A stretch of 64,000 nt of DNA, taken from positions 8,173 through 72,172 of the IMG/VR virus record IMGVR_UViG_3300035670_000153. One strand, given 5' to 3'. Source of the DNA: a virus. This document shows, piece after piece, positions 1 to 64,000 of the stretch. The position numbers and the translations under genes were made by a program. Numbering within the stretch: position 1 is the first letter of the stretch; every line of letters starts with the position of its first letter. The notes below the pieces were generated by a model, which was not told where the DNA came from, ran no database searches, and worked only from the letters and a program-made list of their open reading frames with translations.

Positions 1-1508
1 TTGTATATATTGCGTTCTTCCCCATTAATAACTACATGTGTTGATTTTAAAGCATACCCAAATGTATCACGGGTATTATATTGGTATGTAAAACTACCTA
101 TTCCAAACACCATATTTGTAGATGCAAATCCTTTTTCTTTTAATCTACTACATATTATTTCACATCTTTCTAAAGTTATAGCATCACCATATATAGCTCC
201 TATATGTGAATCTAATACCTTATACCCTTTTTCTGATATTGTTCCACCAAATATATCCCAAAGAATTTCTATTACACCTTTTTCTTCAAGGGTCAAAGTT
301 GTTTCTTCACATGATGCAATAGATACTCCATCAATATAATAATATTGTTTATCATGTCTATTATATTCAATATCTATTTTTAATCTATAATATTTATCAT
401 TAAACTTAAAAATACCAGTATTCTCAGTATATCCATGTTCCCCATGTGGAGTTTCATCACTAACTTCTTGTTCTAAAATCGATTTCATATATCTTTTAGC
501 ATCATCTAATGTCTTTACATATGTATCAGTTTCCATATCTACTATTTTAGCAGTTCCACAAATAATATCTTCTGGAATTCCACTATCAGGACGAATAACA
601 ACTTTCCCATCTCTTTGTAATATTTTATTTTTTAATTTGCTTATTACATCAGTCAATACTTTCCATAAATCCCATGTATCACTTACAATTGATACAATGC
701 CATTTGGGTGAACTTCTGTTATTAATCTTTTATATGACTCAAATTCATTTTCTCCATATGCACACATAACTGAATGTTCACTTGCTGGAACACTACAAGC
801 AACCAATTCATTCTCAATATTAGCATTATAATATTCTTCTAAAAATGATATTGCAGGGATTGTATCAGACCCTACAAAAGACAATAAATGACCTGCTCCA
901 CTACTTGATGCTGATTCTAGTGAACCCATACCTCTCATGCTAAAATCATGACCTTGGAATGGTACAAATCCTGTATCTCCAATAGTTTCTATTGCATATT
1001 TATCCAAAATCTTCTTATATTGTAACGCAAGTGTAGCTGATGTACTAGGAATCCATAACTGACAAGACATAATTGTTTCAAGATAATTAGTTACCCAAAA
1101 AAATTCAGGTATTGTATTTTCAATAGTCAACATGGGTACTCTTAACGGAACTAATGTACCTTCTTCTATTGCTTTAATTTTTATAGGTAAATATCCTAAT
1201 TTATGTAATGATATAATATGAGATGCATCTGGCTCATTAACCCCTAATGCGTATTTAATTACTCTATTATATTCTTTAACTACTTCATTTATATCTCTAT
1301 TAAAAAAATGTTCATTAAAATACTCAATAAGATATTGTTTGATAAATGCTTGAAATCCAAATGCTACTACTTTATCTACTCCTTTAACTCTACTACCTCT
1401 AGGAGTCCAATTTGAATATACATATTCTGTACCTTCAGGATATTGTTTCAAATGAGAAACCTTATAAAAATCGCATAGTAATGTTGCTGGATAAATTGTT
1501 TTTGACAT
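1..1508 (-). CDS. nadV: Nicotinamide phosphoribosyltransferase-like protein (Nampt/Namat), partial; runs off the window's left edge
   Basis: Not in the ORF track. Manual translation from ATG at 1508: MSKTIYPATLLCDFYKVSHLKQYPEGTEYVYSNWTPR..., with later HDFSMRG, SVPASEHSVMC, SIVSDTWD and VIRPDSG, all hallmark Nampt motifs. GGAGG RBS upstream. Confidence 0.92.
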   Translation of the reverse strand, partial: MSKTIYPATLLCDFYKVSHLKQYPEGTEYVYSNWTPRGSRVKGVDKVVAFGFQAFIKQYLIEYFNEHFFNRDINEVVKEYNRVIKYALGVNEPDASHIISLHKLGYLPIKIKAIEEGTLVPLRVPMLTIENTIPEFFWVTNYLETIMSCQLWIPSTSATLALQYKKILDKYAIETIGDTGFVPFQGHDFSMRGMGSLESASSSGAGHLLSFVGSDTIPAISFLEEYYNANIENELVACSVPASEHSVMCAYGENEFESYKRLITEVHPNGIVSIVSDTWDLWKVLTDVISKLKNKILQRDGKVVIRPDSGIPEDIICGTAKIVDMETDTYVKTLDDAKRYMKSILEQEVSDETPHGEHGYTENTGIFKFNDKYYRLKIDIEYNRHDKQYYYIDGVSIASCEETTLTLEEKGVIEILWDIFGGTISEKGYKVLDSHIGAIYGDAITLERCEIICSRLKEKGFASTNMVFGIGSFTYQYNTRDTFGYALKSTHVVINGEERNIY

Positions 1509-1525
1509 AATATTCCTCCTATAAT

Positions 1526-1927
1526 TTATAATTTATCTTCCATTATTTTAACTGCGTCCAATAGAACACTATAAGCTGATTTTAAACCTGCTCTATCATC
1601 TAATAGTATATTGTAATAAACTTTTTTACCTGTAAATTTTACAAAATCCATATTTTCGTTAATTCTATCAAATGGTATTTTATTGTCATATAAATAATCT
1701 TTAATTTTCATGTATTCATCTTCTCCACAACATGTAAAAACTATAAAATGAGCACCAATATTATCGCATCTTTTTAATAATGCTATGATGTCTTCATATT
1801 TACGACCTTGTTTATGAAAATCATATACTGTATCATCAAAATCATAAGCTATTATAATTTTACCATATTTTTCCCATTCTTTTACAAGTCTATTTACTTG
1901 ATTTAATTCGTTTAAATAATAATCCAT
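1526..1927 (-). CDS. HAD-superfamily hydrolase (minimal, capless type)
   Basis: Motif I DFDDT, motif II FT, motif IV LLDDR. Confidence 0.7.
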   Translation of the reverse strand: MDYYLNELNQVNRLVKEWEKYGKIIIAYDFDDTVYDFHKQGRKYEDIIALLKRCDNIGAHFIVFTCCGEDEYMKIKDYLYDNKIPFDRINENMDFVKFTGKKVYYNILLDDRAGLKSAYSVLLDAVKIMEDKL

Positions 1928-1936
1928 TAAATACCT

Positions 1937-2749
1937 CTAATCTAATTTTATTAATTTTTTATGTTCCCAATTATTCAATATGCTATCTGTAGTAAATATT
2001 TGAGATATTAAATCAGTTTTTAATAACTCCCCTTGATATATTGAATTTTCACAATGTGAAACGTACAAATATACATCATTAACACCTTGTTCTTTTAATT
2101 TCTCTGCTGACTTATAAAATGTAAATCCTTTTGAGCATAAATCATCAATAATCAATACATTTTTACCTTTAATATCTTCTGGTACATCTACTAATTCATA
2201 TTCAATAATATCTCCTGTTTGTAAATCACGTTTTTTATTACCATAGAAATATTTGGTGTTATTTGGTAATTTTAAAATTTCACTATACCTTTTACAAGCA
2301 CCATTATCTGGGTAAAAAACATAATCAATATCTTTGATACCAAAAATTGTCTTAATATATCTATTAAAATCTATTTCTACACATCTATCTAATAATGCAA
2401 TAGATACATTTGAGTGAGGGTCTAATACAGTAACTTTATTAAATTCTAATTTATTAATTAATTTACAAAAATATTTTAAAGTAAACATATAACCTTCTAT
2501 TTTTCTATCCATTCTTGAATACGGTATGTATCTCATAATTAAATCAATTTTAGGATTGCTGAATGTGTCTTTTAAAAATTCTGTAGCCATAATTAATCTT
2601 GTAATATCCCCATCATAACTATATACAAAATTAATCATAAAATAATTATCTCTTACATTAAGTGCTTTTCGTAATTCATCTGTTTTAAATATTCTTTCGT
2701 TATTAGGAAAACAATCTAATCCTATCTCAACTCCATTTATTGAAACCAT
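1937..2749 (-). CDS. prs: Ribose-phosphate pyrophosphokinase-like protein (Prs/Adps-like)
   Basis: FPNNE, YIPYSRMDR, LDPHS, PDNGA, KKRD and the PRPP-binding loop VLIIDDLCSKGFT. Confidence 0.88.
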   Translation of the reverse strand: MVSINGVEIGLDCFPNNERIFKTDELRKALNVRDNYFMINFVYSYDGDITRLIMATEFLKDTFSNPKIDLIMRYIPYSRMDRKIEGYMFTLKYFCKLINKLEFNKVTVLDPHSNVSIALLDRCVEIDFNRYIKTIFGIKDIDYVFYPDNGACKRYSEILKLPNNTKYFYGNKKRDLQTGDIIEYELVDVPEDIKGKNVLIIDDLCSKGFTFYKSAEKLKEQGVNDVYLYVSHCENSIYQGELLKTDLISQIFTTDSILNNWEHKKLIKLD

Positions 2750-2914
2750 ATTATCACTCCTATTAATATATTTTGTATTACAATTAATTTTAACACCTCC
2801 TACTTATAATGTCAAGTATTATTTTTTATTTACTATATTTTAAAAAATAATAAATTACCATACGTCATTGAAAGACGTTTAATTAAGTAGAAGGTGTTTT
2901 ATATTATTGTTATT

Positions 2915-3472
2915 TTAATAATCAGATGGCAAGCTCCAAGACTCAACTAATCTTCTTGGTAGTTTTGATTGATGAACAGCAATTGTAGGTTCATAATACA
3001 TAATTTCAGGTTTACCTGTTTCTTCATTAATTAACATTAGCCAAGTTGCACTAACACCATTTGATGTAAATAATCCATTTGGGTCAGCTTGTGGTAAAAC
3101 ATATGGATTTAATGCATCATATTCTCCACCATCAACAAAATCTACTTTTTCAGGATTTGTATACTGTGTTGAATAGGGGAGTCCAAATCCCATACATCTA
3201 CCTATATATACAAATTTTCCATTTAAATTTTGACTATAAGCATAAGTTATTAATTTACTATTATCTCTTAATTCAAATATTTCTTTAGCCATTTTTTTCT
3301 CATAGAATTCTTTTATATCTGGCATTCCAATTTGATTGTTCATTTCGTTCATTATTTTCTTTGTAGTTTGTGCTTGTTGTACTTCTGAATCAACTGCAAC
3401 TGTTGTTGTGCCATCACATCCAACTATAAATAATATTCCAATCACCATTACCAATAAAATTAATTTCTTCAT
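2915..3472 (-). CDS. Putative lipoprotein
   Basis: Signal peptide ending in lipobox IVGC. Confidence 0.7.
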   Translation of the reverse strand: MKKLILLVMVIGILFIVGCDGTTTVAVDSEVQQAQTTKKIMNEMNNQIGMPDIKEFYEKKMAKEIFELRDNSKLITYAYSQNLNGKFVYIGRCMGFGLPYSTQYTNPEKVDFVDGGEYDALNPYVLPQADPNGLFTSNGVSATWLMLINEETGKPEIMYYEPTIAVHQSKLPRRLVESWSLPSDY

Positions 3473-3484
3473 TATTATTCCTCC

Positions 3485-3820
3485 TTAGAATCCTCTTATT
3501 TGTATTAAAAATTGTTTTAAACCAGAACTTTCAATATTACTACTATCAAAATTAGCAAATTTATCTCTTATTAAATTAGCAATTGCCATTTTTGCAACTT
3601 CATCGGTTTCCATTTCATATTCATACTTATATTTACTTAAATCTGAAATCATACCCTCTATATAACTTTTATTCTCTTTGAATATCTCTCTTTGGATATT
3701 TGCTTTACGAACTCCAAAGAATTCATAAAATTTTAAATCCAATAATCCACTTCCAAACGCAATACCAATTAATAAAGCTATAATTAATATTGTAATTCCA
3801 ATAATTTTCATAATATGCAT
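3485..3820 (-). CDS. Membrane-anchored hypothetical protein
   Basis: N-terminal hydrophobic helix; RBS. Confidence 0.65.
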   Translation of the reverse strand: MHIMKIIGITILIIALLIGIAFGSGLLDLKFYEFFGVRKANIQREIFKENKSYIEGMISDLSKYKYEYEMETDEVAKMAIANLIRDKFANFDSSNIESSGLKQFLIQIRGF

Positions 3821-3873
3821 TGTGTTTTCTCCTTTTTATTTTTGGTTTATTATATATTTTAAAAATCTAAATT

Positions 3874-4575
3874 TTATCTTCTAAATAATCTATTCAATAA
3901 TCCATTATTATTTATTTTTTCTTCTTTAAAATTTTCTAAAAAAGAAGGAAATTCATTTAGCAAATCATTATATAATTCTTCATCTGACATATTTGATAAA
4001 TCATTTACATTGAAAAAATCAGCATTATCATTTATTCTCCCACTCATGTTATCTAATTTCTTTAAGAAATCAAATTCTTCACTTCCAATACCTATAAATT
4101 GCCAAAATATTTTTTGATTTGATGATTGTTTAAGTATGATTTCTGTTTCATGTTTATCTGTATTATCTCCGTCTGTAATAAAAATATTAAAAACAGGTAT
4201 TGTAGTATTTTTATGTTGATTAAGAATTGCTTCAATTACAGGACTATAACTTGTCCCTCCCTTAACATATCCTGTATCTACAATTTTACTTTTAACATAT
4301 CCTTCATAGTTATCAAGTTTTACTGGTTCTAATCTTGAATAATTATAATTGAAAATATACATATCTAATTCTTTATCATCATCAAACACACTTGCTAACG
4401 GATAAATACGTTCTACAACATCTTGCATTTTACCACTTATATATCTGTTATGCATACTTCCAGAAACATCTAAAATTAAATTCACTTTTGCAATTATATT
4501 TGTTTCAGGTTTAAATTTTTTCTTTAGACATATTTTTACTTTTTCTTCTCTTTCTTTGATTAAATTTATGCTCAT
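3874..4575 (-). CDS. vWA domain protein (TerF-C/vWA-like)
   Basis: MIDAS DVSGS, GGTSY, FITDG, FWQFIGIG, GRINDNADFF. Confidence 0.8.
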   Translation of the reverse strand: MSINLIKEREEKVKICLKKKFKPETNIIAKVNLILDVSGSMHNRYISGKMQDVVERIYPLASVFDDDKELDMYIFNYNYSRLEPVKLDNYEGYVKSKIVDTGYVKGGTSYSPVIEAILNQHKNTTIPVFNIFITDGDNTDKHETEIILKQSSNQKIFWQFIGIGSEEFDFLKKLDNMSGRINDNADFFNVNDLSNMSDEELYNDLLNEFPSFLENFKEEKINNNGLLNRLFRR

Positions 4576-4593
4576 TTTATCTTCTCCTTTTTA

Positions 4594-4782
4594 TTATTTC
4601 CTGCCTATTATTAATGCTGAAAAAGTTGTTGATACAACATATCCTGATGATGATGATGTTGAATATTGAATTTCTACATCACATCCTTTCTTTTGAAGTT
4701 CTACAATGTCGGTGTTTAATTTGCTTTGAAATTCTTTAATATCTATACTTGAAATTACACTTGTAGCATTTATTTGTTTCAA
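4594..4782 (-). CDS. Hypothetical protein
   Basis: TTG start with GGAGTGG RBS; co-oriented with neighbours. Confidence 0.55.
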   Translation of the reverse strand: MKQINATSVISSIDIKEFQSKLNTDIVELQKKGCDVEIQYSTSSSSGYVVSTTFSALIIGRK

Positions 4783-4980
4783 AATTAACCACTCCTTTTA
4801 TTTATTATTTTCATTCAATCTATCAATTGCTTTTTCTAATTTATTCCATGCTTTTACTACCTCATCATTTTGTTTTTTATTAGCTAAATATTTTAATTGC
4901 ACAGCGTTTTGTATTAATCTAATAATTTGAGTTAATATTAATATAGTAATCATAATTGTAAAATATATATTCATTTACTA

Positions 4981-5442
4981 TTACTCACCTTCTAATTCTA
5001 GTTTATTTTTTAAAATAGTTATTTGATTTTTTATAAAATCTATAAATTGTTCTCTAATTTCTGAGTTTAAAAAATCATAAACATTATCAGGTGTTTCAAT
5101 CTTCATCCATTTCACTCTTTCTCCATTATTATGATTATTTAAAAATTCCTCCATTTCTTTTAATGATTTTAATGAATAAAAATTTTCCTCAATTAATGTA
5201 CGCTTATCAATCATATTTACCCTCTCTTCATTTAATATTTTCATTTGTTCATTTAATCTTTTGAATAATTCTAACCATTTGTCATCTTCTGCATAAAATA
5301 AGTTTTCTTTTTTCTCTCGTGCATATTTATCAAATTCTCTACCAATTATGTAATATAGTTGACCAAATCTTAAATCTTGATTAGATTTCCAAAATGTATT
5401 TAGTTCTTTAATTATTGGGTCTATTCGATTTATATCTCGCAT
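4981..5442 (-). CDS. Hypothetical protein (N-terminal MRDxxRI..DLRFGQL, DUF1040-like)
   Basis: Recognisable phage MRDINRI/LRFGQL motif; an internal RBS+ATG near 5214 suggests a fusion of two small genes or an internal start. Confidence 0.6.
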   Translation of the reverse strand: MRDINRIDPIIKELNTFWKSNQDLRFGQLYYIIGREFDKYAREKKENLFYAEDDKWLELFKRLNEQMKILNEERVNMIDKRTLIEENFYSLKSLKEMEEFLNNHNNGERVKWMKIETPDNVYDFLNSEIREQFIDFIKNQITILKNKLELEGE

Positions 5443-5614
5443 AATTAACCTCCAATTAATTTTTATTTATTGATTTATTTAATCTATTTATGATTATGCC
5501 TCCAATAACTAAATTAACACCCATATTTAACAAATCATAATCATTATTACTTAATCCAATAAAATTAAGTATGATACCTATCATAGTTAATATAGCTCCC
5601 ATATAACACACCCC

Positions 5615-5875
5615 TTATATAAATTTTTTCAATATAGAATCAATTAATGCTATTATAAACACTATTATGAATACGCTTATAATTATTCCTGTAGATATCC
5701 ATATTGGGCTTAATACCCACCACCATGACCAATCAATATTATTAGTTAATTTTAATACTATAAATATTATTGTTAATAATCCTGATAGACTACTTTTATT
5801 ATTATTGGTGTTAGTGTTAGTATTATTAGTATTATTTGGGGATTCTGTATTTGTATTATTTGTAATATTTTCCAT
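5615..5875 (-). CDS. Small membrane protein (LKLT..IDWSWWWVLSPIW type)
   Basis: Common phage two-TM motif; GGAGG RBS. Confidence 0.75.
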   Translation of the reverse strand: MENITNNTNTESPNNTNNTNTNTNNNKSSLSGLLTIIFIVLKLTNNIDWSWWWVLSPIWISTGIIISVFIIVFIIALIDSILKKFI

Positions 5876-6106
5876 GTGTCCTCCTTTACCTATATTATTT
5901 TTATTATTGATAATTTTCTTCTAAATATTTTTCATATTCTTTAATTAATAAATTATATATTTCAATATTATTTTTTACTATTTTAGTATATTTAGATTGT
6001 TCATATCCATTTTTTATTCTATTGTCACTGATTTTATCTATTTTTATAAATTCACACAAATCAAATTTTAATATTGATATTGTTGTTATTATAATTGATT
6101 TAGGTA

Positions 6107-6511
6107 TCATTTTACACCATTACTTTCTAATTTAATACATTCAATATTTTTGATATCATAATAATTTGGTTCTAGATTGTGTTTTTTTATCCATCCATGA
6201 AATACTAAATTTAAAGCATTAGATAATTCTTTAACTTGTTCATCAGGTAAATCTAAAAGATAATCTTCTAATTCACATTCTCCTATTTCATCATTTACTT
6301 GATTATTAACATCTTCTAATATACTATCAACATCTATTGCATTTTCACTTAGTTCTCTATGTATTACAAATCCTATAAAGATATGTTTTATATCAGCATC
6401 ATTATCTATGTAATATTCTTTACCTGCTCTTATAGCATCTATTTTTGTAGGATATACATCGCATACATTTTCCCAATAATCCTTATTATTACTAAACGTC
6501 CATCCATTCAT
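6107..6511 (-). CDS. Hypothetical phage protein
   Basis: ORF with RBS; acidic composition. Confidence 0.65.
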   Translation of the reverse strand: MNGWTFSNNKDYWENVCDVYPTKIDAIRAGKEYYIDNDADIKHIFIGFVIHRELSENAIDVDSILEDVNNQVNDEIGECELEDYLLDLPDEQVKELSNALNLVFHGWIKKHNLEPNYYDIKNIECIKLESNGVK

Positions 6512-6740
6512 ATTTATTCTCCATTCAGCATATTATTTAACAGTATTATATACTACTATTGTCATTGCCATCATACAAATAATCATATATATAATTGCAC
6601 TTTTATTTTTACCTTTTTCGGTTAACACAGTTCCTATTCCTATGCATATAAAACAACTAATTAATAAAATCAAATCTAACATTATATTTTCTCCAATCAT
6701 TTTTTATATTTTCTCCAATCACTTGTTTGTTTTCTATAAT

Positions 6741-6794
6741 TAAAGTATAAACTAAATCCAATCATTTGTCAATACATTAACTTAAATAATTTTT
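6741..6794 (-). promoter_or_regulatory. sigmaA-type promoter, near-duplicate of 20198-20252
   Basis: Minus-strand TTGACA...TATACT; flanks nearly identical to the copy at ~20.2 kb. Confidence 0.7.
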
Positions 6795-6815
6795 ATTTAG
6801 TTTATACTTTTTGTT

Positions 6816-7028
6816 TTAATGTTTAATCTTTCTTTTTATCCATTTAATACTAATATCTCCAACACTATATGCGAATATTAATAATAGAACTAATGCAACA
6901 CTTATTATTAATGTTGGTATAAACGATATATTTAAAGCCAAGTAACCAATGCCCAAAGTTAAACTAACTAATATTGAAACTAAAATGATTCCCCATAAAA
7001 TAGTTCCTATGCTACATAATAATTTCAT
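6816..7028 (-). CDS. Small membrane protein
   Basis: Two hydrophobic helices; ATGA overlap with upstream gene. Confidence 0.6.
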   Translation of the reverse strand: MKLLCSIGTILWGIILVSILVSLTLGIGYLALNISFIPTLIISVALVLLLIFAYSVGDISIKWIKRKIKH

Positions 7029-7408
7029 AAATCCTCTTTTTCATAATAACCTTTTATTACCCATTTACCTCGTAATTCATCTAATGTCATATTCTTAAAA
7101 TTTCTATTATAAGTTTTATTTGTAACTAAAGAAATACAATCATCTTCATCTAATATGGTGTTAGAATATACATAAATAATTTCAGAAATATCAAATTCTT
7201 TTAATTTTTGTTTTGGTTTTATGATTTCCCATGTTTCATTTTTTAATTCTAAGAATATTAATACTTCATTATCTTCACACCAACGTATAGTATAAGATTC
7301 ACCTGTTTTAGCAACATATACTTCTGCCCCTTTATTATTTTTAGCTTTCAATTTTTTATTATTAAGCAGTTCCTTTGCCATTTCTAATCTATTCATGTTA
7401 TTATTCAC
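7025..7408 (-). CDS. Hypothetical protein
   Basis: Translationally coupled ORF. Confidence 0.6.
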   Translation of the reverse strand: MNNNMNRLEMAKELLNNKKLKAKNNKGAEVYVAKTGESYTIRWCEDNEVLIFLELKNETWEIIKPKQKLKEFDISEIIYVYSNTILDEDDCISLVTNKTYNRNFKNMTLDELRGKWVIKGYYEKEDL

Positions 7409-7695
7409 TCCTTATCATATGTTAATATTATAAATAATTCTACCATATATTCCTCGTAATTAATTTTGCCTGTTAAATATTTACGTTGAACTTTGTCTGA
7501 TTCTTCATTTGGTATGAACCCATTGCTTAAAAGGTCATAATTAAAATATTCTATAATTGTTTCTATTTCTTGATATGTAAATTTATTTAATTTTCTAATG
7601 TTATCAAATTCTACAAATCTAATATTGCTATGTATTTGTTGAATTATTTTAAATATTATAATCAGAACACATAAAACTAACATAAAAACTAACAA
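7405..7695 (-). CDS. Hypothetical membrane-anchored protein
   Basis: N-terminal TM; coupled ORF. Confidence 0.5.
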   Translation of the reverse strand: MLVFMLVLCVLIIIFKIIQQIHSNIRFVEFDNIRKLNKFTYQEIETIIEYFNYDLLSNGFIPNEESDKVQRKYLTGKINYEEYMVELFIILTYDKE

Positions 7696-7703
7696 TATAT
7701 TAC

Positions 7704-7925
7704 CTACTTTCTATAAATAAAATTTTCTACTATTTTGAATTCATTACAATATGTACCTGCTTTATTTCCTTTACATTTACCAATATCTTTTTGACAATAT
7801 TCGCATTCTTCAAAATTCTGAGTGATATTATATTCTCGATTTGTATTAGGATAAATAATAATTTCTCCATTTATTCTTTCAAAGTAATTCCTTATGGCAG
7901 TGTTTTTCTTTTCATTCATAACCAT
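7704..7925 (-). CDS. Small Cys-rich hypothetical protein
   Basis: GGAG RBS; CxxC. Confidence 0.55.
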   Translation of the reverse strand: MVMNEKKNTAIRNYFERINGEIIIYPNTNREYNITQNFEECEYCQKDIGKCKGNKAGTYCNEFKIVENFIYRK

Positions 7926-8075
7926 TTTTAATACACTCCTTTTTAGTTTTTAGTTTTTATTTTGGATTTATTTATTTACCTTACAATATAATAATATACT
8001 AAATAAATTACAATGTCAATAGTTATTTTAAAATAATTATTATTTGTTATCTATTTAGTATATTATTTTAATTTA

Positions 8076-8741
8076 TTATAATTCTATAATCCTATCATAT
8101 AATACGGTATGTTTATCATCTATTCTTTTATCCATATGAAAATGACCAAAATACCAGTGTTTATAATTTAATCTACTTTCTAAATCATCAAAGAAAGTAT
8201 TGAGCTTTTCATCTTGTGGAATGAATCCGAATAAATGAATTAAATTTGTTGTAGTTGTATGAGTTAATACATAATCAACTTTCCAATTATTATTATTTAA
8301 ATTGAGTATAGCTTCATCATATTCTTTTTGATTAGGTAATTCATCTTCCCACCAACTAACATTTTTTACTCTATACTTTCTATCTATTGAATAAGCTCCA
8401 CCCATTGTAAAAAATTTCTTATTTTCTATGGTAAATATTTGACCTCTCATAAGATGATATATTGATTTTGATATTTTATGTATTTTACCACCATTCCAAA
8501 GATGTATTGGATATTTGTTTATTTCAGGCATTCGTTCATGATTCCCATCTACAAATAATGTTGTATAGGGTTGTTTATTTAAAAAAGATTGTATAAATTT
8601 ATCATTTTTACCTTTATCCCATACCCCTCCAAAATCACCACATATAATTAGATAATCTTTTTTTGTTAATCCTTCTGTATTCAATTTATTTAACTTATCA
8701 TAATCAATTACTCCATGTAAATCACCTGTAACAAATATCAT
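8076..8741 (-). CDS. Calcineurin-like metallophosphoesterase
   Basis: GDLHG, GDFG, DGNHE, THT, GHFH motifs. Confidence 0.9.
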   Translation of the reverse strand: MIFVTGDLHGVIDYDKLNKLNTEGLTKKDYLIICGDFGGVWDKGKNDKFIQSFLNKQPYTTLFVDGNHERMPEINKYPIHLWNGGKIHKISKSIYHLMRGQIFTIENKKFFTMGGAYSIDRKYRVKNVSWWEDELPNQKEYDEAILNLNNNNWKVDYVLTHTTTTNLIHLFGFIPQDEKLNTFFDDLESRLNYKHWYFGHFHMDKRIDDKHTVLYDRIIEL

Positions 8742-8751
8742 ATTTATCTCC

Positions 8752-9387
8752 TTATTTTTTTAAAATAAAATTTAATTCTTCATCTGTCCATGCAGATTTT
8801 TGTGTTGTACCACTATATGATTTAGCAAATTTATTATATATTAACATTTTAGATACAGATATTAATTCATTATCACTAGGTCTAATAAAACATACATCTG
8901 CTAAATATCTACCAAATTTATCAGTAGATTTTATAGTGGTTACATATAATTCTCTATTTTTTAATATATCAGATAATACATTTTTTATATATAACCCTGT
9001 TTCTTTTTCTAGTTTATTTGTGGTTCTTGTTTCAGGTGTATCAATCCCTACTAATCTTACTCTTTGTATTATACTAATATCAAATCCTAAATCAATTGAA
9101 ATATCTAGTGTATCTCCATCTATCATATTAATTAGTTTTGCCTTATAATTATACAAATTTTTATCTATTTTAAATTCAATATTTGGAATTTCTTTATTGT
9201 CTTCATTAAACATAATTTTATTTTCATCTATATTATTCCATTGTTTTATTAAAGATTCTTTTGATGACAAGCCTCCTATTATAAATCCACATGACTTACA
9301 TTGTAAAAAACTTTTTAAAATATCATCAGGATAATAATATGTGTAGATATTATCACTATTACATTTTTTACATGATTTAAGTTCCAT
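8752..9387 (-). CDS. Thermonuclease (SNase-like) with N-terminal Lar-like Zn ribbon
   Basis: IDGDT, RVRLVGIDTPE, DKFGRYLA; N-terminal CxxC...CxxC...WN. Confidence 0.85.
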   Translation of the reverse strand: MELKSCKKCNSDNIYTYYYPDDILKSFLQCKSCGFIIGGLSSKESLIKQWNNIDENKIMFNEDNKEIPNIEFKIDKNLYNYKAKLINMIDGDTLDISIDLGFDISIIQRVRLVGIDTPETRTTNKLEKETGLYIKNVLSDILKNRELYVTTIKSTDKFGRYLADVCFIRPSDNELISVSKMLIYNKFAKSYSGTTQKSAWTDEELNFILKK

Positions 9388-9414
9388 ATAAAATACTCCT
9401 CCTTAATTTATTAA

Positions 9415-9678
9415 TTATTCTATGTTAAAATGTTTTTCAATATGAGAAGTCAATCTTTTTTTCATTTTACTTTTTACTTCTTTTTTAATTTCATCAATTA
9501 TTTCTATATAAGATTCTTGTATTAAATCTTCTATATCTGATGGATTTACTAAATATCTATCATATCTTTCTAAGTCGTTTTTAAATTGTCCAATAATAAT
9601 ATTTTTCATTGCATTTTTTATATGATTTAAATCTTCACTTGTAAATATGGTTTTTATATCTCCAAAATTATTATTCAT
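9415..9678 (-). CDS. Hypothetical protein
   Basis: GGAGG RBS. Confidence 0.6.
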   Translation of the reverse strand: MNNNFGDIKTIFTSEDLNHIKNAMKNIIIGQFKNDLERYDRYLVNPSDIEDLIQESYIEIIDEIKKEVKSKMKKRLTSHIEKHFNIE

Positions 9679-9692
9679 TTAGCTCCTCCATT

Positions 9693-10016
9693 TTAATAAT
9701 ATGTGCTTATTACTAATGTTTTAAATTCTTCTGACATATAAGTATCTGTCTTAGCAATAAACACATTATTCCCATTTTCATCACTATATCTAACATCATT
9801 ATCAAATATCCTAAATAAATCATCTTTCCTTAAATCTTTAAAATTAATAATCTCCCATTTTTTACAATCCTTATTAAATAATTCATATCTTCTTCCTATA
9901 GATATTTTATTAATTTGTGGGAATTTATGTTTACATTTTTCACACCATATACTCCTAATATTGGGATTACATTCACACATAATCATATTCCTCCTTATTT
10001 TATAATAAACATTCAA
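9693..10016 (-). CDS. Hypothetical protein (true start probably ~9987)
   Basis: RBS AGGAGG lies inside the called ORF, ahead of MIMC. Confidence 0.55.
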   Translation of the reverse strand: MNVYYKIRRNMIMCECNPNIRSIWCEKCKHKFPQINKISIGRRYELFNKDCKKWEIINFKDLRKDDLFRIFDNDVRYSDENGNNVFIAKTDTYMSEEFKTLVISTYY

Positions 10017-10806
10017 TGTACAATTTGTCTTGCGTAAATACAGGTATTTCTTTATCTATAATCCACTTAGAGCGAACTGTATCACCTTTATAATAGTTTC
10101 TTTTAATAATACAGCTTCCTCGTTTTTTATAAGTTTCTACATCATTAAAATTAATCCCTTTTTCTATAAATAATTTATCTTGTAATTTATCACAAGATAA
10201 TCCTTGTAATTGTTTGTGACTAAAATTGGCTTGTGCTAACATTTGGATTGAATTTCTTGTGGCATCTTGTTGTCTCCAAATGAAGTAGTTAGCTACCTCT
10301 TCTTTTGGTATAATAAATGCTCTGCTATCAAACAATGCAGTTCCTATTTTCTTATAGTAAATATCAGCAAACTTTTTTATTTCAGGATTTATAAACTCGG
10401 AGTATTTTTCATCTACTCCTTTATTTTGATAATCCCATACATTTAGTCCAAATGATTTGTTAAATCCCATAGTAGCTATACTTGCAGATACGCTTACCAT
10501 TTTTTGAATATTTTTATTGAACCATGCATCAGTCGTAATCGTGTCATCATCGGTAAATAAAAGAGAGATTTCATCTGATTGGACATACGCAATTTTACAG
10601 CCTTGTATTCTCTCACATAGCTCTTTAGCTGTTTCTTGCATTGTATTAATTAAAACTTCATCAAAAGGTTTTTGAAACCCTTTAGTAAAGGTATGGAATG
10701 CTTTTCCGTCAATTCTTATAATTACTGGAATTCTTCTTGTTAAAAATATTCTGCTTATATCTTCATATTTTTTCATTCTATCCCCTAAAGAATCATTTTT
10801 ATTCAT
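10000..10806 (-). CDS. thg1: tRNA(His) guanylyltransferase Thg1-like protein (3'-5' polymerase)
   Basis: RMKxYE, IRIDGKAFHTFT, YVQSDEISL, FDSR, YFIWRQQDATRNS. Confidence 0.93.
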   Translation of the reverse strand: MNKNDSLGDRMKKYEDISRIFLTRRIPVIIRIDGKAFHTFTKGFQKPFDEVLINTMQETAKELCERIQGCKIAYVQSDEISLLFTDDDTITTDAWFNKNIQKMVSVSASIATMGFNKSFGLNVWDYQNKGVDEKYSEFINPEIKKFADIYYKKIGTALFDSRAFIIPKEEVANYFIWRQQDATRNSIQMLAQANFSHKQLQGLSCDKLQDKLFIEKGINFNDVETYKKRGSCIIKRNYYKGDTVRSKWIIDKEIPVFTQDKLYIECLL

Positions 10807-10920
10807 CGTATTTTTGCACCTCCTATTTTATATAAATTATTTTTTATTACAATATTATATTAACACATAAATCCATAAAGGTCAAGTATAATAATATGAA
10901 TTTATTATTAAAAAATTAAA

Positions 10921-10956
10921 AGCTATAGAGGTATTATTATAAATACCTTTATAGCT
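10921..10956 (-). terminator. Rho-independent terminator hairpin
   Basis: AGCTATAGAGGTATT / AATACCTTTATAGCT inverted repeat downstream of the glycosyltransferase gene, followed by a T tract on the minus strand. Confidence 0.6.
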
Positions 10957-10979
10957 CTATCATTATTTTTATATTTTTA

Positions 10980-12311
10980 TTATGTATTTAATTCATAATG
11001 CTTCTTAATTACATTATGATATTTATTATATAAATAAGATTTACTATCAAATGTATCAGTCTCTTGTGTATCAATAACAAACATATTATAATTGTTAACT
11101 TTGTAATCACGTACAATGCCATCTTTTAATATAAGTTGTTGTTTAAATACTTGATAGTTGACTTGATGATGCCATCTATTAAATTTCCAAACAACTTTAG
11201 CAACATCAGGATGCATATCTTCTAACATCTTTGATTTAGGATAAGTTCCTTCATGAGAATAAAATTCTTCTGTATTACCTCCTTCTATTTTTTGAGTAGT
11301 GCATTTACCCGCTAGAAAAGCATTGAATTGGACTGTACACCATCCATCTTTTAATGCTCTAATACTTAAATCAGTATCTTCATTATACCTACCTCTCCAT
11401 CTATAAGGGATATCATTTCTTATCAATAAAAAAGAATATATTCGTGTATTTAAAACGAATGCAGGTGTTTTGTCAGACATTTTACAAAACATAGAATAGT
11501 TTAATCCTGCTATTGCTAAATTTTCATACCTATCCACAAAATCTTCACATGCAGAGAATATAGCTCCTGTTCTACATTTTTGTTTCATATTATTATTCAT
11601 ATAATGGAATCCTTCTAACGCATTATCATCAAATACCCAATGCCATTCATGTCCATTAAGTATTGAATGCTCCCAACAAAAATTTCTAGCAGCTCCTGGA
11701 CCGCATGACTTTGAATTACCTAAATCATCAAAAGTATCATAATCATCTTTATATTTCATATCAAGCTCTAGAATTGTGGCATATTTATTTTGCACATTCT
11801 CTTGATACTTATTAAAATCAGATGGTTCTACAACTACAAAATGTTTAACTTCCATTTGTGATAAGTATCTAGATGTGTAACACTTATTACTCCTACCTTT
11901 ACTAACTATATATATCGGATATCTATTTTCATTATAATTTCCAAGAACTCTTAATGAAGAATGTTTACCTGCTATAAGTTTAGGATACCAAACACTAGTT
12001 GTCTTTTCAGATATGTTTTGGTCAAATATTTCTTGAGCTAACTGTAAATCTTCTGAGTTAAATATAAAATTAATTTTAGCATACGGTTCTTGTTTGTTAG
12101 AGATATATTCTGGCATATTAAACCATTCTTTTTGCCATTGTTCTTTTGATACCTTTTTATTTAAAGTCCTTTTTTTTTCTTTAAACTCATGGGTATGGAT
12201 ATTAAATTCTGTCATACTCGAGTTTAGCATAATATTATTCCGTTTGGAAAACTCATTCAAATCATTTTCATTTTCAAATCTACAAATAATAATATTTCTC
12301 ATAAGACACAT
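10980..12311 (-). CDS. TAGT/GREB1-like (GT-A fold) DNA-base glycosyltransferase
   Basis: YPIYIVSKGR, GPGAARNFCWEHS, WVFDDN, NTRIYS, WRGRYNEDTDLS, GGNTEEFY, WKFNRWHH. Confidence 0.75.
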   Translation of the reverse strand: MCLMRNIIICRFENENDLNEFSKRNNIMLNSSMTEFNIHTHEFKEKKRTLNKKVSKEQWQKEWFNMPEYISNKQEPYAKINFIFNSEDLQLAQEIFDQNISEKTTSVWYPKLIAGKHSSLRVLGNYNENRYPIYIVSKGRSNKCYTSRYLSQMEVKHFVVVEPSDFNKYQENVQNKYATILELDMKYKDDYDTFDDLGNSKSCGPGAARNFCWEHSILNGHEWHWVFDDNALEGFHYMNNNMKQKCRTGAIFSACEDFVDRYENLAIAGLNYSMFCKMSDKTPAFVLNTRIYSFLLIRNDIPYRWRGRYNEDTDLSIRALKDGWCTVQFNAFLAGKCTTQKIEGGNTEEFYSHEGTYPKSKMLEDMHPDVAKVVWKFNRWHHQVNYQVFKQQLILKDGIVRDYKVNNYNMFVIDTQETDTFDSKSYLYNKYHNVIKKHYELNT

Positions 12312-12399
12312 CCTTTTTTTTATTTTTTTAATCTTAATACTATAATAACCTATAAAAATAAAAAAGTCAAGTTTTATACTTAACTTTTTTATTTATTTT

Positions 12400-12621
12400 T
12401 TATTTTTTAATTTTAAAAAATTTATTAGCATCAATTTCACTAAGACATATGATTAGGAAAAATAATGGGGTTATAATATTAACAAATGGTATGAAAAAAC
12501 AAATATGTAATATTTTTGTATCACTATATGATTCAGATTTTAAAATTGCAAATCTAGTCATAAAATAACTTATTATATAACTTAATACTATAATTGAAAT
12601 CACAATTTTTAATAGATTCAT
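12400..12621 (-). CDS. Small membrane protein
   Basis: Hydrophobic, FIPFVN motif; RBS. Confidence 0.6.
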   Translation of the reverse strand: MNLLKIVISIIVLSYIISYFMTRFAILKSESYSDTKILHICFFIPFVNIITPLFFLIICLSEIDANKFFKIKK

Positions 12622-12638
12622 GTTATATCCTCCTTATA

Positions 12639-12827
12639 TTATTTATTTAATAATTTTTCATAATACACAATTATCATAGTTATTCCATTTGAGATTAAAA
12701 TTGCCATAATTGTATCAACTTTACGTTCTGTGATAGTTTTATCGATAATTAATTCTATAAATTGCCATATAAAAGTTATAGATTGATAAACCATATAATA
12801 AATTATAAAATATGCAATAAATTTCAT
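12639..12827 (-). CDS. Small membrane protein
   Basis: Hydrophobic; RBS. Confidence 0.55.
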   Translation of the reverse strand: MKFIAYFIIYYMVYQSITFIWQFIELIIDKTITERKVDTIMAILISNGITMIIVYYEKLLNK

Positions 12828-12830
12828 AGA

Positions 12831-13085
12831 CTATTCTCCTTTAATGACAAGAGTTTGAGGTATATAATTATATGAGAGGTTCTTTCCTTTTAATTCAGGA
12901 TATAAATTGTAAATCATATCCCACGCTTTTCTTTCTATATTAATTGATTGTTTGAGTGCTTTTATTGTTTTCTTATAGCTACCAAATAAACTGTCTTTAA
13001 ATCTTTCAGCTGATATTCTAAACGCATAACTTTCTTTAAACAAATCTTTTATATCTTGTGGTAATGCATAATCTTTTTTACACAT
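12831..13085 (-). CDS. Hypothetical protein
   Basis: RBS; co-oriented. Confidence 0.6.
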   Translation of the reverse strand: MCKKDYALPQDIKDLFKESYAFRISAERFKDSLFGSYKKTIKALKQSINIERKAWDMIYNLYPELKGKNLSYNYIPQTLVIKGE

Positions 13086-13150
13086 TAATTATTTCTCCTT
13101 TATTATTTATTATTATAAATAACAATTTTATTTTTAAATTTTAAAAACTT

Positions 13151-13435
13151 TTATTTTTCTTCTAATTCTACATTGACCCCAGCGAATGTGAATCCTTTTC
13201 CTGAGTTCACCATAAATTCAGAAAAAACATCTAACCAAATTATGCCATAATGGATTACTCCATCTTTAGTATCATTAATAATACTTTTTTGAATTATACC
13301 TATAGGTTTACCTTGATTCATTATTGGTTTATTGCATGAATCTTTACATATTTTTAATAGAAACTCTTCATCAAGTACTACGGTGTTTTGGATTTTAAAA
13401 AATTCAGGTATTTCTACTTTTATAGTTTTTCTCAT
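13151..13435 (-). CDS. Hypothetical protein
   Basis: GGAGG RBS. Confidence 0.6.
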   Translation of the reverse strand: MRKTIKVEIPEFFKIQNTVVLDEEFLLKICKDSCNKPIMNQGKPIGIIQKSIINDTKDGVIHYGIIWLDVFSEFMVNSGKGFTFAGVNVELEEK

Positions 13436-13457
13436 GACTCCTCCTTATTTTATTTTT

Positions 13458-13706
13458 TTATCTTTTCGTTATGCTAATACTTCTAATATCTTTTAATAAA
13501 TCAATCGCATTATTGTATTTAAAATATCCCCTTAACCCACACCACGATAAACTATTATCTGAATACAAAATGAAATTATTATCATCTGAATTATTGTTTT
13601 GTTTTATAAGAGTTCGAATATTAAAATTTAGACTTCTTGATTTATAGTAAAGAAAATCATATTCCTCTGATTCTTGGTTTACAATTTCTACTTTATATTT
13701 CCACAT
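13458..13706 (-). CDS. Hypothetical protein
   Basis: RBS. Confidence 0.55.
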   Translation of the reverse strand: MWKYKVEIVNQESEEYDFLYYKSRSLNFNIRTLIKQNNNSDDNNFILYSDNSLSWCGLRGYFKYNNAIDLLKDIRSISITKR

Positions 13707-13744
13707 ACTATATATTCTCCTATTTGTTTTTATTCTTTATTTAA

Positions 13745-13996
13745 TTATTCAAAAATATCATCCATGACATAAATAGTATTTTGTGTAATTACTCGGACAC
13801 CATAATCATCTTCATCAATTTCTTTTATTATACTCGTTGTCAATACTTTTCCATTTTCACAATTAAAAACCATTCGACCACCTATTTCTAAATTGCATTC
13901 TAATTCACCAACCCTACCAATTAAGGAAGGATAGAAATCATCTACTCTATTTTCCCCTTTCAAATCTGTTACACTTGAGATTATTAATTTACTCAT
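13745..13996 (-). CDS. Hypothetical protein
   Basis: GGAGG RBS; phage-like LTTS..T.NT.Y motif. Confidence 0.65.
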   Translation of the reverse strand: MSKLIISSVTDLKGENRVDDFYPSLIGRVGELECNLEIGGRMVFNCENGKVLTTSIIKEIDEDDYGVRVITQNTIYVMDDIFE

Positions 13997-14076
13997 AAAT
14001 TATTCCTCCTTTTCACGATAAAAGAAACCTTTTATCTTACTATTATAATCTTTGCTACCCTTGATAAATAACAATT

Positions 14077-14268
14077 TTAAAAAGTACCAGTTGTAAAAAA
14101 TTTAATTAAAGTATCACTACTGCTATAAGTTTTTTCTTTAGTAGCTTCACTCTTTCTATATTCTTCAACCCTTTCTTTATCATAATGGCAACATGTCTCG
14201 CATGGATGATTCCCATATTCTTTTGATGAACAGTTGTTATAATCATATTTAATTGGACATTTATTCAT
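14077..14268 (-). CDS. Small Cys-rich protein
   Basis: GGAGG RBS. Confidence 0.55.
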   Translation of the reverse strand: MNKCPIKYDYNNCSSKEYGNHPCETCCHYDKERVEEYRKSEATKEKTYSSSDTLIKFFTTGTF

Positions 14269-14284
14269 GTTTCCTCCTTATAAG

Positions 14285-14533
14285 TTATTCCTTAACTATA
14301 TAATAACCAACAATAATTCTACCGACTTTATAATTATCTATATTTAACTCTTCTGCATCACACACATCTTCTATACCTTTTTCTGCTTCTTGTATACTCT
14401 TAAACTTTAAAAATGGTATATCACTATTTATTAGATTAATACTATGACCATTGCATTCTAGTATTAAATTATTACGCTTATCAATGATAACAATGTACTC
14501 TATTTTTTTAGCAAATTCATCTAAAATATTCAT
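14285..14533 (-). CDS. Hypothetical protein
   Basis: GAGG RBS. Confidence 0.55.
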   Translation of the reverse strand: MNILDEFAKKIEYIVIIDKRNNLILECNGHSINLINSDIPFLKFKSIQEAEKGIEDVCDAEELNIDNYKVGRIIVGYYIVKE

Positions 14534-14564
14534 AATTTACCTCAATTTAAAAATTTTTTTTTAT

Positions 14565-14792
14565 TTACAACTCTTGTATTTTTTTGAAATAATATTTTAA
14601 ATCTTTATTTTCACTATTATTTACCTCGACATTTAATATTCCTGTTTTTAAATATCCTTTACTTAATTCACATTGTTGTTGGATATCTCTAATCATCATA
14701 ATTGTTCTCTGTGATATTTCTTCTTCGGTCTTACACTTTTCAAATATATCAGAAATAATACTCATAAATTCATATCTGTCTGCCATATTCAT
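14565..14792 (-). CDS. Hypothetical protein
   Basis: RBS. Confidence 0.55.
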   Translation of the reverse strand: MNMADRYEFMSIISDIFEKCKTEEEISQRTIMMIRDIQQQCELSKGYLKTGILNVEVNNSENKDLKYYFKKIQEL

Positions 14793-14939
14793 TCTCCTTT
14801 TTATAATTTATTTGACCACTATTTAATATTTTTAGGTGAAAAGTATTTTAACCTCTCACCTAAATTTAACATCATATTAATAATAACACATACTCAATTC
14901 ATTGTCAACAATATTATTCAATTTATTATTTACTATCCA

Positions 14940-15395
14940 CTACTTCAATAAATCAGCAATTTCATCAATCTCTAATTCGGTTTTCTTTTCCTCAGATAGC
15001 AACTTTTCTAATTTACTTTCCATAGCTTTTAACTTATTTTCTTCTTCCTTATTAAATAACACTTCTAGTTTATTATTTATATCATCAATCCAATCAATAA
15101 TATTGTACCCGTTATAATTCAAATCATTTAAAACTCCTAATTCTTCTGCTGACTTTTTATACACATTAAGTATAACTAAATGTTCAATTAAATCTCTCTT
15201 ACTCAATACATTAATATTTGATACTTGTTCCTTTAATGGCAATATACAATTTGTAATAGGTATAAACCTCTTCAACTTACCAATTTTTTCTTTCTTTTCT
15301 GCAATTTGCTTTCTCATTTCTAATATTCTTTCATCGTTTTTATTTGTCATATTAATACATCCTCTCATATAATTTATTATTTTGTAAATATACAT
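14940..15395 (-). CDS. Coiled-coil hypothetical protein (true start probably MTNK at ~15350)
   Basis: GAGG precedes the internal ATG. Confidence 0.65.
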   Translation of the reverse strand: MYIYKIINYMRGCINMTNKNDERILEMRKQIAEKKEKIGKLKRFIPITNCILPLKEQVSNINVLSKRDLIEHLVILNVYKKSAEELGVLNDLNYNGYNIIDWIDDINNKLEVLFNKEEENKLKAMESKLEKLLSEEKKTELEIDEIADLLK

Positions 15396-16428
15396 TTTTA
15401 TAAATAGGTTTTACATATTCAAATATTTCTTCTAAAGTTGTGTTTTCTAAAACTTTTATCCCAAAAACATCTCGTTTATTATTACAATCTTTTAAGTAAT
15501 ATTTTTTATTTTCAATTGCCCAATATCTACACACTTCGTATTTATCCTCGTCTTTATTAAATATATAAGTCCAACTTCTATCTGCTATGTGTGCTAAAAA
15601 ATCATCATAAGTATAATTAATTATTTCATTTTTACTATAGTCAATTGGTGAATATTGCTTTTTACCTTCCATTAGCTCAAATAACTCAGCATAATCTTCA
15701 CAACATTCTGATGTATCAATTCCTATGAATTTTTTAGATAGTGAATTTAAACAATCAATTTCTATTTTAATATTATCACTATAACTACTTTTATATTTTC
15801 TTGCAAAGAAATGTCTTTTACCTTTTTGTTCTATTTTATTATAAGCACCTGTATTCCAATTCATATCACCATATTCCCAATAATCAAATCTACCCATATA
15901 AACCCATTTCTCATTATTTTTATTTAAATAAGTATATCCTAAATTTAAATCTTTTGCCTTAATGTATTCATTATTATGCACAATGGTATTATATTCTTGA
16001 ATTTCTTTATAGTCTTGAGAGTCAACTGGTATTAGAATTAAATCTTTACCATCCCATCCATAAACAAATTCACCTTCTAAACCTTTCCCTTTTATTGAGC
16101 TTGTATTTTCTAATATATATAATAAATTCTCAATATTTATTTCAAACTCAAAATCCCTAGGGTCATATACTCTAACATATGTTTGCCTATGATTCCATCC
16201 TGTATTATATCCTCCTGCTTTCTTATTAAGTACAAATCCAGATGTAGGTTCATTAATAAATTCTTTTGGTTCAATTTCTTCATCTCTCCAACCATTCCAA
16301 GATGTTTCTTTACGTAATTTATTTTTTTCATCAAAATATGTAATGTATGCTAATTTCTTGGTATATGTATCAGAACGTTTTTGAAACCCTACTTTAATTC
16401 TTTTAGGTAGAAATATACTGCTTTTCAA
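15352..16428 (-). CDS. Conserved large-phage hypothetical protein
   Basis: Long ORF, TTG start with GGAGG; VRVYDPRDFEFEI motif. Confidence 0.8.
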   Translation of the reverse strand: MKSSIFLPKRIKVGFQKRSDTYTKKLAYITYFDEKNKLRKETSWNGWRDEEIEPKEFINEPTSGFVLNKKAGGYNTGWNHRQTYVRVYDPRDFEFEINIENLLYILENTSSIKGKGLEGEFVYGWDGKDLILIPVDSQDYKEIQEYNTIVHNNEYIKAKDLNLGYTYLNKNNEKWVYMGRFDYWEYGDMNWNTGAYNKIEQKGKRHFFARKYKSSYSDNIKIEIDCLNSLSKKFIGIDTSECCEDYAELFELMEGKKQYSPIDYSKNEIINYTYDDFLAHIADRSWTYIFNKDEDKYEVCRYWAIENKKYYLKDCNNKRDVFGIKVLENTTLEEIFEYVKPIYKNVYLQNNKLYERMY

Positions 16429-16470
16429 ATTAATATCCTCCTTTAAATTTATTATGATGAAGTCAAATTT

Positions 16471-16866
16471 TTATTTAATGTTGTTCTTATCATCAATACT
16501 ATGTATTTCAAATACCAAATCATATTTATTACAACAACTTAATTCACAACTTATACGCATATTAATTAAAGTAGCTTTCATTGTTCTTTCTAAGATAGAT
16601 TCTTCTCCTGTAGTTATATCATGGATGATATGATTACAATTAATATTAAAATCAATCACATTATTTCTATTCATTATAAAATTAATAAAATCTAAATCTA
16701 CTAATAGAGCATGTTTTAATATGAGAAATGTCTTTATTTTAGATTTGACTAATATATCTTTCATAATAGCATTTAATGGGACAATAAAACCTTTTGCCAC
16801 ACCTATTCCACATAATTGATAATTGCCAACATCTATAATCACATAATCTTTACTTATATTTTTCAT
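16471..16866 (-). CDS. Hypothetical protein
   Basis: GGAGG RBS. Confidence 0.6.
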   Translation of the reverse strand: MKNISKDYVIIDVGNYQLCGIGVAKGFIVPLNAIMKDILVKSKIKTFLILKHALLVDLDFINFIMNRNNVIDFNINCNHIIHDITTGEESILERTMKATLINMRISCELSCCNKYDLVFEIHSIDDKNNIK

Positions 16867-16888
16867 ATTTACCTCCTTAGTTTTACTA

Positions 16889-17098
16889 TTATTCCACCTT
16901 CACACCACATATAGGGCAAAAATTAACTTTAAATTTCTCACCATGTTCTAAACAACATTTATCATCTTCATCTACTAATCTGATATAACCTCTGTCAAAT
17001 AAAACCTGCATTTTGATTTCAGTAGTTATATAACTATTTGATATATCAAATGTTTTTTCAATTAAAACTTTATCACATAGACACATAATTCCCTCCAT
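16889..17098 (-). CDS. Small Zn-ribbon protein
   Basis: CLC...NFCPICG. Confidence 0.6.
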   Translation of the reverse strand: MEGIMCLCDKVLIEKTFDISNSYITTEIKMQVLFDRGYIRLVDEDDKCCLEHGEKFKVNFCPICGVKVE

Positions 17099-17100
17099 TA

Positions 17101-17331
17101 TTAATATAATTTATCATACAATTCTTCTAAATCTTTTTTTATATCATCAATTAAAGCTAACCCTTTAATATCTTTTAATTTATATAATATATCTGCAATA
17201 TCACTTTCTATATTAACTATAGCCTCTTTAGCTTCAATAGCAGGAATAAATTCTTTATTATCATCATTATCTTTAATATTTAACCCTAATACAACACTAT
17301 TATCAATATTTTTCCTATAGCTTATATTCAT
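17101..17331 (-). CDS. Hypothetical protein
   Basis: RBS. Confidence 0.55.
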   Translation of the reverse strand: MNISYRKNIDNSVVLGLNIKDNDDNKEFIPAIEAKEAIVNIESDIADILYKLKDIKGLALIDDIKKDLEELYDKLY

Positions 17332-17352
17332 AGTTTCCTCATTTCATAATGT

Positions 17353-17604
17353 TTATTTTTGATATTTAATCTTTACCCTTAATTTTTCTAATTTATCAAG
17401 TCTATCTATAACTTCGATTAGCCACTCATTTTTTAATTCATTCGCAAATTGTTTCAATATATCTCTATCTGTTGATACAAAGAAACAATCATTATAATAA
17501 AATATATTTGGTTTCACTTCTTTATATCCAATAGCTAATTTATTCTTACTTGGCTTAATAGTTAATTCTAAAGTTTCTTTATTATGATATAATTCATAAT
17601 GCAT
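17353..17604 (-). CDS. Hypothetical protein
   Basis: GGAGG RBS. Confidence 0.6.
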   Translation of the reverse strand: MHYELYHNKETLELTIKPSKNKLAIGYKEVKPNIFYYNDCFFVSTDRDILKQFANELKNEWLIEVIDRLDKLEKLRVKIKYQK

Positions 17605-17685
17605 CTTTATTCCTCCATTAATTCAATTTTATATTTTAAATATTGCTTTTATAACCATTAAGATTACTGAATATTTTAGTTAATG

Positions 17686-18054
17686 TTAATCTGATATAAT
17701 ATTAAATTTCTTTATACAATTTTCACATACATATGTGTTATATATAGTTTTATAAACAGATAAAACAATTCCTGCACATTCATTACATCTAATTTTTTTA
17801 ACACATATAGATTTTTTGTTTTTAAAGTTTTCTATTTCTGCTCGTAATCTAATATTTTCCTTTTCTAATTCATCAAGCTCATTATTAATACTAATATCAT
17901 CTACTATATCAAATATTCCTTTATTATGCCACATTATACTACCATCTTTATCCATCAATGCATATGTATTATCTGATTCACCCCATATATTATAACTTAT
18001 ATTATGCCTTAAATAATTGCTAGTGTAACTTGTTTTTAATTTTACTCTCTTCAT
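17686..18054 (-). CDS. Hypothetical protein with C-terminal CxxC...CxxC
   Basis: RBS; coiled coil plus Zn finger. Confidence 0.6.
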   Translation of the reverse strand: MKRVKLKTSYTSNYLRHNISYNIWGESDNTYALMDKDGSIMWHNKGIFDIVDDISINNELDELEKENIRLRAEIENFKNKKSICVKKIRCNECAGIVLSVYKTIYNTYVCENCIKKFNIISD

Positions 18055-18257
18055 ATTATTCTCCTTCTAATTAATTTATTTCTTTTTTCATTTATTTCCT
18101 CACTTTTTTTAATAGCATGTAAAACTAATAAAATTACCCCACTAGAGCCCCATATTATTCTAAAAAAATTATTATCCATTCCCATAATCAGAGTTCCAGT
18201 TGAGCTAATTGCACATATTCCCAATAATATAGTATATAATATTATAAACCTCCTCAT
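18051..18257 (-). CDS. Small membrane protein
   Basis: Two TM segments. Confidence 0.5.
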   Translation of the reverse strand: MRRFIILYTILLGICAISSTGTLIMGMDNNFFRIIWGSSGVILLVLHAIKKSEEINEKRNKLIRRRII

Positions 18258-18571
18258 TAAATTGATTTTTTAACTCATATTAATATTATCATATTTAAAT
18301 TTAAAAGTCAATATTTAAATTGACTTTTAAATTTATTATTTATATTTCATATTTTTTTCTGATTGTTTCTGTAAATTCTATGACTGTAACTTTTATATCT
18401 GTAACTTTAAATGCAGACTTTAATTCAGCAAGTTTTTTTAACATTTCTGATTCATCATCAAATATTAAATTTTCATTCCTTCTACGTGTACTACCTATAT
18501 AACCTTTAAACCATTCGATGCAATATTTTTTAATCACATTCAATCAAATCACCCATTAAATTTTTTAAATA

Positions 18572-19009
18572 TTATTCTGTATCTATTCCTAGTCTTGGTA
18601 AATCTAATTTATCAATAATTTGTTTAGTATCTAACAATTTAAACCCATCTTTATTATATAATACTTTTGCTATTAAAATTCTCTCTTTAACTTTTAAATT
18701 AGATACTCTAGCAAAAGAGTGAATCTTATTATTTATTTCTATTTCAGATTTAAAACCTGATACACCATTCCTATCTTTATAATTATGTACTAAAATTTGA
18801 TAAATCCCATATTTCATTTTATCTTTAGATGTCCATGTAATGTTTTCTACTGCAACCCCTTCGGGTCTTAGAACATCTATATCTAGATAACCAGTAGTAT
18901 TACTATTTTTAAAATCAAAATATATCAAGTTTCCGTCAGGCTCTATGCAATGTAAATCATAATCATTTAAATCTTCTAAATTATCATTCCATTGTATAGA
19001 CATCCTCAT
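18572..19009 (-). CDS. YfaP/DUF2135-like domain; probably the C-terminal part of the 19136-20146 gene
   Basis: DYDLHCIEPDG, LDID, AVENITW; frame stays open 42 codons upstream to the in-frame TGA at 19136-19138. Confidence 0.7.
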   Translation of the reverse strand: MRMSIQWNDNLEDLNDYDLHCIEPDGNLIYFDFKNSNTTGYLDIDVLRPEGVAVENITWTSKDKMKYGIYQILVHNYKDRNGVSGFKSEIEINNKIHSFARVSNLKVKERILIAKVLYNKDGFKLLDTKQIIDKLDLPRLGIDTE

Positions 19010-19135
19010 AGTACCTTCTACATTACCTCCAACGTTAGCTACATTAGATTTAATATCTGTACTAATATTATTTGGATGATTAAATAATTTTAATATTAAA
19101 ATAACACTAAATATTATAATTACTACTACAGCAAT

Positions 19136-20146
19136 TCATGCAATAGGATTACCTTTTTCACTTATAGATTTCAATTTACGTTTTCTCTTTAAAATAGTTA
19201 ATAACATGATAATTGGAACTAAGTCTAAAAATACTGCATAAACTATTTGTATTACTAATATTACAGAAGCAAGTTTATATCCTTTCATTGATGCAATGTT
19301 TTTTGATATTCCTATAAATCCTCTATTTGGTAATCTTAATTCTACCTCAGATGTAATGTTAGATGCATTATTATTTGTAATATCTGATATTTCAGAAACT
19401 TTAACCTCTTTATTAGAAATACTATTTAATGAAATATTATTTAGTTCAGCTATCCTTAAATCAGCTTCATTTATTTTAGTATTAAGGTCATTGATATCTT
19501 TATTAATTCTTTTTGTTTCTAAAGTTACCCACCAAGCACCTTTACTAGAATCAATATTCAATGAGTCATCCATTAGTTTCTTTAGTTGAGCATTATAAGT
19601 AATTTTACTACTATTTAAACTTGCTAATTCATTTGCTGTTATAGTATTTACCTGAGAACTACTATCGTCAATTCTTCTTATAGACTCCTCTTTAATGGTA
19701 TTTGTATTTGTTTCAGTTTTTACAGTGGAAGCTTCAATTATGTTGTTAACCATATTATATTGGAAACTTAAAGTGCAAAAAATACTAAGTATAAACAAAC
19801 ATGTAGCCATTATATATCTTTTATTTTCTAAAAAAACCATTGTACTAATTTGTAACACAAGTGCAGTAATTACAGCCATAACCTTTTCACTAAACGTAGT
19901 TGTAATTGTTAAAGCTAATACAACAGAATACCAACAACTAGCTATTAATCCTCCATACATTAGTCCAAAATAAAGATACATTCTCGCTTTAGCTACCCTA
20001 TAAAACTCTAGAAATCTTAAAAGTTTTACATTAGTAATTTTGATATTGTCCAGATTATTATCCTCTGCATCAAAATTTGATACTTCATGAATTGCTTTTA
20101 CTTTCAACTTCTTATTGTTTAATTCTTGATTTGTATTACTTGACAT
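19136..20146 (-). CDS. Multi-TM/coiled-coil membrane protein, interrupted by an in-frame TGA
   Basis: GGAGG RBS; 3 N-terminal TMs, coiled coil, C-terminal TM. Confidence 0.75.
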   Translation of the reverse strand: MSSNTNQELNNKKLKVKAIHEVSNFDAEDNNLDNIKITNVKLLRFLEFYRVAKARMYLYFGLMYGGLIASCWYSVVLALTITTTFSEKVMAVITALVLQISTMVFLENKRYIMATCLFILSIFCTLSFQYNMVNNIIEASTVKTETNTNTIKEESIRRIDDSSSQVNTITANELASLNSSKITYNAQLKKLMDDSLNIDSSKGAWWVTLETKRINKDINDLNTKINEADLRIAELNNISLNSISNKEVKVSEISDITNNNASNITSEVELRLPNRGFIGISKNIASMKGYKLASVILVIQIVYAVFLDLVPIIMLLTILKRKRKLKSISEKGNPIA

Positions 20147-20273
20147 TTAAATCCCTCCTTTAAAATATGTGTTTATATGATTTATTTACCCTACACTTAA
20201 AAGTATAAACTAAATTTATCCATTTGTCAATGCATTAATTTAAATAATTTTTAATATAATATTTATTATAAAA

Positions 20274-20303
20274 ATTAGGATGGAAAATTAATTCCATCCT
20301 AAT
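20274..20303 (-). terminator. Terminator hairpin
   Basis: ATTAGGATGGAA / TTCCATCCTAAT inverted repeat just downstream of the GH16 locus. Confidence 0.6.
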
Positions 20304-20315
20304 CATATATATTAT

Positions 20316-22192
20316 TTATTTTATTGTATCTATTGCTTTTACTAGTTCATTCCATGCATTTATTAAGTTTTGTTTTTGTGTACTATCTATAGAATTAACA
20401 ATTTGAACTATACTTTTAACTAAATTGAATAATTGTGGTGATAATACCTCGTTTTCACTTACTACTGGTACTTCCTCATTTATTATTGGAGTTTCTATAA
20501 ATTCATGCCCCATTAATTCTATTTCGTACATTCTTACATGACCATCGTTATCAGTTTCCCATCTTACTTTACTTGTAGTTATTTCTTTGAAAATATCTAT
20601 AGGAGTTGCATTTTTATTTTCTGTTACTTCTAAATGAGTTATCCAGTTAGCACCATCAAAGTATTTTAATTTATATTGATTAGGGCTTGATTATATCCAT
20701 CAAATCCAAAATAAGTTCTCATTTCGCTAATAGTATATAATCCACCTAAATCAATTTCTATAAAATGTTGGTCTGATGTGCTTGCTGAAACCCATCTTCC
20801 TATATTGGATTTATTATCTCCATTTACTGCATTTTCGCCTATATATCCTGCATGTACTGAATCTACGATAACACTCTTTCCTTTTGCCACATTTATTTTA
20901 TCTGAAATCACAGAAGGTTCTATTGGTTTTACTTCTACCAATTCTTCTAATCGTATATCATCAAAATATATAATATGTGAACCACCACCAATGTCATTTC
21001 CCATTAATCCACTATAGAATAACAATCTTGCTTGTGTATCACTTACTGTTGCAGTAAAGTCCATTATATATTCATTTGTTTGTAATCCAAAATCTAATGC
21101 ACTATACAAAAATATCTTACTCCATCCTGCATTAGGTCTATCGATGACAGGTCTAATATGTTTTATGATTTTATTTGACCTAGCTTTGAAAGTTAATCTA
21201 TATTTTTTATCTTTTTCTATATTTATAGGATTAATATATTTTATTGATTGCAGGTGTTGTTCATATACATCTTGAGTTATCTCTACAACTAATTCTCCAT
21301 TTAATATAATAGGTTCTTTTATGCCATTTCTACCATCTAATTCCCACATTTTATTTATTGTATCAGAAAAATCTCCATTTTTAATAATATTAATTCCACT
21401 TGGTTTTAATTCTATTGAAGGTAATACATCATTTTGTTCTATTATTGGCATATCATATGTGTCTTGAGCATATACACGAACATAATCTATAACCATTTGT
21501 CCTTGTTCATTATTTGATAATGGTAATTTATTCCCAATAAAATTTCCACCAACTGCTAAATTTATAATGATATAAAAATTTTTATCAAATGGAGCAGGGA
21601 ACTTTTGTTTCTCTTGACCTGTAATTCCATAAGTGCTCCAATTATTAGTTTTTCCCATTAAAACATCATCACAATACCAACGTATTTCCGTAGGAGTCCA
21701 CTCAACAGCATATATATGATAATCTGAGTTTAGTCCCCCATTTGGTAAATATACAGAGCCTGTACTTGATAGTTGATGTTGATTATTTAATCCAGTATAA
21801 TGAATTGTTCCTACGTATCTATCTAAATCTCCACCTGTTTCCATAATATCTATTTCTCCAGATGAAGACCAATTCCCATATTCATTTGTCTCTGGCATAA
21901 GCCAAAAAGCAGACCAATAACCTTGTCCTACTGGTAATTTTGCTCTCATTTCAAATCTTCCATATGTTTGAGAAAACTTTCCTTTTGATTCTATTGCCCC
22001 TGACACATACGGTTTATTATCAGGATTACTTTTCTTTTCTGCTTTTAACGTAAGTTCTCCATTAGATACAATTACATTTTCACTTGAATAATAAGATTGT
22101 TCATTATTACTATATTGACTTTTATGTAAAGACCATTTACTACTATCTAATAAACCACCTTCGAATTCATCACTCCATGTTAATTTCCACAT
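20316..22192 (-). pseudogene. GH16 beta-1,3-glucanase (laminarinase) + CBM4-like + F5/8 (CBM32-like) domain, with a single frameshift near 20680
   Basis: WSDEF, GYWSAFWLMP, catalytic GEIDIME, PFDKNFYIIINLAVGG. After NQAL the -1 frame reads NQYKLKYFDGANW...VRMYEIELMG, completing the F5/8 domain and joining ORF 20316-20531. Confidence 0.8.
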
Positions 22193-22236
22193 AAAACACT
22201 CCCCTTTATTAATTAATTATAAAATACCTATTTGTA

Positions 22237-22440
22237 CTATTCTTTAATTTCTTCTTCAATTTCTTCTTTAACTTCTTCTTCTTTTAGAACAACATCTAAA
22301 TTCCTACTCATAAACCATTTATATGCATTAATATCAAAACAGATTGCTTTAAAATTAATTAATTCTCCTTGTGCTTCATTATATCTTGCACAATCTTGTT
22401 TCTTTTTGCAATCTTCATTTTTACATTTTGATACCCACAT
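22237..22440 (-). CDS. Small Cys-rich protein
   Basis: GGAGG RBS; C..C..C.RY motif. Confidence 0.55.
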   Translation of the reverse strand: MWVSKCKNEDCKKKQDCARYNEAQGELINFKAICFDINAYKWFMSRNLDVVLKEEEVKEEIEEEIKE

Positions 22441-22574
22441 TTTTTATATGCCTCCTTTCCATATATGTATATGTTACTATTTTCACTTGATATTGTCAAG
22501 TGTCCATTTGATATTTATAATAAAATATTAGACTATAGTGTAACAACTATAATCTAATATTTTATATTATTACT

Positions 22575-23078
22575 CTATTTACCTGAACTACCTAACATAC
22601 CAAAATTTCTTTCTGATTCAAATTTTAATAAATCTTCATAACTTTTTTCTTCAACTTTAACTTTAGGTACAGGTAATAGTAATGCTTGAGCAATTCCTTT
22701 ATCATATCTATAAATAATATAATCATCTTCTAGAGATGATAATGTGCTTTCATTTGTTTCTTTAGTTATAACAATTGGTTTTGTATTCCCGTTATAAAGA
22801 GCTATAAACCATTGTTTCCTAAATCCACTATCAATTACACCTGCTGATTTTTTCATGCTTTTAATTGCACTGCTTCCTCTTTCTTCAATAAGGAACATAT
22901 ATTCATGATGAAATGCAGAAGCAATACCTGTAGGAACTAATGTAGTTTCATGTGGAGGTAATATCATATATTCTTCATCAAAACAAGCATAAATATCATA
23001 TCCTCCATCTTCTTCTCTTTTACTAGGTATTTTAGCATCAGGTCTTACTTTTGCAAAATAAATTATATCTTTAATCAC
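22575..23078 (-). CDS. dut: Trimeric dUTPase
   Basis: GYDI, RGS, GVIDSGFR, IAQA, R.FGMLGSSG. Confidence 0.92.
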   Translation of the reverse strand: MIKDIIYFAKVRPDAKIPSKREEDGGYDIYACFDEEYMILPPHETTLVPTGIASAFHHEYMFLIEERGSSAIKSMKKSAGVIDSGFRKQWFIALYNGNTKPIVITKETNESTLSSLEDDYIIYRYDKGIAQALLLPVPKVKVEEKSYEDLLKFESERNFGMLGSSGK

Positions 23079-23114
23079 TTTATTTCCTCCTTTATATTTT
23101 TTGATTTATTTTAA

Positions 23115-25601
23115 TTAAAACTGAATATCACAAGCTCCACCAGAACAAGCAGTAGCTCCCATTGTATCAACATCGGTATATTCTTTCTTACCTAATTCAG
23201 TTGCCCAATCTATATTTTTTAATGTTTTTTGTATCTTCCACATTTTATGTAAATTATATACATCCTTCAAACAATTGGCACATTCATCTTTAGATTTGAA
23301 ATTTATAGAAAACTTATTAAATCTTCTAACAAAATCTCTCTTTAATAAGTCACATCTTTCATCTGTTAATTTTTCCCCATATCCCAACGCAGTATTACAA
23401 GCGTTCCATAGGTCATTATTAAATGCATTGAACCCAGCTTCTATTAATGCAGATGTAAACAATGCAACTTCACCATATTTACTTACAATTTCTTCATGAG
23501 TTAATATTTCTGTAAATGGGGCTTGTGGATATGCTTTATCCCCAAAAGATGACAATAGTGATACACCACATAAATACTTCCTATTTTCATATATGTATTT
23601 AGTAACTTCTTCCCAATTATCTACTGTTATGGTATTACTTACATTATCCCTTAATCTATGGTCAGTACATAGGTCTATATTAGTTCCTTCTTCTATCCAT
23701 ACTTGTTGTGCTTTCTTAACATATTCTAACTGTTTAATTCCGAGTAAGTCTTTTTTAAATATAGATGTTTCAATAGGTGTGATAGGAAATGCTACTACTA
23801 TATCTCGCTCTCTATTCCAAACAGACTCTTGGCACATGGCTGGATTTGTTTTTTGCAATAATTGTGCAACTTCACTATCTTTACTAAGTTGGACATGTCT
23901 TAAATATGATGGAGAGTGTTCCCCATGAACTCCAGATGCACATTCCAACAATACAGATGAATTACCTGATGGTTTTATAACAGTACATCTAGCTGATGGA
24001 TTAATTCCAATCATTTTTGCTACTATTTTATTCCAATGTTTTACTATTTTAGCTCCTTCACCCATTATTTCATCGTCAAATATAATTTGAGGATTATTCA
24101 TCATACCTGTAATTCCTACTCCAATTAAAGCTTCTTTTTCAACTATTTCTATTGTAGCATCTTTAAAGAACTTAAAATCTGTGTATCCTGCTTGTAGTGT
24201 ACCTAATATAGATGCCATTTTACATTGATTAAAGAATACTTCTTTAGATATCGATTTAGAACCATTTATCTCTGTAAGATTACATAACTGGAATCCACTT
24301 CTCCCATCAATAGTTCTTGGTAGAAATCCAACCTCCACACACGGGTTATATGTAAAATCTTCACTATCTGTCCATAAGAATCCTGGTTCTCCATAATCCT
24401 TAACTGATTCCATTATTTTTTGAAATTCTTCAAAAGTAGTTTCATCTCTTAATAAAACTGCACTATTATTACTTCTACCTCTTTGTGGGTTCTCGATAAA
24501 CCAATTACCTGTTTTAGCATTTATCATTTCTTCATCATCTTTTGAAAATAAACATATAGTTGCACTACGCCTTACCCCACCAGAAATTACAGCATCTGCT
24601 ATATGCATACAAATATCATAAGCAACAATTGGTCTTAATTTATTTTGCCCTTTTTTTAATTCATTTTCAATTAATAGCTCGATAGTATCTAATGCTTTAC
24701 GTAACGGTTCGCTCCCAGGAGCACGAAAGCCTCCACTAATAAAACTTCCCTTTGGTCTAATATTTGACAAATCAAAATATACTTTTCTCCCAGCATATTC
24801 AGGATATACTTGGTTATCTTCAAAATAAGATGATAATAAAACATCTATTGTATTTGCCCATCCCGCAATTGAATCTGGTACTATATATGTCTTAGCTGAT
24901 TTATTTCTTTTTGATATATTTGGTAACTTAGCTATATGTTTTCTAACTACGCTGAATCCAACTCCTGCACCTGCTAATAACAAGTAAAAATATCCACCAA
25001 AGAAATCAGGTCTATCACAATAAGAAGAAGCACAATTATAGAGCTTTGCGTGAGATTTTAATAATTGTTCGCCTCCGAATTGTAAAGCTCTCTGTGCTCC
25101 TAGAAATAATTTATTTTTATATGCTAATGTTACTTCTTCTACTAATTTCTGTAATTCCAAATTATCTTTTAATTTATCTTTGTAGAATTCTTTATGCATA
25201 TCCATTACTCTATCTACTGATTCATCCCAAGTTTCATATCTACCTTTTAATTCGTCGTATCTAGCATATGCCTCATAAAACTTTGTATCACTCATTAATT
25301 TTCTTGCATCTATTCTATTTGGTTTAATTTCTATATGTACTATTTTAGACTTCGAAAACTCTTTAAAATAATTAATATTATTCAATATATTATCATAAAA
25401 AAATAATTCCTCGTTACACTTAACTACTGGGACTGAACGAATACCAATACTTCTCATTTCAGTAATATCTTGATTTATTTTATAGTTTATACCTTCTAAA
25501 TCAAATTTCTTTTTTACAACCTCACAATTTGGACATGTTGAAGTTGAGTATAAAATTATTTCATCACTCATAAGCACTCTCCCTTTTTCTATATAAAACA
25601 T
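23115..25601 (-). CDS. nrdJ: Class II (B12-dependent, monomeric RTPR-type) ribonucleotide reductase with N-terminal glutaredoxin/NrdH-like domain
   Basis: YNCA, GVGFSV, GGVRRSATI, NPCVE, LCNLTE, IKPSGNSS, C-terminal CSGGAC; N-terminal CPNC...SVP. Confidence 0.88.
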   Translation of the reverse strand: MFYIEKGRVLMSDEIILYSTSTCPNCEVVKKKFDLEGINYKINQDITEMRSIGIRSVPVVKCNEELFFYDNILNNINYFKEFSKSKIVHIEIKPNRIDARKLMSDTKFYEAYARYDELKGRYETWDESVDRVMDMHKEFYKDKLKDNLELQKLVEEVTLAYKNKLFLGAQRALQFGGEQLLKSHAKLYNCASSYCDRPDFFGGYFYLLLAGAGVGFSVVRKHIAKLPNISKRNKSAKTYIVPDSIAGWANTIDVLLSSYFEDNQVYPEYAGRKVYFDLSNIRPKGSFISGGFRAPGSEPLRKALDTIELLIENELKKGQNKLRPIVAYDICMHIADAVISGGVRRSATICLFSKDDEEMINAKTGNWFIENPQRGRSNNSAVLLRDETTFEEFQKIMESVKDYGEPGFLWTDSEDFTYNPCVEVGFLPRTIDGRSGFQLCNLTEINGSKSISKEVFFNQCKMASILGTLQAGYTDFKFFKDATIEIVEKEALIGVGITGMMNNPQIIFDDEIMGEGAKIVKHWNKIVAKMIGINPSARCTVIKPSGNSSVLLECASGVHGEHSPSYLRHVQLSKDSEVAQLLQKTNPAMCQESVWNRERDIVVAFPITPIETSIFKKDLLGIKQLEYVKKAQQVWIEEGTNIDLCTDHRLRDNVSNTITVDNWEEVTKYIYENRKYLCGVSLLSSFGDKAYPQAPFTEILTHEEIVSKYGEVALFTSALIEAGFNAFNNDLWNACNTALGYGEKLTDERCDLLKRDFVRRFNKFSINFKSKDECANCLKDVYNLHKMWKIQKTLKNIDWATELGKKEYTDVDTMGATACSGGACDIQF

Positions 25602-25628
25602 AGGTTTTAAAAATCTGTTTTTTCTATT

Positions 25629-25856
25629 TTAATGCAATGAAATCCTAATTTCATCTGCATCTCTATTTACTAATACTTTACTGAAACTATCCTCGTCGCA
25701 AAAACTACATTTTATATACGTTTCTGCTATTTTTTCATTGCCAACGTGCGTTCTTTTACCTGTTTTTTTATCATAAATTAATAATCTACTCATAGTTGTA
25801 AACTCTTTGAATACAGCTTTATTACCACATCCTGTACATATATACATAATTATCAC
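25629..25856 (-). CDS. Small Zn-ribbon protein
   Basis: CTGC...CSFC. Confidence 0.55.
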   Translation of the reverse strand: MIIMYICTGCGNKAVFKEFTTMSRLLIYDKKTGKRTHVGNEKIAETYIKCSFCDEDSFSKVLVNRDADEIRISLH

Positions 25857-26200
25857 TTCCTATTCATAGATTTTTTCTACAACCCATTCATCATAGAAAC
25901 AAACAATTGTAGCTTCTGTCCCTTCTAATAAAAAACTTATTACACAACTTTCATAATCTTCTTCTAATATGTAACCATCATATTTATTTATGGGATTATT
26001 AATTTTTTGAAATATGATTTTTTGTTGATACATAATATCACCTTTATCCTTTCTTATATTTTTATCACCACCATTCCAATAAAATTTGTGGTATAATGTA
26101 TGGTATTTTATTAACCACATAATCATTATACCACTTTTATTTTTTTATGTCAAGTAGTGTTATATCAAGGCTAAAAGGCTAATTTTGTATATTGCCATAA

Positions 26201-26725
26201 TTAAATCTCTTTACAAAATAAAATACATATATTTTTTATTTCGAAAACATTATCAAATATAGATGATTCAAAAAAATCATATTCTATATTAATTGATATT
26301 AAATATTTTTTATCATCAAATATAAATTGACCACTTGTATAAGTAAGTCCTAACGTTGGTAGTGTTTCTTCTATAAGCATTTCTAACATAATATCTTTAC
26401 ATTCATCTAATGATTTAATATCAAGTTCGTCACAATCAAAATTATATATTACATCATCTTCATAACCAGAACTATAATTACAAATACCATCACAATCATA
26501 TTCATCATCATTATCTTCTGATTCTTCATTATCACTACAATTACACATATCACATAACCATTTACTATGTCTATCAATATCATCAATATTATATTTTACT
26601 TTTTCTTCTTCTGATATCATATTTTCTTTTAATACTTGTTCTTGTTTTACACGTTCTATATTCGTATTTTCTACTACCTTTGATAATATATTGTATAATT
26701 TTTTTTTATCTTCTTCACTAAACAT
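26201..26725 (-). CDS. Acidic hypothetical protein
   Basis: GGAGG RBS; D/E/C-rich core. Confidence 0.6.
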   Translation of the reverse strand: MFSEEDKKKLYNILSKVVENTNIERVKQEQVLKENMISEEEKVKYNIDDIDRHSKWLCDMCNCSDNEESEDNDDEYDCDGICNYSSGYEDDVIYNFDCDELDIKSLDECKDIMLEMLIEETLPTLGLTYTSGQFIFDDKKYLISINIEYDFFESSIFDNVFEIKNICILFCKEI

Positions 26726-26778
26726 ATAAATCCTCCAAAATGCTATTAATATAATTTATAATATAAAGATTATATAAA

Positions 26779-26985
26779 CTATGTAATTGTAAGTTTATAT
26801 AAAAACAAATCTTCTGAAATAATTTCCCAATAATCTAGTTTACACCATATACCCATTGGATTTATTCCATCATAAAACCAAAATTCTCCAATCTCTCCAT
26901 CTGGAATATCAATCCATTTTAATATTCCATTTCTTAATTCACCATTTTTACCTCTTATAGATGTTATTTTCACAGCATTCACCAC
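26779..26985 (-). CDS. Hypothetical protein
   Basis: AAGGTGG RBS, GTG start. Confidence 0.5.
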   Translation of the reverse strand: MVNAVKITSIRGKNGELRNGILKWIDIPDGEIGEFWFYDGINPMGIWCKLDYWEIISEDLFLYKLTIT

Positions 26986-27102
26986 CTTTCAATTAAGGAT
27001 ATGTTAACATGGCTCAATACAAATATCAATATATATTTCATTGACATGATAACTCATCCTTTCAAAACTATTTATTCAAAATAAAGTTTTATGTATAATA
27101 TT

Positions 27103-27537
27103 TTAATTATCTTTACTAAACCAATTTTTTACACATTCAATACATATTTTTTTAATGTTTTCAATAGGAACATCTTCTCCTTTATTAAAGCTATCTTCTT
27201 CTATTTGTTCAGCTAAACATTTTTTATTATTTAACATTGGAGTACAAATATTATAATCAATATCTAAATTAGATATAAATTTAGCCATATTATCAATTAA
27301 TTTATCCTTATCTTTACTAATCTTTCTAGCTTGTTTTATATCATCTATATACCCAAGTAAGTCTTTTGAATATGTAATGTCTTTTTCATTAACTTTAAAC
27401 ATAGCACAGTAGTAAAAATATGGTGTTCTTGTGTTAAATTTATATTTATTATCAATAATTAACTCACATTCTAAATTATCCTCATTAAAATGTTTACAGT
27501 TAGCACAACATTTTATATGTAACATATTTTTTATCAT
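27103..27537 (-). CDS. Cys-rich hypothetical protein
   Basis: RBS; CCANC, CIEC. Confidence 0.6.
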   Translation of the reverse strand: MIKNMLHIKCCANCKHFNEDNLECELIIDNKYKFNTRTPYFYYCAMFKVNEKDITYSKDLLGYIDDIKQARKISKDKDKLIDNMAKFISNLDIDYNICTPMLNNKKCLAEQIEEDSFNKGEDVPIENIKKICIECVKNWFSKDN

Positions 27538-27560
27538 ATTTGTTCTCCTTAAATTTATTA

Positions 27561-28307
27561 TTATATAAATATTTTATTACACAATCCACCTTTACGATGA
27601 ATAGATTGTTGGTGTTGGTCTGGAAATCTTGCAGGATGTAAATTATACCATACTGGTCTTCCTCCATATGATAATTCATTTAAATGGTGTGCATCAAAAC
27701 GCTGACCTTTACATCTTATTATTTTACCATTTTTACTATATAAATCATCCTTATAAGTTCCCCATTTATTGCCTGTTTCATGTTGCCATTCTTCTATTAA
27801 ATCTGCCCTCATTTTACTAAACTCTTGTCTTGCTATTTTATTTTGTTCAGATGTTTGTTTTGTGTATCTATGAGATTCAATATCCTCTTGTAAAAGTTTT
27901 CTTTGTTTATAACTAATATCTACTCCAGTTATTTTTTCTACATCAGATAAATAGTCTTTAAATCTTCCATCAAACTTAATATAATACTTATCTAAATTTT
28001 TATTCCTATTATTTATAAAATTGCTATCGTCTCCATCTTTTTTACGTTTTTTTTTACTACTTTCAAATCTAAAACTATCTCCAACAGTCCTATTTCTTTT
28101 TTTAAATATTTCTCTTATGCTATCTTTTTTATAAATATATTGTTTATTATCTTTACTTCTAGTATTATATTTTTTACGTCTAGCTATTTCTTTTTGTAAA
28201 TCTTTTTCTTTAATTAATTCATTTGACTTCATTCTTCTTTTAAATATAGGCATTGTAATTTGTTGTGTTTTTTGTACTATTTTATTTAAATTGTTGAATA
28301 AATTCAT
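27561..28307 (-). CDS. HNH endonuclease (polymorphic-toxin-like C-terminal domain)
   Basis: LIEEW...FDAHHLNELSYGG..WYNLHPARFPDQHQ..IH. Confidence 0.7.
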   Translation of the reverse strand: MNLFNNLNKIVQKTQQITMPIFKRRMKSNELIKEKDLQKEIARRKKYNTRSKDNKQYIYKKDSIREIFKKRNRTVGDSFRFESSKKKRKKDGDDSNFINNRNKNLDKYYIKFDGRFKDYLSDVEKITGVDISYKQRKLLQEDIESHRYTKQTSEQNKIARQEFSKMRADLIEEWQHETGNKWGTYKDDLYSKNGKIIRCKGQRFDAHHLNELSYGGRPVWYNLHPARFPDQHQQSIHRKGGLCNKIFI

Positions 28308-28465
28308 TTATTATCCTCTCTTTCTATTTATATCTTTTTCAATATTATTATATTACTAAATAATTAATTTGTCAAATCAATTATTTAATTTATTTAATAC
28401 GATTTATATAACACATAATATATAGAGTAAATTTTTAAATCTACTCTATATATTTATTATATTGG

Positions 28466-30718
28466 TTATTTCATTTCATTTATTAATTCAGGTAAAAATG
28501 TATTTTTAATAGGTGTTTTTGTTTCAGATATAGCATATCTTATAGCCTTGTTTTCTCCACATAATACACAATATTTCTTAGCTCTTGTTATAGCTGTATA
28601 TAGTAACTCACAAGATAAAAGTGTATAAGCAGAATAATCAACACCTACTATAACAGTATTCCACTCAGCCCCTTGAGATTTATGAACACTTATAGCATAA
28701 GCTAATTGGATATATTTCCATGAACCTTTAGAAACAATAACTTTACCAATTGTATCAAAATCTATTACCATTAATTTTTCTGCTTGATTAATTTTTATAA
28801 TTATTCCCATAGTACCATTAAATACAGCAGTTGTAATTCCTTGTGTATTAACTAATTCATAGTCATTTTGAATATTAATAACTTTATCCCCTTCTCTTAA
28901 TTCATAACTTTTATCTTTACTAACTTCTACCGTTACAAATGAAGAACTATTAGGATTATATATTTGTTGAAGTTTATTATTGATGTTGAAAGTAGATATA
29001 TTTCCCCTCTCTTTTAATGGAACAATAATCTGTATATCTAAAATATTATTTACTCTTTTTAGATGCTTATTAAATTGTTTAATTAAATATAAATCACTTT
29101 CATCATTATTAGAATAAATATCTAATTCTAAATCTTGTAATTCTCCTAGAATAGTATTCCCTTCATATCCTTTATTAAATATTTGTTCTTGTTTTCTGAT
29201 TTTTATTGATTCCATTACTATTTTACTTTTTTGTGCTTGTCGATGTATTATTGTAAGTGTTACACTAGGAATAATATTTGTTGTTAATAAATCATGAAAT
29301 ACATTACATGTACCTATTGAACTTAATTGTCCTGCATCTCCTAATATTATTAATTTTGCTCCTGTAGGTATAGCACACAGTAAATCATAGAATAAATCTC
29401 CACCTATCATCGATGCTTCATCTATAATAATAACATCGTTTTCTAATGGTGTATTAGAATTATATGTAAATGTACCATCTTTAGTAGCTCCAAGTAATCT
29501 ATGAATAGTATATCCATCATATCCTGTAATTTCTTTTAGCCTATTTGCTGCTTTACCAGATAAAGCTGTTTGTGCAAAATTATTACTATTTAATACTGCA
29601 AGTATTAACTTGACCACAGAACTTTTACCAGTTCCTCCGTATCCTGTAATACATATTACATTATTTTCTAATGCTTTTTTTAATCCATTAATTTGTTCAT
29701 CTGTATATTTAATATCATATTTATTTTCTTCTATTTCGACTATTTTTCCCCAATCATCATAATTATTATTAACTTTTGCTTTTTGTAATCTTATTATTTC
29801 TTTTAATATATTTGTTTCTAAATTTCTTAATTTCATTAATCCTAATCTACTCTTATCATCTGCCAACCATAATTGTTTATTTAAAACCATATCTTTAATA
29901 ACATTTCCAATAACAAATCTATCTACTGTCCCAATGGTTTTTTCTAAATTAAACAGTAAATCTCTCACTAATATCCATGAATTTCCATTATAAGCTTCTT
30001 CATTAAGATAGTTCATAATGTATGCCTTTATTCTAATATCAGATGATAAGGATATACCACTATTAATCGCATAAGTATCTGCTTTTTTAAATCCTATTCC
30101 ATTAATATCTTGACAAAGAATATAAGGATTTTTTTTAAATGCTTTAACTAGTAAATCAGGGGATTTATAATAATCAACCATTTTTGCTATCATTTCTTGT
30201 GATACTCCTATTTCACCTAATTCAATTAATGCAGTAGAATAATCTATATTTTTTTTAAACTGTTTAACCATTTTTATTGCTGTGGTTACACCTATTCCTT
30301 TAACAAGTTGTAATGTTTGAATATCTCCTTCTTGTATAACTTTAAATGGATTAGGTAATGCATTGTATAAATTATCAATTTGTAAAGGTGTTAAGATATA
30401 TTCTAAATATTTTTTTTGTTTCTCTTCTGTACTAACATCTACATCTTGACTTATAAACATTAATTCGTATTGAATTCCCCATTTATCATCATTAATCTGT
30501 TTAGCTGTTATATTATATTCGTATGCCTTATTCATAGTAGGCATCTTACCTTTAATGCAAAATGAATTATATTTATCAACGATTGGATTTGAATATATAT
30601 CATCTACAATCATATCTTTAGGAATAACTGTAACTATACCAAAATCATCTTTATGATATTTAACCCAATATATTCCTACTTTACCTTTTATCAATATAGG
30701 ATTATTTTTTTCTGACAT
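28466..30718 (-). CDS. recD2: RecD2-like SF1B helicase
   Basis: HhH VKGIG, NPY..GIGFKKAD, GYGGTGKS, DEASM, GDAGQL, YAISVHKSQG, LLYTAITRAK. Confidence 0.93.
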   Translation of the reverse strand: MSEKNNPILIKGKVGIYWVKYHKDDFGIVTVIPKDMIVDDIYSNPIVDKYNSFCIKGKMPTMNKAYEYNITAKQINDDKWGIQYELMFISQDVDVSTEEKQKKYLEYILTPLQIDNLYNALPNPFKVIQEGDIQTLQLVKGIGVTTAIKMVKQFKKNIDYSTALIELGEIGVSQEMIAKMVDYYKSPDLLVKAFKKNPYILCQDINGIGFKKADTYAINSGISLSSDIRIKAYIMNYLNEEAYNGNSWILVRDLLFNLEKTIGTVDRFVIGNVIKDMVLNKQLWLADDKSRLGLMKLRNLETNILKEIIRLQKAKVNNNYDDWGKIVEIEENKYDIKYTDEQINGLKKALENNVICITGYGGTGKSSVVKLILAVLNSNNFAQTALSGKAANRLKEITGYDGYTIHRLLGATKDGTFTYNSNTPLENDVIIIDEASMIGGDLFYDLLCAIPTGAKLIILGDAGQLSSIGTCNVFHDLLTTNIIPSVTLTIIHRQAQKSKIVMESIKIRKQEQIFNKGYEGNTILGELQDLELDIYSNNDESDLYLIKQFNKHLKRVNNILDIQIIVPLKERGNISTFNINNKLQQIYNPNSSSFVTVEVSKDKSYELREGDKVINIQNDYELVNTQGITTAVFNGTMGIIIKINQAEKLMVIDFDTIGKVIVSKGSWKYIQLAYAISVHKSQGAEWNTVIVGVDYSAYTLLSCELLYTAITRAKKYCVLCGENKAIRYAISETKTPIKNTFLPELINEMK

Positions 30719-30791
30719 GCTATCACACCTTTCTATGAAATAAAATCCTCTAATATATTATATTATAATTAGAGGATTTTGTCAATAATTA

Positions 30792-33700
30792 TTATCCGAA
30801 TCTAAGAACTACATATTCTTTTAATACATTTTCTTTTTCATCTATTGTTTCATATTTACCATCTATACGTTTTACTTTATTTTCTTCATATATTTTAGGT
30901 ATTTTTAATATATCAAATAATCCAAATATATATTTTTTATCTTGCCAAATATGACCATCTTTAATCCTAGCATATGTTAAAGTCCCATCATTGATTTTAT
31001 ATAATTCTATAAAAGGTTTATTTTTATCTTGTTTAAAAGCTAATTTAGATACTATATAATAATCATCTGCTAGAGTTTTTTCTTTAAGTTTAATATAACC
31101 AATATATTCATTTTCTAAAAATGCTTGTTCTGATAAAGGTAATTTTTCATCTTTAATATCTTTACATAATTCATTAAGCAATTCTCTTGATTGAATATCT
31201 TTAAATGTTTTATCCGTTGATTTTGAATATTTATTTAATAATATCATCATCTTATCATCATTTTCATATTTAGATTTTTTTATGGTTTTAGCTGTATAGA
31301 ATATGTCAAATAACTCTATTATTTTTAATAATTTTTTATTTTTACCAAACGCTTCAAAGTAATTTATTTCTGTTAATATTTTTAGTTGTCTTTTATCTAA
31401 ACAAGTCTTTTCATTTATATCAATTAATAAATCTATAAAAGTATTATAACTATTGATTGATAAAGCATATAGGTCTTCTGCACATTGTTGATTCATAAAT
31501 TTAATAGATAACATAGATTCATTAATAGATTTTAAAGATGATACTGCTGTAAATCCTCTATTGTCATTACCAAATTTTAAATCTCCTAATTTAATACTAA
31601 ATGCTACACCCATTTCTTGTTTGAATTTAGATACTTTATTTTTATTGCCTTTTTGAGAGTAATATTCTAACATAACCTCATAAAACTCTAATGGGTAATT
31701 AGATTTTAGATAGGCACAGAAAACTGAATCTAAAGCATAACAGTATGCATGCGATGCGTTGAACCCGTACTGCGATGCATCTTCTATAATCTGCCAAACC
31801 TTTTTACTCATTTCTGTTGCATTATAAAAATCTATTCCATCATCATTTATTATCTTTTCTCTAAATCCATCTAAAAATCTTTCTTGTAACGGTTTTACTA
31901 TTTTAGGCTTTTTCTTTGAAATTGCTTTTATAATACTATATGTTTCATCTTTTGGAAATCCTGCATAAGCTAATGTTGCCATCATTTGTTCTTGATATAA
32001 AACAAATGACATAGGTAATTCTTCTGTTTGTAATATTTTATCAAATGATGGGATACCATATTCAAATGGCTCTCTTGATTCAAATATATTATACATACTC
32101 TTAAAACTTGGTCTAATAGCTGCAATAAATGCTGTTAACTCAGATATATTACTTGGTTTATATCTCATTGATTTTTTTGTTGTAGATTCTTTCTCAACTT
32201 GATTTACTCCCATAGTATGTCCATCTGCATAAACATTCCAAGTTTTTTTATCAGTTTTTATAATTTGCATTATTTCATTAACTGTATGATGCTTAATTCC
32301 TATTCTATTATATACTTTAGCAATAAGTAAAGTAACATCTGTTTTTAATAAATCATTTTTAAGGAATTTATAATCTTCTGCGATAGCACCATCTATAACA
32401 GTTACAATTACTTCTTTTTTACTTGTTTCGCTTTTAATTTTCATTAATCCTAGTTCAGATTTAATATCTCCTGAGTACAGTAAATAGCCACATGGATGAA
32501 TACTTTTTGATGCTATTATACCTTTATATTTTTTAGATTCCTCATATATGTCTTTATATTTAACATCTACATAATCATAAACATCAACTAAATCTTTTTC
32601 ATCATCATCTGTATATAATAAAGCTTTTTGATATTTATCAAGTTGTTTAGTTACTTCATTAGCTACTTCAAATGATATATTTTGTGATTTTGCATAAAGT
32701 TTAAATGCAGATGAATCCTTAAAAGTTCCCCATGCTATCATAGGATAAACATGTTCTGTTCCAAGTATGTTTTTTTGGGCATCTACAAAAATATCTATTG
32801 TTCCTATATTATGGTCTATATCAGGTAATGAACCTGTTTGTAATATACGAGATTCAGACATAAATCTTTCAGGATATAATCTAACAGGAGATGTTAATCT
32901 ATCTGTATTGCTAAATCCTAATAGTGTATTAGTTAAAAAACTAGCACCAGAACCCCTGCCACTTTTAGTTATAATCCCTCCATTTTTAATACCTTCTTTA
33001 ATAATTTGATAATTCAATAAAAAATAATCAGCCATCTTTGTATTTATTACAATACGAGCTTCTTCTTTGATTGCTTCTTTATAATTATTATGTTCTTCTA
33101 AAGGAATAGTTTCTCCAAATTCATTCCATGATTCAATTAACAAGCTTTTATAAATATCATCTTTTTCTTTCTGTGTTTTATTAGGATATATTGTCGGCAA
33201 TTTAATGTTCTTACTAAATTCAATATCTTCAAACTCTAGTAATAAATTTGTATTTTTCATAGCTCTTAAAATTTCTATTTCAGATAAAACACCTTGTTCT
33301 TTAAATCTATTAAAAGCTGTTTCTCCATTAGGATAATCTAAAAACCATCCTTCTTCATCTTCATATCTTACACCTTTAGCCTCTAATACGTCTAATCTTC
33401 CTTGAGCATCATTTGGGTATATATAATGACTATCACATCCCATAATAATGTCTATACCTTTTTTATGGCTTAATTCTATAATACGTTTATTAATTTCTTT
33501 TTGTTTTGTAGTATTGTGATATTGTACTTCTAAAAAGAAATTTTCTTTGAAATGATTATGTAATTTATTTATTATTTCTTCGATATTTTCATAATAAAAA
33601 AATGTTAAACATGCACTAGTAATCATTACGTTTTTAGGATTAATACTTAATAATAAATCTAAATCTAATCTTGGCTTGTAATAATAACCATCGATATTTG

Positions 33701-34028
33701 CGTCTGACAAAATACGATTGATATCTTTACGTCCATTTTCATTTTTTGCTAAAATACACATATGAGAATTAGTTCTGTCTTTTTCAAATCTATCTATAAC
33801 CCAATATGCTTCAACTCCAAAAATAAATTTCAAATTATACTTTTTAGCATACTCATAAACTTCATAGTATCTCCCTTGGAAACCATGTTCCATACTGCAA
33901 ATTGTTTTATGTCCTAATTCAACGGCTCTTTTTGCATATTCTTCATTTGTAGTAGCTGAATCAGGAGTAAATACATTAGAATAATGAGAATGTCTATGAT
34001 AGTTTTGAAATATTAAGTCTTTTTGCAT
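30792..34028 (-). CDS. dnaE: DNA polymerase III alpha subunit (DnaE-type, with PHP domain)
   Basis: PHP HRHSHYS, GRGSG, PDID, HPCG, KNDLL, YGFNASHA. Confidence 0.95.
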   Translation of the reverse strand: MQKDLIFQNYHRHSHYSNVFTPDSATTNEEYAKRAVELGHKTICSMEHGFQGRYYEVYEYAKKYNLKFIFGVEAYWVIDRFEKDRTNSHMCILAKNENGRKDINRILSDANIDGYYYKPRLDLDLLLSINPKNVMITSACLTFFYYENIEEIINKLHNHFKENFFLEVQYHNTTKQKEINKRIIELSHKKGIDIIMGCDSHYIYPNDAQGRLDVLEAKGVRYEDEEGWFLDYPNGETAFNRFKEQGVLSEIEILRAMKNTNLLLEFEDIEFSKNIKLPTIYPNKTQKEKDDIYKSLLIESWNEFGETIPLEEHNNYKEAIKEEARIVINTKMADYFLLNYQIIKEGIKNGGIITKSGRGSGASFLTNTLLGFSNTDRLTSPVRLYPERFMSESRILQTGSLPDIDHNIGTIDIFVDAQKNILGTEHVYPMIAWGTFKDSSAFKLYAKSQNISFEVANEVTKQLDKYQKALLYTDDDEKDLVDVYDYVDVKYKDIYEESKKYKGIIASKSIHPCGYLLYSGDIKSELGLMKIKSETSKKEVIVTVIDGAIAEDYKFLKNDLLKTDVTLLIAKVYNRIGIKHHTVNEIMQIIKTDKKTWNVYADGHTMGVNQVEKESTTKKSMRYKPSNISELTAFIAAIRPSFKSMYNIFESREPFEYGIPSFDKILQTEELPMSFVLYQEQMMATLAYAGFPKDETYSIIKAISKKKPKIVKPLQERFLDGFREKIINDDGIDFYNATEMSKKVWQIIEDASQYGFNASHAYCYALDSVFCAYLKSNYPLEFYEVMLEYYSQKGNKNKVSKFKQEMGVAFSIKLGDLKFGNDNRGFTAVSSLKSINESMLSIKFMNQQCAEDLYALSINSYNTFIDLLIDINEKTCLDKRQLKILTEINYFEAFGKNKKLLKIIELFDIFYTAKTIKKSKYENDDKMMILLNKYSKSTDKTFKDIQSRELLNELCKDIKDEKLPLSEQAFLENEYIGYIKLKEKTLADDYYIVSKLAFKQDKNKPFIELYKINDGTLTYARIKDGHIWQDKKYIFGLFDILKIPKIYEENKVKRIDGKYETIDEKENVLKEYVVLRFG

Positions 34029-34123
34029 TATAATCTCCTTTCTAAAATAAAAAAGTTGATAAATATATTATCAACTTAATTATATCATTTACTTTTTACT
34101 TTGTCAAAGAGTAATTTATATTA

Positions 34124-35317
34124 TTATAATAACCCCAATGTTTCCAAAATACTTTCATCATTATCTTCTTCATCTTTATAATTATTAATAGATTGATTTT
34201 TATTATTACCATTAAAAAATTTCTGAGAATCTAAAAATTTCTTATAACATTTACATTGAATAGGTCTATATCCACATATATTACTACAAAAGAAGAAATC
34301 TTTTTCTAATACTTCTCTTTCCCATATCTTATTTTTTTCATCTTCATTTATAGCTTGTTCTGTAAGTTTTTCTTTTTTATAAATTTCAATAATTTTATCA
34401 TTTAACTCTTCTTCAAGGTTTGATGTTATTTCTTTAGATAATGGTATGTAAATATAACAATCAGATACAATATATTTTTGTTTTATATCATCAGGAAATG
34501 AATTCAAATTATTATCTTCAATAGCTTTATCTAACATTTGTTCTATTTCAAATTCACTATATTGTTTGCTATCTTTTAAATTCATTCTTAAAGGACTTTT
34601 AATTTTAGCTACCCATGACCATCTTTCGGAATTAGTAGTTTTTTCTTTTCCATTTTTTTGGATATAAGTTATTGAATTATATTTTAAAAAATTCCATCTG
34701 ATTTTTATATTTTCTAATGGAATTCCTTTTTGATTTAATCCTAAAGCATATAATATTAATTGTCTACCTTCTTTTTCAATTTTTGCACCTGTATAAATTG
34801 TACTACTTTTATAATCGGTTATTATATAATCATTTTCATTTTTGTGTATAGCATCTATATATCCTTGAAAGTAGTTATTCCCTACTTTAATCATAATATG
34901 TTGTTCACATAATACTTTTTTTTGTACTGGTATATGATTAGAAAAAAAATGACGCATACAAGTAAAATATTTATCTTCTATATTTTGATTACGTTCTTTA
35001 TTATTTTTATCAAATTTTTTTTCATCCATTACCATTGTTAAAATACACATTTCAGATTCTGTTATCATATCTTCATATGTTATAATGCCTTTATAGAATT
35101 TTTCTAAAATATCGTGAAATTGTCCTCCTAAAATAGAATATATATTTGTATCTAATTCTTTAATGTTTCTAATATATTTTAAGTAATAAGAATAAGAGCA
35201 ATTAATGTAGCAATTAACCCTTGAAAAACTCCATATCCTAGATACGTTATATTTCTTTTTTAAATCCTCCAAACTAGTTTTATATGATTCTTGATTTGAT
35301 ACATTTTTTTTATCCAT
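34124..35317 (-). CDS. PD-(D/E)XK nuclease (AddB/Cas4-like)
   Basis: SFSR..C, G..FH, GYIDAI, DYKS, QL.LY, C-terminal Cys cluster. Confidence 0.82.
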   Translation of the reverse strand: MDKKNVSNQESYKTSLEDLKKKYNVSRIWSFSRVNCYINCSYSYYLKYIRNIKELDTNIYSILGGQFHDILEKFYKGIITYEDMITESEMCILTMVMDEKKFDKNNKERNQNIEDKYFTCMRHFFSNHIPVQKKVLCEQHIMIKVGNNYFQGYIDAIHKNENDYIITDYKSSTIYTGAKIEKEGRQLILYALGLNQKGIPLENIKIRWNFLKYNSITYIQKNGKEKTTNSERWSWVAKIKSPLRMNLKDSKQYSEFEIEQMLDKAIEDNNLNSFPDDIKQKYIVSDCYIYIPLSKEITSNLEEELNDKIIEIYKKEKLTEQAINEDEKNKIWEREVLEKDFFFCSNICGYRPIQCKCYKKFLDSQKFFNGNNKNQSINNYKDEEDNDESILETLGLL

Positions 35318-35344
35318 AAATCACCTATTTCCTATTATTATAAT

Positions 35345-36370
35345 TCATTTAACTTTTACTTTATATTTATATAAATAATCAAATACTTTCTTTTTATTAT
35401 CTACAGGACTCATCTTTGATTTTAATAAATCATATTTATTAATTATGTAACTTACATTACGCATTATTTTAAACTTATTACATGTTTCAATAACATATTC
35501 TTCTGTAATATCTTCATCGAATGCTATGCATATATCAACATCAAGACTTATTAATATATTAACTTGTTCAATAGATATATCATGTCCTAATATAGCTACA
35601 GCATTATTATATTTCCATGTAGCCATTTTTAAAACTGATTTTTCAGATTCAAAGACGATTACTTCTCCTGCTTTTTGTATGTCATGATAGTTTTCTTGTA
35701 AGCCATATACATTTAATGTTTTAGGAAATGGTATAATAGCATTATATTTTGGTATTCCTAAAATTTCATAATCTTTTAATGTTGTTCTTCCTTTACATCC
35801 AATAAAATCATTATCTCCACCACTCCAATACCGTTGAGGGATTGTTATTCTACTACTATAAGGGCAATATCCTAGTTTAAATTTTTCTTGTATATCTTGA
35901 GGTATTCCTTCTCTAAACCACCATATATTAGGTTTATTAATAAATTTATCTAATATTTTTTCATCATATATCTTTAAATCTATATTATTGTTGTTATACT
36001 GAGGACATGATACTTTTTTAAATATCTCTAATATATCTATTTTATTTTCTTTTTGTTTAGATAATATCTCATATTTTAAACCTAACAATTTATGTAATGC
36101 TTTTATAGCATGTATAAAACTTAATCCTTTTAATTCCATTATTAAAGTAATAATATCTCCAGAATATGTTTTTGATTCAGTATATACATTTATTTTCAAT
36201 GAATCTTTTTTAATTGATATAGCTGTAGTATTTCTTTTATTAGGCATTCCTGCTCTATATTCATTCGGATATGTTTTTATTGAATGACATTGTAGAGCAT
36301 CTAATATTTTTGGTACTAAATTATTTGATGATATGTATTGTTTTAAATCTAATGCATCCATTAAAAACAC
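35345..36370 (-). CDS. dnaG: DNA primase (TOPRIM)
   Basis: RITIP, GCKGRT, VFESEKS, AFDED; adjacent to the helicase. Confidence 0.85.
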   Translation of the reverse strand: MFLMDALDLKQYISSNNLVPKILDALQCHSIKTYPNEYRAGMPNKRNTTAISIKKDSLKINVYTESKTYSGDIITLIMELKGLSFIHAIKALHKLLGLKYEILSKQKENKIDILEIFKKVSCPQYNNNNIDLKIYDEKILDKFINKPNIWWFREGIPQDIQEKFKLGYCPYSSRITIPQRYWSGGDNDFIGCKGRTTLKDYEILGIPKYNAIIPFPKTLNVYGLQENYHDIQKAGEVIVFESEKSVLKMATWKYNNAVAILGHDISIEQVNILISLDVDICIAFDEDITEEYVIETCNKFKIMRNVSYIINKYDLLKSKMSPVDNKKKVFDYLYKYKVKVK

Positions 36371-36391
36371 ATCCTTTATAATTATTTAAAA

Positions 36392-37840
36392 TTAATAATC
36401 TTCTGGAACATTAGTTATTCCAATTTCTTGATATATATTTCTGGCTAGATTTACTTCTACAACAATTTGGAACATATGTGACTCACCTTCTCGATTCTTA
36501 TCAATGAATAATACTATGTAAGTTTTATTTGGGTCTAATATAACAGGTATTTTTGATTTATTTCTAGAACCTTCTAATCTATATACCTTTAATTCCTTTT
36601 TCCCTTCTTGTTTTTCATCGTCTCTAACATGACGCATTAATATAACTGTAGAACAAACATCTGTAACATTCTTTGACATACCAATATTATCTTGTGTTAG
36701 ATATCTACTCCCTGCTTTATCTTTTTTTAATTGTAATGTACACCATAAATGAACATTTTTATTTGCAGGTTTTACAGTATCATACAACTTTCTCATATCG
36801 TGCATCATTTCTTCCCATGTTTGTTTCTGAGATGGTGTATCTCCTGCTTTAAATGTATCTAATATAAAATATTTTACACCAAGAGAAGCATATTTGCAAA
36901 TAATTTTTTGCATAATTCCAACATTATATGTAGATAAAGGTATAATTGTAATATTTCTATTATCCTTTTTAGCTTCTAACCAATCAGCAGCTTCATGTAA
37001 CCATTTTTTTTCTTCGTCTGAAAATTGACCTTGACGTAATCTTTTTTTGTTAAATTTATAACCCATTTCATTATTAACAACCCAAGTCAACATTTCTTTT
37101 CTTAATTTTTTTTCATCTTGTTCATTAATAACCATTATACACTGTTCGTTTTGTTCTATTATCGAAGATAAAAGTATTTGTAATGTTATTGTTGTCTTAC
37201 CTGTACCACTTGAAGCACCTAACAATGTTACATTACCAAGTATATTTCCTCCTACTAAATCATTTAATAGTGGAGCTCTTAAAGGCAATCCTATATCTGC
37301 CCCTTTATCACAATCATCAATCAAGGCATGTAATCCTTCACATAAATTATGACTTTTAATAGATGTTTCATTATTGATAAATACATCATTCAGTTTGGCA
37401 GTGTAAAAATTATATATATCATCACTACTCATATCTTTTAATGTATCAAAGTGTTCATTAATACGGAATACATTTTCAGCAAGCTTTAGCATTGAATTCA
37501 GTTTATTTAATTCTAATATATACCCTTCTAAATTAGCTAAGTTAATATATTTTGTAGTAGCATTAATTGATTCAAATCCACCTGTTAATTTATATTGTTT
37601 TTCCATTTCTGGGTTTTTCATTATAAAAAACCCAATAGTTTCTCTATCTAAAACAGGTTTTTTTTCTTGAATAACAATTGTTTTTGCAATATTAAAATAA
37701 AATTTCCATATATCAGAATGAAAATCATCAATATTTAAATTACTATATTCATATAAAGCCTCAGTATTTTTATAAATGCATGCTACAATATTTGCTTCAC
37801 ATGGTAATTTCATATCTTTAATTCTTTGAATTAAGCCCAT
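36392..37840 (-). CDS. dnaB: Replicative DnaB-like helicase
   Basis: Walker A GASSGTGKT, ILDT, LQL, DKNREG. Confidence 0.88.
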   Translation of the reverse strand: MGLIQRIKDMKLPCEANIVACIYKNTEALYEYSNLNIDDFHSDIWKFYFNIAKTIVIQEKKPVLDRETIGFFIMKNPEMEKQYKLTGGFESINATTKYINLANLEGYILELNKLNSMLKLAENVFRINEHFDTLKDMSSDDIYNFYTAKLNDVFINNETSIKSHNLCEGLHALIDDCDKGADIGLPLRAPLLNDLVGGNILGNVTLLGASSGTGKTTITLQILLSSIIEQNEQCIMVINEQDEKKLRKEMLTWVVNNEMGYKFNKKRLRQGQFSDEEKKWLHEAADWLEAKKDNRNITIIPLSTYNVGIMQKIICKYASLGVKYFILDTFKAGDTPSQKQTWEEMMHDMRKLYDTVKPANKNVHLWCTLQLKKDKAGSRYLTQDNIGMSKNVTDVCSTVILMRHVRDDEKQEGKKELKVYRLEGSRNKSKIPVILDPNKTYIVLFIDKNREGESHMFQIVVEVNLARNIYQEIGITNVPEDY

Positions 37841-37864
37841 AATAATATCTCCTTTTATTTTAAT

Positions 37865-38479
37865 TTACCATATATCTTTTAATGTTTTTGCTACTTTATT
37901 TTCAGTTTTATTTTGTTGTGTGGTATCTATTATATCTTTTTTATCATCATGTTTAGTATCTGTATTTACATTATAACTAAAATCATCTAAATCTAAATTA
38001 TTAATTTTTGATTCTGATTGTTTAACTCTTTCTAATCTTAATACAGTATCATTTAAATTTTTTTCGATAATAACCATTATAGTATTAAATTTATGCATTT
38101 CATCTTGAAACGTTTTATCCCCTATCATATTTAATATTTCAATCTTCTTTGCCATAAAAGTATATAATATAGATTTATAGCTATACTTAGCATTTTTATC
38201 TAATTTAGAACTTATAACAAAATTACCATCTTTTAATCCTTTTAACCTTAATACCATAAACCTATTCAAACTCATGATAGATGTATATTGCATTATTTCT
38301 TTTCTAACATACTCATATAACTCTATCCACTCTTTATTTTCAGATTCATTATTGAGTTTTATATCATAGCAATTCATATGATATTTTAGATTTTTATAAA
38401 TCACATATTCTTTTGTAAGTTCTCCACATATTTTACATTTAGATGCTCTAGTTGATTTTTTTACTACTACATCTTCCAT
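37865..38479 (-). CDS. Conserved replication-module protein (N-terminal CxxC..HxxC)
   Basis: Position between the helicase and AAA ATPase, as in SPbeta-like phages. Confidence 0.7.
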   Translation of the reverse strand: MEDVVVKKSTRASKCKICGELTKEYVIYKNLKYHMNCYDIKLNNESENKEWIELYEYVRKEIMQYTSIMSLNRFMVLRLKGLKDGNFVISSKLDKNAKYSYKSILYTFMAKKIEILNMIGDKTFQDEMHKFNTIMVIIEKNLNDTVLRLERVKQSESKINNLDLDDFSYNVNTDTKHDDKKDIIDTTQQNKTENKVAKTLKDIW

Positions 38480-38566
38480 TATATCACCTCGTCTTATAAT
38501 ATTTTATTCTCTATTAATATTATAATGGATTACATTAAAAAATGCAACCCATTATTATAAAAAATA

Positions 38567-39685
38567 TTATATTATAGCATTCATTAATTGTCTTGCTGTT
38601 TCAATATCATTAAAATCTATAGGACTTTTTATTCCTAATTCTGCTACTTTATCAAGTAATGGTTTTAATGATTCTTTGTTCCCTACATTGCTTTTAGCAA
38701 ATTCCTTTATTTTAATCTTAATATCTTCTATTTCTTTAAGATTGTTTGTTTTAGATAATTCTTTATTCATTTTATCATTTTTCTCATTTTCTTGTTGTTT
38801 CTGTATATCTTCCATTTGTTCTATGTTTCCTGTTTTTTCATATTCAGATTTAATTGCATCTTTGATAGCGTTAATTAATTCATCTGCATCTAAATTTATT
38901 TCCTCAATTATATTTGCAAATCTACTTCCACTATCTAAAGCCATATTATCATCCCTAAACTTGATTTTTCTACTTTCATTAGTAACTTTATTAACTGTTA
39001 TATCTTTTTTAGTTACAATATTTTTTTTACCAGTTTTTTCAGTAATAATAGTTCTATCATAATAAGCTAATCCAATAAAATGCATTTTCTTTTTTAATAA
39101 GTTAAAATATATTTTTTCTACATCAGATGTTAAAGTTTGATAAGTTGTTCCACTTGCTATATCCGTTATATCTCTATTTTTAACGTGACCAATAATAATA
39201 GTTGATATACCAATCTTTTTTAAACGTGTAATAACTTCAAACATTAAATCAAATGCTTTAGCTTGCCCTTTTTGGAATCCACCTTCGGTAGCGTTAATAG
39301 AATCTGCTTTTTTATCTATGTTATTTCTATTCCATTTTCTAATTACTTCGTTTTCTGCTAACTTTATCCATCCATCATATGTGTCAACAACAATAGTTTT
39401 TAAATCTTTATAATCAGTTGTTCTATTATCTTCTATATCATCAAGGATATCTTGTAACTCTCCCCATTCATCTATATCTTCTGCTACAATCCCATTGATA
39501 GCATCAGCTCCTGCTTCTCCTGCCATTTCAAGGAACATATATCCTTCGTCTCCGACTAATTTTTCCAAAAATTCTTTAACTACTGTAGTCTTCCCGATTT
39601 TCGATTCTCCTAAAATGCATATATTATATGCTAAAGGGTCAATTTTTACAACATTCTTTTTACCGTATTTACGACTTGTTGACAT
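38567..39685 (-). CDS. AAA_24/Sak4-like P-loop ATPase
   Basis: GESKIGKTT, VVDT, IIGH, GSRF. Confidence 0.82.
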   Translation of the reverse strand: MSTSRKYGKKNVVKIDPLAYNICILGESKIGKTTVVKEFLEKLVGDEGYMFLEMAGEAGADAINGIVAEDIDEWGELQDILDDIEDNRTTDYKDLKTIVVDTYDGWIKLAENEVIRKWNRNNIDKKADSINATEGGFQKGQAKAFDLMFEVITRLKKIGISTIIIGHVKNRDITDIASGTTYQTLTSDVEKIYFNLLKKKMHFIGLAYYDRTIITEKTGKKNIVTKKDITVNKVTNESRKIKFRDDNMALDSGSRFANIIEEINLDADELINAIKDAIKSEYEKTGNIEQMEDIQKQQENEKNDKMNKELSKTNNLKEIEDIKIKIKEFAKSNVGNKESLKPLLDKVAELGIKSPIDFNDIETARQLMNAII

Positions 39686-39710
39686 TTCACACTCTCCTTA
39701 AAATATTTTT

Positions 39711-39743
39711 AAAATAAATAGGGCATTGTACCCTATTTATTTT
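39711..39743 (-). terminator. Terminator hairpin
   Basis: AAAATAAATAGGG / CCCTATTTATTTT. Confidence 0.6.
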
Positions 39744-39776
39744 AATGTATATTAATTTTTATATGAGCTTATATTA

Positions 39777-41051
39777 TTAATCTAAATTATTTAACCAATC
39801 ATCACTATCATTTTCTGATGTTGTATTATTATCTTCATCTGAATTTTCTTTTTTTAATTCTACTTTCTTTGGTACATCTAAGACTAAAGCATCTTCTGAG
39901 TATTTACCTTCAAAGAATAATGGTTTTGATGTAGATGTTCCATCATCATTATTTTTTACCTCAATATATGGTTTAGTAATTACTAATTTTAAAACTCTAT
40001 CACCTTTTACTACTAATTTCTTCATTATTTCTTCTTTACTATAAAGTCCTAAATCAATTAATTCTTGCATATCATCAGGAATATCTTTTTCATCAATTTT
40101 CCCTACAGGAGCACCTTCTATAATATCTCCTTCAACCGTTAATTCATTAACATCTTTTCTAACTTTGAAGAATTTAGTTAAGAATTTTTTAATTAACTCA
40201 TTGCTCATTTTTTCTGTTGATTCATTAATATAAAAATTTACATTATAAGGAATCATTTTTTTAATTTCTACTTCATTTAATTCTTTACAATAATCAATAA
40301 CTCTAGCATCAATTATGTACTGTCTTGATTCTTTATCTAATTCTTTAACACTGTCTCTATCAAGTAACAATGTTTGTGTAAATGTAGCTTTTTTAGCAGG
40401 TAATTCTCCTTTGTCATTAAACCTAGCTAAATAAATACTTGTGATATCTTTTTTAATTTGGGTATTACCTTTATAAAAACCATATTTCAATTGACCACCC
40501 ACATGAATTAACATGTTATCTTTTAAATGTGTTTTTGTATACGCAATAGCATCATACCAACTTAAAAACCTTTTCTTAATCATTTTTACTTGTTTTTCTA
40601 CTAGAACATCTTCAACCTCAGATGTACCATCTTCATTTAAAATTTCTTGTTTAGCAACAACAACATAAACACCATCATCTGTTAATTTAAATGTTTCATT
40701 ATCAGCCAATATACTTTTATCAGGCTCTAATTCAATGGTAACAAATTTTAAATTACTAACATCTTTATGCATTTTCTCATCATTTCTATCTTGCCAATCA
40801 ATTTCCCATTTATTTTTGCTATCTGTACCTGAGAATACTTTTATAGGATTATCTTTATTTGTAAAGAATCCACCCATAGCACCAGCATAAATGATATTTG
40901 TATCTGATGTTTTTACTCCGATGTTTAAATTAGAATATTTGTATCCTGTCTTTTGTGATAATTCATCAATCTTAAAAGTATAATCAGACACCTTTACATT
41001 TCCTGTTAATGAAAAATATGATTTTTCTTTTTTTAATTCTGCCATAGTCAA
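39777..41051 (-). CDS. Putative ssDNA-binding/replication protein
   Basis: OB-like beta-rich sequence, acidic tail DDWL; SPbeta-like synteny. Confidence 0.6.
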   Translation of the reverse strand: MTMAELKKEKSYFSLTGNVKVSDYTFKIDELSQKTGYKYSNLNIGVKTSDTNIIYAGAMGGFFTNKDNPIKVFSGTDSKNKWEIDWQDRNDEKMHKDVSNLKFVTIELEPDKSILADNETFKLTDDGVYVVVAKQEILNEDGTSEVEDVLVEKQVKMIKKRFLSWYDAIAYTKTHLKDNMLIHVGGQLKYGFYKGNTQIKKDITSIYLARFNDKGELPAKKATFTQTLLLDRDSVKELDKESRQYIIDARVIDYCKELNEVEIKKMIPYNVNFYINESTEKMSNELIKKFLTKFFKVRKDVNELTVEGDIIEGAPVGKIDEKDIPDDMQELIDLGLYSKEEIMKKLVVKGDRVLKLVITKPYIEVKNNDDGTSTSKPLFFEGKYSEDALVLDVPKKVELKKENSDEDNNTTSENDSDDWLNNLD

Positions 41052-41237
41052 CCTCCGTTATAATATTTTTTATTTTATTACATATATATAATATCATACT
41101 CTAATGTTGTTGTCAAATATTATTATTAAATATTTTTTAAATAAATTTAAAACATTAGAGTATGATTATAAAAATTAAAAATCTATATAAACAATTGATT
41201 TAACAATTGATGAATCGGATATTTAAATTTAATATTT

Positions 41238-43232
41238 TTATTCATTTATCATATTAAATAATTCATCTAATCCAATAACTTTTACATTTAATTGATTAGC
41301 TTTTTCTAATTTACTCCCTGCTTTTTCCCCTGCAATAAGATAATTTGTTTTTTTAGAAACAGAACTTACAGGAACTCCACCATTATCCTCAATCATTTGA
41401 GAGATTTGCTCTCTTTTATAATCACCGAATGTACCTGTAACACAAAAAGTTAGTTCTTTCAATCTATGTAAAGATGACTGTGATAATGGGGATTGTTCCA
41501 TATCTATATTTAAATAACTTAATACATCTAAAAATGCATTATAGTTATGAGTTGTATTAAACCAATCTTTTAATGAATTACTCATAGCACTTCCAAAATC
41601 TTCTAACTTAGTAAAATCAAAATTGTTTTTAAAAATATCCTCTAAAAATATAGATATATTGTTTTTATAATATTTAGCAATTGTCTTAGATGCAGACTTT
41701 CCAATTAGAGGAATACTCATTGAATATATTAATCTATGCATTTCTGTATTTTTTGCTTGTTCAATTGATTCGATAAGTTTATTATACGACTTTTTACCAA
41801 ATCCGTCAAGTGCAATTATTTCTATTTCTTTATCTTTTTTATTTAATTTAAATAAATCACTGTATGTATTTATTATATCATACTTTATAAATTTGTCAAG
41901 TGTTGATTCACTTAATCCATCAATGTTCATTGCAGACTTAGACGTAAAGTGTGATAATTTCTTTAATATTTTTCCTGAACACATATCATTAGTACATATT
42001 AACACTTCTGTATCATTGTCTTTAGTTATTTTAGTATCACTATTACAACTCGGACATTGTTTAATAATTTCCATATTATTAGATTGTGTCAGATTATTAA
42101 TTATCTGAGGAATAATCATATTAGCTTTAATAACTTCAACTTCGTCTCCAATACCTATTTTTAATTCTTTTAAAATACTAATATTATGCAAACTAGCTCT
42201 TCCTACTGTAGTTCCATCAATTTCAATATCATCAAATATAGCTACGGGAGTAATTTGTGTCTTCCCTACACTCCATTCAATAGCTTTAATAGTAGATGTT
42301 ACACTTTCATCCTTAAATTTAAATGCTAATGATGCTAGAGGATGATGTGAAGTATATCCTAAACTTTCACTATACTGTCTACTATCAAAAGTAAATACAA
42401 TACCATCAATTGGCATTTTTAAATCTTCTGATATATTTTTTAAAGTAGTAATATAATGATTTAAAGTAACTACATCAGTAAGCGTAGATGATGTACAAGG
42501 AGATATAGAAAATCCATATGTTATAAGTGTTTGTAAATTCTCTAATTTTGAATCAAATATAGTATTTTCTTCATTTTTTGGTAATCTCATTTCAAAAGCA
42601 TAGAATTTAATAAATCTTTCTGCACAAACTTTACTATCCAATTGTCTTACAGAACCCGAAACAAGGTTTCTAGGATGTTTATACTGTGATTCTGTAGGAA
42701 GTTTAGAATTAATATATTCAAAGTCATTTAAATGTATTATAGCCTCTCCTACGACTTCTAATTTATATTTGTATGGTATTTTCAATGGAATATTTTTAAA
42801 CACTTTAGCATTATGTGTGATATCTTCTCCTATTGACCCATCCCCTCTTGTAGATGCTCTTTTTAATTCCCCATTATTATATTCTAATTTAACTGTTAAT
42901 CCATCCATTTTACTCATTACAACATATTTTTTATTATTTAAAAATTTTGAAACGATTGCAACATCTTTAGTTTTATCAAGAGACAAAAGTCTTATGTCAT
43001 GTGAAACTTTGTTTAAATCACTCATAACTACATATCCAACTTCTTTTGTAGGTGAATTTGATAAAACAATATCATATTTATATTCTAATTCAGTTAATTT
43101 ATCATATAATGCATCATATTCTTTATCAGATATAATACTTTTATTATTATTATAGTACTCATGTCTATAGTAGTTTAATTGTTTCACTAAATCATGTATT
43201 TCTTTTATTGGAATATCTAGATTATCTCTCAT
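41238..43232 (-). CDS. ligA: NAD-dependent DNA ligase
   Basis: KMDG, TRGDG..GEDIT, DGIVF, AFKF, Zn finger, HhH, BRCT. Confidence 0.96.
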   Translation of the reverse strand: MRDNLDIPIKEIHDLVKQLNYYRHEYYNNNKSIISDKEYDALYDKLTELEYKYDIVLSNSPTKEVGYVVMSDLNKVSHDIRLLSLDKTKDVAIVSKFLNNKKYVVMSKMDGLTVKLEYNNGELKRASTRGDGSIGEDITHNAKVFKNIPLKIPYKYKLEVVGEAIIHLNDFEYINSKLPTESQYKHPRNLVSGSVRQLDSKVCAERFIKFYAFEMRLPKNEENTIFDSKLENLQTLITYGFSISPCTSSTLTDVVTLNHYITTLKNISEDLKMPIDGIVFTFDSRQYSESLGYTSHHPLASLAFKFKDESVTSTIKAIEWSVGKTQITPVAIFDDIEIDGTTVGRASLHNISILKELKIGIGDEVEVIKANMIIPQIINNLTQSNNMEIIKQCPSCNSDTKITKDNDTEVLICTNDMCSGKILKKLSHFTSKSAMNIDGLSESTLDKFIKYDIINTYSDLFKLNKKDKEIEIIALDGFGKKSYNKLIESIEQAKNTEMHRLIYSMSIPLIGKSASKTIAKYYKNNISIFLEDIFKNNFDFTKLEDFGSAMSNSLKDWFNTTHNYNAFLDVLSYLNIDMEQSPLSQSSLHRLKELTFCVTGTFGDYKREQISQMIEDNGGVPVSSVSKKTNYLIAGEKAGSKLEKANQLNVKVIGLDELFNMINE

Positions 43233-43245
43233 TATTATACCATCC

Positions 43246-43818
43246 TTATTTAATTAATTTTTTTAATTCTTTTTGTAATGATTTAATTTTTGCTCTAGTA
43301 TAAGCAATTTTAATTCCAGTAGTTTTATTATATTCATCATCTTTACAACATTTTGCAATACCTTTAGAACCATCATCTAATATTACTATAGTTGCATTTT
43401 TACTATGAATTACTTTTTGTGTTCTTTCAGGAATAGAAAATGCTCCTTTTTTTAATTCTCCTGTAGTATTACTATGTTCTGTGAATGATACATAATATTT
43501 ATTATATGTAAATATTTTTACTTCATCTTGAAATTTATTTTTTACTTCATCTTCTAATTTCATTTCTAATTTACATTCACTATCTATTACAAACATTTTC
43601 GATGTCCATCTCCACCTTTGATTGTCTTCTTCTAAATAATAAATATCATCTTCATCTGCCCAATCAATTCCATACTCAGCATGACAAATAGTTACAAGTT
43701 TACCTTTTAAATTTAATTTATCCATATCTGATATATATGAATCATTACCATATGATTCACCTACAATTAAATCTTCTCTTACTTGAACCTTATCTCCAAC
43801 TTTTAATTTTTTATACAT
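43246..43818 (-). CDS. Hypothetical protein
   Basis: KVGDKV N-terminus; C-terminal KGIAKC..DEY...G..IA..RA. Confidence 0.7.
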   Translation of the reverse strand: MYKKLKVGDKVQVREDLIVGESYGNDSYISDMDKLNLKGKLVTICHAEYGIDWADEDDIYYLEEDNQRWRWTSKMFVIDSECKLEMKLEDEVKNKFQDEVKIFTYNKYYVSFTEHSNTTGELKKGAFSIPERTQKVIHSKNATIVILDDGSKGIAKCCKDDEYNKTTGIKIAYTRAKIKSLQKELKKLIK

Positions 43819-43831
43819 ATAAATCCTCCTT

Positions 43832-45034
43832 TTAAATAATTTCTATTAAATATTTTACAGTACAAGCTTCTTCTTTGTATACAACAATTTCATCTTTTCT
43901 TAACATTCCAGTTCCACCATGAGCATGTAAACAATTTGCTCCTTTACATGCACTTTGCAGTATATTTTGATTGAAATTATAATATTTACTATCAAAACTA
44001 TAAACATCATATGCTTTTCCATAAGCAGTCTCCATCAATAACATAAATCCTGTATGTTCAGACCCATGTGACCATCTTGAACCTGATACGCTTGTGTATC
44101 CTCTTGATTTATCAAAATCATTAGATAAATAAATCCCGCTGCCAAACATCTTACCCGTAATTACTGCATTTGGTCTTAATACAAGACCAGAATTTAAAAT
44201 ACTCCAAACATTTTCTGACCTAGTACCATGGAAAAACAAATCTGTTTTTAATATGTTTTCACTTTTTAAGTAATCATTATATTTATTTTGAGTTTTTTTA
44301 TTTGTAATCTTCCATCCTTGTTTAAATTTATCTTGCATAGAACCCATTTTTGATTTTATTGCTTTTATATCTTTATCATTTAACTCTTCAAATTCTATTC
44401 CTAAAGCTTCTAATATTGTTTGATTTTTTGTAACAACATCATCATCATTATTGTTGTTATCTTCAATTTTATTTTGTTTTACTTGACCTTCCATAATATC
44501 TAGTAAATCTTGTTCTCGATTTATTATAGATATGTAGTCATCTTTTGATTCTGCTAAATAATCTACTACTTTTTTCATTTTTCTTGGAATAGTTTTAAAT
44601 AATTGCAACAATACTTCATTGAATTTGTTACATTCATTTTCATTTCCAAGATTATAAAGTAAAGTCTGAGCTTCATCAACCATTAATTGTGTAACTTTAT
44701 CAGATGATATGGTATAATTATCTTTTACGGTTTGTCTAGCTATTGCTTGTAATCTCTCAACTATTTTTGAAATATTAGGATTATCTAATGATAAATATTC
44801 ATTTTTCTTTTTTATAATAGGTACTTCTATTAATCTTGTCTGGTCAACATATCCCTTTTTTATTTTGCTATTCAAAGTAGAATGCCATTTACCCATTGGA
44901 TATGTTTTTGATTGATATGATGTATTTCCTATCCTACCATATTGGACTTCAAATGTAGAACCTAATTCAATCATTTTATAATACTTATTATTATTTGCAT
45001 CTGCCTCTACCTTAACAAGATAAACTGTTTTCAT
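43832..45034 (-). CDS. WGR-domain PARP-like ADP-ribosyltransferase
   Basis: NNNKYY..YGRIG..KIKKGY (WGR), IPRKM (regulatory), catalytic H-Y-E triad in FHGT / GKMFGSGIY / DEIVVY. Confidence 0.9.
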   Translation of the reverse strand: MKTVYLVKVEADANNNKYYKMIELGSTFEVQYGRIGNTSYQSKTYPMGKWHSTLNSKIKKGYVDQTRLIEVPIIKKKNEYLSLDNPNISKIVERLQAIARQTVKDNYTISSDKVTQLMVDEAQTLLYNLGNENECNKFNEVLLQLFKTIPRKMKKVVDYLAESKDDYISIINREQDLLDIMEGQVKQNKIEDNNNNDDDVVTKNQTILEALGIEFEELNDKDIKAIKSKMGSMQDKFKQGWKITNKKTQNKYNDYLKSENILKTDLFFHGTRSENVWSILNSGLVLRPNAVITGKMFGSGIYLSNDFDKSRGYTSVSGSRWSHGSEHTGFMLLMETAYGKAYDVYSFDSKYYNFNQNILQSACKGANCLHAHGGTGMLRKDEIVVYKEEACTVKYLIEII

Positions 45035-45120
45035 ATAATCACCCTTTCATTTAATCTATTATTAGTATAACTAATATTTTTTTTATTGTCAATAATATAA
45101 TTAAAATAAATTAAAATATT

Positions 45121-46140
45121 TCAATGAGCGTATTTATCAGCTTCATGCACCATCATTAATTCATTATAAAAATCTTCACCAACTAAATTAATTAATTTTT
45201 GTTTTGATTTTTCTGTATTTGTATTATGTAGTCTCATATGAAATTTTATTAATTGACTAATATGTAAAATTTGAAGTATATTATTTTGGTAATTCTCATA
45301 GTCATATTCAGGAATTAGTTTTGATATCATTTCTAAGAATATTAATATCCCATCATAAGCTGATACATTTTCATGGTTATAAAAATGTGCTATATCAGTT
45401 GTTTCTCCTTTATGATTTATAAATGTTTTAGTAAATTCTTTTCCAATATCATGTAGGAATGTTGCAAATACAACATCATAATTAACTCCATGTTTTTGAA
45501 TAATATAATCTTTAGCTTTACGACAGTGTTGCCCTACTGTTAATGTATGATAAGGAGAATCTTGATTTATAATATCTAGTCTTTCAAATATTTTATCAAT
45601 ACTATATTTTTTTAAATCATTTATTTCATATTTAATATCAATTTTATCCCAACCTTCAAAATAATAAGGCACATCAAAATTTAAATACATTCTTTTAATA
45701 ACATCTACAGGAACATTTCTATCTCTATTTTTATTTTGTTCTAAACATTTGTCATATGGAGTAAGAATTAAAACAGCAATTTTTTCACAGTCAATATTAT
45801 TAATCTGTCTTAGGAATTCCATTCTCCTTTTACTTGATATGTTTGTAGCATCATATACTACATTATTTCCATTTAATAAGTTTGATTTAATTCTATCATG
45901 AACAATTTGAAATACATACCATTGATTACTTTGGTCATTTATATCTCCTAATACTTCTTCTCTAATTGAGTCTGATGAAACTATGATAGCATTATGTGTC
46001 TTTGCTATCTCTTGTGAATGATAAGATTTTCCACTAGCAGGTAATCCTATCATAAAAAATAATTTTGGTCTTAAATTTAATTTACTCATAACATCATCTT
46101 CTTTCTTTTTTATTTTTATGTCGTAAATATATAATATCAT
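45121..46140 (-). CDS. Polynucleotide kinase (AAA_33) fused to HD phosphohydrolase
   Basis: GLPASGKS, SSDSIR, DATN, R.R.VP; HD domain H...HDIGK..HE..SA..HM..D. Start probably MSKL ~46090. Confidence 0.85.
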   Translation of the reverse strand: MILYIYDIKIKKKEDDVMSKLNLRPKLFFMIGLPASGKSYHSQEIAKTHNAIIVSSDSIREEVLGDINDQSNQWYVFQIVHDRIKSNLLNGNNVVYDATNISSKRRMEFLRQINNIDCEKIAVLILTPYDKCLEQNKNRDRNVPVDVIKRMYLNFDVPYYFEGWDKIDIKYEINDLKKYSIDKIFERLDIINQDSPYHTLTVGQHCRKAKDYIIQKHGVNYDVVFATFLHDIGKEFTKTFINHKGETTDIAHFYNHENVSAYDGILIFLEMISKLIPEYDYENYQNNILQILHISQLIKFHMRLHNTNTEKSKQKLINLVGEDFYNELMMVHEADKYAH

Positions 46141-46195
46141 ATATTATTTACAATGTCAAGAGTTCTGTGAAAATTGATTACAGAACTCTTTATCA

Positions 46196-46642
46196 TTAAT
46201 TAACTTTATTAAATTCAACATTAAAATATTCTTGTACTTCTTTTTTAGCATCTTTAAAGCATTTAATATAATATTTTAAATCACTAACTTCTTTTTCTTT
46301 CAACTTCATATCTCTAATTAGTTGAATTACAACTCGAAACATAGAACCATCATCTTTATAACCAAACCATCCATTATGTATCCATTCCTCTGTTCCATCT
46401 GTATATTTAACTAATTTTTGCAGTGACCTACAACCATCGCTTTTAGTTACAAACCTAATAAAATTATTAATTATAGTAATCTGTTCACTATTATCTAATG
46501 GTTCACGTTTTTCTTTTCTTATTTTTTTTGTAGATGTTTCAGAATCAGAATCCTCTTCAAAATCGTTTTCATTTTCTAACTCAACATCTAAATCTAACTC
46601 TAATTCATCTGTAATTAAGCTATTTTTTGACATAATGCACAA
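46196..46642 (-). CDS. Hypothetical protein
   Basis: GGAGG RBS; acidic N-terminus. Confidence 0.6.
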   Translation of the reverse strand: MCIMSKNSLITDELELDLDVELENENDFEEDSDSETSTKKIRKEKREPLDNSEQITIINNFIRFVTKSDGCRSLQKLVKYTDGTEEWIHNGWFGYKDDGSMFRVVIQLIRDMKLKEKEVSDLKYYIKCFKDAKKEVQEYFNVEFNKVN

Positions 46643-46673
46643 CCTCCAATTATTTTATTTTAATATTATTATA

Positions 46674-47996
46674 TTATTCATCTTGAACGCTTTGTGCTTC
46701 TTCAATATCTAATACATCATCGGATTTAATTATACCTTCTAAAACCTTAAATGTAAAGTTTTTATTTTTTAATGCAGTAAATTTTTCTCTGTTTTCAATT
46801 CTTACCACAATACCTTCTCTGATATGAGATTTACCAATTGGGTCTACTCCATCAGTATATTTATTTACTCTTTGCATTAAATCTTCTTGAGTAGTATATA
46901 TAAATTTTTCAAATACAGGAACATGTTCAATTCCCATTTGTTCACATCTCATTTGTGTTAATTCTGTAGGATATTCTACTACAATTCCATCTTCATTTGT
47001 CATAGTCATTCTATATACAAATACCTTATTTTCTCCAACATTACATCTATATGTAAACCTAGTAGTTTCACCATATTGTTTAATAAATTCTTTATCTTTT
47101 GTTTTACTATTATTGCATTCAGGCATAATTAATTGATTACTTTCTGTATATCCTACAATTTCTCCATAAACTGTCTCTCCTTTATGTAATTTACCTAGGA
47201 AAAAATTATGCCATTGTTCTCTGAATTTATTTGTCCCATAAAATCCACCATCAAATGTATTCAATATGACTCTTCTTGAACCTGAAACATAATCCCATTC
47301 TTGTGTAGATTTAAATTTTACACCTAAAATATAAAGCAAATTTAAAATGAATCTAGGTAATTTACTATTCCATTTAGATTGAGTAATTTTAAATGCTCTA
47401 CTTTCTCTTAAACTTGTTCCATGCATTTTTAGAGATATAGTACAAATATCACCTTCTTTAAATTTAGCCATATTATAAGCTAATTGTTCAGTGTCTCTGT
47501 GTTCTGAAAAATAAGGAAATTTATTTTTTAAACTTATTTTCTTAGAATTACTTACTTTCATTCCTGTATTTTTTGAACCATTTATATGATTTGTTTGAGG
47601 AATATACTTATTACAAATTTCTACCCCATTTAGGATTGAAATTGTGTCACCTTCTTTTAAAGTACCAACATCGGTAAAACTATGTAAACTATTGACATTT
47701 AACAATAAGCCATCTGATTTTTCACCTCTTAATTTTACTGATGAAACATGTCTTTTGTTTGGGTCTAAATATCCACCAATTTCATTCCCTTGTTCATCTT
47801 TCTTACGCAACAAATTATTTGCCTCACAAAAACCCATATTTAATCTTCCATCTGTTGGGAAATATACCATCATATCTCCAATTTTTACATCTAATCCAAC
47901 TATAGTATCATTTCCAAATACTGTTGCTACTTGTAATCTATCTGCATTAGAATGTTTTCTTAACTCTTTTATTCTTACAATATATCCACAATACAT
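46674..47996 (-). CDS. ATP-dependent RNA ligase (DRB0094/Rnl5-like, N-terminal OB domain)
   Basis: HSNADRL..LRGEKSDG OB domain; motif I KMHGTS, III YGEIVG, IV EGIVVR, V LKNK. Confidence 0.82.
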   Translation of the reverse strand: MYCGYIVRIKELRKHSNADRLQVATVFGNDTIVGLDVKIGDMMVYFPTDGRLNMGFCEANNLLRKKDEQGNEIGGYLDPNKRHVSSVKLRGEKSDGLLLNVNSLHSFTDVGTLKEGDTISILNGVEICNKYIPQTNHINGSKNTGMKVSNSKKISLKNKFPYFSEHRDTEQLAYNMAKFKEGDICTISLKMHGTSLRESRAFKITQSKWNSKLPRFILNLLYILGVKFKSTQEWDYVSGSRRVILNTFDGGFYGTNKFREQWHNFFLGKLHKGETVYGEIVGYTESNQLIMPECNNSKTKDKEFIKQYGETTRFTYRCNVGENKVFVYRMTMTNEDGIVVEYPTELTQMRCEQMGIEHVPVFEKFIYTTQEDLMQRVNKYTDGVDPIGKSHIREGIVVRIENREKFTALKNKNFTFKVLEGIIKSDDVLDIEEAQSVQDE

Positions 47997-49105
47997 TATA
48001 CAATACCTGCTTTCTTTAATATATTTTTATTTATTTCAATTACTAATTCATTTATTTTATTTTCATCTGGTTTTAATGGTAATTCAGTATGTTTAATAGA
48101 AAATTTTAAATCTTTTTCTGCTTTATCAATCATATTAAAAATTTCTGAATAATCTTTATTATTATCTTTATTAATTACATAATCTCCATTCCTTAATGCC
48201 ATCATAAACTCATGTTCATGTGCTCTATTTGTAATAACTCCTTTACCTTCTAATATTTCTTTCCCCATTCTCATAAGTCTTATAATATGCATTACATGCT
48301 TATTTAAATGGATATCATCTTTCTTATTGTTTCTATGATTAAGAGAATCATAATCTTTAATAACATTTTTCCATTCAGATAATATAGATAATAAATCTCT
48401 TAATGGATAATGTTTAAGATTTAAATTTAAAAATATTTCTTCATCAAAATCTGTTTTGTTTGATTTATCAAGAAATAAGTTAATATCTTTCCCATCAAAG
48501 CAATGATAATTACGTTCTATATGTTCTCTTTGATGATTTATACTGTCTAATATGTGTTTCTCTTTTTCTTTTTGAGGATATGAGTCACGTGCTAAAGCAT
48601 TTTGTAATCTTCTTAATTGAGCTGTAGCATATCCACAAAAGGAATGTATTGCTCTTTGAGATAAAAATAAATTGATATTATCTCTTAATATTTTACCTTC
48701 ATTACTTAATACAAAAATATCTTCTTCTCTAGTTCCAAATATTTCTAGTACATTGGGATTGCAATTCAATAAAAGATTAATAATTTGTTTAAAATAATAA
48801 ATAGTAGTATCTGTTTTAGTTTCTACAAATGGCTTATCTGTATTATTCATAGTCAGTAAATCATAATAACTATTATGTGCAACTCCTCTAATATCAATAT
48901 CACTATTTTCATTATTTAATCCATAAGCATATGAACCACCTAATGTAAGTATCATTAAATTATCTTTAAATTTATCTTTTAAAAAATCATAATCATTACT
49001 TGTATAAATTGTTTTTTGTATCTTTTTTGAATAATTATTTCCCATATTCATCTCCCCATATATTTTTAATATTATGTTTCGATTTTTTATCTGCTTTTTT
49101 TTCAT
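47996..49105 (-). CDS. Pol-beta-family nucleotidyltransferase (YcgL/RlaP-like)
   Basis: GGSYAYG...SDIDIRG, CNPN..E, KH.MH..RL; start probably ~49045. Confidence 0.82.
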   Translation of the reverse strand: MKKKQIKNRNIILKIYGEMNMGNNYSKKIQKTIYTSNDYDFLKDKFKDNLMILTLGGSYAYGLNNENSDIDIRGVAHNSYYDLLTMNNTDKPFVETKTDTTIYYFKQIINLLLNCNPNVLEIFGTREEDIFVLSNEGKILRDNINLFLSQRAIHSFCGYATAQLRRLQNALARDSYPQKEKEKHILDSINHQREHIERNYHCFDGKDINLFLDKSNKTDFDEEIFLNLNLKHYPLRDLLSILSEWKNVIKDYDSLNHRNNKKDDIHLNKHVMHIIRLMRMGKEILEGKGVITNRAHEHEFMMALRNGDYVINKDNNKDYSEIFNMIDKAEKDLKFSIKHTELPLKPDENKINELVIEINKNILKKAGIV

Positions 49106-49439
49106 GGTCTTTTTTTATTTTTTCTATTTTATTTTGCAGTTTATTATAATTTTTAATAATGAATCCATCTTTTTCTTCTTCATCTAAAAATATAATTTTT
49201 TCTAATTGTAATATTTCACCTTCTAAAAATCTTGCGTTGATTATAATTCTATTAATTTCCTCTTTTAAAGTTTCAGTTTGTAATATTGAAACTTTGTCCT
49301 GTGTTTCTAACATACAATTATATTGTATATTATATTGTCTGCTAGTATCACGTAGTAAAAGACTCAATTCGTTCATTTCATCCATTAAACTTTCAAGCTT
49401 TAAATCATTTTCACTTTTTAAAAAATTCAATATCTTCAT
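49035..49439 (-). CDS. Coiled-coil hypothetical protein
   Basis: GGAGG RBS. Confidence 0.6.
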   Translation of the reverse strand: MKILNFLKSENDLKLESLMDEMNELSLLLRDTSRQYNIQYNCMLETQDKVSILQTETLKEEINRIIINARFLEGEILQLEKIIFLDEEEKDGFIIKNYNKLQNKIEKIKKDHEKKADKKSKHNIKNIWGDEYGK

Positions 49440-49597
49440 AACAATTCCTCCTTTAAATTTGGTTTATATTTTATATTTCTATTTAATATTAACATATAAG
49501 TTTTACTCTGTCAATAGAAAAAATAAAAATAAGTTAAACTAATTTTTATAATTAATTTAACTTATTTTTTATATTAAAAACATATTATAGGCAATAT

Positions 49598-51073
49598 TTA
49601 AAAATAGTAATTTTCTATTTTCTTAACTAATGTATCAGTTCCATTTTCTGCTAAATGAATAAAATCAAAAATCTTTTCTGACCATCCTGCTATTATATTT
49701 GTATGATGTCCTTTAAATTGTTGTGTTCCATATCCCATTAAATCAACAGCATGAATCCAAACATTATTATTTATTTTATTTCTATATTCATTTGCAATTT
49801 TTTGACAAGGTACTTTATTATTATTATACCATGATGATACTCTATCCATATCCCATCCTGAATTAATTTCATTATCAGATAATACAATAATTCTATCTAC
49901 CTGTATATTATTATTAATTAAATATCTGAATGGTAATGTTATATCTGTTCCTCCACCATCAATTCTCATTCTTTCAGCATTTGATATAATTCCATTTGTG
50001 CTTGGCATAGTAACGTTTCTAATATTTGTATCAAAAGTAACTAATATTGTATCTTCACAAACATAATTACCCATAGACATTAATAGTGTTGCTATTTCTG
50101 AACATTTAATTGTACTCTTATTACTTATTGCACTCGACATAGAGCCTGATACATCACAAGCAATTAAAGTTTTACCTTTAAGTGTTTGTACGTTTTGAGT
50201 ACTTAATTTTATAGCTTCTTCTAAAATATTATAAACCTTAGATGAACCTAGATTTTCTTGTTGCAATGTTTTATATGCTGAAAAATATCTGAAAGGTAAC
50301 TGCTTATTGTTAAGAACAGCATCTCTATTTGATAAAAAATCGTAAACCATATCAATATTATTAGGATTTGCTTTTATGATGTTTCTTAAATTTCTAAGCA
50401 TTGCCATATATCCAACTTTTTTACTTGCTATTAATCCTTCCCATACTTCTTTTGTATTACCTTTTGCAGATAATTCTGTTTCCCAAGTATAAGGTGTTTC
50501 TAATTTATCTTCTAATAATCTTTTAAACATATCATTTTGAACTTCTGTTTTTGCTTTAGGATGTGTTAAACAAACTAAATCTTTAAGTTTTATATCTTTA
50601 CTTTGGCTATTATATTTTTGTAATTGATACTCATTAAATGTAAGTAATCTATCAGCTAATCCCTTTTTAACAGAGTTTGGGATTGGTTTACCATAAGTAT
50701 TAATTATATATGATAGTATTTCTGTCATATCATCTACTCTTTCAATTACATTGTTAATAGTTTTTCTTGTAAAAGGTTTTCCATTAACATGATTAGCTAA
50801 CTCTCCAACTAAAACGTGAGATATACTACGTAAATGCATTTCTTTTCTTGCAAACAATGCTAAATTAGCAATGAATTCTGGTTCTTTATTTAATACATTA
50901 CGAATATTTTCAACTATTTCATTTGAATTATCACCATAAAACTTTGATTCATTAAATAATGATGTAAGAACTTGTGTAACTAATTTTTCTTTATCAGACA
51001 TTGTAAAAGCTTTAACACCTGATTTGTTTTCAGTAATTGAATTATCACTTGCATTTTTATTAAACTTTGACAT
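49598..51073 (-). CDS. rsr: Ro60/Rsr TROVE-domain RNA-binding protein with vWA domain
   Basis: MSKFN, FY, ARKEMHLRS, YQLQKY, THPK, TWE..LS, GYMAMLRNLRN, QLPFRY, vWA DVSGSM, GGGTD, SDNE, AGWSEKIF. Confidence 0.93.
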   Translation of the reverse strand: MSKFNKNASDNSITENKSGVKAFTMSDKEKLVTQVLTSLFNESKFYGDNSNEIVENIRNVLNKEPEFIANLALFARKEMHLRSISHVLVGELANHVNGKPFTRKTINNVIERVDDMTEILSYIINTYGKPIPNSVKKGLADRLLTFNEYQLQKYNSQSKDIKLKDLVCLTHPKAKTEVQNDMFKRLLEDKLETPYTWETELSAKGNTKEVWEGLIASKKVGYMAMLRNLRNIIKANPNNIDMVYDFLSNRDAVLNNKQLPFRYFSAYKTLQQENLGSSKVYNILEEAIKLSTQNVQTLKGKTLIACDVSGSMSSAISNKSTIKCSEIATLLMSMGNYVCEDTILVTFDTNIRNVTMPSTNGIISNAERMRIDGGGTDITLPFRYLINNNIQVDRIIVLSDNEINSGWDMDRVSSWYNNNKVPCQKIANEYRNKINNNVWIHAVDLMGYGTQQFKGHHTNIIAGWSEKIFDFIHLAENGTDTLVKKIENYYF

Positions 51074-51112
51074 AGGGGAAAACCTCCTGTTTATTATTTA
51101 TTTTTATTTCTA

Positions 51113-51205
51113 TGGCAGGAAGTAAGGGATTCGAACCCTTGCATCATAAAAATGACCTAATGCTTTAGCAAAGCATCCTCTTTAGCCATACTTGAGTAAC
51201 TTCCT
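51113..51205 (-). tRNA. tRNA-Ser(GCT)
   Basis: Cloverleaf with long variable arm; ATGCT-TTGCTAA-AGCAT; encoded GCCA end. Confidence 0.9.
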
Positions 51206-51303
51206 ATAAATATTGTCTATCTGATTGTAATCTCAATATAATATTATTATATAACTTTATAGTTGTCAATACTTAAATAAAAATAATATTTAATATTAAT
51301 AAT

Positions 51304-51395
51304 TGGCGGTGAGAGTAGGATTTGAACCTACGGAGGGCGAAAGCCCCCTCCAGTTTTCAAGACTGGTGCTATAAGCCATACTCTGCCACCCCACC
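51304..51395 (-). tRNA. tRNA-Ser(TGA)
   Basis: CCAGT-CTTGAAA-ACTGG; long variable arm; GCCA end. Confidence 0.93.
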
Positions 51396-51576
51396 GTGAT
51401 TATGGTCTCTCCCATCGTCACCTTTATAAAACTATTTCTAGTATTGGACAGTAAAGGTCTTGCCCTATGCAAACGCTAGAATCGCCCCTAGCTCTTAATA
51501 ATACCTACATCGAGCAAAGGATTCTTCAATCATTTTATAATATTGAGTAGTGTAAAGTGATTGGTATTTAGAAAGA

Positions 51577-51660
51577 TGGTGGGTAGAGATAGATTTGAAC
51601 TATCGTAGCAATTGCAATGGATTTACAGTCCATCTCCTTTAACCACTCGGACACCTACCC
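51577..51660 (-). tRNA. tRNA-Tyr(GTA)
   Basis: ATGGA-CTGTAAA-TCCAT; ACCA end. Confidence 0.93.
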
Positions 51661-51665
51661 ATATT

Positions 51666-51737
51666 TGTGAATAAGAGGACTCGAACCTCTATCTAACAAC
51701 TTGAATCGTTAACTTTGACCAATTAAGTTATATTCAC
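51666..51737 (-). tRNA. Aberrant tRNA-like gene (6-nt anticodon loop TTCAAG; no encoded CCA)
   Basis: Perfect acceptor GTGAATA/TATTCAC, D arm ACTT/AAGT, T arm AGAGG-TTCGAGT-CCTCT; anticodon arm AACGA-TTCAAG-TTGTT. Confidence 0.7.
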
Positions 51738-51769
51738 ATAGTTAAAATATCATTTACTTTTATTACTAA

Positions 51770-51843
51770 TGGAGAGTAATATAGGAATTGAACCTATGAA
51801 TGTGGAGTTGCAGTCCACCACCATACCACTTGGTTAATTACTC
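51770..51843 (-). tRNA. tRNA-Cys(GCA)
   Basis: GTGGA-CTGCAAC-TCCAC; TCCA end. Confidence 0.93.
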
Positions 51844-51850
51844 ATATTTA

Positions 51851-51978
51851 TTAAAAGAAAAACGACATCAGTATTTTTTGTTATCCTGCCATTAGACGAA
51901 TTCATAAATTATGAATAATAGGACTCGAACCTAATATCTACACCTTGGAATGGAGTAACTGATATCTACACTTTTTAA
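51851..51978 (-). ncRNA. Y-RNA-like ncRNA #1 (YrlA-like permuted tRNA mimic)
   Basis: AGTGTA-GATATCAGT-TACTCC ... ACTGATGTC-GTTTTTC; insert has a T arm (TAGG-TTCGAGT-CCTA), closed acceptor hairpin and D arm. Confidence 0.75.
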
Positions 51979-51981
51979 TAA

Positions 51982-52057
51982 TGGTCTACTCATCAGGACT
52001 CGAACCTGAAACCTCATCACCCCAAATGACGAATTCTACCAATTGAAATATGAGTAG
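51982..52057 (-). tRNA. tRNA-Pro(TGG)
   Basis: CGTCA-TTTGGGG-TGATG; ACCA end. Confidence 0.9.
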
Positions 52058-52064
52058 ATATTTT

Positions 52065-52163
52065 TTTGTTTTAGAGAAAATCAATATTTGTATTTTTATT
52101 TTATCACGCTAGAAACGTGACTATTATGTAAGAAGTAACAAATATTTACACTTCTAAAACAAA
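52065..52163 (-). ncRNA. Y-RNA-like ncRNA #2
   Basis: TTTGTTTTAGA-AGTGTA-AATATTTGT-TACTTC ... ACAAATATT-GATTTTC-TCTAAAACAAA; internal hairpin TCACG/CGTGA. Confidence 0.72.
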
Positions 52164-52196
52164 TTGTTATTAATAATTAATCTCTTTATCATAAAT

Positions 52197-52304
52197 ATAT
52201 TTTATTATTTAGAGAAAATCTATATTTGTATGTAAACCCTCGTCTGAGAGTATCTTATATCGGAAAGAAGTAACAAATATATACACTTCTAAATAATAAA
52301 TATA
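52197..52304 (-). ncRNA. Y-RNA-like ncRNA #3
   Basis: 17-bp terminal stem, AGTGTA-TATATTTGT-TACTTC ... ACAAATATA-GATTTTC. Confidence 0.72.
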
Positions 52305-52372
52305 CTTACTTCAATAAAAATTGTAAGGTTTAATTTAATAGAATTAAACGGCAATTTAATCCTAAATAATTT

Positions 52373-52444
52373 TACTTGAGAAAATCAAATAAAGTATTTA
52401 TTTTCACCAAAAGAAAGAAGTAACTTTATTTTACACTGCAAGTA
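52373..52444 (-). ncRNA. Y-RNA-like ncRNA #4 (minimal)
   Basis: TACTTG-C-AGTGTA-AAATAAAGT-TACTTC ... ACTTTATTT-GATTTTC-T-CAAGTA. Confidence 0.7.
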
Positions 52445-52447
52445 TAA

Positions 52448-52523
52448 TGGCTGGAAGACAAGGATTCGAACCTCGATTATCTGAGTCAAAGTCAGATGTC
52501 ATAACCAATTAGACCATCTTCCA
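52448..52523 (-). tRNA. tRNA-Gln(TTG)
   Basis: TCTGA-CTTTGAC-TCAGA; U1-A72; GCCA end. Confidence 0.93.
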
Positions 52524-52609
52524 TTATTGGAATATATTTTGTAAAAGAATTAAATCCATTTACGCATATATTATAAGTATAATTCTTTATAAAAATAATT
52601 TTAATTTTA

Positions 52610-53275
52610 TTATTTAATAACTGGTTTAAATTCTCCAAAATATTTTTCTTCTGCTTCTTTTCTAGCATTTACAGCATATTGAAAAACTTCATATCTGCCT
52701 AGAAATATATTCTTATTATTTATTCTAATATAGGCATACCATTTTTGTCTTTTATCATCCCATCTTACACCCATTACTCCACTTTTATTTGTTGATACAA
52801 TATTTTTATTTCTTGCATTTTCTTGACTAGTACAACATCTTAAATTATATTTAATGTTATTTAATGGATTTCTATCAATATGGTCTACTACAATATTATT
52901 ATTATCATCAACAACATTCATTATAAATCTGTGCAATTTAACATGTTTACTATCTATAGTTGTACATACATAATTATTTTTGCTTTCTATACACCATTTA
53001 TACATACTACATCTTTCAACATCATTTAAATCAATTATAGCTTTATTAATAGGATTCCCTTGAATATTATATAAAATAATTTCAGCATAATTATCATATA
53101 TGATTATTTCATTTACATCATTTCTATTTCTTTCTTGTTTTGATTCATCAATAATTTTATTATGTCTTTTTAGTTGTTGATAATGTTTACCACATAATAT
53201 CATATTCCATTTTTTGCTATTTGTCATCTTATGTGTCTCATTTTCAAAACAACCACAAATATTACAAGTATACAT
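52610..53275 (-). CDS. HNH homing endonuclease with AP2 domain
   Basis: LHRFIM, VDHIDRNPLNN..NLR..T..EN..N, SGVMGV.W...KW.A.I...LG. Confidence 0.9.
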   Translation of the reverse strand: MYTCNICGCFENETHKMTNSKKWNMILCGKHYQQLKRHNKIIDESKQERNRNDVNEIIIYDNYAEIILYNIQGNPINKAIIDLNDVERCSMYKWCIESKNNYVCTTIDSKHVKLHRFIMNVVDDNNNIVVDHIDRNPLNNIKYNLRCCTSQENARNKNIVSTNKSGVMGVRWDDKRQKWYAYIRINNKNIFLGRYEVFQYAVNARKEAEEKYFGEFKPVIK

Positions 53276-53312
53276 TACTTCACCTTCTTTTATTTATTGA
53301 TTGATAAAATTT

Positions 53313-53478
53313 TATTAGGAGAAATTCGATATTGGTTCATATGTTATATTTTGTGCTTATTTAACCTGTCAAAACACAGGACTTAGATTAAAGCACCCCA
53401 TCTAAGTTTTGTTTTTTTAAAATACGAAATTTTAAAATTCTTATAATTTGAAGTAACCAATATCTACACTACCTAATA
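53313..53478 (-). ncRNA. Y-RNA-like ncRNA #5 (large structured insert)
   Basis: TATTAGG-T-AGTGTA-GATATTGGT-TACTTC ... ACCAATATC-GAATTTC-T-CCTAATA; two internal hairpins. Confidence 0.72.
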
Positions 53479-53522
53479 TCTTACCTTTTCTGCTTTTCTT
53501 ACTATTTCATAAAACAATTTGT

Positions 53523-53593
53523 TAATCCGAGAAAAAATGCATAGAGTGTTTTTTCGTAAAATGAAGTAACCCTAATGCTACACCTTCGGATTA
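53523..53593 (-). ncRNA. Y-RNA-like ncRNA #6 (minimal)
   Basis: TAATCCGA-AGGTGTA-GCATTAGGGT-TACTTC ... ACTCTATGC-ATTTTTTC-TCGGATTA. Confidence 0.68.
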
Positions 53594-53667
53594 TGGCAGG
53601 GATGGAAAGAATTGAACTCTCGACAATGGTTTTGGAGACCATTGTTTTACCATTAAACTACATCCCT
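53594..53667 (-). tRNA. tRNA-Trp(CCA)
   Basis: ATGGT-CTCCAAA-ACCAT; GCCA end. Confidence 0.93.
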
Positions 53668-53675
53668 ATAAGTAA

Positions 53676-53806
53676 TATTCAGAGAACAACTATTAGAAAT
53701 TTTTTACGTTTTACCATTAAACTACATCTGCATGTTGCAGATGATTGGACTCGAACCAATATCTTATCAACCCATTTGAAGAAATTCCAATATACACTTC
53801 TAAATA
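53676..53806 (-). ncRNA. Y-RNA-like ncRNA #7 (YrlA-like permuted tRNA mimic)
   Basis: AGTGTA-TATTGGAA...TTCTAATA stem; T arm ATTGG-TTCGAGT-CCAAT, acceptor hairpin CATCTGCA-ACA-TGCAGATG, D arm GTTT-AATGGT-AAAAC. Confidence 0.75.
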
Positions 53807-53809
53807 CTA

Positions 53810-53884
53810 TGGTAGCTCATACCAGAATTGAACTGATATTTTGTGGTTGAAAACCACATGTCCTTACCATTAGACGAATGAGCC
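53810..53884 (-). tRNA. tRNA-Glu(TTC)
   Basis: TGTGG-TTTTCAA-CCACA; ACCA end. Confidence 0.9.
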
Positions 53885-53890
53885 ATATTA

Positions 53891-54024
53891 TAGGTGAGAA
53901 AATCAAATAGTCTTTTATCGTACTCTACCATTTGAGCTATAACACATCATATGATGTATTAGTGAGACTCGAACTCACAACCCCGTCATTAACATTGAAG
54001 AAGTACTATTTTACACTACACCTA
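53891..54024 (-). ncRNA. Y-RNA-like ncRNA #8 (YrlA-like permuted tRNA mimic)
   Basis: TAGGTG-T-AGTGTA-AAATAGT ... ACTATTT-GATTTTC-T-CACCTA; T arm GTGAG-TTCGAGT-CTCAC, acceptor hairpin, D arm GCTC-AAATGGTA-GAGT. Confidence 0.77.
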
Positions 54025-54028
54025 AATT

Positions 54029-54104
54029 TGGAAGCAGAAGCAAGATTTGAACTTGCGATTTTCAGATTATGAGTCTGACGAGATGACCACTTCTCTATTC
54101 TGCA
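54029..54104 (-). tRNA. tRNA-Met(CAT), initiator-like
   Basis: TCAGA-CTCATAA-TCTGA; 1:72 mismatch and A11-U24; TCCA end. Confidence 0.88.
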
Positions 54105-54129
54105 ATATATAATCTCTTACTGTATTACT

Positions 54130-54158
54130 ATCTTATCATGTTATTTAATATCTGTCAA
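54130..54158 (-). promoter_or_regulatory. sigmaA-type promoter for the tRNA/Y-RNA cluster
   Basis: TTGACA-17 nt-TAAGAT just upstream of tRNA-Met. Confidence 0.7.
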
Positions 54159-54201
54159 GTACTTTTTAAAAAATTTATTTTTATTTTCTATTAATGTTAT
54201 T

Positions 54202-54336
54202 AGTTAAGTGTTTTAGCTTATTACTATATATGAAAGGAGGTTATCTATGAAAAAATAATTAATATTTATACAGAAAAATATTACTATACTATTTAAACTA
54301 ATTTTTATTTTATAAAACCACTAAAACACTTAACTT
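54202..54336 (-). ncRNA. Candidate ~135-nt sRNA with paired ends and an anti-Shine-Dalgarno motif
   Basis: Promoter TTGACA(54371-54366)-17-TAGACT; 15-bp terminal stem AGTTAAGTGTTTTAG/CTAAAACACTTAACT; internal ACCTCCTTTC. Confidence 0.45.
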
Positions 54337-54449
54337 AATACTAGTCTACCATCATACTTTATATTTGTCAAGTACTTTTAAAAATTTTTTATTATACATT
54401 TAAATATAAAAACAACGACATTCAAACGCACTAAATACAATGGTGCTAC

Positions 54450-54559
54450 TTTCATGCAAATTTTTTGCACGTAATTTTTATACGGATGAGAGTTTCATGC
54501 AAAAAATTTGCATGAGAATTTTTTATGGAGAGAGTTTCATGCAAATTTTTTGCACGTAA
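54450..54559. repeat. Three palindromic iteron-like repeats (TTTCATGCAAAwwwTTTGCAyG); probable replication origin
   Basis: Copies at ~54450, ~54493 and ~54535, next to an initiator-like HTH gene and followed by AT-rich DNA. Confidence 0.65.
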
Positions 54560-54708
54560 GTAGCCGTATATATATATAATAGTTACTATATAGATATATA
54601 GTATAGTTACTTTATTTTTTGATATATAAACATATTTACATTTTTACCTCACGGTAACCGATAAAATTTTCAATGAACAAAATTAAAACAAAAATAAATA
54701 CTAAAACA

Positions 54709-54760
54709 AAAATCAAAATGAAAATCAAAATGAAAATCAAAATTAGAATCAAAATAAAAT
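54709..54760. repeat. Short tandem AAAATC/AAAATG repeats
   Basis: aaaatcaaaatgaaaatcaaaatgaaaatcaaaattagaatcaaaat. Confidence 0.6.
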
Positions 54761-55927
54761 TCAATCATCATTAGAACAAAAACTTTTATTATTAAAATTT
54801 TCAAACAAACAAACATCTTTTTTAGTGGAATAAAAATCTATACCATTAATTAAATCTTTTTCAAAATAATTTAAATAGTTTTTTTGATATTTAGTAATTA
54901 TCCAATCAATACTTTTAACACGTTTATACTCTTTTGATGTAAGTAAAGATATAATATTATTCCTAACATAATCCTTTTCTTGTTGAGTTCTTTTATCAAA
55001 CCTATCAAAAGAATATATTAAATAATAATTATATTCTATTCTTTGTAATAGTTTAACCCTATATCTATAATTAGGATTTTTAAGTTTATACCCTTGTTTT
55101 GTCATACTCCAAAAAGGCTTATCAGTTGATATAGTATAAGATAAAATACCTTTATCGGCTAATATATCAATATTTCTTTTTATAGTTCCTCTGTCTGATT
55201 TTAAAACATTAGCAATATTTTCTAAAGATGGAAAAGCATATTCACAATCCATATATTTATAAATTATATTATCAGGATTATCATTACTTGGATAATTATA
55301 ACAATCAAATAATTTAAATCTATCAATTAAATATATTGTAATACAACATTGTAAAGCTGTCAAATGAATCAAACATCTATTAAAATATTCAATTGGGATA
55401 GGCTTATACCCTATCATTATATCTGATAAAGTTTCATTTTCTATATCACTATCAATAATCATATTATTTATGTTTTTAATTCTTTCATTTGATAATAGAT
55501 TATTAATTATAATTTGATTATTATATAAGATTATTATGTTTAATTCGTCATTCTGTTTTATATCTAATATATTATTTTGACTTCCTATATCTATATATAA
55601 AACGTTTTTATTTATCAATTTAATTAAATACTTCTTAATTGTTCTAATATCTTTAAAACTTGTTTTATCACATAACTCTTTAATAGTACAGTTTAAAAAT
55701 ATTTTATTTTGAGTGTGTGGATGACATAGAATAGTTAAATATAAATATAATCCTTCTATATCGACATTTGTAATTATATCACAGATATTATAATTCAATT
55801 TAAAAAAGTTTTTATAATTCATCCCATTATTATCAAAATCATTGCTATTATAAATATTTTGTTGTTGTTGTTTGGTTTCGTAATTAAAAAACCTCGTCAA
55901 GATTTTTAGGTCGGCTGTATTATACAT
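54761..55927 (-). CDS. Putative replication initiator (two winged-HTH regions)
   Basis: CTIKELCDKT..DIRTIKKYLIKL and AFPSLENIANVLKSDRGTIKRNIDILADKGIL; iteron-like repeats immediately downstream. Confidence 0.6.
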   Translation of the reverse strand: MYNTADLKILTRFFNYETKQQQQNIYNSNDFDNNGMNYKNFFKLNYNICDIITNVDIEGLYLYLTILCHPHTQNKIFLNCTIKELCDKTSFKDIRTIKKYLIKLINKNVLYIDIGSQNNILDIKQNDELNIIILYNNQIIINNLLSNERIKNINNMIIDSDIENETLSDIMIGYKPIPIEYFNRCLIHLTALQCCITIYLIDRFKLFDCYNYPSNDNPDNIIYKYMDCEYAFPSLENIANVLKSDRGTIKRNIDILADKGILSYTISTDKPFWSMTKQGYKLKNPNYRYRVKLLQRIEYNYYLIYSFDRFDKRTQQEKDYVRNNIISLLTSKEYKRVKSIDWIITKYQKNYLNYFEKDLINGIDFYSTKKDVCLFENFNNKSFCSNDD

Positions 55928-56028
55928 AATTAATACCTCTTTTCTATTTTTTAAAAATTATTTTACATCATGATTTTTATAAAAATAGTTATCAAAAGTA
56001 TAATTATAAAAATCATGATGTATTTTAT

Positions 56029-56535
56029 TTATCCTGAATATGTATCTTCAATATATATTTTCCCAATATACTCAATAGGTTTATGGCAACATTTTGATGT
56101 ACATAGATGTATATTTTTAATGGTGTTTCTAGCTTTCGTATCTTTTAAAGCTCCAACAATTTTATTACATTTTGTACATTTAAATTCATGTAAATAACCT
56201 GCTGGAGTTATAGTTCTTGTACTGCATGCTCCTATTCTTTTTAATTCATTTTCGAAATAACTATGTCCATCCTTATTTGGATTCTTTAGTATGAATAAAG
56301 CATAATGACATACTTCATGCTTAATAATACTTTTTATTGTTTCTTGTTTAAAATTATTTAATAACCTACCTGATATTTCAATTTTTAATGGTTCATTTCC
56401 CATACTCACAAATCTTCCATATGTACTAGTTAATCTATTATTTATTAATACATCACATTTTAGAGCTACTATATTCCAATATTCTTTTAAATATTCCCTG
56501 CATAGCTTTTCAATATCTGACCTTGTTTTAATCAT
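56029..56535 (-). CDS. SprT-like metalloprotease domain protein
   Basis: NNRLTSTYGRF, HEVCH, DGH..F, C-terminal CxxC...C..C. Confidence 0.85.
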   Translation of the reverse strand: MIKTRSDIEKLCREYLKEYWNIVALKCDVLINNRLTSTYGRFVSMGNEPLKIEISGRLLNNFKQETIKSIIKHEVCHYALFILKNPNKDGHSYFENELKRIGACSTRTITPAGYLHEFKCTKCNKIVGALKDTKARNTIKNIHLCTSKCCHKPIEYIGKIYIEDTYSG

Positions 56536-56720
56536 AAAATCATCTCCTTATATTTTTTAACCACAAATCAATAATACCACTATATTTTTACAGTGTCAAT
56601 ATTTTTTAAAAAATTAATTATAAATTATTCATCTTATAAAAATATAAAATTTATATATAAAGGAAGCAATTAAGATAATATGTTTAATTATAAGATTTAT
56701 TTATATTTTTATATTTTCTA

Positions 56721-56750
56721 TTGACAATGTAAAATAGTTAATGTTATACT
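56721..56750 (+). promoter_or_regulatory. sigmaA-type early promoter (TTGACAnnGTAAA class)
   Basis: TTGACA-18-TATACT; divergent from a minus-strand promoter at ~56570-56599. Confidence 0.7.
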
Positions 56751-56803
56751 AATAATGTGCCTAAATGAAATATTCAAAATAAAAATAACAACTAATAAGG
56801 AGA

Positions 56804-57151
56804 TTGATAATTATGGATAATAAGTATACTAAAATTGACTTTAATATGTGTCCTGAACAGTATATCATTAAAGACTTTTTTGCAACATCATTAAATGATT
56901 TATTGTGTCAGCCATGTGAAACATTGAAAGAAATTATGGAATATTATAAAATGGATAAATACACATTAGCAAAAAAAATGAATATCACAATATGTGATGC
57001 TCAAGAGTTAATGAAAGGTGGTATATGGACAATAGAAACTTGTGGAAAATTAACCAAAGTATTTAATATCCCTAAAAGTTTTTGGATTAATTTACAACAA
57101 AAATATTTTTTTGATATAGAACAAACATTGAAACAATATAATTTATTATAA
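56804..57151 (+). CDS. HigA-like XRE HTH protein
   Basis: P.ETLKE....LAKKMNI....L.KVFNIPKSFWINLQ..Y. Confidence 0.78.
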   Translation: MIIMDNKYTKIDFNMCPEQYIIKDFFATSLNDLLCQPCETLKEIMEYYKMDKYTLAKKMNITICDAQELMKGGIWTIETCGKLTKVFNIPKSFWINLQQKYFFDIEQTLKQYNLL

Positions 57152-57183
57152 ACATTATAAATATTATGAATTTAAAAAATGTG

Positions 57184-57213
57184 TTGACAGTGTAAATACA
57201 TTAATGTTATACT
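57184..57213 (+). promoter_or_regulatory. sigmaA-type promoter
   Basis: TTGACA-18-TATACT. Confidence 0.7.
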
Positions 57214-57264
57214 AAAATAGTATTCAAATAAAATATAAATAAAAATTTTAAAGGAGGATTTAAA

Positions 57265-57678
57265 ATGCAAAATGGATTAGTCAAGTTTGGTATTATAGTA
57301 GTGATAATTTTGATGTTAGGGACAGTAGTAATTAGAACTATTAAGGATGGTGGATATTCAGATGTAACAAAAACACCATATCATCTAGGCACTACTTTTA
57401 GAAATGGTATTGTAGAAGTAAAAGTATCAAAGAAAGACATACATTTTTTTGTGCCTGTTCCATTAGAAAATGAATTCTTAATGGAAACACCAAGTGGATA
57501 TATGTTTTATTTCACACTAAATGGTGAAGATTATGAATATCAATTTACAAAAAATGATATAGGTAAAAATTTAGTAGCTATTGAAACTCTAAAAGTGTTA
57601 AAAGATGAAAATACTCAATTTGACATTAACAATACAGGGGATTTAAGCACTATTAATGGAGGTGTTCCTAATGAATAA
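57265..57678 (+). CDS. Membrane-anchored hypothetical protein
   Basis: GGAGG RBS; N-terminal TM. Confidence 0.7.
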   Translation: MQNGLVKFGIIVVIILMLGTVVIRTIKDGGYSDVTKTPYHLGTTFRNGIVEVKVSKKDIHFFVPVPLENEFLMETPSGYMFYFTLNGEDYEYQFTKNDIGKNLVAIETLKVLKDENTQFDINNTGDLSTINGGVPNE

Positions 57679-58396
57679 AGGATTTATATTTTTATTTTTA
57701 TTAGTAATTATTGGTGGTATAGGAAATATAGTTATAACATCAATGTTGCCTGAGAAATATAAACTACCATATGGAGACGGATATAGTGAATATAGTTCTA
57801 TTGATGATTGGCAGAAATTATCATATACAAAAGAAGAAATGGAAGAGTTGTTAAAGTATCAAAAACAAATTGAAAATAAAATAAATGAATTAACTATATC
57901 ATTACAAAATTTTGAAGGATTAGAAGCTGATAGAGTTTTACTAGAACAATATGTCAATGATTTAAAAACAGGAAAAGTAAATGTAACAGTTGACCATATT
58001 GTAAATAATGTTATAAATAATGTTATTCAAAAAGCATCAGCAACACATGGAGTACCACAACATTATATTAGAGGGATTATAAAAGTTGAGAGTAATTTTA
58101 ATCCAAATGTTGTATCTCATGCAGGAGCACAAGGTTTAATGCAGTTAATGCCATCTACAGCAAGAGGTATGGGAGTAACTAATGCCTTTGATATAGAACA
58201 AAATATTATGGGTGGAACAAAGTATTTCAAATATTGTTTGAATGAATTTAATAATAATTATGATTTAGCTCTAGCAGCTTATAATGCAGGTGATGGAGCA
58301 GTACGAAGAGCAGGAAATAAAATACCAAATAATAAAGAAACAAGAGCATATGTCCCAAAAGTATCATATTGGGCGAGTATATATAAAAACAGTTAA
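57656..58396 (+). CDS. Membrane-anchored lytic transglycosylase (SLT); true start probably 57671
   Basis: IKVESNFNP, GAQGLMQLMP.TA, ALAAYNAG, ETRAYV. Confidence 0.92.
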   Translation: MEVFLMNKGFIFLFLLVIIGGIGNIVITSMLPEKYKLPYGDGYSEYSSIDDWQKLSYTKEEMEELLKYQKQIENKINELTISLQNFEGLEADRVLLEQYVNDLKTGKVNVTVDHIVNNVINNVIQKASATHGVPQHYIRGIIKVESNFNPNVVSHAGAQGLMQLMPSTARGMGVTNAFDIEQNIMGGTKYFKYCLNEFNNNYDLALAAYNAGDGAVRRAGNKIPNNKETRAYVPKVSYWASIYKNS

Positions 58397-58560
58397 AAAG
58401 ATTGTAAAAATAAGTGTACATACATAAAACCTAAATTTCATCACCTACTTTAAAAATATTTTGAATATTTTTGTTGACAAAGTAAAAAAATAATGTTAAA
58501 CTTAAAAAGTAAGGTGATGAAAAACATAATAAAAATATAAATTATTGGAGGAGATATTTT

Positions 58561-58800
58561 ATGAAAAATTCAAAAATGGTAGTAAATTTAAAAGAGGTTG
58601 ATTCAGTGACAAGAAAAACGACTGAACAGATGAAATTGAGATTTCATGCTACTTACTGTGAGGTTAAATCAGCTAGTAAACAAAAATACATCGTGACTAA
58701 AACATCTTGTACTTGCCCTGACCACTTCTACAGAGGTAAAAATTGTAGACATATGCAAGCTGTACATGATACAGTTCAAACATTGAAATTTTGGAAATAA
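58561..58800 (+). CDS. SWIM zinc-finger protein
   Basis: CTCPD....CRH. Confidence 0.8.
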   Translation: MKNSKMVVNLKEVDSVTRKTTEQMKLRFHATYCEVKSASKQKYIVTKTSCTCPDHFYRGKNCRHMQAVHDTVQTLKFWK

Positions 58801-58830
58801 TATAATAATATAAATGAAAGGTAGATTAAT

Positions 58831-59169
58831 ATGCAAAAAATAACAGCACTAGAATATATAATTAATTCCACAGGAACTAAACCTGTGGAATTAGCTAACC
58901 AATTAAATGTATCACGACAAAGACTAAATTCATGGATTCAGGGCTTATCAAAAATTCCTGATGAATTCGCAGAAAAAATGAGTTTTGCTTTCCAATTACC
59001 TAAAGAGATTATACAAAAAAAATCAATATCTCTCGGTGATGAAATATTTATAGACGAAGAATTAATAGTTTTACAAGATGCTAAAGTAAAATTAAAAAGA
59101 CGTAAAATACATGGTATTGACGAACAGGATATTGAAAATAATAAAAAATTAAAAAATAATAAGGAGTAA
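58831..59169 (+). CDS. XRE-family HTH protein
   Basis: ELANQLNVSRQRLNSWIQG..KIP. Confidence 0.8.
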   Translation: MQKITALEYIINSTGTKPVELANQLNVSRQRLNSWIQGLSKIPDEFAEKMSFAFQLPKEIIQKKSISLGDEIFIDEELIVLQDAKVKLKRRKIHGIDEQDIENNKKLKNNKE

Positions 59170-59171
59170 AT

Positions 59172-59690
59172 ATGTTAATTAATAATTACTATAACCATTT
59201 AAAAAACATTTTAAAACATAAATACTATGTTTGTAAATATTGTTTTAAATGTGGATTATATTATAGAGGTATTACGCACGACTTATCTAAATTATCTTAT
59301 AATGAATTTATAGGATATGCAAATAATTACACTAAAGGAACAAGTCCTGTAGCAACAGCTAAAGCTAAATATGGATATTTTATGCCATGGTTATTGCATA
59401 AAGGTAAAAATAAACATCATTGGGAATTTTGGACAGATTTTTATAATGGAGAAATTGTACCTATTAAAATACCTTATGAAGATGTGATAGAAATGGTTAT
59501 AGATATGTATAGTGCATCTTTAACTTATTCAAAAGGAATATTTGATAAAAATGCATTTATAACATTTTATAATAAGAATAAAAAAACTATGGTATTGCAT
59601 GAAGAAACTTCCCATATATTAGATTTATTAATTGATAAATTACTAAGGGATGGAATAAATGATTTTTGTAAAGTAATAAAAAATATTTAA
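59172..59690 (+). CDS. HD-like hydrolase (DUF5662-like)
   Basis: HK..V, HDLSK, H...NKHHWE, EMVID. Confidence 0.75.
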   Translation: MLINNYYNHLKNILKHKYYVCKYCFKCGLYYRGITHDLSKLSYNEFIGYANNYTKGTSPVATAKAKYGYFMPWLLHKGKNKHHWEFWTDFYNGEIVPIKIPYEDVIEMVIDMYSASLTYSKGIFDKNAFITFYNKNKKTMVLHEETSHILDLLIDKLLRDGINDFCKVIKNI

Positions 59691-59771
59691 AAATATTATT
59701 GACATCGTAAACATTATATATTATACTTAATATATAGTTAAAACAAATTAAATATAATAATCTAAAGGAGA

Positions 59772-60137
59772 GTGTTAATTATGGCAAAAGTTAATAATTT
59801 ACAGACAAAAAAAGAAGAGGTATTTAAAAAATATTTGCAATTAAAGGCTCAAGAATTAAATTTAAAAAAAGAAATGGATGAATTAAAAGACCAATTTAAA
59901 GAATTAAATATGGATGGATTTATGTTTGAAGATAAAACTTTAAAGTTACAAGAAAGGAATACTAAAATCATTTCGGATGATATTATTCCTATTCTTAAAC
60001 AATTGAAAATATTAGAAAAAGCAGTTTCTCCTGATAAGAAAAGAATAGATGCATTAGTAAAAGTAAAATTATTGGATGCAACTTTAGTAGAACAATATAC
60101 CAATATCAGTACCACTACTGCTTGGACAGTGAAATAA
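59772..60137 (+). CDS. Hypothetical coiled-coil protein
   Basis: RBS; preceded by a promoter at 59699-59727. Confidence 0.65.
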   Translation: MLIMAKVNNLQTKKEEVFKKYLQLKAQELNLKKEMDELKDQFKELNMDGFMFEDKTLKLQERNTKIISDDIIPILKQLKILEKAVSPDKKRIDALVKVKLLDATLVEQYTNISTTTAWTVK

Positions 60138-60211
60138 TAAATAATAAATACATAATAAATATATAGGATTATTAATTAAAAATAATCCTATATGTTTATT
60201 AATAACACAAC

Positions 60212-60664
60212 TTGGGAAATATTATAAGATATAAAGAGGAGATTGATAAAATGATTAAAAATACAATGACTAAAACTGAACTATTTAAAACAATGCATGG
60301 TAGAGAGGTAATTAAAACACCAATAAATATTATGACTAATTTAGATAATGAAGCTCTTAAACAATCTATTATAGATTCACTTGAAGCAAATGGTAAAACA
60401 ATAGCTGATTTTGAGGAAAATGAAACATCTTATAGTGTTAAAGGATTTTCAAATTTCTGGATGAAAAGCAAACTTAAACAAAATGAAAAAGGAATATTGA
60501 GAGTAAGAAGTAAAGACTATATTTTTTATGGTGAAACAAGTGAAACACATGGGGATATACCTAAAAAAGAAAATTTAATAATTCTTGAAAATGGATTTAT
60601 ATCTGTAAAAAAATGGTTTTCAGATGGAACTTATACAGGATTTAAATATACTTTAGTAAAATAA
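60212..60664 (+). CDS. Hypothetical protein (start probably 60250)
   Basis: GAGGAG RBS before MIKN. Confidence 0.6.
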   Translation: MGNIIRYKEEIDKMIKNTMTKTELFKTMHGREVIKTPINIMTNLDNEALKQSIIDSLEANGKTIADFEENETSYSVKGFSNFWMKSKLKQNEKGILRVRSKDYIFYGETSETHGDIPKKENLIILENGFISVKKWFSDGTYTGFKYTLVK

Positions 60665-60701
60665 TTTTAATAAATAAATAATAAATAAGGAGTGATATTA
60701 T

Positions 60702-60950
60702 ATGGATATTAAAGTTGGAGATAAATTTTTAGTAGAGGTTTTTGGATGGATAATGTGTAAAAATATTGATTCAGGAAAATATAGGATTGAGATTTTTAAT
60801 TATAATACTAATGATAATGATTCCTACAAAATAGCTAAATTTTATAAACCTAAAGGTAAAAAACTTATTATATCTCATTTTGTAAACGATTTAATGATTA
60901 GTAATAATGTTGAAAGATTAAATAGAACACAGATAATTGAAAAAATTTAA
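60702..60950 (+). CDS. Hypothetical protein
   Basis: GGAGTG RBS. Confidence 0.6.
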   Translation: MDIKVGDKFLVEVFGWIMCKNIDSGKYRIEIFNYNTNDNDSYKIAKFYKPKGKKLIISHFVNDLMISNNVERLNRTQIIEKI

Positions 60951-61174
60951 TTATTTTTAAAGATAACACTGACATAAAAAATAAATATAGCAATGTGAAT
61001 AATAAATAAGGAGTGATACATAATGCAAGAATTACTATATCAAGTTACTCAACACACACAAAGTAATCAATTGAAAGGTATTATAGTTATTTTAAGCTTT
61101 ATTACAATATTTTTTTTGATAGGAATAATATGTAATATATTTACTACAAATATTATAAAAGGAGAAAAATAAAA

Positions 61175-61498
61175 ATGATATATGATAAATTTACAGTTCC
61201 AATAAATAAAATTATTTATGGATTTGCTTATGAAACAAACAACACGGAAAAAGGTATGTATTATAAAAAAGAACCTATATTAGGAATAGTTGTTCAAAGT
61301 CAACATGGTAATTTAAAATATTTCTATGAAATAAATAAAAAACATGAAATTATAAAAAGTAAAAAAGTTAATTCGTGGTCAAGACATTATGCAGATACTT
61401 ATTCAGAAGCATTAGAAGGATATAATAAATTAATAGAAAATCATATTAAATTTTTAAATGAATTAATAAAAAATCACCAAAAAGATTTAATAAAATAA
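61175..61498 (+). CDS. Hypothetical protein
   Basis: GGAG RBS. Confidence 0.6.
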   Translation: MIYDKFTVPINKIIYGFAYETNNTEKGMYYKKEPILGIVVQSQHGNLKYFYEINKKHEIIKSKKVNSWSRHYADTYSEALEGYNKLIENHIKFLNELIKNHQKDLIK

Positions 61499-61740
61499 AT
61501 TAAAAGGAGTAAATAAAAATGTCTAAATTAACTATTTTAGTAATATTGCATTCTATAGGAAATGCAATAGCTATGTATTTTGAAAGTACATATTTGATAT
61601 ATACATTAGGTGTTTTATTTGGAATAACTGGATTTATTATTACAAATAATAAAAAATAATAAAAATCAATAAAAAAATATTGACTTCTTAATGAGTTTAA
61701 TTTATACTTAAAATATAGTCAATGATTTATTAATTAAATA

Positions 61741-61780
61741 TTTTCAGTCAGTATCAATATAAAAAGATACTGACTGAAAA
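61741..61780. other. Perfect 15-bp inverted repeat in the leader of the CCA-enzyme gene
   Basis: TTTTCAGTCAGTATC-10 nt-GATACTGACTGAAAA. Confidence 0.6.
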
Positions 61781-61806
61781 ACCTAAAATAAAAGGAGATT
61801 GATAAA

Positions 61807-63165
61807 ATGATAAAAGATAAAATAAGAAGTACAATAAGAAATACAATTAATAAAATAAACAAAATAAAGTATAAAAAATATAATGAATTAATATCTAATA
61901 ATATACCATCAGATGTATCTATTATACTGAGTACTTTATCTCAAGAAAATCATAAAGCTTACATTGTAGGTGGATGTGTAAGAGATATATTATTAAAAAG
62001 AAACGTTAAAGATTGGGATATTACTACATGTGCTACTGTAGGACAAGTACAAAACATATTTAAAGATTACCAAATTATTGAAACAGGTATTCAACATGGC
62101 ACAATTACAATTGTAATAAATGATATTGGATATGAGATTACCACTTTTAGAGTAGATGGTGAGTATACAGATAATAGAAGACCAGATGTAGTTACATTTA
62201 CAAATTCTATATATGAAGATTTAAAAAGAAGGGATTTAACTATTAATGCTTTAGCTTGGAACAGTTCAGAAGGGATTATAGACGCTCATAAAGGTATTAA
62301 ACATCTTAAACAAAAGAAAATACAAACAGTTGGAAATGCTCACGATAGATTTAATGAAGATGCTTTAAGGATGTTAAGGGCTATTAGGTTTAGTAGTGTT
62401 TTAGGATTTAAAGTTAAACGTAGTACATATCATGCTATATATGACAATGCTGATTTATTAAAAAATATCAGTGTAGAAAGAATAAATAGTGAATTTACTA
62501 AAATAATTATGAGTAATAATCCAAAAATTTTAGAATTATTTTATTCAAGAGTATTAGAGCAATTTATTTCTGAGATAAATATACTTAATACTAAAAAAAT
62601 AATTACATTAAAAACTATTACTGAATTACAAACTTTACCACAACGGTTAGCTTATTTATTCTATAATATGATTGATTTTTTAGATATGGATTTATCATCT
62701 AATACAGATATAGAAAAACATATAATAATTGAAAGTATAATGAGAAGATTAAAATTTGATAATAAAACCATAAAAGAAACTACTGATATCATAAAATATT
62801 ACAATATTGACTTTTATAATAAATCTTCAAAGCTTAATAAAGCGTTTTTAAAGCGTTTAATGAAAGATATAGGTATAAACACATTAACAGACATAATAAC
62901 ACTTAGAATGGCTTATAATAAAGCTAATCGTATACAAGATAATAGTTTGATGGAAATATTTTGTACAATAAATAAAATACAAGCTAAAAAAGAACCTTAT
63001 ACAATTAAAGATTTAGTAGTTAATGGAAAAGATTTAATTAATTTAGGATTTAAAGAAGGATACATGATAAAAACAGTATTGGATTATTTAGTGGAATGTG
63101 TAATAGAATATCCGTTAGATAATACAAAAGATAAATTATTAAATGAAGCTAAAAAGATGCTATAA
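61807..63165 (+). CDS. cca: CCA-adding tRNA nucleotidyltransferase (class II)
   Basis: VGGCVRD, DWDITT, EITTFR, DLKRRDLTINA, RFNEDALRMLRAIRF, SVERI. Confidence 0.93.
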   Translation: MIKDKIRSTIRNTINKINKIKYKKYNELISNNIPSDVSIILSTLSQENHKAYIVGGCVRDILLKRNVKDWDITTCATVGQVQNIFKDYQIIETGIQHGTITIVINDIGYEITTFRVDGEYTDNRRPDVVTFTNSIYEDLKRRDLTINALAWNSSEGIIDAHKGIKHLKQKKIQTVGNAHDRFNEDALRMLRAIRFSSVLGFKVKRSTYHAIYDNADLLKNISVERINSEFTKIIMSNNPKILELFYSRVLEQFISEINILNTKKIITLKTITELQTLPQRLAYLFYNMIDFLDMDLSSNTDIEKHIIIESIMRRLKFDNKTIKETTDIIKYYNIDFYNKSSKLNKAFLKRLMKDIGINTLTDIITLRMAYNKANRIQDNSLMEIFCTINKIQAKKEPYTIKDLVVNGKDLINLGFKEGYMIKTVLDYLVECVIEYPLDNTKDKLLNEAKKML

Positions 63166-63170
63166 TATAT

Positions 63171-63209
63171 AAAAAATAGAGATTATGAATAATCTCTATT
63201 TTTTTTTTT
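63171..63209 (+). terminator. Rho-independent terminator
   Basis: AATAGAGATTA / TAATCTCTATT followed by a long T run. Confidence 0.75.
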
Positions 63210-63298
63210 AAATTATTTTATTTTTGTCATTGACAATGTAAATAATTATATGGTATACTTAATTTGGGGTTAAGAAATAAATAATAAAACAAAGGGAG

Positions 63299-63619
63299 TT
63301 GTTAAATATGATATTAAATAAAAGATTAGCATTTCAAAAAATAATGAAGGTAGAATCGAAATATCAAAGAAATACAACAAGTATTAAATGGCTAGATATT
63401 TATTCGAATGAAAGTGAATTGATTAAAGATTTAAAAGAAATAATTATTCCAGATGATATTAATGTAATTTATAATTTATATAAAGGACATGCTTATATCC
63501 ATAGTTTTTCAAAACAATTAAAAATGAATAAACCTTTATCAGACAAGCAATTGACTCAAGCAAAAAGAATTGCATTGGAAATTAAAAAAGCACATAGTAT
63601 TATAGAGTGTTATGAGTGA
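63299..63619 (+). CDS. Hypothetical protein
   Basis: Promoter at 63230-63259, RBS; LSDKQ motif. Confidence 0.6.
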   Translation: MLNMILNKRLAFQKIMKVESKYQRNTTSIKWLDIYSNESELIKDLKEIIIPDDINVIYNLYKGHAYIHSFSKQLKMNKPLSDKQLTQAKRIALEIKKAHSIIECYE

Positions 63620-63679
63620 GAGAGATTATTTCTCTCTTTCTCTCCATAATAAATAAAAATAAAAAAGGAGCAATGTCTT

Positions 63680-64000
63680 ATGTCAAATTTACAATTATAT
63701 AATATTGAGTTACTAAAAAAAGAAGGAATAAATTTTAAACTAACTTATACAATAGAATTTACACAGAATCAATTACATTATGATGAAATGATAAAAAAAG
63801 GTATCTATGACAATATAAAAAAGAAAGAGTTTGATAATATAGAGGAATCCGTAAATTTTTTAATCAAATTATATGATGACCAAAGAAAAATACCTGTATT
63901 ATATTACCAATTATTTTTATCATTAAAAATTAATGATAATACTGTAATGGAAGATACCATTGTGAATTTAAATTATACAGATAGTACTTGTAATTTATTG
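63680..64000 (+). CDS. Hypothetical protein, partial
   Basis: AGGAG RBS, MSNLQLYNIELLKK..., apparently open to the window end. Confidence 0.5.
   Translation, partial: MSNLQLYNIELLKKEGINFKLTYTIEFTQNQLHYDEMIKKGIYDNIKKKEFDNIEESVNFLIKLYDDQRKIPVLYYQLFLSLKINDNTVMEDTIVNLNYTDSTCNLL

Follow-up and report, generated by a model that had tools for sequence, protein, structure and literature searches.

Bacterial Y RNAs of the YrlA class (Rfam RF02553) are recognised by their location on the same strand as a TROVE/Ro60 gene, no more than 4 kb from it, and by a tRNA-like domain (PMC4201824); their published 5′ motif is GNCGAAN0-1G (Chen 2014, PMC4201824). In the working model, Ro60 is bound through the stem of the Y RNA, while an effector is tethered through its distal end (PMC4201824). 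A second Rsr-bound RNA, YrlB, is encoded in the rsr-yrlBA-rtcBA operon of Salmonella Typhimurium, and its relatives were found only in Salmonella enterica (PMC4201824). Among phages, the largest number of YrlAs listed in Table S2 of that study is three (Chen 2014, PMC4201824), and the Ro60 protein of Thermus phage phiLo is reported to bind two upstream Y-like RNAs and to form a ternary complex with the host PNPase, both in vitro (PMC12135203). In addition, a preprint describes a phage Ro60-like protein that acts against a defence system (PMC11482910). Published Y RNAs number one to three per locus, and their detection has been limited to those with a tRNA-like domain.

In the viral DNA analysed here (the window, 64 kb in full), eight structured RNA elements, E1 to E8, lie on the minus strand between positions 51851 and 54024. 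Each lies at the coordinates proposed in the first-pass annotation, which had been made from the sequence alone, and all eight were found both by a check of the sequence and by covariance model R1 (see below). The TROVE gene that had been placed downstream of the array was recognised by its Pfam domains (Table 1). All elements are located upstream of its start codon (position 51073), at distances of 778 to 2951 nt, and on the same strand. The MIDAS residues of the Ro60 vWA domain are kept, with D307, S309 and S311 invariant in 12 relatives, and the best solved relative is the Ro60 of Thermus phage phiLo (9KOP/9L5Y, E 4.9e-33, residues 14-481). A search of the phage collection for close DNA relatives returned none, the matches being tRNA and HNH pieces only, and protein identity in that collection is at most 32%. 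The sequencing runs listed for 51800-54110 of this uncultured viral record are five DNA metagenomes, with no RNA run among them. The spacer 51396-51576 was considered as a ninth element and rejected (fold z -1.09, no phage match).

Table 1. Features of the array and its surroundings, in order of transcription on the minus strand (R1, R2: covariance models, with E-values; z: z-score of the fold).
Feature	Position	Strand	Description	Evidence
Promoter-like site	54130..54158	-	TTGACA, 17-nt spacer, TG-extended -10	Consensus match only
Six tRNA genes bracketing the elements	51770..54104	-		ARAGORN; Rfam tRNA 52-71 bits
tRNA-Met	54104-54029	-
E1	53891..54024	-	Putative Y RNA, YrlA type: shared stem module with V loop, T arm, closed acceptor hairpin and D arm	R1 54025-53889, E 6.7e-6; R2 missed; fold with T, acceptor and D hairpins, z -3.16
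tRNA-Glu	53884-53810	-
E2	53676..53806	-	Putative Y RNA, YrlA type	R1 53806-53675, E 3.7e-4; R2 missed; z -1.84
tRNA-Trp	53667-53594	-
E3	53523..53593	-	Putative minimal Y RNA; 15-nt apical loop, GAAAAAAC at loop end	R1 53593-53522, E 1.8e-5; R2 E 1.9e-9
E4	53313..53478	-	Putative Y RNA; 113-nt insert with three hairpins, not tRNA-like	R1 53478-53312, E 7e-5; R2 partial, E 0.24; z -2.93
HNH/AP2 homing-endonuclease-like ORF	52610..53275	-		Pfam HNH_3 1.9e-6, AP2 4e-4
tRNA-Gln	52523-52448	-
E5	52373..52444	-	Putative minimal Y RNA; GGUGAAAA within 21-nt loop	R1 52445-52371, seed; R2 E 7.2e-11; z -2.76
E6	52197..52304	-	Putative Y RNA; 37-nt insert (one 6-bp hairpin); outer stem 13 bp	R1 52295-52205, seed; R2 E 3.7e-9; z -3.45
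E7	52065..52163	-	Putative Y RNA; 40-nt insert (one 8-bp hairpin)	R1 52160-52067, seed; R2 E 5.4e-8; z -3.57
tRNA-Pro	52057-51982	-
E8	51851..51978	-	Putative Y RNA; tRNA-like insert: T arm, short closed hairpin, D-like arm	R1 51980-51848, E 1.5e-8; R2 E 5.9e-6; z -1.70
tRNA-Cys	51843-51770	-
Second promoter-like site	51241..51269	-	Ahead of tRNA-Ser(gct) and the Ro60 gene
Ro60 gene	49598..51073	-	TROVE ring and vWA domain	Pfam TROVE 1.1e-33, vWA_Ro60 2.7e-12
RNA-repair genes downstream of Ro60	45121..49105	-		Pfam and PHROGs
RlaP-type nucleotidyltransferase	49105-47996	-		PHROGs nucleotidyltransferase 3.8e-46
RNA ligase	47996-46674	-		PHROGs RNA ligase 3.8e-70
ORF without assignment	46642-46196	-
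Polynucleotide-kinase-like AAA_33 and HD protein	46140-45121	-		PHROGs polynucleotide kinase 2.3e-20

The alignment, the folds and model R1 all bear out the first-pass description of one architecture common to the eight copies, consisting of an outer stem, conserved motifs, an inner stem and a variable insert. The motifs read as had been described, with some variants. Specifically, the 5′ motif is AGUGUA in seven of the eight copies (GGUGUA in E3), the motif following the inner stem is UUACUUC in five (ACUUC in E1, UUUCUUC in E2, UUACUCC in E8), and the 3′ motif is GAUUUUC in four, the remaining copies carrying GUUGUUC, AUUUUUUC, GAAUUUC and GUUUUUC. The complementary stem pairs quoted beforehand are correct, and the stems do diverge in sequence while staying complementary: across E1 to E8, pairing is preserved in 130 of the 136 stem cells, and compensatory changes, on both sides of the pair, are found at 14 of 17 pairs. 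Minimum free energy folding recovered the outer and inner stems in all eight elements, with z-scores of -1.7 to -3.6. The constant module is composed of an outer 5′/3′ helix, an internal loop, a 9-bp inner helix and the single-stranded UUACUUC, the most conserved stretch of the module. In the internal loop, 5′ A-G-UGUA-G lies opposite 3′ G-N-UUUU-C-UC, and its G and C covary as a pair.

The distal inserts measure 15 to 113 nt, in agreement with the range of about 15 to about 110 nt claimed earlier. They form a tRNA mimic (T arm, closed acceptor hairpin, D arm) in E1, E2 and E8, a short GAAA-rich loop in E3 and E5, and one or more unrelated hairpins in E4, E6 and E7. The YrlA tRNA-like module of the first three had been overlooked in the earlier description. 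By comparing the array with that of its closest relative, locus L130, we found that E1 is 74% identical over 109 nt to the first L130 element, and that E8 resembles part of an L130 element over its first 36 nt, including the 5′ arm of the inner stem, with 89% identity. Since the E1 insert is the only one shared between the two loci, many inserts are perhaps weakly constrained.

The same constraint on the stems is visible beyond the window. In 123 family members 90.7% of stem cells pair, compared to 53.8% in shuffles and 36-46% with slid partners, and changes on both sides occur at 17 of 17 pairs; alignments A5 and A7 were fitted to R1, itself seeded mostly from the window, and are thus biased toward the modelled pairs. 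From a plain MAFFT alignment of 28 members, RNAalifold predicted the inner stem and, in part, the outer one, with compensatory changes at 10 of 12 pairs, while the MAFFT alignments A1 to A3 misplaced short elements or 3′ motifs and were left out of the counting. The conserved motifs of the family are AGUGUAG, UUACUUC and UUCUC; the U-A-C of the V-loop start is kept in 120-122 of the 123 members, and the unpaired motifs remain nearly invariant across GC contents of 23-57%. These data bear on the idea that the elements are decaying repeats, that is, duplicated pseudo-tRNAs or mobile-element relics with no present function. The quick turnover of inserts between relatives and the homing endonuclease inside the array, where the HNH/AP2 ORF is inserted between E4 and tRNA-Gln and is itself outside the RNA system, are compatible with it. 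Nevertheless, compensatory changes preserve both helices despite sequence divergence, and phages whose hosts are Bacteroidota, Actinomycetota, Pseudomonadota or Clostridia-like have all retained the module, which makes mere decay the least credible of the explanations that we considered.

A covariance model had been suggested as a check of the family. R1, seeded with E5, E6, E7 and one foreign sequence, matches exactly the eight elements in the 64-kb window, with no further match there at E <= 1, and the five non-seed copies were detected at E 1.5e-8 to 3.7e-4. For model R2 we used 28 short members, none of them taken from the window. It recovers five of the eight elements (E5, E3, E6, E7 and E8) at E 7e-11 to 6e-6, together with a partial match to E4 and one spurious match (E 0.5). 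E3 belongs to the short-loop class.

Co-occurrence with TROVE genes was assessed starting from the RNA. A pattern search of viral contigs, blind to protein information, returned 117 loci, and R1 was run on 109 of them (L111-L118 were left out). Eighteen viral records were R1-positive and 16 of these contain a TROVE gene, 14 by Pfam TROVE search and two, L054 and L012, by tblastn, the L012 gene being a C-terminal piece at the contig end; by comparison, none of 38 model-negative records has one. The two R1-positive records without TROVE are fragments, estimated to be 12-14% complete. The divergent TROVE gene of L054/G004 was missed by the Pfam search and detected by tblastn, so that a Pfam result of 'no TROVE' is not proof of absence. 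Likewise, the window TROVE protein used as a single query retrieved no relatives in viral contigs, and a 12-protein alignment was therefore used for the TROVE search. R1 also misses some true members, because L077, which is model-negative, and L112 both have a TROVE gene beside the pattern. L075, a loose regex fit in a record without TROVE and model-negative, was discarded as a chance match.

The linkage was also assessed starting from the protein. In 80 viral TROVE loci we obtained 136 R1 matches at E <= 1, of which 135 are on the TROVE strand; nearly all are found either upstream of the gene, at up to about 1 kb, or downstream of it, at 0-2 kb. A set of 80 TROVE loci from bacterial genomes gave 86 matches at E <= 0.1, every one on the TROVE strand. 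The module was found in at least 41 of the sampled viral loci and 45 of the bacterial ones. Members are also present, without annotation, in crAss001, Streptomyces phage BRock and Xanthomonas phage Olaya. By hand count, 22 of the 80 viral loci have no R1 match at E <= 1, nor did R1 match Bxz1, CcrColossus or Vibrio phage phiKT1024; the module is thus clade-specific rather than universal. The eight-member array is not unique, since arrays of at least five occur in several related phages, at least nine elements are present in L130, and bacterial loci contain up to five.

It could be argued that the elements act without Ro60, mimicking tRNAs or acting as decoys, so as to titrate anticodon nucleases of the host or to assist the neighbouring repair enzymes (RlaP, ligase and kinase), with the stem module binding another protein and TROVE being merely a frequent neighbour. 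The tRNA-like modules in three of the eight elements, the forms with an exposed anticodon-like arm in related loci L054 and L130, and the RNA-repair genes directly downstream would all suit this explanation. TROVE is, however, the sole common neighbour across very different contexts, with its strand and proximity respected in 135/136 and 86/86 matches; crAss001 and Olaya have no annotated RNA ligase or RlaP within 3 kb on either side of TROVE, and the module is kept in the five window elements that have no tRNA-like part. We consider a Ro60-independent role unlikely.

The packing of the array with tRNA genes deserves separate consideration. Five elements begin 0-4 nt past a tRNA 3′ end, E3 directly adjoining that of tRNA-Trp, and four stop 6-8 nt before a tRNA 5′ end, giving gaps of 0-8 nt; L142, L140 and L136 are packed in the same way. 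The elements are not plain tRNAs: a cloverleaf with open acceptor stem and anticodon arm was rejected on the basis of ARAGORN, which called a tRNA in none of the eight, and of Rfam tRNA scores (22.3 bits for E1, 17.2 for E8) below the cut-off of 29. A terminator reading was also rejected, as no intrinsic terminator (GC-rich hairpin and U tract) on the minus strand overlaps any of E1-E8. The close spacing, and the fact that neither promoters nor terminators of their own are predicted for single elements, might instead point to cis-acting spacers of a tRNA operon, with a part in processing, stability or punctuation and not stable RNAs themselves. This appears very unlikely, considering that in the chromosomal Clostridium loci L219-L223 and L225 the elements adjoin the TROVE gene with no tRNA nearby, and that E4, E6 and E7 each lack a tRNA neighbour on at least one side. 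Such constancy of the unpaired motifs over the range of GC contents given above would be superfluous in plain processing stems, and the records picked up by chance match to the same pattern, the 38 model-negative ones, contain no TROVE gene.

Turning to the published class, all eight elements lie within 4 kb of Ro60 and on its strand, and the order V loop, T arm, closed acceptor-like hairpin and D arm is found in E1, E2 and E8. As the tRNA-like domain is absent from E3 to E7, these would be Y RNAs in the wider sense of the term, and not YrlAs. The sequence at the V-loop start is of the YUAY type (UUAC in six of eight, UUUC in E2, GUAC in E1). The GNCGAAN0-1G motif is missing; the module has AGUGUAG in its place (family consensus G-N-A-G-U-G-N-A-G), consistent with the earlier remark that the internal loop is unlike the canonical one, and E3 alone has CCGAAG, at the end of the outer stem. 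The published YrlA of C. straminisolvens carries GGGUAGUGUAG at this place, which indicates that GNCGAAN0-1G is not general across the published YrlA set. This same RNA provides the direct connection: the R1 match at 2701-2832 of L225 corresponds to positions 6065-6196 of the A. (Clostridium) straminisolvens contig, and Table S1 places its YrlA at 6068-6194 (Chen 2014, PMC4201824). We conclude from this coincidence that the family is homologous to published YrlA. In the comparison with the Rfam YrlA model, proposed in the first-pass annotation, E1 (27.5 bits, T, acceptor and D core, model positions 24-84) and E2 (26.2 bits, full-length, 1-114) align, with scores far below the gathering cut-off of 69 bits; the published phage YrlAs used as a control also fall below it (CcrColossus 42.3, 30.5 and 29.9 bits, Bxz1 32.5 bits), and the scores of E1 and E2 come close to theirs.

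All together, these data support the reading of the elements as Y RNAs, on comparative grounds: stem covariation, TROVE linkage in both directions and the positional match to a published YrlA. The YrlA modules, the linkage and the C. straminisolvens match, along with motifs that differ from GNCGAA, point to a divergent Clostridia-type Y RNA family. We therefore estimate, with a probability of about 0.82, that the eight elements are Y RNAs partnering the phage Ro60 and that, within the bacterial YrlA/YrlB class, they belong to a divergent branch of the Clostridia type.

Beyond the observed structure, covariation and linkage, a mechanism can be proposed in which the constant stem module is the presumed Ro60-binding part. 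The promoter-like site at 54130..54158, 26 nt upstream of tRNA-Met, is likely, judging by its consensus match, to be the start of the array transcript (a similar site is present at 54371-54343). The array would be transcribed from there together with the interleaved tRNAs, and host RNase P and tRNA 3′-end enzymes would cut at the tRNA borders, leaving Y RNAs whose termini coincide with the base of the outer helix. Each kind of insert may then tether Ro60 to a partner of its own, our guesses being PNPase or another host exoribonuclease, enzymes that handle tRNAs, or the phage RlaP, RNA ligase and kinase-phosphatase; alternatively, they may gate the Ro60 cavity. The purpose could be RNA quality control or repair during infection, or counter-defence, and we infer on this basis a possible role as a 'programmable adaptor or decoy', as had been suggested.

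A bolder hypothesis, which we regard as possible but doubtful when taken as a whole, is that the arrays in this phage clade amount to a library of Ro60 adaptors that can be exchanged for one another, a fast-evolving counter-defence repertoire. One protein-binding module would be fused to many effector modules: YrlA-type tRNA mimics, acceptor-less tRNAs with an exposed anticodon-like arm, T-arm-only forms, minimal GAAA loops and circularly permuted tRNA-shaped forms with open acceptor ends. All would be excised from tRNA arrays by host tRNA-processing enzymes, and every RNA would have a target class of its own, to which it would direct Ro60 together with the host nuclease or phage repair enzymes tethered to it, or else would decoy a different tRNA-targeting host defence nuclease. 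Whatever its purpose, the set offers natural module-swap variants for finding what each module recruits, with members in the cultivable phages crAss001, BRock and Olaya. In addition, one conserved stem module marks a far larger, mostly unannotated set of Y RNAs, and R1 and R2 could annotate RNAs that the Rfam YrlA model misses at its cut-off.

Among the described systems, Deinococcus radiodurans Yrn1, with Rsr and PNPase (RYPER), resembles the present case in the stem and tether of the working model; it represents another lineage, its helix is similar to that of metazoans, and it does not form a multi-copy array (PMC4201824). YrlB is comparable in being a second and smaller Y RNA next to YrlA, with which it has the presumed Ro60-binding motif in common (PMC4201824), whereas E3 to E7 are not known to be related to it in sequence. 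Phage phiLo has the closest solved relative protein and Y-like RNAs, Yrl1 and Yrl2, just upstream of its Ro60 gene, but these are two rather than eight and were identified by a CGAA motif, and the available part of the report makes no mention of a tRNA-like module or interleaved tRNAs (PMC12135203). Caulobacter phage CcrColossus has three tandem YrlAs upstream of a phage TROVE gene, one of them annotated as a tRNA (PMC4201824, Table S2); it differs in its stem-module sequence and has no R1 match, while R2 gave two further weak upstream candidates (E 0.004 and 0.067). A literature search limited to open-access papers turned up neither a description of more than three Y RNAs in one array nor the AGUGUAG/UUACUUC motif. 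With YrlA itself the elements share the long 5′/3′ stem with an internal loop and the YUAY-type sequence after the inner stem; they differ in the extra near-invariant motifs UUACUUC and UUCUC, in the five of eight copies without a tRNA-like domain, and in the presence of eight copies against at most three per phage in Table S2. In conclusion, the YrlA class and tandem phage YrlAs of up to three were already known, and what is new is the size of the array, eight here and at least nine in L130, most of whose members have no tRNA-like domain.

Eight Y RNAs beside a phage Ro60 gene had been proposed in the first-pass annotation, and its eight minus-strand elements (E1 to E8) proved exactly placed, among six tRNA genes (see the table). 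The single architecture ascribed to them also held. Specifically, each element opens with the first strand of an outer helix (6-13 bp, paired between the element's two ends), followed by the 5' motif AGUGUA (in E3, GGUGUA), the first strand of a 7-9 bp inner helix, UUACUUC or a near variant, an insert of 15-113 nt, the second inner strand, a 3' motif that is rich in U and ends in UUC-UC, and the returning outer strand. Both helices are present in the minimum-free-energy folds of all eight elements (z-scores -1.70 to -3.57), 130 of 136 stem cells form standard pairs, and both sides have changed in 14 of the 17 pairs. At E <= 1, E1 to E8 were the only matches in the 64 kb window to a covariance model (R1) seeded with E5, E6, E7 and one foreign sequence; the five non-seed elements had E values of 1.5e-8 to 3.7e-4. 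A second model (R2), built on 28 members, none from the window, with a structure predicted by RNAalifold, recovered E5, E3, E6, E7 and E8 (E 7e-11 to 6e-6) and part of E4; in this window search E1 and E2 had no R2 match, and one false match appeared at E 0.5. The eight-element observation is far above chance.

Positions of the array, neighbouring features and family members discussed in the text
Sequence	Position	Strand	Feature
Window	54104 to 51770	-	tRNA genes Met, Glu, Trp, Gln, Pro, Cys, with E1-E8 interspersed
Window	51851-54024	-	E1 (53891-54024) to E8 (51851-51978)
Window	52610-53275	-	HNH plus AP2 homing-endonuclease-like ORF within the array, between E4 and tRNA-Gln
Window	54371-54343; 54158-54130; 51269-51241; 49514-49486	-	promoter-like sites with perfect TTGACA
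Window	51665-51738	-	tRNA-like gene, non-standard anticodon loop
Window	51396-51576	-	181-nt non-coding spacer between tRNA-Tyr and tRNA-Ser(tga)
Window	51073-49598	-	Ro60 (TROVE plus vWA)
Window	49520-49590	-	AT-rich hairpin then U run, directly after the Ro60 stop codon; terminator-like
Window	49035-49439; 46196-46642	-	ORFs of 134 and 148 aa
Window	43832-45034	-	PARP catalytic plus WGR domain protein (Pfam 1.9e-20, 2.6e-5)
L054	2993-3114	+	exposed anticodon-like loop
L130	165-294; 1755-1893	+	exposed anticodon-like loop
L212 (crAss001)	4627-4770; about 4870-5010	+	permuted members
L012	3193-3316	-	permuted member
C. straminisolvens contig	6065-6196		R1 match
L210 (CcrColossus)	3011-3197	-	two weak R2 matches
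L215 (BRock)	5079-5242	+	manA RNA match among tRNAs
L066	4467-4815	-	phage-encoded tmRNA close to array

In an alignment of 123 family members fitted to the model, 90.7% of the cells pair, compared to 53.8% in shuffles and 36-46% with slid partners, and both-side changes occur in all 17 pairs. From an unfitted MAFFT alignment of 28 members, RNAalifold recovered the inner helix together with a portion of the outer one, 10 of the 12 predicted pairs having compensatory changes. Each position of the unpaired UUACUUC is kept by 118-123 of the 123 members, and covariation links the G preceding UGUA to the C preceding UC (GC 90, UA 24, CG 7).

The first description had missed that the inserts of E1, E2 and E8 are tRNA-like: a T arm carrying a GUUCGAGUC loop is followed by a closed hairpin where a tRNA has its acceptor stem, then by a D arm, the order described as the hallmark of the bacterial Y RNA YrlA (Rfam RF02553; Chen 2014, PMC4201824). 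E2 aligned end to end with the Rfam YrlA model (26.2 bits) and E1 through its T, acceptor and D core (27.5 bits), both far under the cut-off of 69; since this cut-off is likewise not reached by published phage YrlAs (CcrColossus 42.3, 30.5 and 29.9; Bxz1 32.5), it does not divide phage members from non-members. The loops of E3 and E5 are short and GAAA-rich, and the inserts of E4, E6 and E7 form one to three unrelated hairpins. Only the E1 insert is shared with L130, the closest relative (74% over 109 nt), and therefore insert turnover is fast.

A crude regular-expression sorting of the 123 members gave 52 short loops of at most 30 nt (a GAAA(A)C end in many), 24 YrlA-type inserts, 19 with a T arm only, 7 combining D, anticodon-like and T arms, with the inner helix in the place of the acceptor stem, and 21 others. 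The members listed for L054 and L130 carry as insert a tRNA without acceptor stem, exposing the anticodon-like loop; that of L054 scores 53.9 bits against Rfam tRNA (model positions 5-66). A circularly permuted topology was found in L012 and crAss001, where tRNA-shaped molecules with open acceptor ends have the anticodon arm replaced by the stem module, which a small hairpin closes. Permuted members score 46.6 and 40.3 bits in Rfam as tRNAs carrying a long insertion.

The link to Ro60 was assayed from the RNA side by scanning IMG/VR with a 14-base motif pattern, without using protein information, which gave at least 117 loci; most single pattern matches are expected to be chance. R1, run on 109 of the 117 listed loci, returned 18 positive records, 14 of which carry a TROVE gene according to a Pfam search of the whole records. 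By tblastn, a divergent TROVE gene was located directly 3' of the element in L054, and a C-terminal piece of another where the L012 contig stops, bringing the total to 16 of 18; the two other records are fragments of an estimated 12-14% completeness. No TROVE gene was found in 38 R1-negative records. Taken jointly, the alternatives that the elements are Ro60-independent decoys, tRNA-operon spacers or decaying repeats are unlikely. The sensitivity of R1 is incomplete, because a TROVE gene adjoins the pattern both in L077, which is R1-negative, and in L112, outside the R1-searched loci.

From the protein side, a 12-protein alignment led to 588 viral TROVE relatives; the 80 best loci among them, some near-duplicates, gave 136 R1 matches at E <= 1. 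All but one of these (135/136) lie on the TROVE strand, nearly all up to about 1 kb upstream or 0-2 kb downstream of the gene, and by hand count 58 of the 80 loci hold at least one. At E < 0.01 there were 89 matches, 89/89 on the TROVE strand, in 41 loci (hand count). Across 80 bacterial-genome TROVE loci, 86 matches at E <= 0.1 were obtained in 45 loci, every one on the TROVE strand, upstream of the gene in Clostridia and, in Bacteroidota such as Flavobacterium, downstream of it. What the comparisons show is a bipartite RNA, conserved and covarying, whose occurrence is tied to TROVE genes.

The window (24.8% GC) covers positions 8173-72172 of a 72,172-base IMG/VR virus record, 44% complete by CheckV estimate. 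Its best bacterial-genome TROVE relatives belong to Clostridium species and other Clostridia (53-63% identity), and a Clostridia-like host is therefore likely. Among the surrounding features, the promoter-like sites at 54371 and 54158 also share the more extended upstream sequence AAAAGUACUUGACA, a possible phage promoter consensus. The tRNA-like gene was called 'tRNA-???' with a two-base anticodon by ARAGORN and scores 56.8 bits against Rfam tRNA; by eye, its loop is either 6 nt on a 6-bp stem or 8 nt on a 5-bp stem, and three calls in L130 resemble it. The 181-nt spacer (fold z-score -1.09) had no model match and no similar phage DNA. The hairpin after the Ro60 gene was missed by the terminator scan because the scan requires three G-C pairs.

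Y RNAs are described as bound by Ro60 through their stem, the distal part tethering effectors such as PNPase (PMC4201824). The nearest solved relative of the window protein is the Ro60 of phage phiLo (E 4.9e-33), reported to bind two upstream Y-like RNAs and to join host PNPase in vitro (PMC12135203). A Ro60-like protein of phage Bas63 is reported to counter the ppl defence system, and in the same preprint (PMC11482910) some neighbouring tRNA genes are suggested to be Y RNAs. Transcription of the array would start at the 54158 site. Five elements start 0-4 nt past a tRNA 3' end and four stop 6-8 nt short of a tRNA 5' end; given these borders, RNase P and tRNA 3'-end enzymes would release the Y RNAs, and maturation is apparently tied to tRNA processing. 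The constant module would bind Ro60, which the single-stranded, near-invariant UUACUUC may touch directly, and the inserts would choose partners. Genes for an RlaP nucleotidyltransferase, an RNA ligase and a kinase-HD protein, just downstream of the Ro60 gene, suggest a role in RNA repair or counter-defence. The PARP gene stands at the end of this gene row, in which the 134- and 148-aa ORFs matched nothing in Pfam or PHROGs.

In A. (Clostridium) straminisolvens JCM 21531 (L225), the R1 match coincides with the YrlA listed at 6068-6194 (Chen 2014, PMC4201824), which carries the family module (AGUGUAG, UUACUUC, UUCUC); thus, the tRNA-like members of the family correspond to YrlA as published. 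Two further R1 neighbours, one short and one long, are absent from this species' row in the Chen 2014 table. Together with the YrlA-type inserts and the TROVE linkage, this match supports, at the sequence level, the interpretation of the elements as Y RNAs. Unannotated members also occur in three named phages: Bacteroides phage crAss001 (two standard and two permuted, in a gap of 900 nt behind gp96), Streptomyces phage BRock (upstream of gp191, two R1 and two Rfam YrlA matches, 32-33 bits) and Xanthomonas phage Olaya (upstream of the TROVE gene, two matches to R1 and two to Rfam YrlA, at 40 and 50 bits). The manA match in BRock scores 49.7 bits (cut-off 55.2), and the tmRNA in L066 119.5 bits. 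The weak R2 matches in CcrColossus (E 0.004 and 0.067), just upstream of its three published YrlAs, may be additional Y RNAs.

These comparisons point to a YrlA/Y RNA branch that has diverged and has a conserved module of its own; the published YrlA motif, GNCGAAN0-1G, is not kept in it. The arrays are unusually large, their modules are mixed and some topologies are permuted. In one search of 83 sources, R1 matched nine times in L130, eight in the window, six in L142 and five each in L140 and L136. L130, whose TROVE protein is the closest to that of the window (62% identity), holds at least 11 elements by eye before the contig ends. Bacterial or MAG loci reach five elements, and chromosomal Clostridium loci have two or three, without interleaved tRNAs. 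The eight elements of the window compare with three YrlAs in CcrColossus, the largest phage count found in print (Chen 2014 Table S2, PMC4201824), and with two Y-like RNAs reported for Thermus phage phiLo (PMC12135203).

Follow-up and report, generated by a model that had tools for sequence, protein, structure and literature searches.

Three RNAs encoded on the minus strand of the window, the 64,000-nucleotide stretch of viral DNA analysed here, are very probably Y RNAs of the YrlA class, partners of Ro60 and permuted tRNA mimics with a sealed acceptor, belonging to a widespread sub-type that carries a complete mimic of the anticodon arm. They are Y RNA #1 (51851..51977), #7 (53677..53803) and #8 (53893..54026). 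The group of Ro60-linked Y RNAs with a full anticodon-arm mimic appears to be large, with the loop rules of tRNA kept and the triplet at the anticodon position specific to the copy. The closed anticodon-like loop is new relative to the published accounts, which, in the portions of the text available, describe YrlA without such a loop and label a stem-loop upstream of the T arm as a variable arm. Combined with a role of these RNAs as bait, discussed below, this identity gives the best explanation overall, one that stands an even chance of being correct.

The earlier note had proposed a YrlA-type permutation for the three elements, and a core covariance model comprising only the T arm, closed acceptor and D arm bore this out, with the order T arm, closed acceptor hairpin, D arm on the minus strand in every case. 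The model was built from #1 and #7, located at 51883-51934 (68.1 bits) and 53708-53760 (74.7 bits), and recovered #8, which had been left out of model building, at 53922-53978 (31.0 bits, E 1.6e-4). All three were also recovered by a second covariance model, for which three unrelated loci (L003, L026 and L029) were the sole input, with scores of 52.2 bits for #8 (E 6e-10), 49.2 bits for #7 (E 4e-9) and 32.2 bits for #1 (E 7e-5). A MAFFT alignment of #1, #7 and #8 misplaced the acceptor and D arms of #8, and models were built from in-register subsets instead. Each element comprises a Y stem, a composite anticodon-like arm, a variable loop (5 nt in #1), a T arm, a closed acceptor hairpin, a D arm (Glu-like in #1) and an A-rich linker. 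The acceptor hairpin has 7 bp and a 3-nt loop in #1, 8 bp in #7, and 9 bp and a 4-nt loop in #8; the free 5' and 3' acceptor ends of a tRNA are absent, the ends being joined through a loop of 3-4 nt. Nucleotides of the T and D loops are of tRNA type in the window elements, and the helices covary in relatives. The three RNAs share the strand of Ro60 and lie 0.8, 2.6 and 2.8 kb upstream of that gene (overall span 0.8-2.9 kb).

The window Y RNAs have in common a 5' motif, (A/G)GUGUA, and a 3' motif, GAUUUUCUC. With at most two mismatches, GTGTA-N7-GTTACTTC was found seven times in the window, six of them inside the array of Y RNAs and tRNA genes, against 1.08 expected by chance. The 3' motif GATTTTCTC with one mismatch was not above chance in the window (24 found, 25.7 expected); its exact copies number four, every one in the array.

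The methods of Chen et al. 2014 (PMC4201824), in the part of the article available, warn of false matches at tRNA junctions, and the core model itself weakly matches real tRNA-tRNA junctions, such as 51635-51690 (21.8 bits). An artefact of this kind, in which the T arm of one tRNA gene and the D arm of the next are by chance misread as a permuted tRNA, was however refuted and is given a negligible probability: no tRNA gene overlaps #1, #7 or #8, each element has its own self-complementary acceptor hairpin and Y-stem motifs, and in most of the loci searched (Clostridia, other Firmicutes and phages) homologues are encoded directly upstream of Ro60 in the same orientation.

According to the earlier note, the elements were opened at the anticodon loop and might mimic anticodon-cleaved tRNAs. 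Neither statement is supported: in #1, #7 and #8 a perfect 5-bp stem (5/5 Watson-Crick pairs in each) closes a 7-nt loop, and both half-helices of this stem covary in relatives. The tRNA register that had been claimed for the triplets was confirmed, with UCC in #1, UGG in #7 and GUU in #8. The loops, all on the minus strand, read A-U-UCC-A-A (51945..51951, #1), A-A-UGG-G-U (53770..53776, #7) and A-U-GUU-A-A (53989..53995, #8). Positions 27-28 (or 27-29) of the stem come from just 3' of the D arm and positions 29-31 (or 30-31) from the conserved 5' sequence ...UUACUU-CGN/UCA. In #1 the strand after the D arm supplies the pairs A27-U43, C28-G42 and A29-U41, and the 5' strand C30-G40 and C31-G39; in #7 U27-A43 and A28-U42 are formed from the 3' side and U29-A41, C30-G40 and A31-U39 from the 5' side; in #8 the 3' side gives C27-G43 and G28-C42 and the 5' side again U29-A41, C30-G40 and A31-U39. 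Because the stem is composite, the permutation point falls within the anticodon stem, on its 5' strand (28/29 or 29/30), and it follows from the arm order that the Ro60-binding stem exits via this nick and not through an opened loop.

The plan of these RNAs, from 5' to 3', is the Y-stem 5' strand, UUACUU, nt 29-31, the 7-nt loop (C/A-U-NNN-R-A), nt 39-41, nt 42-43, a 5-nt variable loop, the T arm, the closed acceptor, the D arm, N26, nt 27-28, an A-rich linker and the Y-stem 3' strand. A full tRNA-type arm (7-nt loop, U33, purine 37, 5-bp stem, variable loop of 4-5 nt) is present in #1 and #8; #7 has an atypical A33 and a variable loop of 4 nt, and its loop is the least certain of the three because the model aligned this element with a 5-nt loop. 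The Levitt pair 15:48 is A15-U48 in #7 and #8; #1 has A15 and A48, which do not pair.

Pairing was counted in an alignment of 150 hits, of which 134 were distinct, taken from the window and 99 loci. With alignments fitted to the structure under test, 96.3% of cells were paired over all helices, compared with 63.2% in shuffled sequences and 37-53% with slid partners; under the same fitted alignment, helix 29-31/39-41 was 89% paired with changes on both sides in 3/3 pairs, and helix 42-43/27-28 was 95% paired with changes on both sides in 2/2 pairs. A repeat on 80 metagenome loci gave 97.0% overall, 89.4% for 29-31/39-41 and 98.6% for 42-43/27-28. A model-independent count at fixed offsets yielded pairing of 0.81 (27-43) and 0.87 (28-42), against 0.3-0.6 at other offsets. 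A naive search for the best hairpin over five offsets was replaced because it discriminated poorly, with at least 4 pairs in 68% of real sequences and in 40% of shuffles. The invariant 5' U cannot covary with 42-43. Since nt15 and nt48 are G-C or A-U in 115/124 relatives, pairing as Levitt partners, the 5 nt before the T stem can be identified as the variable loop.

The hairpin bears directly on the classical arrangement of YrlA, in which the tRNA body has an open anticodon loop, the strand ahead of the variable loop is base-paired to the sequence after the D arm and continues into the Ro60 stem, and the triplets are numerology. Such an arrangement agrees with the Rfam YrlA consensus, which has a closing stem of 3-4 bp and no hairpin, and with the structure of S. 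Typhimurium YrlA by Wang et al. 2018 (10.1101/312249), where the anticodon loop is stated, in the available part of the text, to be absent. Some relatives have no hairpin at all (L128 2367-2437, L126 2444-2530), so it is dispensable for at least some family members. In the window, however, the strand after the D arm pairs over 2-3 nt only, the remainder being the A-rich linker; the Rfam alignment of #7 needs a 10-nt insertion exactly at the hairpin; and in relatives the pairs 29-31/39-41 covary and the loop shows, at positions 33, 37 and 38, the conservation seen in real tRNAs. The open arrangement is therefore considered highly improbable for these RNAs.

A 7-nt loop was found in 100 of 125 distinct Y-type sequences, the other 25 being without one, and a closed 7-nt loop was found in 32/54 further relatives. 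Among the 100 loops, U33 occurred in 87, a purine at 37 in 99, A38 in 82 and C32 in 57; U36 was coupled with A37 in 54/54 cases and G36 with G37 in 16/22. Real tRNAs of the same loci (n=141) had an equal profile, with U33 in 136 and G37 after G36 in 12/15. Both the U33/R37/A38 frame and the G36-G37 coupling persist, while the triplet changes, over a range that runs from Firmicutes to one Xylella phage and one Streptomyces phage.

These statistics also bear on the reading of the 'V' stem-loop that Chen et al. 2014 (PMC4201824) described upstream of the T arm, took as the tRNA variable arm and, in the main text, called less conserved. Judged from that main-text description, the anticodon-like hairpin is probably the same object physically: both precede the T arm as a fourth stem-loop and start after YUAY. 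The hairpin seen here differs in lying 5' of the 42-43/27-28 helix, in being accompanied by a separate 5-nt variable loop and in its anticodon-loop statistics. It might nonetheless be a structural or protein-binding appendage, its anticodon look a relic of tRNA and its triplet without a specific role; UUAC sits exactly at the corresponding place in these RNAs, and some copies lack the hairpin. We regard this as unlikely. The covarying 2-bp helix 42-43/27-28 and a 5-nt loop ending at nt48 (115/124) intervene before the T arm, which places the hairpin at the anticodon and not the variable position, and the loop frame and the G36-G37 coupling, retained from Firmicutes to the two phages as the triplet changes, also speak against it.

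The triplet is the most variable part of these RNAs, with 32 kinds observed, and copies differ within a locus in 28/29 loci. In 25 close pairs (body divergence <10%), which are few and non-independent, triplet sites differed at 0.13-0.53 per site and the body at 0.03-0.07. The earlier note had held that a lack of triplet conservation among homologues would refute its proposal. The triplets do vary, but the variation is confined to a strictly kept tRNA-like loop frame, which fits mimicry of many tRNAs rather than absence of function. The differences from copy to copy are hints that each imitates one particular tRNA.

Existing annotation tools handle these RNAs poorly. Fourteen tRNAs called by ARAGORN bear the Y 5' motif, Y RNAs thus miscalled as tRNAs; eight of these calls overlap core-model matches, and their anticodon is the triplet assigned here. 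None of #1, #7 and #8 was called as a tRNA by ARAGORN. With the Rfam tRNA model (RF00005), #8 reached 22.3 bits and #1 17.2 bits, below 29, and only the anticodon-like arm and the T arm were covered. The Rfam YrlA model scored #8 at 27.5 bits and #7, over its full length, at 26.2 bits, had no match to #1, and gave relatives 35.5-50.9 bits, so that its gathering threshold of 69 misses the whole group.

In other respects the likeness to YrlA (RF02553) is close. In both, the RNAs lie upstream of Ro60 on the same strand (within ~4 kb in the window) in several copies per locus, and share the order T arm, closed acceptor, D arm, the signature nucleotides of the T and D loops, the 15:48 Levitt covariation and a YUAY-type motif (UUAC) at the junction with the Ro60 stem. 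Differences are the absence of the 5' GNCGAAN0-1G motif, thought to contact Ro60, from the 5' strands of the window Y RNAs, the closed 7-nt loops of #1, #7 and #8, which the available account of S. Typhimurium YrlA does not have, and the interleaving here of eight Y-like RNAs with ten tRNA genes. YrlA is further marked by binding to Ro60/Rsr and by psi55 and D modifications. D. radiodurans Yrn1 has likewise been modelled, in the part of the article available, with a 5-bp stem at the anticodon position, but that stem-loop stands between the T and D arms in reverse arm orientation and has a 6-nt loop (PMC4201824). The TYMV tRNA-like structure and tmRNA with SmpB resemble the present RNAs, as far as the available text describes them, in being L-shaped mimics with something at the anticodon position (10.1101/312249). 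Those RNAs have free CCA ends and are aminoacylated, whereas here the acceptor is sealed and a Ro60 handle is present. Circularly permuted tRNA genes in algae likewise place the 3' portion of the tRNA ahead of the 5' portion, and their transcripts mature into normal tRNAs; the RNAs described here differ in the variable length of the acceptor hairpin and in a break that is bridged by a long Ro60-type stem.

The expected protein partner is a Ro60 orthologue (49598..51073, minus strand) with TROVE and Ro60 vWA domains (PF05731 E 1.1e-33, PF25045 E 2.7e-12) and 58-73% identity to clostridial TROVE proteins. #1, #7 and #8 would be expressed and bound by Ro60. Phage GenBank records yielded no close relative of the region, Ro60 there being at most about 32% identical; in viral contigs, a scan for Ro60 with a single-protein query found no relative and an alignment-based scan was needed. 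Upstream, the eight Y-like RNAs are interspersed with the ten tRNA genes. Five have no tRNA-like body and lie on the minus strand within 52066..53592 (#2 52066-52158, #3 52200-52293, #4 52372-52444, #5 53310-53482, #6 53519-53592), a span that also holds an HNH/AP2 endonuclease ORF (52610-53275) and tRNA-Gln. Contigs of a related phage from a wastewater run span the array.

Downstream of Ro60 are RNA-repair genes (45121..49105, minus strand), encoding an RlaP nucleotidyltransferase (47996-49105), an RNA ligase (46674-47996), for which no sequence relative was found among solved structures, and a polynucleotide kinase with HD phosphohydrolase (45121-46140), whose kinase domain is similar to CthPnkp and T4 Pnk. 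A phage contig (L001) has the same gene order, Y RNAs - Ro60 - RlaP - ligase - Pnk/HD, plus a CCA-adding enzyme two genes downstream of Ro60, after RlaP. In Clostridium homopropionicum, RtcB and a WYL-domain protein are encoded upstream of the Y RNAs. Laboratory strains with the locus include C. homopropionicum DSM 5847, Acetivibrio mesophilus and the Bacillus isolates of L109 and L111. The shared gene order and the kinase similarity would suit a repair scaffold, in which the tRNA shape recruits Pnk/HD, ligase and RlaP (and the CCA enzyme in relatives) to a Ro60 holding broken RNA, and the triplet is irrelevant. This possibility is again rated as unlikely, as it leaves unexplained both the triplet differences among copies of a locus and the faster change of the triplet compared with the body.

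Alternatively, the elements could be reserve or 'pro' tRNAs, whose acceptor loop would be cut, with RNase P cleavage, trimming and addition of CCA yielding two-piece tRNAs that can be charged, for Gly, Pro and Asn. M. smegmatis YrlA is cleaved by RNase P and receives CCA, according to the available text of two reports (PMC4201824; 10.1101/312249), a CCA-adding enzyme is present in L001, and no tRNA-Gly or tRNA-Asn gene was found in the phage. Among 163 relatives, however, the acceptor hairpin ranges in length from 6 to 9 bp and beyond, and the Ro60 stem would remain attached within the anticodon stem, making such a use very improbable.

For the tRNA-like domain of bacterial Y RNAs, Chen et al. 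2014 (PMC4201824), in the text available, favoured an as yet unknown interaction partner. We suggest, at somewhat less than an even chance, that the RNAs are non-chargeable isoacceptor look-alikes held on Ro60 that engage proteins reading the anticodon loop. Each copy would resemble one tRNA isoacceptor and be carried by Ro60 without being chargeable. The most likely targets would be host anticodon nucleases, for which the RNA may act as bait or decoy, and the phage's own healing and sealing enzymes may be further targets. The role is not purely anti-defence, because the same RNAs occur in bacterial chromosomes. More tentatively, and with some doubt, Ro60 might carry a panel of isoacceptor-specific bait loops, the fast-changing triplet tracking the repertoire of anticodon nucleases that the phage or bacterium encounters. 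Cleavage of the bait could spare the real tRNA (decoy), or the fragment could recruit or switch on the neighbouring repair genes, which would be RtcB and the WYL-domain protein in Clostridia and ligase and Pnk in phages. If true, this would supply the long-missing function of the YrlA tRNA-like domain.

An origin from head-to-tail tRNA junctions of this phage, as the earlier note had supposed, is not supported, since the three belong to an old family that accompanies Ro60 in many Clostridia and phages. Exchange of sequence with nearby tRNA genes is plausible. A 21-nt identity previously noticed between #7 and tRNA-Trp(CCA) (53594..53667, minus strand) is exact (53708-53728 and 53644-53664) and covers the D arm and 4 acceptor nt, compared with a longest common run of 13 nt between any two of the ten window tRNAs; at other loci, 1/225 within-locus pairs of Y RNA and tRNA reaches 20 nt of identity. 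Patch-wise gene conversion from tRNA genes of this kind, rather than selection on the Y RNA, could renew the tRNA-like loops. The likeness of the D arm of #1 to that of tRNA-Glu was also upheld, with a common run of 13 nt in the D-arm region, and the best match of the 5' module of #7 is the phage tRNA-Pro UGG.

Y RNAs #1 (51851-51977), #7 (53677-53803) and #8 (53893-54026), all on the minus strand, follow the order T arm, self-complementary acceptor hairpin and D arm, as the earlier note had proposed. A core covariance model of these elements, built from #1 and #7, recovers #8 (31.0 bits, E 1.6e-4). The Rfam YrlA model aligned to #7 over its full length (26.2 bits) and to #8 locally (27.5 bits), far under its cut-off of 69. 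The 21-nt identity claimed between #7 (53708-53728) and tRNA-Trp (53644-53664) holds at every position; no two of the ten window tRNAs have a common run longer than 13 nt, and among Y RNA/tRNA pairs inside other loci a 20-nt run was reached in only 1 of 225. The D arm of #1, said to resemble that of tRNA-Glu, has 13 nt in common with the tRNA-Glu D-arm region, and the triplets UCC, UGG and GUU lie where they had been placed.

The proposal that these RNAs are opened at the anticodon loop proved wrong, and all three are more tRNA-like than was supposed. In minimum-energy folds the segment preceding the T arm forms a separate hairpin with a 7-nt loop. The D arm is followed by an A-rich linker incapable of forming a five-pair anticodon stem with that segment. 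Upstream flanks of the cores of relatives read ...GUUACUU-CGN-[C-U-NNN-A-A]-N'CG-NN-[5 nt]-T arm, and the second and third nucleotides beyond the D arm can pair with the two that precede the 5-nt stretch. The stem is therefore composite: residues 27-28 (tRNA numbering) retain their native link to the D arm, and residues 29-31 come from the conserved 5' strand.

The composite stems of #1, #7 and #8 are all perfect. That of #8 comprises C27-G43, G28-C42, U29-A41, C30-G40 and A31-U39 (loop A-U-GUU-A-A), and that of #1 comprises A27-U43, C28-G42 and A29-U41, all three from the 3' side, with C30-G40 and C31-G39 (loop A-U-UCC-A-A). The arm of #7 (U27-A43, A28-U42, U29-A41, C30-G40, A31-U39; loop A-A-UGG-G-U; variable loop of 4 nt) is the least certain, having A at position 33 and a 5-nt loop preferred by the model. 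Across 125 sequences, nucleotide 41 finds its partner in the 5' strand only in 45, in the 3' flank only in 36, in either in 34 and in neither in 10; the site of the nick therefore varies among these RNAs between 28/29 and 29/30. D-loop nucleotide 15 forms a G-C or A-U Levitt pair with the nucleotide immediately preceding the T stem in 115 of 124, indicating that the 5-nt stretch is the variable loop and that the hairpin occupies the anticodon position. It is highly probable that these permuted tRNA-like Y RNAs carry a closed mimic of the anticodon arm.

Ro60 loci were gathered from viral contigs (45 loci), species genomes (80 loci, mostly Clostridia, with a few Bacillus) and metagenomes (80 loci). 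At E up to 1 the core model gave 94 matches in viral-contig loci and 118 in species-genome loci, nearly all directly upstream of Ro60 on the same strand and often several per locus. A second model (82 positions, 21 pairs) was built from loci L003, L026 and L029 only; it independently recovers #8 at 52.2 bits, #7 at 49.2 bits and #1 at 32.2 bits, and yields 161 matches across the window and 99 loci at E up to 0.01. Pairs were counted in 150 aligned matches (134 distinct), with alignments fitted to the model itself: 96.3% of cells were paired, against 63.2% in shuffles and 37-53% with slid partners. Helix 29-31/39-41 was 89% paired in these model-fitted matches, with both-side changes at all three pairs (pair 31-39: CG 42, AU 33, GC 20, UA 14), and helix 42-43/27-28 was 95% paired, with both-side changes at both pairs. 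The metagenome set, likewise model-fitted, gave 97.0% for all cells, 89.4% and 98.6%, respectively. A model-free count at fixed offsets gave pairing of 0.81 (27-43) and 0.87 (28-42), with 0.3-0.6 at other offsets.

The Y RNA loop behaves as a real anticodon loop. Its length is 7 nt in 100 of 125 distinct Y-type sequences, and of these 100, 99 have a purine at 37, 87 have U33, 82 have A38 and 57 have C32. Positions 33, 37 and 38 show an entropy of 0.67-0.95 bits, compared with 1.63-1.94 bits at 34-36. Positions 36 and 37 are coupled as in tRNAs, U36 being followed by A37 in 54/54 and G36 by G37 in 16/22. The 141 distinct real tRNAs encoded at these loci share this profile (U33 136, A37 125; G36 precedes 12 of 15 G37). 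Among 54 new metagenome sequences, 32 have 7-nt loops (U33 30, R37 31, A38 28). There are 32 kinds of triplet, the commonest being GUU (15), UUU (11), UGG (8), UCU (5) and UCC (5), and in 28 of 29 loci the copies carry different triplets. Among 25 close pairs, a small sample of non-independent pairs, differences are far more frequent at the triplet sites than in the body.

ARAGORN made 14 tRNA calls bearing the Y 5' motif, and in the eight that overlap core matches the called anticodon is the triplet read here. Such Y RNAs are labelled as tRNA genes (Thr, Asn, Glu, Ile, Arg and others) at loci including L009, L013, L033, L038, L046, L056, L096 and L116; public genome annotations may therefore hold false tRNAs beside Ro60.

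YrlA is defined by T, acceptor-like and D stem-loops in Chen et al. (2014, PMC4201824), where a tRNA origin of YrlA and Yrn1 is suggested as possible. Full-text literature searches covering YrlA, Y RNA, Ro60, phages and anticodon nucleases yielded no account of an anticodon-loop mimic in YrlA. The function that we tentatively favour, at somewhat below even odds, is that of an isoacceptor-specific bait for proteins directed at the anticodon loop; the main rivals are a role as a repair scaffold and an arm that is vestigial. Acceptor hairpins range from 6 to 9 bp or more, and this variable length argues against maturation into chargeable tRNAs.

The source contig is 72,172 bp long with 24.7% G+C, and the stretch is present in DNA runs of subsurface and wastewater metagenomes. 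Downstream of the RNA array, all on the minus strand, lie genes for a Ro60 orthologue with TROVE and Ro60-vWA domains (49598-51073), an RlaP nucleotidyltransferase, an RNA ligase, a polynucleotide kinase-HD domain fusion (Pnk/HD), whose kinase domain matches both T4 Pnk and the kinase module of C. thermocellum Pnkp, and an NAD-dependent DNA ligase; between the last two, a further gene encodes a PARP catalytic domain preceded by a WGR domain at the N terminus (43832-45034, minus). Eight RNAs interspersed among ten tRNA genes upstream of Ro60 share a terminal stem, an internal loop (5' GUGUA, 3' GAUUUUCUC) and a helix of 9-10 bp, followed by GUUACUUC. The window contains 7 copies of the 5' motif, against 1.08 expected by chance, and 6 of the 7 fall within the array. 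An HNH/AP2 homing-endonuclease-like ORF (52610-53275, minus) interrupts the array; a wastewater-run contig of a related phage keeps the array without it, joining 52531 to 53309, as expected for a mobile insertion.

Y-like RNAs #2-#6 (52066-52158, 52200-52293, 52372-52444, 53310-53482 and 53519-53592, minus) keep the Ro60-type stem and GUUACUUC motif, with unrelated inner hairpins replacing the tRNA body; a 7-nt loop is also present in the small hairpin that follows this motif in #4 and #6. A tRNA at 51665-51738 (minus), 4 nt upstream of tRNA-Tyr, scores 56.8 bits with Rfam, yet its anticodon loop has 6 nt (U-U-C-A-A-G) and ARAGORN labels it tRNA-?(SeC|Leu), with a two-letter anticodon.

Searches of crAss001 and a Vibrio phage gave no RNA of the #1/#7/#8 type. 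Phage contig L001 (167 kb) carries, in order, three RNAs of this type, Ro60, RlaP, a CCA-adding enzyme, a ligase of the same type and Pnk/HD, and in C. homopropionicum a WYL-domain protein and RtcB lie upstream of the Y RNAs and Ro60. Hairpin-bearing forms occur in Xylella phage Usme (loops CUGUUAA and AUCUCAA) and Streptomyces phage BRock (loop AUGAUAA), adjoining a hairpin-less copy in each. One Usme Y RNA (L128, 2594-2677) joins a CUC (Glu-type) loop to a tRNA-Glu-type D arm, a combination which suggests that the whole body of one tRNA species, and not the loop alone, may be imitated. Near the Ro60 gene of BRock, two tRNA-Lys genes flank a match to the manA RNA motif that falls just short of the threshold (L126, 5079-5242; 49.7 bits, cut-off 55.2).
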